Part shown: piece after piece, positions 1 through 27,411 of the stretch
Layout: each line of letters opens with the position of its first letter
Numbering within the stretch: the stretch's first letter is position 1
Source: an uncultured bacterium
Lineage (GTDB): Bacteria; Omnitrophota; Omnitrophia; Omnitrophales; Danuiimicrobiaceae
NCBI GenBank assembly: GCA_964522565.1
Contig: CAZFUU010000001.1
Span: 1 to 27,411 of the forward strand
DNA length: 27,411 nucleotides
Direction of reading: 5' to 3'
The notes under the pieces: generated by a model
Seen by the model: only the letters and a program-made list of their open reading frames with translations
What the model was told of the DNA's origin: nothing
The model's database searches: none
Position numbers and translations under genes: made by a program

Positions 1-96
1 TGATGGCTGAGTCGCTTCCCTGATGTTTCAAGAATGCTACAACGGCGCGAGCCGCATTCCCCCGAAGAAAACCAAATGCCCGTTTTGAGAAATTTT

Positions 97-441
97 TTAA
101 CAATATTTTTCGACAATCTCGCCGGCAACCGGAAGTTTATAGCGCTCGCCCTGATAGGCCTTGACCATTAAAATAACCCACACCACAACGGCAAGCAAAG
201 ACAACAACCCGCCCAGCAAAACGCCCAAGACCGGGATCAGCATCAGCACCCAGTGAGCGACAAAAATCGCGCCGAACACGACAATCGACTGGATCGCATG
301 AAAACGAACAAACGGGTTCTTCTCGATCAAAAGGAAAATCACTCCGCTGACAAATCCCAGCACGTACGAAAGAAGAGCGGCCACGTTTGGCTGAATGCCG
401 GTATCTGTTTTTCCCAAATCCTTTGTTTCATTGGTCGTCAC
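97..441 (-). CDS. DUF4870 (Tic20-like) small membrane protein, ~114 aa
   Basis: TGIQPNVAALLSYVLGFVSGVIFLLIEK..FVRFHAIQS and a C-terminal KAYQGERYKLPVAG motif. Start moved to GTG at 441, which follows AGGAGG. Confidence 0.85.
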   Translation of the reverse strand: MTTNETKDLGKTDTGIQPNVAALLSYVLGFVSGVIFLLIEKNPFVRFHAIQSIVVFGAIFVAHWVLMLIPVLGVLLGGLLSLLAVVVWVILMVKAYQGERYKLPVAGEIVEKYC

Positions 442-484
442 GGCTTCCCTCCTTGTTAAAATCGAACCGGAAAACGGATCCTGA

Positions 485-1807
485 TTATTCAATAAAATGC
501 TTTTCAAGTATCGCGATTTTTTTCGCGGCGTCTCCCGCAAGTTCTTCGGGATATGAAATATCTTTCAACAACTGATACGCGGCCCGCCAGTCTTCCCTCT
601 CTATCAGATAAACGGCTTGTTCATGGTTCTTCTGAACCGCCATCAATGCTTCTTCGTTATTTTCCCGGATCACTTTTGCCTTCGCCTCCAAATCTTCTCT
701 TAACGCCGAGAAATCTGTGGAGGTCCCCTGCGGCGCGGGCGTCCGGGCCTGACGAATAATTGCCGTCTGAATCTCCTGGTCAATCTGCGAAAAAACTGGC
801 GGGTATTCCGGCGGAAGAGATGATTCCGGTGCCTGTGCGTATTGATTGATACGGCTCAAAAGATCTTCGGCCAGCATGCTTGCCTTGTTCCAGTCCCGCG
901 AATCAATCGCGCCCGCCAAGTCCTGATAGGATTGATCGATGCGGCGAAGCGAGTCACCCGACTGCTGATACGCAAAATATCCGCCGAACGCCGCCAGCTT
1001 CCCCAGAACATCGTTAATATACGGCCGAAGCATCACAAGGGCAATTGCGCGGTTTTTTTCAACGCTATTTTGATAAACGGGCAGTGCCAATCCGCTCAAC
1101 AGGGCATTTCTTGCCTGAAGATAATCTCCCTGCTCATAAAATTGGGCTGCTTTCAGATATCCGTTCTCGAACGCTTTTGTCACCCCCCGGACATACGCCC
1201 ATCCCAATGGAATTTTCCGCTGTTCCTGCGCCGATTTTAAAAATGCCTTGAAATCATCCAGGGACCAGAAATTCAAGGTTGGCGCTTGAGTTAATCCGGC
1301 AACGGAAGGGGCTCGGCGTTCCAAAATGTCAATTTCTCTCTCGCCAAGAGATCGTGGAATGGTTAATTGAAACGGCATTTTCAGTTGTGTCTTTTCATCT
1401 TCGGTCAAATCCGGCTTTTTTGCAACCACGGAAAGAACTGTCTTGGGTTGCGGCGGCTGAATCCGCAAAGGCGCGGGGGCAGACGTTTGCGGCAGAAACA
1501 GAGGCGATTTTTTGATCGAAGACAAGGCGTTTGAAACGGGCGCTTTAAAAAATAAAATTATTCCGCCAATCAAAAACGCCAGAACACAGCAAACAACGAA
1601 AATCCTGATCGCCAGCGATGAAAAGAAAAAATGCGGCGACGAAGCTCCTTGCGTTGCGGCTGTTTTAACCCGGGACACTTCCTTGTCCGCGCGGTCGTCT
1701 TCCAGAAGAGGGTCCAAAGCCGTTGTCCAAAAACACTTCGGACACCGTCTCAGATCTTCATTGCTCAAAATAAACACATGGCCGCAATGGCCGCATCGAA
1801 ATTTCAT
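485..1807 (-). CDS. Hypothetical bitopic membrane protein: N-terminal CxxC..CxxC zinc ribbon, one TM helix, Pro-rich linker, helical C-terminal domain
   Basis: 440-aa ORF with CGHC...CPKC, a hydrophobic stretch IFVVCCVLAFLIGGIILFF, and a predicted promoter upstream. Confidence 0.8.
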   Translation of the reverse strand: MKFRCGHCGHVFILSNEDLRRCPKCFWTTALDPLLEDDRADKEVSRVKTAATQGASSPHFFFSSLAIRIFVVCCVLAFLIGGIILFFKAPVSNALSSIKKSPLFLPQTSAPAPLRIQPPQPKTVLSVVAKKPDLTEDEKTQLKMPFQLTIPRSLGEREIDILERRAPSVAGLTQAPTLNFWSLDDFKAFLKSAQEQRKIPLGWAYVRGVTKAFENGYLKAAQFYEQGDYLQARNALLSGLALPVYQNSVEKNRAIALVMLRPYINDVLGKLAAFGGYFAYQQSGDSLRRIDQSYQDLAGAIDSRDWNKASMLAEDLLSRINQYAQAPESSLPPEYPPVFSQIDQEIQTAIIRQARTPAPQGTSTDFSALREDLEAKAKVIRENNEEALMAVQKNHEQAVYLIEREDWRAAYQLLKDISYPEELAGDAAKKIAILEKHFIE

Positions 1808-1832
1808 AAAAATCCTTCCCGATTTAGCTCAT

Positions 1833-1861
1833 AGTGTAGGCACAGCGTGAAACAAAATCAA
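1833..1861 (-). promoter_or_regulatory. Putative sigma70 promoter for the 440-aa gene
   Basis: Minus strand reads TTGATT-17 nt-TACACT. Confidence 0.45.
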
Positions 1862-2035
1862 TCTGAAAAAATCTGAATTTTTTCATTTTAGCGCGGGACG
1901 CGGGGACAAGTCGAATGTTGACTTTGGACATATCTCTGAATGCGGTAAAACATGGACGAACGCGGGGGGAAACGACCCAGGCTTTGGCGGGGGTGATACA
2001 GGATCTTCGAAGATACTCGCCGAAGCCACGGCGCT

Positions 2036-2428
2036 TTAAGCCGCGGCATCCAGCGCTTTTATAATTTTGGCGACAAGCTCGTCGTTTTTAAAAATCAGGC
2101 CGTCATGCTCCACTCCTTCAAGAAATGCCTGAAGTTTTTCGGCCGGATACCCGGTCACGATATAAATCGGGACATGAGACAGGGCTTCGATTTTTTTAAG
2201 AATTGAAATGATTTGGGTGCCGCTTGCCTGCGGAAGGTGAAAATCAATAAAAAGGACATCCGGCTTGGCAAAGATAATATCGTCTATCGTTTTATAACCG
2301 CTTTCGGAAACACAGGTACAAATCTCAAACCGGGAATGATTCAGCGACAAGCTGAGCATTTCCAGGAAATCCTTGTCGTCGTCAATAAAATACGCCCGTT
2401 TTCGCTGGGTGACAATTTCAGATGACAT
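2036..2428 (-). CDS. Single-domain response regulator (CheY-like receiver)
   Basis: FIDDD acidic pocket, PDVLFID phospho-Asp, IVTGY Thr and the conserved Lys in IFK. Confidence 0.9.
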   Translation of the reverse strand: MSSEIVTQRKRAYFIDDDKDFLEMLSLSLNHSRFEICTCVSESGYKTIDDIIFAKPDVLFIDFHLPQASGTQIISILKKIEALSHVPIYIVTGYPAEKLQAFLEGVEHDGLIFKNDELVAKIIKALDAAA

Positions 2429-2610
2429 ATTGTTTTTAATCCCTCTATGAACTTTACCACATGATACGGGAAAGAAAAGGGGCGGGAATCAAATAAAAAC
2501 AACAGGGAAAATCTTATTTTATTTCGAAACAAAGTCGTATGTGCTGATGCGTTCAAGCCATAACAAAATGCCCCCTGGCTTAATAAAACCCCCAATTATC
2601 CCGAAAAAAC

Positions 2611-2639
2611 TTGCAAAACCAATGTCGAATCGTTAAACT
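2611..2639 (+). promoter_or_regulatory. Putative sigma70 promoter of hflKC
   Basis: TTGCAA-17 nt-TAAACT, ending 19 nt before the ATG at 2659. Confidence 0.5.
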
Positions 2640-2658
2640 GGCCAGCAAAGGAGATAAA

Positions 2659-3753
2659 ATGCCGGAACCGAACGAATGGATGAAAAATCAAAGCCCCGAC
2701 AATGATCCGCCCCGGGATATTTTTGAGCGCATTTTCACGGACATTCGCATTATTTTCCTTGTTTTGATTATTCTTCTCCTCGGCTGGCTCGCCAGCGGAA
2801 TTTATGTCGTCCAGGAAGGCGAAATCGGCGTCATTCGCAGGTTCGGGAAAGAAGTCCGGCAAAGCTCCGCGGGCATCAATTACCGGCTTCCCTGGCCGGT
2901 TGAAACGGTGAACAAAGTCGACGTCGCATCTATCCGGCGCGCAGAGATAGGTTTCCGCACCAACAAAGGCCCCGCGCAAAGAACCCAGCGTGCCATTTCC
3001 GAGTCGCTCATGCTGACAGGCGATGAAAATATCGTCGACGCGCAAATGATCATTCAATATAAGGTACGGGATCCTTCCAAATTTTTATTCCGCCTGAGAG
3101 AACCGGAAGAAACGCTCCGGGTCGCCGCGGAAGTCGCCCTCAGAAGCACCGTCGGGAGGACAACCATTGACGATGTTTTAACCGTCGGCCGAGCCAAAGT
3201 TCAGGTGGAAACCGTCGCGTTTCTGCAAAAACTCATGGATGATTACGTCTCCGGAATTTTAATCACGGAATTGAAACTGCAAGTAGTCGATCCGCCTGAA
3301 CAGGTGAAAGACGCGTTTCATGAAGTCGTCCGCGCCCGCGAAGACCGCGAACGCGTAATCAATCAGTCGCGCGGCTATAAAGAAGACGTCATTCCAAAAG
3401 CCCGGGGAGAGGCCCAAAGAATTCTTCGGGAAGCGGAAGGGTATAAACAGGAGCGTATTCTGAAAGCCAGCGGGGACAGCGCCCGGTTTCTGGCGCTTTA
3501 CGAAGAGTATCAGAAAGCGAAAAAAGTCACGCGTGACCGGCTTTATTTGGAAACGATGGGAAGAATTCTTCCCCGAACGGATAAAATCCTTGTCGACCCG
3601 AATGCAAACGCGACCATCCTCCCCGTGATGGCTGCCGGCGCGAAATACATGGTACAATCCGATTATCAAAAAGCGCTTGACGGCGGAACTTCCCAGCCGG
3701 CGATGACGGCGGACGAATATGCCAAATCGATGATACGCAGGAGGAGCTTGTAA
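2659..3753 (+). CDS. hflK: FtsH protease modulator HflK (SPFH family)
   Basis: One TM helix, GLxYRLPWP-like GINYRLPWPVETV, MLTGDENIV, AFHEVVRAREDRER and RDRLYLETM. AAGGAG precedes the ATG at 2659. Followed directly by hflC. Confidence 0.95.
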   Translation: MPEPNEWMKNQSPDNDPPRDIFERIFTDIRIIFLVLIILLLGWLASGIYVVQEGEIGVIRRFGKEVRQSSAGINYRLPWPVETVNKVDVASIRRAEIGFRTNKGPAQRTQRAISESLMLTGDENIVDAQMIIQYKVRDPSKFLFRLREPEETLRVAAEVALRSTVGRTTIDDVLTVGRAKVQVETVAFLQKLMDDYVSGILITELKLQVVDPPEQVKDAFHEVVRAREDRERVINQSRGYKEDVIPKARGEAQRILREAEGYKQERILKASGDSARFLALYEEYQKAKKVTRDRLYLETMGRILPRTDKILVDPNANATILPVMAAGAKYMVQSDYQKALDGGTSQPAMTADEYAKSMIRRRSL

Positions 3754-4626
3754 ATGTCAAAGCGTCTGATTCCTTTTATCACCTTGGGGGCGCTGATCAT
3801 CCTGACCCTGTTGCCGCAGTCGCTTTTCGTCATTAATGAATGGGAGCAATGCATCATTACCAAATTCGGCCAGTACCGGCGCACCATCCGGGAGCCGGGT
3901 CTTCACTTGAAAATCCCGTTTCTTGAAAACGTCCAGCGTTATGACAAGCGCATTCTTGCCAATGACGCGCTGCCGGGCGAATATTTAACGAAAGACAAAA
4001 AACGCTTGTTGGCCGATCACGTGGTGCGATGGAAAATTTCCGATCCGCTGTTATTTTTCAAGTCGGTCCGAAACGAATTCGGCGCTTCTCACCGTTTGGA
4101 TGACATTGTGTTTTCGGAAATGCGGCGGGAATTGGCTGAAAACGATTTCGCCGATATTATCGCCCAGAAACGCGAACTTTTGATGGAAAATATTGCCGCC
4201 CGCGCGCATGAGTTGTCCAAGCAATTCGGAATCAACGTGGTTGATGTGCGCATCAAACGTGCCGATCTTCCTTTGGAAGTGCAGGCAAGCGTTTTTGCCC
4301 GGATGGTGGCGGAACGGGAACGCATCGCAAAACGTTACCGTTCCGAAGGCGAAGAAGAAGCGCAAAAAATCCGCGCGGAAACGGACAAGGAACGAACCAT
4401 TTTGCTCGCCGGGGCCTATGAAGAAGCCCAAAAAATCCGCGGAGAAGGCGAACAGGAGTCAACGCGGATTTATGCCGAAGCGTTCGGGAAAGATCCGGAA
4501 TTTTACCGGTTTATTAAAAGTATGGACACCTACGAACAAACCCTCCGGGAAGGAACCTCTCTCATCCTTTCATCGGATTCGGAATTATTCAGGTATTTTC
4601 AGCCTGTGACGCCGCGCGCTGAATAA
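3754..4626 (+). CDS. hflC: FtsH protease modulator HflC
   Basis: PGLHLKIPF, VDVRIKRADLP, RMVAERERIAKRYRSEGEEEA and AFGKDPEFYRFIKSM. Abuts hflK. Confidence 0.95.
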   Translation: MSKRLIPFITLGALIILTLLPQSLFVINEWEQCIITKFGQYRRTIREPGLHLKIPFLENVQRYDKRILANDALPGEYLTKDKKRLLADHVVRWKISDPLLFFKSVRNEFGASHRLDDIVFSEMRRELAENDFADIIAQKRELLMENIAARAHELSKQFGINVVDVRIKRADLPLEVQASVFARMVAERERIAKRYRSEGEEEAQKIRAETDKERTILLAGAYEEAQKIRGEGEQESTRIYAEAFGKDPEFYRFIKSMDTYEQTLREGTSLILSSDSELFRYFQPVTPRAE

Positions 4627-5380
4627 AGCGAAGCGGTTTCTCGAAAAAATCCTTGCCCGCAATCACGGAAAGCTCATTGTGAGTTCCATCCTGAATAGCA
4701 AAAATTTCTTTTGGGCCGGGCGCCTTTTCATATAATTTTTCCGCCATCGAAAAAGGCGCGATTTCATCCTGTGTTCCGTGCAAAATAAAAACAGGACAAC
4801 GAGCCTTCCCGATGATGGTTTCGTTATCAAGCTTGAAATCCCCCAAAAACATCCCGGCAACCGGCCCATAATGTTTTTTTCCGAGTTCTTCCATCGAAGT
4901 AAACGCGCTTTCCAAAATCAGGGAGTGAAACGCTTCCTGGGACGCCAATTCAACCGCCGGCGCCGAGCCGATCGATTCCCCGTAAAGAATAACCTGCCGG
5001 TTTTGAAACCCTCTTTGATTGAGCCAGGTGACGGCCGCTCGTGAATCCGCCATTAAATCGGACCCTTTTTTGATGCTTCCTTCGCTTTTACCGTAACCGC
5101 GATAATCCAGCAAAAAAACGGAAACGCCGTTTGTGACCCAATCTTTGGCTTTAAACAGCCGCATCGAAATATTTCCGGCGTTGCCATGGAGCAAAAGAAG
5201 ACAGGTTTTGCTTTCAGGCGCCGGTAAAAACCATCCATGCAGCCGGACATTGTCTTCCGTATTCAGATACACATCTTCCGCCTGCAATCCGAAATCTTCG
5301 GGCATTTGCACAAATTCTTTCGTCGGAAAAAAAATCATGGTCGCGATCATCGTATTCACCAGCCATTTGATTATATTCAT
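4589..5380 (-). CDS. Alpha/beta hydrolase (ABHD13/Bem46-like), ~263 aa
   Basis: HGNAGN oxyanion motif, DYRGYGKSEG, GESIG nucleophile elbow, HGTQDE Asp and GTHN His. Start moved to 5380 because the longer ORF overlaps plsY antisense. Confidence 0.9.
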   Translation of the reverse strand: MNIIKWLVNTMIATMIFFPTKEFVQMPEDFGLQAEDVYLNTEDNVRLHGWFLPAPESKTCLLLLHGNAGNISMRLFKAKDWVTNGVSVFLLDYRGYGKSEGSIKKGSDLMADSRAAVTWLNQRGFQNRQVILYGESIGSAPAVELASQEAFHSLILESAFTSMEELGKKHYGPVAGMFLGDFKLDNETIIGKARCPVFILHGTQDEIAPFSMAEKLYEKAPGPKEIFAIQDGTHNELSVIAGKDFFEKPLRFIQRAASQAENT

Positions 5381-5428
5381 ATGAATTGAGTTGCTTTTTG
5401 AAAATCCTGCCGGTATATTAACGCCGTT

Positions 5429-6070
5429 ATGATTTTTATCAACAATATTCTTTGGGCTCTGCTGGCATTTCTCGCAGGATCCATTCCGTCCGCTTATCTT
5501 GTCGCCAAATACGTCAAAGGCATCGATATTCGGGAACACGGAAGCGGAAACGTCGGCGCGACCAATGTTTTTCGCGTGGTCGGCAAAAAATGGGGTGTCG
5601 TTGTTTTTCTCCTGGATGCCCTCAAGGGCTGGATTGCCGCCGTGATTATCGCAACATCTCCGGACGCTTTTGTCAATCTGACTTATCCCCTGAAGCAACT
5701 CCTCTTCGGCGGAGCCGCGATTTGCGGGCACACGTTTACGCCGTGGCTGAAATTTAAAGGCGGCAAAGGCGTGGCAACGGCGGCCGGAGCGCTCCTCGGA
5801 ATTTTTCCGTTCGCGACACTCATCGCGATTCTCATATGGGCAATCGCGTTTGCCATTAGCCGTTATGTTTCAATTGCTTCGATGATTTCGGCGGCTTTGT
5901 TCCCGGTTTTGCTGGTCATTTTCCACCGAAGCACGGAGTCATTTGAACTTGTTTTCTCGGTTTGTGTGATTCTGGCGGGCTTGTTGATTTATAACCACCG
6001 TTCAAATATCCGGCGCCTGTTTGAAGGCCGGGAAGCACGGGCTCGGTTCACCAATCAAAAAACAAAATAG
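5429..6070 (+). CDS. plsY: Glycerol-3-phosphate acyltransferase PlsY
   Basis: GSIPSAY, DIREHGSGNVGATNVFR, GHTFTPWLKFKGGKGVATAAG and HRSNIRRL motifs. Confidence 0.95.
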   Translation: MIFINNILWALLAFLAGSIPSAYLVAKYVKGIDIREHGSGNVGATNVFRVVGKKWGVVVFLLDALKGWIAAVIIATSPDAFVNLTYPLKQLLFGGAAICGHTFTPWLKFKGGKGVATAAGALLGIFPFATLIAILIWAIAFAISRYVSIASMISAALFPVLLVIFHRSTESFELVFSVCVILAGLLIYNHRSNIRRLFEGREARARFTNQKTK

Positions 6071-6092
6071 CCCCGCTCGTGCGGCTGTTTCA

Positions 6093-6124
6093 GCTACTGT
6101 CCGGACTCATGTCTGGACAATAGC
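6093..6124. terminator. Hairpin between convergent plsY and the dsbD-like gene
   Basis: TGTCCGGAC-tcat-GTCTGGACA stem (one G-T pair) flanked by GCTA/TAGC. No clear U-tract. Confidence 0.4.
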
Positions 6125-7321
6125 TTACTCGTTCAACACATCAAGCAGTGAATTGCCCAGCGCCTGAAACTCGCCCGCTGAAACAAAGCCGGTGATTCGG
6201 GTATATTCAAATTCACGTCCGTCGGGACGAAGAAAAATAACGGTAGGCACGCCGAAAATGTCGTAACGGTTAATGATTTCCTCGGAAACGGCGTCATCCG
6301 GATCCGTTAAATCCATTTTAAATTTTTCAAACGGCTCAAACGCTTCAATGACCTGCGGATGCGAGTATGTAAACCTGTCCAGCTGATGACAGCTGATGCA
6401 CCAATCGGCGGAAAAATACAAGACAACGGGTTTTCCTTCCCTGAAAGCGGCTTCCAAAGAATCATCCGAATACGCGCGCCAGTTCATTTTTTCGCCCGGA
6501 GCGATAAAAAAAATCACCAAAGCGGCGACGACGCCGGCCGTTCCAACAACATGCCGCAGACGGGTGAAAACCTTACTGCCTTTCCCCGATTCATCAACAA
6601 AACCCAAATAAAACGCCCCGCTTCCTATTACAAGAGGCACAACAAGAGACAAGAAAGAAGGCGCCCATGCCACGCACAAATAAAAAGCCGCCAACCCGAT
6701 TAAAAGAACGCCGAACAGTTTTTTAATCCAAACCATCCACGCCCCCGACCGAGGCAAGCGGTCAAGCAACCCGGCAAAAGTCCCTAAAATCAGATAGGGG
6801 AATCCCAGCCCCATGGATAAAACAAAAAAAGTGATGAATCCTTTCCAGGCATTCCCTTCCTGCCCGACAACGGTCAAGAGCGCAATAATAGGAGGCCCGA
6901 CACAGGGAGCGGCAAATAACCCCACGAACATTCCGGAAAAGAAAAGACCTGCCAGACCAATATGCCGGAATCCTCCGATCCGGCCAAGCCAGGAAGACGG
7001 AATTTGAAATTCATACGCACCGAGCATCCCCGCGGATAGCACAAGCATGACCAGGGCAATGACCGTTAACGCCAAAGGCGTTTGGAAAAAAGCGCCGAAT
7101 AATTTTCCCGTTAATGCCGCGGCCAGGCCGAGAGAGCTGTACATGACGGCAATACCCAATACAAAAACCGCCGACCGCCCGAAAGCCAGAACCGAGTTTG
7201 CTGATTTTTTTCCGCCGAAAAGCGCCACGGTAACCGACAACATCGGATAAACGCAAGGAGTTAAATTAAGCGCGAGCCCTGATAAAAAAACGCCCAGTAA
7301 CCCCAGAATCGACAATTCCAT
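6125..7321 (-). CDS. Thiol:disulfide interchange protein, DsbD-like (TM domain plus thioredoxin domain, no N-terminal alpha domain)
   Basis: LTPCVYPM and APCVGP TM cysteines, LPRSGAWMV, and a C-terminal FSADWCISC thioredoxin motif with GVPT. Confidence 0.9.
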   Translation of the reverse strand: MELSILGLLGVFLSGLALNLTPCVYPMLSVTVALFGGKKSANSVLAFGRSAVFVLGIAVMYSSLGLAAALTGKLFGAFFQTPLALTVIALVMLVLSAGMLGAYEFQIPSSWLGRIGGFRHIGLAGLFFSGMFVGLFAAPCVGPPIIALLTVVGQEGNAWKGFITFFVLSMGLGFPYLILGTFAGLLDRLPRSGAWMVWIKKLFGVLLIGLAAFYLCVAWAPSFLSLVVPLVIGSGAFYLGFVDESGKGSKVFTRLRHVVGTAGVVAALVIFFIAPGEKMNWRAYSDDSLEAAFREGKPVVLYFSADWCISCHQLDRFTYSHPQVIEAFEPFEKFKMDLTDPDDAVSEEIINRYDIFGVPTVIFLRPDGREFEYTRITGFVSAGEFQALGNSLLDVLNE

Positions 7322-7331
7322 TCTTCACCTT

Positions 7332-7378
7332 AAAAGAAAAGGGAGAGGGTTCGGTTTACTCACGCCGAATCCTCTCCC
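7332..7378 (-). terminator. Intrinsic terminator after the 178-aa gene
   Basis: Minus strand: GGGAGAGGATTCGG-10 nt-CCGAACCCTCTCCC (one mismatch) followed by TTTTCTTTT. Confidence 0.75.
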
Positions 7379-7411
7379 ATCTTGTTCGAAACGACCGAAC
7401 AAATGATTTGA

Positions 7412-7948
7412 TTATTCAAACACCGGCTTCCCGTCGACGGCCTCTACTACCGCATCCACAATTTCATATGTGCCGTCTTCAAGTTTTTCAACGTAAATCC
7501 CAACGGCGTATTTCTTGTTGTCTTCGCCGGTGAAATTACCCTTGAGCAAATATTCGTTTTCTATCACTTGCAGGACTTCGCCGTCAACATCCGAAAACTG
7601 CAAATTAAGCAAATTCCCCGTGTCCGGATCATCGACTTCAAAAGATCCAACCGAGCTGATTTCATCACGGACCAAATCAGCGGCGGCCGCAAGGATCGGA
7701 GCCGCTTCTTCAGCTGAGAGCTGAATTTCCGCGTACCCGAGCTCTGTTTCATCCAAATCAAAAATCGCGATTTCGTCAATCTCCTCTTCAACGACTGCTT
7801 CTCCTCCGGCATCAGTTGCCTGAACAACAACCTGCTTCACTTCTTCTTTTACCGCCCGCGCCGTTCCGACAAACGCAAAATACGCCGCCAGAATACAAAC
7901 GACAAAAAACGCAAAGCCGGTAATCCACATTTTCCTATTCTGATTCAT
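7412..7948 (-). CDS. Secreted, highly acidic hypothetical protein
   Basis: 178 aa with a signal-peptide-like N-terminus ending ARA, GGAGGA SD, and its own terminator. Confidence 0.8.
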   Translation of the reverse strand: MNQNRKMWITGFAFFVVCILAAYFAFVGTARAVKEEVKQVVVQATDAGGEAVVEEEIDEIAIFDLDETELGYAEIQLSAEEAAPILAAAADLVRDEISSVGSFEVDDPDTGNLLNLQFSDVDGEVLQVIENEYLLKGNFTGEDNKKYAVGIYVEKLEDGTYEIVDAVVEAVDGKPVFE

Positions 7949-8325
7949 AACTAATCCTCCTCTGTATTATTTATTTGCGTAGTTTAAACCGATTCTCTCC
8001 GAAAAGCAACACCGGATATTTTTGCCGTTTATGCACTTTTCACTGCCATTCAAGGGGCGTATCTGATGCTGAAGCGGGATATTTACCCGTATCATATGCT
8101 AACATGAACAAGCCCCTGTGTGGACGGTTTGATGCGACACCCCGCCCTTTCTTCCCAAACAATCGCGCATCTATAAGGACGCGTTGTTTTTCCCAATCCG
8201 GTTTTATTCCGGAAATTTTTCGCACCGAACCATTTTCCCGCGATCATTCAGCGAAAAATTCGGTTTTCCAAAAATTGAAAAAATCTGTCGTCGCAAAATT
8301 TTTTTCATTTTTTGTCTTTTTTCCC

Positions 8326-8353
8326 TTGCACACTCAGGCGAATTTGCTAGAAT
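8326..8353 (+). promoter_or_regulatory. Putative sigma70 promoter of the hss-decarboxylase operon
   Basis: TTGCAC-16 nt-TAGAAT with an extended -10 (TGcTAGAAT). Confidence 0.55.
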
Positions 8354-8394
8354 CCAAATTTAGAAAAACTTTTTCAACAAAAAGGGGATTGATC

Positions 8395-9903
8395 ATGAAA
8401 GTAAAATTCCAGAACAAAGTATTAATGATTGGTTGCGGGGCTGTCGCGCAATGTTCACTCCCGATCATCAAAGATTTAATCGACATACCTTTCTCGAATA
8501 TTACCATCATGGATTTTGTCGATAACCGAAAGGAATTGCAGGTCCAAAATGCTTTAGGCCTGGGGGCTCGATATGTCATCGACAAAGTGACCAAAGATAA
8601 CTATAAAACGCTTCTTTCCCAATATGTCGGGAATGGAGACATGATTATCGACCTCGCCTGGGACATTGATACCTGCGATATGCTTCAATGGTGCCGGGAA
8701 CAAAACATTCTTTACATTAACGCCTCCTTCGAGCTCTGGGAGGCCTATACGGGCGACCAAGGCAAACACCCGACCGAATTTACGCTTTACGCGCGTCACA
8801 TGGTGTTAAGGAAAATTCTTGAAGGATGGAAAGACAACAAGGGCGCGACAGCGGTCCTGGATCACGGAGCAAACCCGGGGCTTATTTCTCATTTGGCCAA
8901 GCAGGGGCTTGAAGATATCGCCAATAAACTGATCTCCGAAAAGCCGACGGATGCGCGAGTGCCGGATTTAAAAAAATACCTCGCGGAGCAGAATTTCTCA
9001 AAGCTGGCTCAGCTGGAAGGCGTCAAAACAATCCACATCAGTGAACGCGACACCCAAATCACCTCAAAGCCGAAAAAGGTCAACGAGTTTGTTAACACCT
9101 GGAGCGTGTTGGGAATTTATGAAGAAGCGGTCGCGCCGGCAGAGCTCGGCTGGGGGACGCATGAACGGTTTATCCCAAAAGGCGCGATGTTTCATCGCGA
9201 GGGGCCTAAAAATCAGATTTGCCTCAGAAGCAAAGGCATGAAAACCTGGGTCAGGTCCTGGGTGCCCTGCGGAGAAATCACAGGAATGGTGATTCGCCAC
9301 GGCGAGGCCTTTTCGATATCGGAATATTTAACGGTATCGGAAGGCGGCAAGCCCGTTTACCGCCCTACGGTTCATTACGCCTATTGCTGCAGTGATATGG
9401 CGGTCAATTCACTGCATGAACTCGAAATGCGGCAGTATGACCTGCAAAAAGCACATCGAATCGTCAATGATGATATCACCGAAGGAAACGACGAGCTCGG
9501 ATGCCTCCTGATGGGGCATGACTTTAATTCCTGGTGGATCGGAAGCGTGCTGGACATCCATGAAGCCAGAAAGCTCGCGGCCGGGCAAAACGCGACAACA
9601 GTTCAAGTCGCCATTGGCGTCGTCGCGGCGGTTTGCTGGATGATACAAAATCCGCGCGAGGGCGTTTGCCTGCCTGAGCAATTGCCGCACAAGCAAATTC
9701 TGGAAACCTCCAAACCCTACCTTGGAAAATTTATTTCCCAAGCCGTGGATTGGACACCGGTAAAAAGCCGGAAAAACCTGTTCCTGGATTACGGCTATCA
9801 GGAGCCCAAACCGGAAGATACCTGGCAATTCACGACGTTTCTGGTCGATCCCTATGAGGTGGAGGAGCTTTCCGCCGCCGAATATGAAGAAGTCCGATCT
9901 TAG
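8395..9903 (+). CDS. hss: Homospermidine synthase
   Basis: KVLMIGCGAVA Rossmann motif, DHGANPGLISH, NTWS..GIYEE, ELGWGTHE, VIRHGEAFSI, RPTVHYAY and NATTVQVA. Start at ATG 8395 after AAGGGG. Confidence 0.92.
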   Translation: MKVKFQNKVLMIGCGAVAQCSLPIIKDLIDIPFSNITIMDFVDNRKELQVQNALGLGARYVIDKVTKDNYKTLLSQYVGNGDMIIDLAWDIDTCDMLQWCREQNILYINASFELWEAYTGDQGKHPTEFTLYARHMVLRKILEGWKDNKGATAVLDHGANPGLISHLAKQGLEDIANKLISEKPTDARVPDLKKYLAEQNFSKLAQLEGVKTIHISERDTQITSKPKKVNEFVNTWSVLGIYEEAVAPAELGWGTHERFIPKGAMFHREGPKNQICLRSKGMKTWVRSWVPCGEITGMVIRHGEAFSISEYLTVSEGGKPVYRPTVHYAYCCSDMAVNSLHELEMRQYDLQKAHRIVNDDITEGNDELGCLLMGHDFNSWWIGSVLDIHEARKLAAGQNATTVQVAIGVVAAVCWMIQNPREGVCLPEQLPHKQILETSKPYLGKFISQAVDWTPVKSRKNLFLDYGYQEPKPEDTWQFTTFLVDPYEVEELSAAEYEEVRS

Positions 9904-11029
9904 CCCGAACGGCAATACGATTGAAAATCTGATCCGGCAGTCCGTCAAAAAACACGGAACGCCGGTCATGCTGATCCGCAGGACTGTCCTCAAAAAACAG
10001 TTCCAGCGGTTCAGAAAATCTCTGCCCCACGTCGTTCCCTACTACGCGATTAAGGCGAACCCGAATCCCGAAATCATTAAAACATTCGCCCGGCTGGGCG
10101 CTAATTTTGACGTGGCGAGCGCGCGCGAAATGGAGGCCGTGCTCAATCTAAAAGTTTCCCCCAAGCGCATCATTTTCGCAAACACAATCAAATCCACGGC
10201 CGATATTGCCGCCGCGCATAAGGCAAACGTCAATTTAATGACGTTCGACAACGAGCCGGAACTTTACAAAATCGCGAAATACGCGCCCGGCACGCGCGTT
10301 CTGATCCGCATCAAGGTCGGAAATGTCGGAAGCATTGTCGAGCTGTCTCTCAAATTCGGCGCGGATCCGGAACATGCCGTTTTCCTTCTGCGCAAAGCGC
10401 GGGCACTGGGGCTTCAGCCCATCGGCGTCGCGTTCCACGTCGGATCCCAATGCACCAATATCGCCAACTACACCCAGGCGCTCGAAATTTGCGCGCATAT
10501 TTTCAGGGAAGCGAAAGCGGAAGGAATGGCGCTCCGGATGCTGGACATCGGCGGCGGATTCCCCATCCGGCACTTCGACCGCGAAAAGCAGCTCATGTTT
10601 GAAGATATCGCCCGGAAAATACAGAATGAACGCCTGCGTCTTTTTGATTCGCGCGTCAAAGTCATCGCCGAGCCCGGCAGGTTTTTTGTTGGCCCGGCCG
10701 GCATTCTCGTCACACAAGTTGTCGGGCGCGCCTATCGCAACAACAAAAATTATTATTACGTCAATGACGGGGTCTACGGGGATTTCTCCGGAATCGTTTT
10801 CGATCACTGCAAGTATGAATTCAAGACCCTGCGGCGCGGACAGAAGTTTTTATCCACCATCGCCGGCCCCACGTGCGATTCTTTCGACATTATTTCCCTG
10901 ACGGAAGAACTCCCCGAGCTCGATTTGGGGAATGTGATTTACGTGAAAAATATCGGCGCTTATTCTTCGGCAAGCGCTGTTCAGGGATTTAACGGGTTTC
11001 TGCCCGCCAAAGTGGTTCTGGTGGATTAA
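9884..11029 (+). CDS. PLP-dependent (alanine-racemase fold, type III) ornithine/lysine decarboxylase
   Basis: YYAIKANP (PLP Lys), FDVAS, FHVGSQC, LDIGGGFP, EPGRFF and GPTCDS. Start is either 9884 or 9854; both overlap the hss end. Confidence 0.92.
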   Translation: MKKSDLSPNGNTIENLIRQSVKKHGTPVMLIRRTVLKKQFQRFRKSLPHVVPYYAIKANPNPEIIKTFARLGANFDVASAREMEAVLNLKVSPKRIIFANTIKSTADIAAAHKANVNLMTFDNEPELYKIAKYAPGTRVLIRIKVGNVGSIVELSLKFGADPEHAVFLLRKARALGLQPIGVAFHVGSQCTNIANYTQALEICAHIFREAKAEGMALRMLDIGGGFPIRHFDREKQLMFEDIARKIQNERLRLFDSRVKVIAEPGRFFVGPAGILVTQVVGRAYRNNKNYYYVNDGVYGDFSGIVFDHCKYEFKTLRRGQKFLSTIAGPTCDSFDIISLTEELPELDLGNVIYVKNIGAYSSASAVQGFNGFLPAKVVLVD

Positions 11030-11301
11030 GCTTGAGGCGGCCGATTCCTGTATTTGAGAACGGCCGCGAAGACGCCGGAAAACAGAATTAAATTAAATAT
11101 CCCGAATATTCGAAACACGGGATCGGAAGACCGCAATGCCGCCGGCGTCATCAACAAAATACAGCTCCATATCCCGACAGCCCAGACCATACTAATATCA
11201 GAAGATGATTTCCGGCGAAGAATGTGCACAATGAGCGGCAGATTAAAAAACGGCAAAATGACGCTCGCGATTAATCCGACCTTTTGAATTACCTCATCCA
11301 T
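11026..11301 (-). CDS. PQ-loop/SemiSWEET-like 3-TM protein
   Basis: 91 aa, three hydrophobic helices, NLPLIVHILRRKSSSDIS (PQ motif appears as PL), AGGAGG upstream. Confidence 0.75.
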   Translation of the reverse strand: MDEVIQKVGLIASVILPFFNLPLIVHILRRKSSSDISMVWAVGIWSCILLMTPAALRSSDPVFRIFGIFNLILFSGVFAAVLKYRNRPPQA

Positions 11302-11481
11302 AAAGCGTTAACTGCCTCCTGTCTTTCGAGTTGCCTTTTAATCAGAAACGATCTTGTGCCTAATTGACACACCTGTCACACAGCTTTTTGACCGCCGCGC
11401 AGCCCATCCCCGAAAACAAAATTTTAATAACTCATTGTATTTCATGAGGATACGTTAATCAAGCGGCTTTCGTAATCATTC

Positions 11482-11497
11482 TGGCACGCCGAATGCA
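11482..11497 (+). promoter_or_regulatory. Sigma54 (-24/-12) promoter of hsp20
   Basis: TGGCAC-GCCGA-ATGCA, with GG and GC separated by exactly 10 nt, 64 nt before the ATG. Confidence 0.65.
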
Positions 11498-11561
11498 AAA
11501 ATAAAATCGAACAATTAATGAAAAATCAAAAAAACCAAAAAAATAACAGGAGAATCAAGCC

Positions 11562-12029
11562 ATGAACACGATAAAAAAATATAATTCCGGATTCTGGAAT
11601 CCGCTTCATGAGCTCGAACATCTGCAGGATGAGATGAACAAGCTCTTTGATTTTTCGCTGATACGCCGTCCGGCTCAAGGCGGAGATTTTTTGGCGGGAT
11701 TGTGGTCGCCGGCCGTGGACATCAGAGATTCAAAAGACAAGCTGATCGTCAAAGCCGACATCCCGGGTATCGAAAAAGATGACCTGAAAGTCACCGTGGA
11801 AAATGGCGTGCTCATCATTCAAGGCGAACGCAGATTCCAGCAGGAAGAAAAGAAAGACGATTTTATCCGCACCGAGCGGTCGTATGGCGCGTTTCAGCGC
11901 GCATTGCAATTGCCAACGGCAGTAGACGCGAATAAAATCCAGGCAACCTGCAAAAACGGGGTTTTGGAGCTTGTGCTCCCAAAAACCGAAGAAGCAAAAC
12001 CGAAACAAATTCAAATTGACGTCAAATGA
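11562..12029 (+). CDS. Small heat shock protein Hsp20/alpha-crystallin family
   Basis: SPAVDIRD, ADIPGIEKDD, ERSYGAFQRALQLP, NGVLELVLPK and the C-terminal IQI motif. Confidence 0.95.
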   Translation: MNTIKKYNSGFWNPLHELEHLQDEMNKLFDFSLIRRPAQGGDFLAGLWSPAVDIRDSKDKLIVKADIPGIEKDDLKVTVENGVLIIQGERRFQQEEKKDDFIRTERSYGAFQRALQLPTAVDANKIQATCKNGVLELVLPKTEEAKPKQIQIDVK

Positions 12030-12033
12030 AAAA

Positions 12034-12073
12034 CGGGCGGCTGATTTCATAAGTCAGCCGCCCGCTTTTTTTT
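12034..12073 (+). terminator. Intrinsic terminator after hsp20, probably bidirectional
   Basis: CGGGCGGCTGA-loop-TCAGCCGCCCG followed by a T8 run, with an A-run on the 5' side. Confidence 0.9.
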
Positions 12074-12095
12074 ATTCAGAAGTTTGATTTTGATT

Positions 12096-12629
12096 TTATA
12101 GTGCTTCGACTTTGTTGACCGCTTCAACGGTTTCCGCTTTAACTTCCTCTGTTTTTTCCACCATCGGCATTCCTCCGCCTTCTACCGCCTCAACGGAAAG
12201 ACCAGGCGTTTCGGGGACACGCCCGACCGCGACCATTTCCTCCGGCATGATTTCTTTCAGGGGAGTCACAGAATGTCCTTGCCCGGTTTTTAGTGTGGGG
12301 CCGCCGACTGATTCGGCCCGTTTTTCCAAACCCGGAGGCGGGTAAGGCATATTCGTGCCCGCCTTGATGGGAACGGCTTGAGGTTTTGGCATTGCCTTGG
12401 TCTCAATGCTTTTCGGAGAAGCTTTCACGGTTTCCACTGCCCGAGGCGCCGCGGGCGTTTCAACTTTACTTTCTTTCGGCGCCCAAATCCAACTCCACCA
12501 CGATCTTCCCGATTCTTTGACTTTTTCCCCGGAAGATCCCGATTGGGCCATGACAGGAGCTGCCGCAAGGCCGAAAAGAAGTCCGCCGGCAACAAGTATC
12601 GAAACAGCGATTTTAAGCTCTTTTTTCAT
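12096..12629 (-). CDS. Secreted low-complexity (Pro/Glu/Lys/Val-rich) hypothetical protein, ~177 aa
   Basis: Signal peptide MKKELKIAV...APVMA. ATG 12629 follows GAGAGGA. Confidence 0.75.
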   Translation of the reverse strand: MKKELKIAVSILVAGGLLFGLAAAPVMAQSGSSGEKVKESGRSWWSWIWAPKESKVETPAAPRAVETVKASPKSIETKAMPKPQAVPIKAGTNMPYPPPGLEKRAESVGGPTLKTGQGHSVTPLKEIMPEEMVAVGRVPETPGLSVEAVEGGGMPMVEKTEEVKAETVEAVNKVEAL

Positions 12630-12759
12630 ACATTCCTCTCTTTCTTTTTGCGCACGTACCATTCATTACCTATAGATTAATACGAGCGCTGTTCGGGAGC
12701 AATCTTTTTTCCGGGCTTCTTTCGGTCGGAAGCTGGAGGAATTTCGATGGATTTTTGTT

Positions 12760-13614
12760 CTAAAAATCAAATGCGGCGATATGAGGCAAAAGCAGCCGCA
12801 GACCGGCCAAAAAACCGACGGCGCCCGCGAGCACAACAGCGGCTTGAAACGGCATCAATTCCAGGTTTTTCTTCGCGAGGTAAAAATACGCGATCACAAT
12901 GAACGCCCAAGTCAATCCCGCCGCCGTCCCTTCAATCGCAGCCGCGTGAATTTTAAGATCAGGCACTGCCAACAGGAGGATGAGAGGCAAAGCTCCCTTG
13001 ACCAGCAAGATCACGACTAAGCTTATCACCATTATTTTCCCCTGAAACAGCATGGCATCCGAAACAGCGCAGGGGCTTCCCATCAAGGAGGTCAATGCCT
13101 TCATGATAAAGGAAAAAAGCACGATTCCGACCAAAACAAAAAAAGAAAACCGTGTCATTCGCTCCCTGTTGATTTGATTGACGAGGTCGTCTCCGAATGC
13201 CTGACGGAAGATCAGGGACATCCATTCCGCAGTTTTAAGCCCTGTCACTTCGGAAAAACCGCGGACATTCGGACGCTGCGGCGCCGGCTCAGACAGCGGC
13301 TTTCCTTTTCGCTCCAACATCCCGCTTATTTTTTCGGTTAGAAAATTCCAAAGGTCGAAGGATTTTTCCGGTTTTTCCCGGGCGGGGGCGCGACTTTCAG
13401 CCACAATTTTCCGGATTTCCGAACGGTAAACTTTGATTTTTCCGCCGTCCACCTGGACCACGAGATGATCGGACGCTTCCTGAACGATATTTCCGCTTAT
13501 CCGGTTACCGTTCCGCAGAAAAATTTCATCAGCGAGAAGAACGCCGCTTGACAGGAAAGAAAATACAATGATTGTCGCAACCCAACAAAAAAAATTATAT
13601 CGAATAAATCGCAT
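12760..13614 (-). CDS. Hypothetical protein: signal peptide, DxIxLRNGxxIxGxI small beta domain, C-terminal multi-TM region
   Basis: 284-aa ORF with AAGGGG SD, DEIFLRNGNRISGNIV and about four C-terminal hydrophobic helices. Confidence 0.8.
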   Translation of the reverse strand: MRFIRYNFFCWVATIIVFSFLSSGVLLADEIFLRNGNRISGNIVQEASDHLVVQVDGGKIKVYRSEIRKIVAESRAPAREKPEKSFDLWNFLTEKISGMLERKGKPLSEPAPQRPNVRGFSEVTGLKTAEWMSLIFRQAFGDDLVNQINRERMTRFSFFVLVGIVLFSFIMKALTSLMGSPCAVSDAMLFQGKIMVISLVVILLVKGALPLILLLAVPDLKIHAAAIEGTAAGLTWAFIVIAYFYLAKKNLELMPFQAAVVLAGAVGFLAGLRLLLPHIAAFDF

Positions 13615-13674
13615 CGGGGCCCCTTTTTAAATAATCATCGGCATCGCCCCAAAATAGCTTAGGCCTCAAACCGG

Positions 13675-14016
13675 TCAGCTCAAGGCCTTTTCGCCGCGTT
13701 CTTTCGTTCTGATCCGAATCGCCTCGGCGATCTCCGATACAAACAATTTGCCGTCTCCCACATTGCCGGTGTAGGCCTCCTCTAAAATCGCCGCGACGAT
13801 CACTTCCACATTCTTGTCGGCCACGACAATCTCAACCTTGATTTTGGGCAAGGTCTCTATGCGAAATTCTTCCCCCCGCCATTTTTGAACAAGCCCTTTC
13901 TGAAGGCCATGCCCTTCTATTTCGGTAATGGTAATCCCCGGATACCCGCATTGCTCCAATACTTTGCGGACAGCGTCCAGTTTTTCGGGTCTGATAATGG
14001 CTTCGATTTTTTTCAT
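13675..14016 (-). CDS. glnK: PII nitrogen regulatory protein (GlnK-type by linkage to amt)
   Basis: MKKIEAIIRPEKL, GHGLQKG, LPKIKVEIVV, TGNVGDGKLFV and IRIRTKERG. ATG overlaps the amt stop (TGATG) and has an AGGAGG SD. Confidence 0.93.
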   Translation of the reverse strand: MKKIEAIIRPEKLDAVRKVLEQCGYPGITITEIEGHGLQKGLVQKWRGEEFRIETLPKIKVEIVVADKNVEVIVAAILEEAYTGNVGDGKLFVSEIAEAIRIRTKERGEKALS

Positions 14017-15395
14017 CACAGCGCCTCCTGTTGATTATTTTTTTCACATTTCGGCTGTTTTTTGAGACGCGAGCCGTTGACCATATTCGCAATGACGTAG
14101 ACGGGTTTGCGTACCACAAAATCCGCGTAAGCAAAGTTTCCGTGTTCGCCGATATCGAGGCCCAGGATTTCTTCGTTCAAACTCACCCGCACGCCAACCC
14201 ATTTTTTAATTCCCCACCAGGCCAAACCGGCCAGAAAAAAAGTGAAAATTCCCACCGAAACAACGCCGGTCATTTGGGCCTGCAGCAGCTTCGTGCCTCC
14301 TCCGAAAAAGAGCCCGTTTCCCGTTGTGCCCGGGCTGACCCAGTCCTCGGCAAAAAGGCCGACACAAAGCGTCCCAAAAATTCCGTTCACTAAATGCACC
14401 GCTGTCGCTCCGACCGGATCATCGATGTGAATCTGATCGAAAAACAGAACCGCGAACACAACCAGAATGCCCGCAAAAAATCCGATAATCGCCGAACTGG
14501 CGACGCTGACAAATGCGCACGATGCCGTAATCGCCACAAGCCCCGCTAGGCATCCGTTAATCGTCATGCTCAAATCCGGCTTTTTCAACACAATCCAGGA
14601 TGTGGCGGTCGAAGATATAATCGCCGCGCAGGCCGCCATATTGGTCGTAACGCAAATATGCGCGATCAAGCCGGGATCTGCGGCCATTGTACTTCCGGGA
14701 TTAAAGCCGAACCATCCGAGCCATAAAACCATCGCTCCAATCAGGGCCAAAGATAAATTATGTCCCGGAATCGCATTGATTCTTCCGTCAGCCGTAAATT
14801 TTCCGAAACGCGGCCCTAAAATAATCGCTCCGGCAAGAGCCGCCCAGCCGCCGACCGAATGAACGACCGTAGAACCCGCAAAATCCCAGAATCCAAGTTC
14901 CGCGAGCCACCCGCCTCCCCAAATCCAGTGTCCCGTCACCGGATACATAAAAGCGACCAGAAAAAAAGAAAACAAAATAAAAGATAAATATTTGATCCGG
15001 CCGCCGACGGCGCCGGAAACAATGGTCGCGGCCGTCCCGGCAAAAACCAGCTGGAAGAAAAATTTCGCCAATAACGGCACGCCGGTCCAGTTAATCGCGG
15101 AATACACCCCCAGGTACGCCGCACCCGTCGCCGGGCTGTTGTCCGTTCCACCCAGCATCCATAAGCCGTTAAACCCGATAAACCCGTTCCCGTCGCCAAA
15201 CATCAAGCCCCACCCGATTAACCAAAACGAAATGGTTGAACAGGCGAAGACGACAAAGTTTTTCGACAGGACGTTGACGCAATTTTTGCTTTGTTGAAAC
15301 CCGGCTTCCACGCATCCAAAGCCAAGATTCATAAAAAAAACCAGCATGGCTGTCCCGAGAACCCATAAAGTGTCAGCGACAATTTTGATGTCCAT
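14016..15395 (-). CDS. amtB: Ammonium transporter Amt
   Basis: FFQLVFAGTAATIVSGA, HWIWGGGWL, DFAGSTVVHSVGGW (His1), WLGWFGFNPGS, DDPVGATAVH (His2) and GLDIGEHG. Start placed at ATG 15395. Confidence 0.95.
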   Translation of the reverse strand: MDIKIVADTLWVLGTAMLVFFMNLGFGCVEAGFQQSKNCVNVLSKNFVVFACSTISFWLIGWGLMFGDGNGFIGFNGLWMLGGTDNSPATGAAYLGVYSAINWTGVPLLAKFFFQLVFAGTAATIVSGAVGGRIKYLSFILFSFFLVAFMYPVTGHWIWGGGWLAELGFWDFAGSTVVHSVGGWAALAGAIILGPRFGKFTADGRINAIPGHNLSLALIGAMVLWLGWFGFNPGSTMAADPGLIAHICVTTNMAACAAIISSTATSWIVLKKPDLSMTINGCLAGLVAITASCAFVSVASSAIIGFFAGILVVFAVLFFDQIHIDDPVGATAVHLVNGIFGTLCVGLFAEDWVSPGTTGNGLFFGGGTKLLQAQMTGVVSVGIFTFFLAGLAWWGIKKWVGVRVSLNEEILGLDIGEHGNFAYADFVVRKPVYVIANMVNGSRLKKQPKCEKNNQQEAL

Positions 15396-15446
15396 AGCGT
15401 GCCTTTCCCTGGAAAAGATTGAAAAATTGATACACAACCATAAGAA

Positions 15447-15462
15447 AGCAACGACTGTGCCA
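15447..15462 (-). promoter_or_regulatory. Sigma54 (-24/-12) promoter of amt-glnK
   Basis: Minus strand TGGCAC-AGTCG-TTGCT is a perfect match to TGGCAC-N5-TTGCW, 51 nt before the ATG. Confidence 0.85.
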
Positions 15463-15587
15463 ATCTCGGGAAAATCCAATCTTGCGAAAGGCAAAAAATT
15501 TTGAGGAAACCCTGTTTACGCGGGACAGAGAGCTCGAAGCAACTTTTCGGTAAAAACGATGACAATTTTGTATGACTCTTTTGGCTG

Positions 15588-16541
15588 CTATTTTTTGCGG
15601 AAAAGCGCGATGAAAAAACCTTCCATCTCTGAGGTGGGCAAAATACGGATTGTTTTATTCACGTCAGCTAAAAAAGCCTGTTTGCCCCAAGATAAAATTC
15701 CGCGCATCTGGTTTGGAAACGGAAGAGAGGGCATTTCCAGGGAAAGCGTTTCCTTGAATCGCTCAAGCGCCCAGTGAACGACACTTTCGTTTTCTTCCGG
15801 CGCAAAGGTGCAGGTGGAGTAAACCAAAACGCCGCCCGGCTTCAACGCCTCAACCGCGGAATAGAGAAGCTTCTTTTGTTTACGCGCCATTTCTTCCGTT
15901 TTTTGCGGCTTCCAGAATCCGTAGGATTTCGGCTCCCGGACATCAAACCTGCCTTCCGCGCTGCACGGCGCGTCCAGCAAAATCCGGTCAAACGCACCGG
16001 GAAAATTCCGGCCGAACGCTTCACCGTATTTCATCGAAAGTTCGGCGTTTTTGACGCCTTGCATTTCCAAATTGGCTTTCAATTTAAAAAAACGGATCCG
16101 ATTATTATCATTCGCGACCAATCTTCCTTCGTTCCGCATCCAACAGGCGATTTGCGTCGTTTTGCTGCCAGGAGCGGCGGTCATGTCCAAAATATTTTCT
16201 CCCGGCTGAGGGGAAAGCGCCAGCACGGGAACCATGCTCGAAAGCGCCTGCACATAAATCGCGCCGGTCCGGTAAATATCGGTTTGCTGAAGTTCGCGGA
16301 GCCGTCCCTCGCGCAAAATCATCGCGTCCCGGTACCAAGGCACCGGATCGACCCGGAAACCTCCAAACGATCGCAAAGCGTCCAGTATGGTTTCCCGGGT
16401 TGCCCGAAGGGTGTTCACCCGAAAAGTAGTCGGCTTCGGTTCGGCAAACGTATTGGCAATCGAATCGAATTTTCCGGAAGGAAAAATCCGGTGTAATCGT
16501 TCGAGAAACAGCGGTGGCAGGCGTCGGACTTCGTTTTTCAT
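15588..16541 (-). CDS. rsmF: RsmB/RsmF (NOL1/NOP2/Sun) RNA m5C methyltransferase
   Basis: DMTAAPGSKTTQIA, ILLDAPCSAEG, GVLVYSTCT and EGFFIALF. The choice of rsmF over rsmB is less certain. Confidence 0.85.
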   Translation of the reverse strand: MKNEVRRLPPLFLERLHRIFPSGKFDSIANTFAEPKPTTFRVNTLRATRETILDALRSFGGFRVDPVPWYRDAMILREGRLRELQQTDIYRTGAIYVQALSSMVPVLALSPQPGENILDMTAAPGSKTTQIACWMRNEGRLVANDNNRIRFFKLKANLEMQGVKNAELSMKYGEAFGRNFPGAFDRILLDAPCSAEGRFDVREPKSYGFWKPQKTEEMARKQKKLLYSAVEALKPGGVLVYSTCTFAPEENESVVHWALERFKETLSLEMPSLPFPNQMRGILSWGKQAFLADVNKTIRILPTSEMEGFFIALFRKK

Positions 16542-16560
16542 ATCAATTCAATCGCGCGCG

Positions 16561-17952
16561 TTAGTGAGGCATTGCCGGAATTTGAAGATGAAGAAGCGCC
16601 AGGGCGACCAGAATCGATACCGCGGAAACCACAATCCCCGGCTTGAGCCATGTCATAAAACTGATGTTCGCCTTGTACTGCTTCTCCAGCATGCCCATGG
16701 CAACAATATTGGCGGTACTGCCGATTACGGTCAAATTTCCGCAAAGCGTGCCCCCAAAAAGCATCCCCCACCAAAAGTGATAAATATAAATACCGGATTT
16801 CTGGATCTCAAAAAGAATCGGAATAAATGTCGCCACGGCAAGCACATTGTCCATGAAACCGGTCAGAATGCTGATCGCCGAAGAAAATGTGAAAAAGAGC
16901 ATGGTCTCATTACCGCCCGTTACCCGGATCATGAGTTGCGCGATTCGATCCGTGACGCCAACGTATTTCAACGTCCCGACGGACGCGAACAGGGCGATAA
17001 AAAAAGTCAACGTCCACCAATCCACCCTGCGCATGAAAAAATCCCTCGCGTTCGCCGTCTGCAGGAAAATAGCAACCGACCCCATCGCGAGCGCCGTTCC
17101 GAGAAGAAGCGTATTTTTCTCCAGCCACAACAATTCCTCTATCGAATGGTGGAAAATAAGCAGGCCGATCGTCGTTAAAAACAGGGCCCAGCAAACTTTG
17201 ATGTCTTTTTTTACGAAATGAATGTGCCTGGTTTCGTAATCCTCCTTGGTTTCCGCTTTCATCTGGCGATCCAGCTCCGACATCGCCCGTCGAAATAAAA
17301 AGAAACAAAGCGGAATCACAATCAAAATGACCGATATCGCAATCGGGCTCGCCCACCTAATAAAATCCAGAAAGCTGATTTTCCCGCGCAAGGCAATCAT
17401 CACGCCGATTGGATTCCCGACCGCCGTGGCGCTTGACCCGATGTTCGTCGCAAAAACAATCATTAACAGAAACGGGATGGGATTGACTTTATAACGACGC
17501 GTTAAATGAAACATGGCTGACATCATGAATAAAATCGACGTGACTTCGTCCACAATCGCCGCCGAAAAAAAGGAAATCATCATCAACGCCGCCACTAACC
17601 GGTAGGGTTTGTGCCCGATTCTGTCGACAACCTTCGCGACGAGATATTCAAAAAAATGCTTTTCTTCCAGATGTCCCACCACGCACATCATGCCTACAAG
17701 AAAAAGGATGATATCGAGCCCCGCGTTCTCAATAACTTCTGGAACATTCAACAGATTGGCCGCGAGCAGAATCGCGATACCGGCAAAAGCGAATGTCACG
17801 CGGAACGGCCAGTAAAAAAGGGTTCCGCAAATGATAATCAGAAAAACAGCCGTGGCGATCACCTGTTGGGCGGTAAAGCCCGATGACGCAAGGAAAGCGC
17901 TTGCCGTGACAATAACACCCGCAAAGATGAGAGGTATCTTCATTGATTTCAT
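16561..17952 (-). CDS. ArsB/NhaD/SLC13-type ion-transporter superfamily permease
   Basis: About 12 TM helices, SAAIVDEVTS, ATNIGSSATAVGNPIG, GFMDNV and GNLTVIGSTANIVA. Substrate unknown. Confidence 0.85.
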   Translation of the reverse strand: MKSMKIPLIFAGVIVTASAFLASSGFTAQQVIATAVFLIIICGTLFYWPFRVTFAFAGIAILLAANLLNVPEVIENAGLDIILFLVGMMCVVGHLEEKHFFEYLVAKVVDRIGHKPYRLVAALMMISFFSAAIVDEVTSILFMMSAMFHLTRRYKVNPIPFLLMIVFATNIGSSATAVGNPIGVMIALRGKISFLDFIRWASPIAISVILIVIPLCFFLFRRAMSELDRQMKAETKEDYETRHIHFVKKDIKVCWALFLTTIGLLIFHHSIEELLWLEKNTLLLGTALAMGSVAIFLQTANARDFFMRRVDWWTLTFFIALFASVGTLKYVGVTDRIAQLMIRVTGGNETMLFFTFSSAISILTGFMDNVLAVATFIPILFEIQKSGIYIYHFWWGMLFGGTLCGNLTVIGSTANIVAMGMLEKQYKANISFMTWLKPGIVVSAVSILVALALLHLQIPAMPH

Positions 17953-18130
17953 AAAGGATTTGTTTTATCGGAACAGCAAGTTTTTGTCAAATTAATTTCC
18001 ACCCGTGAAATTGATGTTGCAACAATCCTGCCATTGTGCGGGAAAATTTGCAGGATTGACCGGAGGGATTTCCGGAAACGCGCGAATCAACGACCGCCGG
18101 AGATAATTTAGCTCTGTTCGAAAAAAGGGG

Positions 18131-18778
18131 CTATTTTTTTTCGAATTTCATCAAATCGTCCGGAATTCCCAAAACCACCATAATATCGTCCGGCCGGAAC
18201 ACATAATCCGGTTTTGGGAGAATTTCGCTTTGGCCGCTAAGCGGATTTTGTACTGCCAAAATCTGGATACCGTATTTTTTCCTTAATTCCAGCTCACCGA
18301 TGGCTTTCCCCATAAACTCTTCCGGCGCCGCAATTTCGACGACCCCCAATTGCTCGGAAACCCGGATTAAATCCAGCACATCCGGGAAAACAATACTTCT
18401 GACCAACCGGACTGCCTCGTCTTTTTCTGGGAAAATCACTTGATGGGCGCCGACAATTTTTAAAATTTTTCCGTGATCTTCGCTCGTGGCTTTCGCGAGG
18501 ATTCTTTTGACGCCCAGCTCCTTCAGGTGATGCGTGATCAAAACGCTCGCGTCTATTTTCCCTCCGAGCGCGACGATCACAATATCCATTCCTTTCGCGA
18601 ACTTATCGAGCAAATCCTTGTCGGTCGCGTCTCCGACAATCACCTGCCCCACGTTATCTTTAATATCATCAAGCGTTTCGGCGTCATTATCGATCACGAC
18701 GACCTCGCATTTTTTGGCCGCCATTTCAACCGCGACAGTCCTCCCGAAATTTCCGGCCCCGATCACCAATGCTTCCAT
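18131..18778 (-). CDS. trkA: TrkA/KtrA potassium uptake regulatory subunit (RCK_N plus RCK_C)
   Basis: VIGAGNFG Rossmann motif, KILKIVGAHQVIFPE, and IGELELRKKYGIQILAV. Confidence 0.92.
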   Translation of the reverse strand: MEALVIGAGNFGRTVAVEMAAKKCEVVVIDNDAETLDDIKDNVGQVIVGDATDKDLLDKFAKGMDIVIVALGGKIDASVLITHHLKELGVKRILAKATSEDHGKILKIVGAHQVIFPEKDEAVRLVRSIVFPDVLDLIRVSEQLGVVEIAAPEEFMGKAIGELELRKKYGIQILAVQNPLSGQSEILPKPDYVFRPDDIMVVLGIPDDLMKFEKK

Positions 18779-18801
18779 ATCCCCTCCCTGTGTTTGAACA
18801 A

Positions 18802-20169
18802 TTATCCGATCAAAATCTCTTCTTCGACGTATTCAAAACGCGGCCCCGTCTTTCTCCTCATCATCAGCCCCAAGGCAAGCGTCAGCGGGCCCACCCGCCC
18901 GATAAACATCAGCATAATCATCAGTAACTTCCCCGGCAAAGACAGCGAGGATACCGCTCCCGTTGATAATCCGACCGTTCCAAACCCCGACATGGTCTCA
19001 AAAAAAAGATCCAGAAAGCCCGTGCGCGGAAAAGCCATGGGCGCCCCTGCCTTTTCGGTAATCTGAAAGCACAGCGCAAAGACCGTCACCAGCACAAACC
19101 CCGCGGCCGCAATCGCGACGGCTTTGGCGGCGGCCGTGTTCGGGATTTTTCTTTTAAAAAGAGACGCCGACTGCCGGAACCTGGCCAGGTCTTTGACCAA
19201 AGCGGCCAGCACAGCGAAGGTTGTTATTTTAATTCCTCCCGCGGTCGACCCCGGACAACCTCCGATAAACATATACATCATGACAAAAAAAAGCGACGCA
19301 TTGGTTAAAAAAGCCGTGTTGAGGGTATGAAAACCCGCCGTCCGGGAAGTGATGGAAAGGAAAAAAGAGTTCATCACCTGCTGCGGGAAGCTCAGCTCGG
19401 ACAACAAATTATCCCGCTCAAGAAAAAAAACCATCAATGCCCCGAACACAATCAAGGCGCCGGATACGCTCAGGCAAACGCGTGAATGAAGGCTCAGCCG
19501 GAATTTTTGCCCCTTACAAAAAGCGTCCAGCCACGCGCGGACCTCTTCGAGCACCATAAAACCCAAACCGCCCAGAACAATCAGGACCGCGATGCAGCTT
19601 GGCAGATAAAATTCTTTTTGAAAGCGTTCCAGGCTGTCCGGAAACAAACTGAACCCCGCGTTACAAAAAGCCGAAACCGAATGAAAGATTGAATAAAAAA
19701 CCGCGCTTTCTCCTCCGTTCAACTCTTTGAAACGCTGGAACAGCAAAATACTGCCTGCCGCCTCGAAACACAACGTCATGGCCAAAACAAACCCCAAGAT
19801 CCGTATCAGATCCCGGACTTCTGTCCCATACGGCTTTAATCCCACGGACAAGCGCGACACCAATGTGGTCCTCCCGCGAAACAAAAGCACGAAAAAAACC
19901 GAAAACGTCATAATGCCAAGGCCGCCGGCTTGTATTGCGGCAAGAAGCCCGATTTGGCCGAAAAAAGTAAGCTCCGTGCCGATATCAATCACCGAAAGCC
20001 CCGTCACGCAGACCCCGGACGTCGCCGTAAAAAGGGCGTCAATCCAACTCAGCCCGTTCTGGCTGGAGGCGGAAAGCTTCAACAGCGCCGTGAAAAAACC
20101 GATCGCGCCTAGGAAACTCAGAAGCACCGTCTTTTGAGGGTTGAACCTGGGAGATATATTTTGGGCCAT
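18802..20169 (-). CDS. trkH: TrkH/KtrB potassium uptake membrane subunit
   Basis: Four selectivity-filter repeats: TATSGVCVTGL, SAFCNAGF, TSRTAGF and SGFGTVGLS, plus MFIGGCPGSTAGGIK and MFIGRVGPLT. Confidence 0.95.
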   Translation of the reverse strand: MAQNISPRFNPQKTVLLSFLGAIGFFTALLKLSASSQNGLSWIDALFTATSGVCVTGLSVIDIGTELTFFGQIGLLAAIQAGGLGIMTFSVFFVLLFRGRTTLVSRLSVGLKPYGTEVRDLIRILGFVLAMTLCFEAAGSILLFQRFKELNGGESAVFYSIFHSVSAFCNAGFSLFPDSLERFQKEFYLPSCIAVLIVLGGLGFMVLEEVRAWLDAFCKGQKFRLSLHSRVCLSVSGALIVFGALMVFFLERDNLLSELSFPQQVMNSFFLSITSRTAGFHTLNTAFLTNASLFFVMMYMFIGGCPGSTAGGIKITTFAVLAALVKDLARFRQSASLFKRKIPNTAAAKAVAIAAAGFVLVTVFALCFQITEKAGAPMAFPRTGFLDLFFETMSGFGTVGLSTGAVSSLSLPGKLLMIMLMFIGRVGPLTLALGLMMRRKTGPRFEYVEEEILIG

Positions 20170-20288
20170 GTTGCTTTAAATCACCTTTCGTGATGCGCAC
20201 ATGGGGAAGTATTGTAACGAAAAAAATCAGCCGACTCCATTACATTTTTAACCTATTTGCCGGCGCTCTCTTGACGAGCCAAACCGCT

Positions 20289-21497
20289 TCACCCGAACGC
20301 TTGGGCCGTTTGCGCCATTTCCTTGTTTTCGCCTACCCCTTTGACCCGGCTAATCAAATAAAACGCGAGTCCGACAGAAATCAGCTGGCTCAAAAAAGCC
20401 CCCCTAAAGCCGATCCAATCGGCTAAAACCGCGACCACCGTAGCGCCGATGGCCGAAACTTTGGTCGTCAACCCGTAAAAGCCGAAATAAATTCCGAGTT
20501 TTCGCGGGGGCGCAAGTTCAATTAAGAGCTTCCTTCCCGCCGTCCATGTTCCGGCGATTGCCGCGGCGCCGAAAATAAAAAGACAAATCGCCGCGAATGA
20601 AAAATCACGGGCGGAAACCACGGTGATGACCGCAAGGCCAAGCAAGACAATCGTCAGCAGCATCACTTGCCTGGATCCGTACCGGTCGGTTAATTTTCCC
20701 AAAAAATACGCGTATATTGCCGCCGAAAAATTCAGCGCGATGATTGTTTTGATCAGCGTTCCGTCAGAAATACCGAAAACCCTTACGAGAAAAACGGCCA
20801 TCCAGAGAATCGCCGCGTTCAACGCGTCGACCAGAAAGAAATTGCCGGCGAAAAAACAGCGGGCGTTTTTATCCTGAAAAATCAGTTTAAACTGCGCGAA
20901 CCAGTTTTCACTGCCGGCGTCAAGAACCGGGCGATCGGGCACGCCCAAAAAAGTCGGAATTGAGAAAACGAGAAAAAAAACGGCCGTCGCCAGAAAGACG
21001 AACGGCCGACCGAACGCCTGGTCCGTCAAATGCGCGAGCGGCAGGGCGAACAACATTCCCAAATACCCTAAACTCGTGCCCAATCCCGATACAAACCCTT
21101 GCCGTTCCGGATGCGCCACCACCGGCAAAAGAGAATTATAAAAAACGAGACAGAGGTGGAACATCAGGTTTGCCGTGAAAAAAGCCGCGAGGATAAACGG
21201 CAACCCGTGCAGAAAAGTTATCGAGGCGGTCGCGCCGACACAGAGCAGGGTAGACAAAATCAAAAAGAGCTTGGTATGACCCAAGCGATCCGTTAAAGAG
21301 CCCAACACCGGCGTTACGATGCCGGCCGCAATCATCGAAAGGGTCGCCGTGACACCAACCGGCGTATTTTCTCCGGCAATCGCCGTGACATACAGCGGCA
21401 GATACACCGTGACAACCGCCGCCGAATATATCGTATTGGCAAAATCATAGATCGCCCAATTGATGACTTTTGCCGTGTTAAGTTTATGTTCGACCAC
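20289..21497 (-). CDS. MFS transporter, UMF1/ATG22-like family
   Basis: WAIYDFANTIYS, PVLGSLTDRLG, YNSLLP, SGLGTSLGYLG and YFGFYG. Confidence 0.88.
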   Translation of the reverse strand: MVEHKLNTAKVINWAIYDFANTIYSAAVVTVYLPLYVTAIAGENTPVGVTATLSMIAAGIVTPVLGSLTDRLGHTKLFLILSTLLCVGATASITFLHGLPFILAAFFTANLMFHLCLVFYNSLLPVVAHPERQGFVSGLGTSLGYLGMLFALPLAHLTDQAFGRPFVFLATAVFFLVFSIPTFLGVPDRPVLDAGSENWFAQFKLIFQDKNARCFFAGNFFLVDALNAAILWMAVFLVRVFGISDGTLIKTIIALNFSAAIYAYFLGKLTDRYGSRQVMLLTIVLLGLAVITVVSARDFSFAAICLFIFGAAAIAGTWTAGRKLLIELAPPRKLGIYFGFYGLTTKVSAIGATVVAVLADWIGFRGAFLSQLISVGLAFYLISRVKGVGENKEMAQTAQAFG

Positions 21498-21639
21498 AGC
21501 CGCCTTTCATATCAAATGAGTTGCGCCGCAGCATGATGCTCGAGATTGAAAAAACACAAAAAGTTGTCGCAACAAATAAAACACCCTGGCTCTATATAAG
21601 GAAATTCACAGAGCTTGTCCAGTGATTTCGGCCGTGGGA

Positions 21640-24600
21640 TTACGCGGCGGCGGCAATGGCTCGTTGCGCGGCCTGATGAATCGAAAGGATGCGGGCGAGA
21701 TTGGCAATATTCAAGCTAAACCGGAAATTCCCTTTTGAATCAATTATTTGAGGGTCGCCCATTTCCTTGAGAATTTGATCATTAAATGCCCTGCGCTCGT
21801 CCTCCGTGGACGGCAAATACGGCAAGAGCCACATTTGAAGAGAGACGACGGCGTTTCGGTCATTTTGCGCGACTTTATCAGAACTCGCTACGGATAAAAG
21901 CGCGGCAATTTGGTTTAGCGGGCCATCTTTCGGAATGATGCTTTCTGGCGCAAGAATACGAATCATCTGCCTGATTTGTGTTGCGGAAGTGACAGATTTC
22001 CCGTATTCACCCGCCCTTTTTTTATAATAAGTATAAAATTGTTGCCGGGCAATATCCGACGCTAGAATTTTTTCAGGTTCTTCGCCCTTTTTTATTTCTA
22101 CCAGTTCTACTCGGGCCAACACAGATGCCAGGGCTTCCCTGCTTAATCCTGCGGTTGATAGAACATGTTCAAGGTAATTTTTTGTCGCCAGCGAATAATA
22201 AACTGCGATGGCCGCTTCATTTCGGGCAAGCGTCTGAGCGAGCGCGATGATTTCGGAACGGAGCAATTTATCGGGTTCTGTTGCTTCCGCTGTCAAAGCA
22301 TCAGAGACAACTGCAAGCACGCGCGGCACAGATTTTTCTTGAAGTGCCGACGGACCGTATAACGCGGCTGTAACCGCCGATCTCAATTCTTCGGGAACGG
22401 CTTGGGCGATTAGTGCTTCGGTTAGCACGCCAAAGACATTTTCGGTGATGGACAAAGATTCAAGAGCTTCATCCAATGTTGCTCCCGCTTCAAGCGCTTT
22501 TCTGATCGTCTCAAGAGCGAGAGGATTATCTGAATATTTCAGAAGTTTTTCAATCGTTTCCATGAGCAAATTCCCCTCTAAAAGCAGGACGTCTCCGCTT
22601 AAATTGTTGGGGGCAAGATTTTTCGTTGGAGAAATTAAAGGCAGTTGGTCCGAAATGTTCGCCTCTCTTAAATCAACGACAACAGATTGATTAAACATTC
22701 CTGTGGTTTCCGCGGGCGGAGCGACTTCATCTTTCATCCCGGTTGCCCTCACATTTCTCCAATTGACCTCAAAGGTTCCCCGTTCGGGATAATATAAACC
22801 CCTGAAACCAAGCTCGACATATTTTTCTTCGCCAAACTCCCCAATGTAAAAACCGGCGGTTCCTTCGGCGCGCACGTATTGCGTTCCCGTAACCTTATTT
22901 ATTTCAATAATCGGATTTTTTACAAGAACAGACTCTACATAAGTATTAATCCGCTCGCGGGCTTCTTGTGTAAACTGTTGGTCCGATACACTGGTTCCTC
23001 TAATTGCTCTTGTAATCATCATTGCAACAACTGCTTTATTCACCAAAATCCAGTTCTGGACACCTGTACGGAAAGCACCGATTATTTCCAGCGCCGCCAG
23101 CGCGAACGTTCCCGCGAAAACGCCTGTGATCGCGCTGTCACCTTCCAGCATGATTTTGACATAATTTTCATTGCCCTGGTCGATTCCGACCTTGGGATTA
23201 ATCACGACATAGGAAATTTTATCTTTACGGAATTTTGCGGCCAGGCCGTCTTTGTGAAATCCTCCCGTCACGACAATGCTGCGTTCCGTCCCGGCCTGTT
23301 TCATGTTTTCGGTAATCCGCCTGAAAAACGCGCCGTCGCGCGTGAGCACCAGCCGGTAATAATATTCGAGCTCTTCCATCGCGCCGTCAAGGGAAGACAA
23401 ATCCCCGAAATCCGGCGCCGGAACAAGTTCTTTCTCAGCGAGGCCCTTGAGCCCGGAAACGATCACCGACGGCCGGATTTCATTCTGCCGGGCGACGTAA
23501 ACGCCCAGCAATTCGCGCGTCATGCTCAAGGCGAAAAACTGTTCGAGCAGGTTGGCGTCTTCAATCAGGCGAAGCAGGCGTTTTTGATCGTTTGTCGTAA
23601 ACAGCTTGTTTTCGATTTCGGCCTGGAATTTTTGAAGCTCGGGGAAAACGCCGCGATGATCGATTTCATCCTGATAGACAAGGTATTCGGTAAGAATCCG
23701 GATTTGCGGGTATCCCATAAAACTAACGTCGGTTTGGTCGGCGATCCGGGTCAGTTGCGTGAAATAATCACGCGGCTGTGTCCCGGTATCGGTGCGCCCG
23801 ATCCGGCTTAAAATGGGCTCAAAGGGCGCGGCGTCAGGCAGTTTGTTTTCCAGATTCGTTTTCAAATCAGCGCTTTCACGATCAAGTTTTGACCGGTCCA
23901 GCGCTTTTTCAAGCTCGTAGACCCTCATAATCCGCACCAGATTGGGATAGCGGGTAATTTCCCCCAAATTTTTTAAGGACGAAAGCCCGTTGGCTTCCGA
24001 TACTTGATTTAAATAAAGCAGATAATCGAGCAAATCGATTTTGTGCTGTGAAAATTCCCGGACCTTGCGGGTGAAATCGAGGCGCCCGAAATCAAAAATT
24101 TTCCGGCTAACGAGAGAGCTCAGCCGCTCAATTTTTGAAAAATAATCCCTGGCTTCCGCCTCTCTGGCGTAAACCGATTTGAATATGCGTAAATTTTCCA
24201 AATAAAGATCTTTGTCTTCGATTCCGAACAAATCAACCACCTTGTCCGTTTCGACCGCGAACGCGTCGGCGCCGCTGACCCTGCCCTCCCGGAGTAAAAA
24301 CTCCACCATTTTCAGGTTAGCTTCTTTCAAATAAGACGGTTGAAGAATTTGTGGATTCAGCTTTGAAAACGCGCCCTCAAGCTGAATCAGCGAAAATTGA
24401 TACTGCTCAACCAGATGCGCGAGAATTTTCCGGATATTCATCTGAGCTTCATAATTGGCGTGAACATCCTGTAAGTAAATCACGAGTGGGGAATCGGCGG
24501 CGCCGTGATAAATTTCCTCGATATTTCCGAATTCCGACGGAATGTTGATGTTATAGGGATTGAGATCGGGGCGAACAACTGTTTGGCCCGGATTCACCGA

Positions 24601-24771
24601 AGTTTTTGCCGGATTGAGAGAGGCGCCCGCGTCTTTCACCTGCCCGGCCGCGTCAGAAACCATTCCGGCCGTCTGGGCATAAACAGGTTGCGACACCGCC
24701 ATCGCGAGTCCGAGAAAAACAGCCAGAATTTTCCGCGAACAGATTTTAATCATTCTTTTTGGATTCCCCAT
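21640..24771 (-). CDS. Large (1043 aa) secreted protein with a putative EreA/ChaN/TraB-like N-terminal domain and a variable C-terminal half
   Basis: Uninterrupted ORF with a signal peptide ending VYA, motifs IYLQDVH, IQLEG, FGIED and RD...IVVTGGFH, ending QRAIAAAA. The start may be 24771 or 24753. Confidence 0.85.
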   Translation of the reverse strand: MGNPKRMIKICSRKILAVFLGLAMAVSQPVYAQTAGMVSDAAGQVKDAGASLNPAKTSVNPGQTVVRPDLNPYNINIPSEFGNIEEIYHGAADSPLVIYLQDVHANYEAQMNIRKILAHLVEQYQFSLIQLEGAFSKLNPQILQPSYLKEANLKMVEFLLREGRVSGADAFAVETDKVVDLFGIEDKDLYLENLRIFKSVYAREAEARDYFSKIERLSSLVSRKIFDFGRLDFTRKVREFSQHKIDLLDYLLYLNQVSEANGLSSLKNLGEITRYPNLVRIMRVYELEKALDRSKLDRESADLKTNLENKLPDAAPFEPILSRIGRTDTGTQPRDYFTQLTRIADQTDVSFMGYPQIRILTEYLVYQDEIDHRGVFPELQKFQAEIENKLFTTNDQKRLLRLIEDANLLEQFFALSMTRELLGVYVARQNEIRPSVIVSGLKGLAEKELVPAPDFGDLSSLDGAMEELEYYYRLVLTRDGAFFRRITENMKQAGTERSIVVTGGFHKDGLAAKFRKDKISYVVINPKVGIDQGNENYVKIMLEGDSAITGVFAGTFALAALEIIGAFRTGVQNWILVNKAVVAMMITRAIRGTSVSDQQFTQEARERINTYVESVLVKNPIIEINKVTGTQYVRAEGTAGFYIGEFGEEKYVELGFRGLYYPERGTFEVNWRNVRATGMKDEVAPPAETTGMFNQSVVVDLREANISDQLPLISPTKNLAPNNLSGDVLLLEGNLLMETIEKLLKYSDNPLALETIRKALEAGATLDEALESLSITENVFGVLTEALIAQAVPEELRSAVTAALYGPSALQEKSVPRVLAVVSDALTAEATEPDKLLRSEIIALAQTLARNEAAIAVYYSLATKNYLEHVLSTAGLSREALASVLARVELVEIKKGEEPEKILASDIARQQFYTYYKKRAGEYGKSVTSATQIRQMIRILAPESIIPKDGPLNQIAALLSVASSDKVAQNDRNAVVSLQMWLLPYLPSTEDERRAFNDQILKEMGDPQIIDSKGNFRFSLNIANLARILSIHQAAQRAIAAAA

Positions 24772-24790
24772 TTATAATGCTTTACAAAAA

Positions 24791-24819
24791 AGTTTAGCAC
24801 ATGAATTGCAGGATTACAA
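24791..24819 (-). promoter_or_regulatory. Putative sigma70 promoter of the 1043-aa gene
   Basis: Minus strand TTGTAA-17 nt-TAAACT with an extended TG (TGcTAAACT). Confidence 0.5.
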
Positions 24820-24855
24820 GGAAGGCGGGCAATCTGACGGCTTTTCTCCTTATTT

Positions 24856-24887
24856 TCTGGGGTCAGAGCCCGGGCTCTGACCCCAGA
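24856..24887. repeat. Perfect 32-bp palindrome over the diguanylate cyclase stop codon
   Basis: TCTGGGGTCAGAGCCC|GGGCTCTGACCCCAGA, with no mismatch and no spacer. Confidence 0.9.
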
Positions 24888-26602
24888 TTCACATCCGGGC
24901 GGAAAATCGAGACCCGGTTCTTGCCTGAATGCTTGGCGTCGTAAAGCGCTGTGTCGGCGCCGCGGACCAGGGCGCGCGCGGCAGGCAACCCGTCTTCATG
25001 AACAGCCGCGACCCCAACGCTGACGGTCACGGGAGTCAAGTGGTTGACGTAACTTACTTTTTTTTCTTCCACCGCACGCCTGATTTTTTCTGCAATCCGG
25101 AGCGCCTCGAGTTTTGTCGTATGAGGGAGGACAACGCAAAATTCTTCTCCCCCGTAGCGCGCCCCGATATCGCCCGCCCTGACGTTTGCCTTAATCGCGT
25201 ACGCGACATTTTTGATCACATCATCGCCCGCAATGTGGCCGAGTGTGTCGTTAATTTGCTTGAAATCATCGATGTCCATCATCAGAATTGAAAGTTCATC
25301 CTCAAAATCGGTTTTCCGCCTGCTCCGGGTTTGGGCGAGCTTCGCGAGTTCTTCATCGAGCCGGAATTCAAGGGAGCGGCGGTTCGCAAGGCCCGTCAAC
25401 GGATCGGTCGCGGCCTTGCGCCGAAGCTGAAGGTTTTCAATCATCGTTCTCAAATAACGGTAAAACCCGACCGAGAAAAACACAACCCATCCTGAAAAAA
25501 CCGGGGCCAGAACGTCCGGAAGCGTGTTCCGAATGAAAAAAAAGTAGGAAACCCCAAGCCATCCGATGGTGATTACGGTCATCGCAAACAGCGCGGAAAA
25601 AATATTCAGAAAAAACACGGCGCCCGCGGATAAAAGCGCGACGCACGCAACCGCCAACAATTCCATTTTCCGGGGAAACGGCGGCAAAAAGTCCCGGTTG
25701 ACCAAGGTTTCGATCGCATTGATATTAATCACGACGCCGGGCATCCGTCCAAGGGGCGTCTGATGTTCGTCATGAATCATTTTTGACGTCGATCCGACCA
25801 GAACGACTTTACCGGCAACCTGTTGACGCCAACCATTTCCTTCCAGGATTTGCCACAGCGGAATCTGCGTGATATCCCGCGCGGCCAGCCGATAATTGAT
25901 ATTCGTCATCCCTCCTCGTCCCCGCAAAACCGAATACGTCGCGGCCCCGTCCGTAAACGGGAAGGACAGCCTGCCGGTCGCTTCTTCGTGGCGGCCAAGA
26001 TCGATTCCTAACATTTCGGCGCCGGCGCGCAATTCCCACGGCCAACTCACCGGCCGGCGGGATTGATCCGGATACAGAAGATTCAGACGGCGGACTGTTT
26101 GGTCGCGATCCACATATTTGTTGACGATTCCGGAAGCTCTGGCTGCCTGCGCCAAATCATTTAACGGGGGAATATAATTGCCCGAAGGATCGACAAAAGA
26201 AGCGAGAATGACTTTCCCTGATTTTCGAATGGTTTCCGCGAGCAAAAAATCATCGTCGGGCGTGCTTTTCCCGGCAAAGACAAAATCGAGCGCAATCAGC
26301 GAAGCGCCCGCCGCATCAAGCCGCGCGATTAAATCCGCGTAAATTGACCGGCGAAGGGGCCAGCGCTCGCGCAATCTTGCGATGGATTCATTGTCCACAG
26401 AAACCAAAACGAACCGGCCGGCCGTATCGGGTTTCGCAGAAATCGCGTGCCGGATTTGAAAAAAAACGTCCTGTGTTTTCAGGGCGAGCGTTTCAAACAC
26501 GGGAGACGGTTTTAAAATCGCGGCATACAGGACGACAGCGACAGCGGCAGTTGCCGCAGACTGAAAAATCCTGAAGGTGGTTTTTTTATCCATCGCGCTC
26601 AA
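24863..26602 (-). CDS. CHASE2-domain diguanylate cyclase
   Basis: N-terminal TM, CHASE2 motifs (WPLRRSIYA, IALDFVF, GKVVLVG, TPLGRMPGV), about three TMs, DPLTGLANRR, DIDDFKQINDTLGH, I-site RAGD and RYGGEEF. Start is TTG 26602 or ATG 26593. Confidence 0.93.
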   Translation of the reverse strand: MSAMDKKTTFRIFQSAATAAVAVVLYAAILKPSPVFETLALKTQDVFFQIRHAISAKPDTAGRFVLVSVDNESIARLRERWPLRRSIYADLIARLDAAGASLIALDFVFAGKSTPDDDFLLAETIRKSGKVILASFVDPSGNYIPPLNDLAQAARASGIVNKYVDRDQTVRRLNLLYPDQSRRPVSWPWELRAGAEMLGIDLGRHEEATGRLSFPFTDGAATYSVLRGRGGMTNINYRLAARDITQIPLWQILEGNGWRQQVAGKVVLVGSTSKMIHDEHQTPLGRMPGVVININAIETLVNRDFLPPFPRKMELLAVACVALLSAGAVFFLNIFSALFAMTVITIGWLGVSYFFFIRNTLPDVLAPVFSGWVVFFSVGFYRYLRTMIENLQLRRKAATDPLTGLANRRSLEFRLDEELAKLAQTRSRRKTDFEDELSILMMDIDDFKQINDTLGHIAGDDVIKNVAYAIKANVRAGDIGARYGGEEFCVVLPHTTKLEALRIAEKIRRAVEEKKVSYVNHLTPVTVSVGVAAVHEDGLPAARALVRGADTALYDAKHSGKNRVSIFRPDVNLGSEPGL

Positions 26603-26690
26603 ATCGTTAAAAATTTCGTCCGGTTAAACAAAACGCCCGTCAGCGGGAAAATATTGTTTTGACTCCTCCGGGAAAATGTCCGGATGTCCG

Positions 26691-27410
26691 TTATTCTTCG
26701 ATGAGCGCCGTGCTGAGATAACGCTCGCCCGAGCTTGGAATGACGACGACGATCATTTTGCCCTTGTTTTCCTTTCGGGCGGCCACTTCCAAAGCCGCGC
26801 AAACCGCGGCGCCCGAAGAAATTCCGACCGGAATCCCTTCTTCTTTGGCGATCCGGCGCGCCATTAAAATCGCTTCCCCGCTCGATATCTGAATCACTTC
26901 ATCAATCATCTTTCGGTTTAAAATATCGGGAATAAATCCCGCTCCGATCCCCTGGATTTTATGAGAACCCGGCTGCCCCCCTGAAAGAACGGGTGATTCT
27001 TTCGGTTCAACCGCCACGGCCTTGAACGCCGGATTCCTGGCTTTAATGACTTCGGCGACACCGGTAATCGTTCCGCCCGTTCCAACGCCCGCGACCACAA
27101 TATCAACTTTTCCGTCCGTGTCGCGCCAAATTTCTTCCGCGGTCGTTTTCCGGTGGATTTCAGGATTAGCCGCGTTCTTAAACTGCTGAGGGACGAATGA
27201 ATTGTCTATTTCCTTCGCCAGCGCTTCCGCTTTTGTGACCGCGCCGGTCATTCCTTCGGCGCCCGGCGTCAGCACGAGTTCGGCGCCGAGAAGCTTTAAA
27301 AGTTTCCGGCGTTCCATGCTCATCGTGTCAGGCATTGTCAAAATCAAGCGGTACCCTTTCGCGGCGCACACAAACGCAAGGGCGATCCCCGTATTCCCGC
27401 TGGTGGGCTC
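26691..27410 (-). CDS. cysK: Cysteine synthase A, 5'-truncated by the window edge
   Basis: Frame continues to the edge as [13 protein letters not shown], plus [35 protein letters not shown] and SSGERYLST. Confidence 0.95.
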
Positions 27411-27411
27411 A

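Follow-up and report, generated by a model that had tools for sequence, protein, structure and literature searches.

The question raised by this locus is why a single gene should change its codon usage abruptly about halfway along its length. The gene (21640-24771 on the minus strand, 1043 aa) lies in a 27,411-nucleotide stretch of DNA from an uncultured Omnitrophota bacterium, hereafter called the window. It was originally predicted that the second half of the gene is a foreign-looking cassette, that is, a swappable payload held between a constant N-terminal module and a constant tail, as in polymorphic toxin or adhesin systems. On the other hand, the second half may have diverged where it stands, or may have been exchanged among members of one gene family. 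We found that the gene is a new case of a mosaic hypervariable gene, in an uncharacterised Omnitrophota family. Its most probable description is a conserved N-terminal domain joined to a hypervariable C-terminal module, which both evolves faster in place and is recombined between lineages. Table 1 lists the features of the locus.

Table 1. Features of the large gene and its upstream neighbour, in window positions
Feature	Position	Strand	Remarks
Whole gene	21640..24771	(-)	1043 aa + stop; uncharacterised Omnitrophota-specific protein family member
Putative Sec signal peptide, aa 7-32 (MIKICSRKILAVFLGLAMAVSQPVYA)	24676..24753	(-)	By eye from sequence; hydrophobic N-terminal segment in many homologues
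Conserved N-terminal domain, aa ~75-562	23086..24549	(-)	Alpha/beta core with ~300-aa helical insertion (predicted); genome-typical GC3
Motif QDVHANYEAQ, aa 101-110	24442..24471	(-)	His invariant across wide family
Motif QLEGA, aa 130-134	24370..24384	(-)	Invariant Glu, 28 residues past invariant His
Motif TGGFH, aa 502-506	23254..23268	(-)	Invariant Gly-Gly-x-His
Junction motif VFAGTFAL, aa 551-558	23098..23121	(-)	Last conserved stretch; moderately hydrophobic; low model confidence
AT-shifted codon-usage segment, codons 563 to ~975	21847..23085	(-)	3' limit +/-~15 codons
Variable sub-domain C1, aa 563-677	22741..23085	(-)	Two helices and four-stranded antiparallel sheet; NTF2/cystatin-like shape (model), no significant fold match
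Linker, aa 689-732	22576..22707	(-)	Low confidence, probably disordered; second recombination breakpoint in homologues
Helical sub-domain, aa 737-805	22357..22563	(-)	Model
Rossmann-like alpha/beta sub-domain, aa 817-1020	21712..22323	(-)	pLDDT mostly >85; no significant structural match
Terminal helix ending ..AAQRAIAAAA	21643..21708	(-)	Model and homologues
CHASE2-GGDEF diguanylate cyclase	24863..26602	(-)	Directly upstream, same strand; partner kept in close clade

The remaining DNA of the window is ordinary chromosome. Its other genes encode SPFH proteins, DsbD, saccharopine dehydrogenase, a PLP-dependent decarboxylase, Hsp20, P-II with an ammonium transporter, RsmB, TrkA, TrkH, an MFS transporter, the CHASE2-GGDEF cyclase and cysteine synthase. 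None of the window's genes encodes an integrase, transposase or reverse transcriptase, and a repeat scan of the window returned only short, chance-level repeats, with no flanking, direct or template/variable pair. An alternative start of the large gene is Met7 (24753), from which the database copy P0001 begins. Judged from its N-terminal segment, the encoded protein is putatively secreted.

The hand count behind the original prediction was exact: 19 of the 30 codons up to the GAA at 23086-23088 end in G or C, against 10 of the next 30. By itself this count is marginal (Fisher p = 0.038). Across the gene, GC3 was 0.580 in codons 1-562, 0.426 in codons 563-1020 and 0.61 in the last 23 codons. 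When expected GC3 was derived from the per-amino-acid codon usage of the window's other 21 genes, the amino-acid-corrected value gave z = -7.1 for the C part and z = +1.2 for the N part. A single change-point scan placed the break at codon 564 (t = 5.9), and 0 of 1000 permutations scored as high. GC3 along the gene is thus not flat, and the sharp break in codon usage is borne out. The codons that are rare in the genome (GCA, AGA, CGA, GGT, CTA, ACA and GTA) were 2-9x enriched in the C half. GC3 of the window's other genes ranged from 0.48 to 0.67, and a comparable within-gene break was absent from all of them. A second GC3 break in the window (7975-9903) was discarded, as that ORF is over-extended upstream of its true start, judging by its Pfam domains, which begin at aa 149.

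A two-breakpoint fit delimited the low-GC3 segment as codons 563/578 to 970/979. The predicted return to GCC and GCG in the last ~20 codons is present, but the recovery begins ~65-75 codons before the stop (codon ~970-979, window ~21835-21862), and in the last 23 codons the use of GCC and GCG is that expected of an Ala-rich tail (z = -0.25). Lower overall GC had also been taken as a sign of the break. It is not diagnostic, since the N-terminal stretch at 23800-24400 is GC-poor as well, because of its amino-acid content.

About 40 homologues were found, all from Omnitrophota metagenome bins and nearly all 980-1080 aa long. The N half of the window protein is 41-54% identical to them (~53% for the closest relative), and the alignments stop at query residues 557-562 in every close homologue, while the C half matches just a few of them, with identity no higher than 28%. 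Column conservation in an alignment of 32 sequences averaged 0.6-0.8 up to residue ~566 and ~0.25-0.35 thereafter. The codon-usage break had been said to fall directly after a conserved-looking domain, and identity to all homologues indeed collapses at aa 558-562. The motif VFAGTFAL is near-invariant at this constant/variable junction; it is not among the known pre-toxin motifs and is likely to be the crossover region. The orthologue alignment had also been expected to recover at the tail. This part failed: the last 70 aa vary together with the alpha/beta sub-domain of the variable half rather than with the N half, so that only the final ..A-x-x-A/AA-COOH is general, with a near-invariant C-terminal Ala in all long family members. 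There is no constant tail.

The C halves are diverse members of one family. By phmmer at 1e-3, 31 of 32 are linked, and they are colinear and of similar length and finish in a common terminal helix, with mutual identity across homologues of only 15-30%. Full-length colinear homology, which the original prediction had named as evidence against itself, was thus found, though at 15-30% identity. Searching for k-mer homologues with only the C half as query gave no match. A C-half profile searched against 1.84 billion representative proteins gave 23 matches, every one of them in the family, which indicates that the module is not a payload moving between scaffolds. The segment occupies the same place in all orthologues.

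In the AlphaFold models (pLDDT 78 for the C half and 70 for the full length), the C-terminal ~480 aa would form a family-specific module made of an NTF2-like unit, a linker, a helical unit, an alpha/beta unit and a terminal helix. Foldseek comparison of the models with PDB and viral libraries gave no match at E <= 0.001, and so the structure search that had been suggested for the C half returned no significant payload fold. No toxin or adhesin domain or fold was detected in the C half with Pfam, NCBIfam or Foldseek. The junction passes a crude membrane hydrophobicity threshold in ~9 of 40 members, which leaves the topology uncertain; if the junction is a membrane segment, the two halves would lie on opposite sides of the membrane.

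We then compared the histories of the two halves. Pairwise identities were uncoupled: P0015 and P0019 share 0.90 in the N half and 0.18 in the C half, P0012 and P0019 share 0.87 and 0.72, and P0021 and P0023 share 0.94 and 0.33. In NJ bootstrap trees, the N and C halves gave mutually exclusive clades at 100% support. The N-half clades were P0015+P0019, P0004+P0010+P0011 and P0013+P0020+P0024; the C-half clades were P0012+P0019, P0011+P0017, P0004+P0016 (98%) and P0006+P0008+P0013+P0024+P0025. Sliding identity located the switch. Over its N half, P0019 matches both P0015 and P0012 at 0.8-0.95 identity; past residue ~541, its identity falls to 0.1-0.26 with P0015 but stays mostly at 0.7-0.9 with P0012. 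P0020 shows a second partner switch after ~780, near the disordered linker. The first C sub-domain (C1) tracks the N half more closely. The incongruent N and C trees, together with partner switches at the junction, indicated that C modules are exchanged between lineages. The window gene's own C allele has no relative above 28% identity, and the evidence for exchange comes from other members of the family.

Exchange does not account for all of the divergence. The loci L081 and L084 are syntenic: their flanking genes share 75-93% identity and their N halves 93%, but their C halves share 35%, and nucleotide identity steps from 0.85 to 0.5 at ~nt 1650. Since L081 and L084 are sisters in both the N and the C trees, part of the divergence must have arisen in place, without swapping. 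In orthologue pairs, dN/dS was 0.04-0.12 for the N half and 0.27-0.41 for the C half (pairs of one C type), that is, 3-10x higher. We consider it likely that the C half diverges both by faster evolution in place and by recombination. The original notion of a swappable payload stands to the extent that the C half has a history separate from that of the N half and has been exchanged between lineages, but what is exchanged is one colinear homologous family and not a set of different payloads.

The codon-usage break itself recurs in the family. At the same boundary, C-half GC3 dropped in 8 of the 10 close orthologous loci for which the local background could be used (L001, L002, L003, L005, L006, L008, L081 and L084; amino-acid-corrected z -3.7 to -7.7), and in most of these deficit loci the best change-point fell near that boundary. 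The C-half deficit was not seen in L009 and L011, which belong to higher-GC genomes. Distant relatives whose C extensions are ~500-2000 aa long had the N domain at background and the extension often far below it (z = -15.8, -11.8, -9.3 and others, chiefly in mid- and high-GC genomes); in several distant relatives no deficit was seen in the C extension. Within the close clade, the C half was lower in GC3 than the N half in 10 of 11 genes, and C-half GC3 tracked the host background (r = 0.91) at a mean of 0.08 below it. The same drop in most orthologues argues for a family trait and not for one recent import, and because C-half GC3 tracks the host, the cassettes have not been freshly drawn from one low-GC source. 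On both counts, and with the many distant relatives that share the drop, the segment cannot be called foreign-looking.

A column test on five genes addressed weaker codon selection at unconstrained residues (an Akashi-type cause). In the N half, variable columns showed no deficit (+0.02, n = 256), and in the C half the deficit was -0.07 in conserved, -0.10 in mid-conserved and -0.13 in variable columns. The GC3 deficit is a property of the DNA segment and not of per-site conservation, and on this test the Akashi-type cause was rejected as the main one. The recurrent, segmental deficit is the most interesting detail of the locus. It may have arisen because the history of the segment is uncoupled from that of the chromosome, with alleles drawn from a divergent pool. 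The forces that maintain GC3, whether selection or GC-biased gene conversion in homologous recombination, may also be weak inside such a divergent stretch; the allele-pool and the conversion or selection components of the deficit are inseparable in the present data.

These results bear on the alternative that best survives, namely that the C half has diverged rapidly and purely in place, without recombination, under weak constraint or positive selection, and that its low GC3 reflects relaxed codon selection. The elevated dN/dS of the C half, a C-half GC3 that follows the host background, the congruence of L081 and L084 in both halves and the short-term stability of the protein (identical in three samples, see below) would all be expected if this were so. 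However, divergence in place alone does not fit clades that exclude each other at 100% bootstrap, nor the abrupt identity switch at the junction (0.9 to 0.18 for one partner of P0019, against 0.87 to 0.72 for the other), nor a GC3 deficit that is independent of per-site conservation. In addition, codon bias normally rises along genes and does not fall. We therefore regard an explanation without any recombination as unlikely.

A recently acquired foreign cassette, in which a constant N module and a constant tail flank a polymorphic-toxin or adhesin payload, is largely refuted and seems to us very improbable. The sharp segmental break with rare codons, the lack of a close relative for the window's C allele and the conserved motif at the junction are what such an insertion could leave behind. 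Nevertheless, the same break is present in most orthologues, the C halves are one homologous family found nowhere else, and the tail co-varies with the variable part. The window holds no integrase, transposase, reverse transcriptase or flanking repeats. No sign of a genomic island was present, whether mobility genes or bordering tRNA or direct repeats, and the segment is not missing from orthologous loci. The MFS transporter gene lies 142 nt downstream of the stop of the large gene, and no ORF of at least 60 aa was found between them, which agrees with the earlier remark that no immunity-like ORF follows. The downstream gene differs among orthologous loci, being GCV_T or DUF748. A polymorphic toxin or adhesin system is not supported, given a module confined to the family, no toxin or adhesin domain or fold and no immunity-like gene.

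Programmed hypermutation of the C half, by a diversity-generating retroelement (DGR) or another targeted mutator, has even less in its favor. Extreme variability confined to one segment and synonymous sites shifted toward A/T would suit it, but the window contains no reverse transcriptase and no template/variable repeat pair, and the variable stretch (1.2-1.4 kb) is ~10x the length of a DGR target. Contigs of other runs are identical to the window. Furthermore, an identical 1000-aa protein, P0021, was assembled from three independent samples, and the gene is thus stable over short times, which speaks against programmed hypermutation. That the gene is an artefact of assembly or gene calling (a chimeric contig or two fused genes) has negligible probability: although the source is a low-coverage metagenome (~3x at the locus in public runs, as contigs), contigs of two independent public runs cross the junction at 23086 with 0 differences, which excludes a chimeric assembly, the reading frame is uninterrupted, and the ~1000-aa architecture is repeated in ~40 homologues from many studies.

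Mosaic hypervariable genes for surface or secreted proteins include those for the central region of flagellin (fliC), type IV pilins and transferrin-binding protein B (TbpB), and this is the closest known pattern. As in those genes, a hypervariable part that keeps one fold is attached to a conserved part; recombination swaps it, the crossovers lie in conserved sequence, the phylogenies of the two parts conflict, and GC is lower in the variable part. The incongruent N and C phylogenies and a variable region that is an outlier against its syntenic flanks (L081 and L084) are traits of this kind. Unlike those proteins, the Omnitrophota family is unrelated, uncharacterised and putatively secreted, its variable part is the C-terminal half with a very short conserved end, and its GC3 deficit recurs in many genomes. 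The polymorphic toxins (Rhs, CdiA and WapA) share with the family a constant N part, a variable C end and, on the evidence here, exchange of C ends, and the conserved motif at the junction may be a further likeness. In contrast to their unrelated toxin folds, all C ends of the family are homologous, and immunity genes, toxin domains, orphan cassettes and Rhs, filamentous or T5-T7 secretion domains are all lacking.

The exchange would involve whole or partial C modules, with VFAGTFAL at the junction and the internal linker as the crossover points. What is kept on the other side of the junction, the N-terminal ~560 aa, is strongly conserved and may be a TIKI/ChaN-like hydrolase. The window protein had no match in Pfam, and searches of Pfam, NCBIfam and PDB sequences with the protein and with family alignments gave nothing above threshold. 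PF04187 (ChaN/Tiki) was the sole recurrent Pfam family and was always sub-threshold, with 27.1 bits in the distant relative P0043 (cut-off 27.7) and E >= 0.027 in 5 of 41 others. A recurrent match to PF09713 was discounted as 16 bits on a helical stretch. Foldseek returned nothing significant on the kinship of the N domain (3b55 at E = 0.73). The wide family (41 sequences, ~25% identity) keeps without exception the His in HANYE, the Glu in (L/V)EG at +28, an Arg and GG-x-H; the HANYE His, the LEG Glu and GGxH each follow predicted strands. In the TIKI superfamily, two His and two Glu residues form a site (2His/2Glu) on a core of parallel beta-strands, and His and Glu are spaced as they are here (PMC6254334).

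The N domain resembles the TIKI, ChaN and erythromycin-esterase (EreA) proteins in its predicted alpha/beta core, invariant His, Glu at +28 and C-terminal GGxH. It differs from them in a ~300-aa helical insertion that splits the core and in having Asp or Asn, not Glu, two residues before the first His. On the motifs and the predicted structure, the domain is possibly a very remote TIKI/ChaN-like hydrolase.

In the window, the CHASE2-GGDEF cyclase gene immediately precedes the large gene and is read from the same strand, and this order is repeated at 12 or more other loci from ten distinct contexts. A scan for promoters and terminators, which performed at chance level overall, gave no terminator for this strand in the gap between the cyclase and the large gene. 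The conserved pairing suggests that the N domain may work with the adjacent cyclase. In the literature searched, we found no description of the family or of its pairing with CHASE2. YfiR is the periplasmic partner protein of the diguanylate cyclase YfiN. As in that system, a putatively secreted protein is here encoded beside a membrane diguanylate cyclase with a periplasmic sensor, and the pair is conserved. However, the protein of the large gene is non-homologous to YfiR, far larger and half hypervariable, so the likeness is by analogy alone.

The variable half could be a recognition surface under diversifying selection. The Omnitrophota have almost no cultured members and have been proposed in the literature as episymbionts or predators on other cells. 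On a speculative reading, to which we give little credence, the family serves partner recognition: the C module would bind a variable target on host, prey or kin, and the TIKI-like N domain would process or relay the signal to the CHASE2 cyclase. The c-di-GMP output would then be set by the C allele, and a phylum-wide allele pool recombining at domain junctions would leave the AT-shifted signature.

The results have consequences for how codon-usage breaks are read. A break within a gene can flag a recombining hypervariable module, not necessarily foreign DNA, and it can be a stable trait of a gene family at a fixed domain boundary in many genomes. The segmental deficit also bears on how GC3 is maintained in bacteria, by selection or biased gene conversion against mutation. 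For the Omnitrophota, the combination of a diguanylate-cyclase partner and a diversifying half makes the family a reasonable candidate for studies of cell-cell or host interaction.

We found that the large gene is immediately preceded, on its own strand, by a CHASE2-GGDEF diguanylate cyclase gene. The same arrangement was present in every close-clade locus with upstream sequence (L001, L003, L005, L006, L008, L009, L012, L081-L084, L087 and L088, in addition to the window), and the gene downstream of the large gene differed among these loci. The cyclase gene and the large gene form a conserved two-gene unit.

Features in the window and related loci
Feature	Position or loci	Strand
Large gene	21640-24771	-
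CHASE2-GGDEF cyclase	24863-26602	-
Hydrophobic junction region	23098-23160 (aa ~540-561, P0001 numbering)	-
Terminal-helix end in large gene	21643-21672	-
Saccharopine dehydrogenase-domain ORF	7975-9903	+
Low-GC3 segment of this ORF	7975-8460	+
Genes common to window and orthologous loci: DsbD, alpha/beta hydrolase, response regulator, ~430-aa unknown protein, cysteine synthase	485-7321; L081 1-4636	
Longer N-domain proteins or paralogue-bearing loci	L010, P0031, L013-L015, L021, L022, L030, L035, L051, L066, L072, L079	

The N domain of the family was also found at the head of far longer proteins (>2500 aa), many of which extend past contig ends; the ORF at locus L010 has at least 2583 aa. 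In the homologue P0031 (1765 aa), an insertion of ~860 aa separates the N domain from the family-specific C module. In several genomes, 3-4 paralogues are present.

In the junction region, the sequence is hydrophobic (mean over 19 residues on the Kyte-Doolittle scale, 1.78), and model confidence is low. Since a crude transmembrane threshold was passed by this region in ~9 of 40 homologues, the N and C halves of the protein could be located on opposite sides of a membrane.

The further gene content common to the window and the orthologous loci indicates that they come from the same broad lineage; wastewater metagenomes contain the window organism at ~3x coverage. Elsewhere in the window, GC3 is low over the first ~161 codons of the ORF at 7975-9903 (t = -4.65). 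Because its saccharopine dehydrogenase domains do not start until aa 149, this ORF is probably over-extended upstream from a TTG, with a true start later than called.

All long family members end in a C-terminal helix whose last residues are ..A-x-x-[AS]-A or ..AA-COOH (noted at L012, L016, L017, L025, L027, L036 and in the window), independent of C-region sequence and protein length (1000-2300 aa). The short N-domain-only forms lack this ending. Such an ending may act as a C-terminal motif for recognition or sorting.
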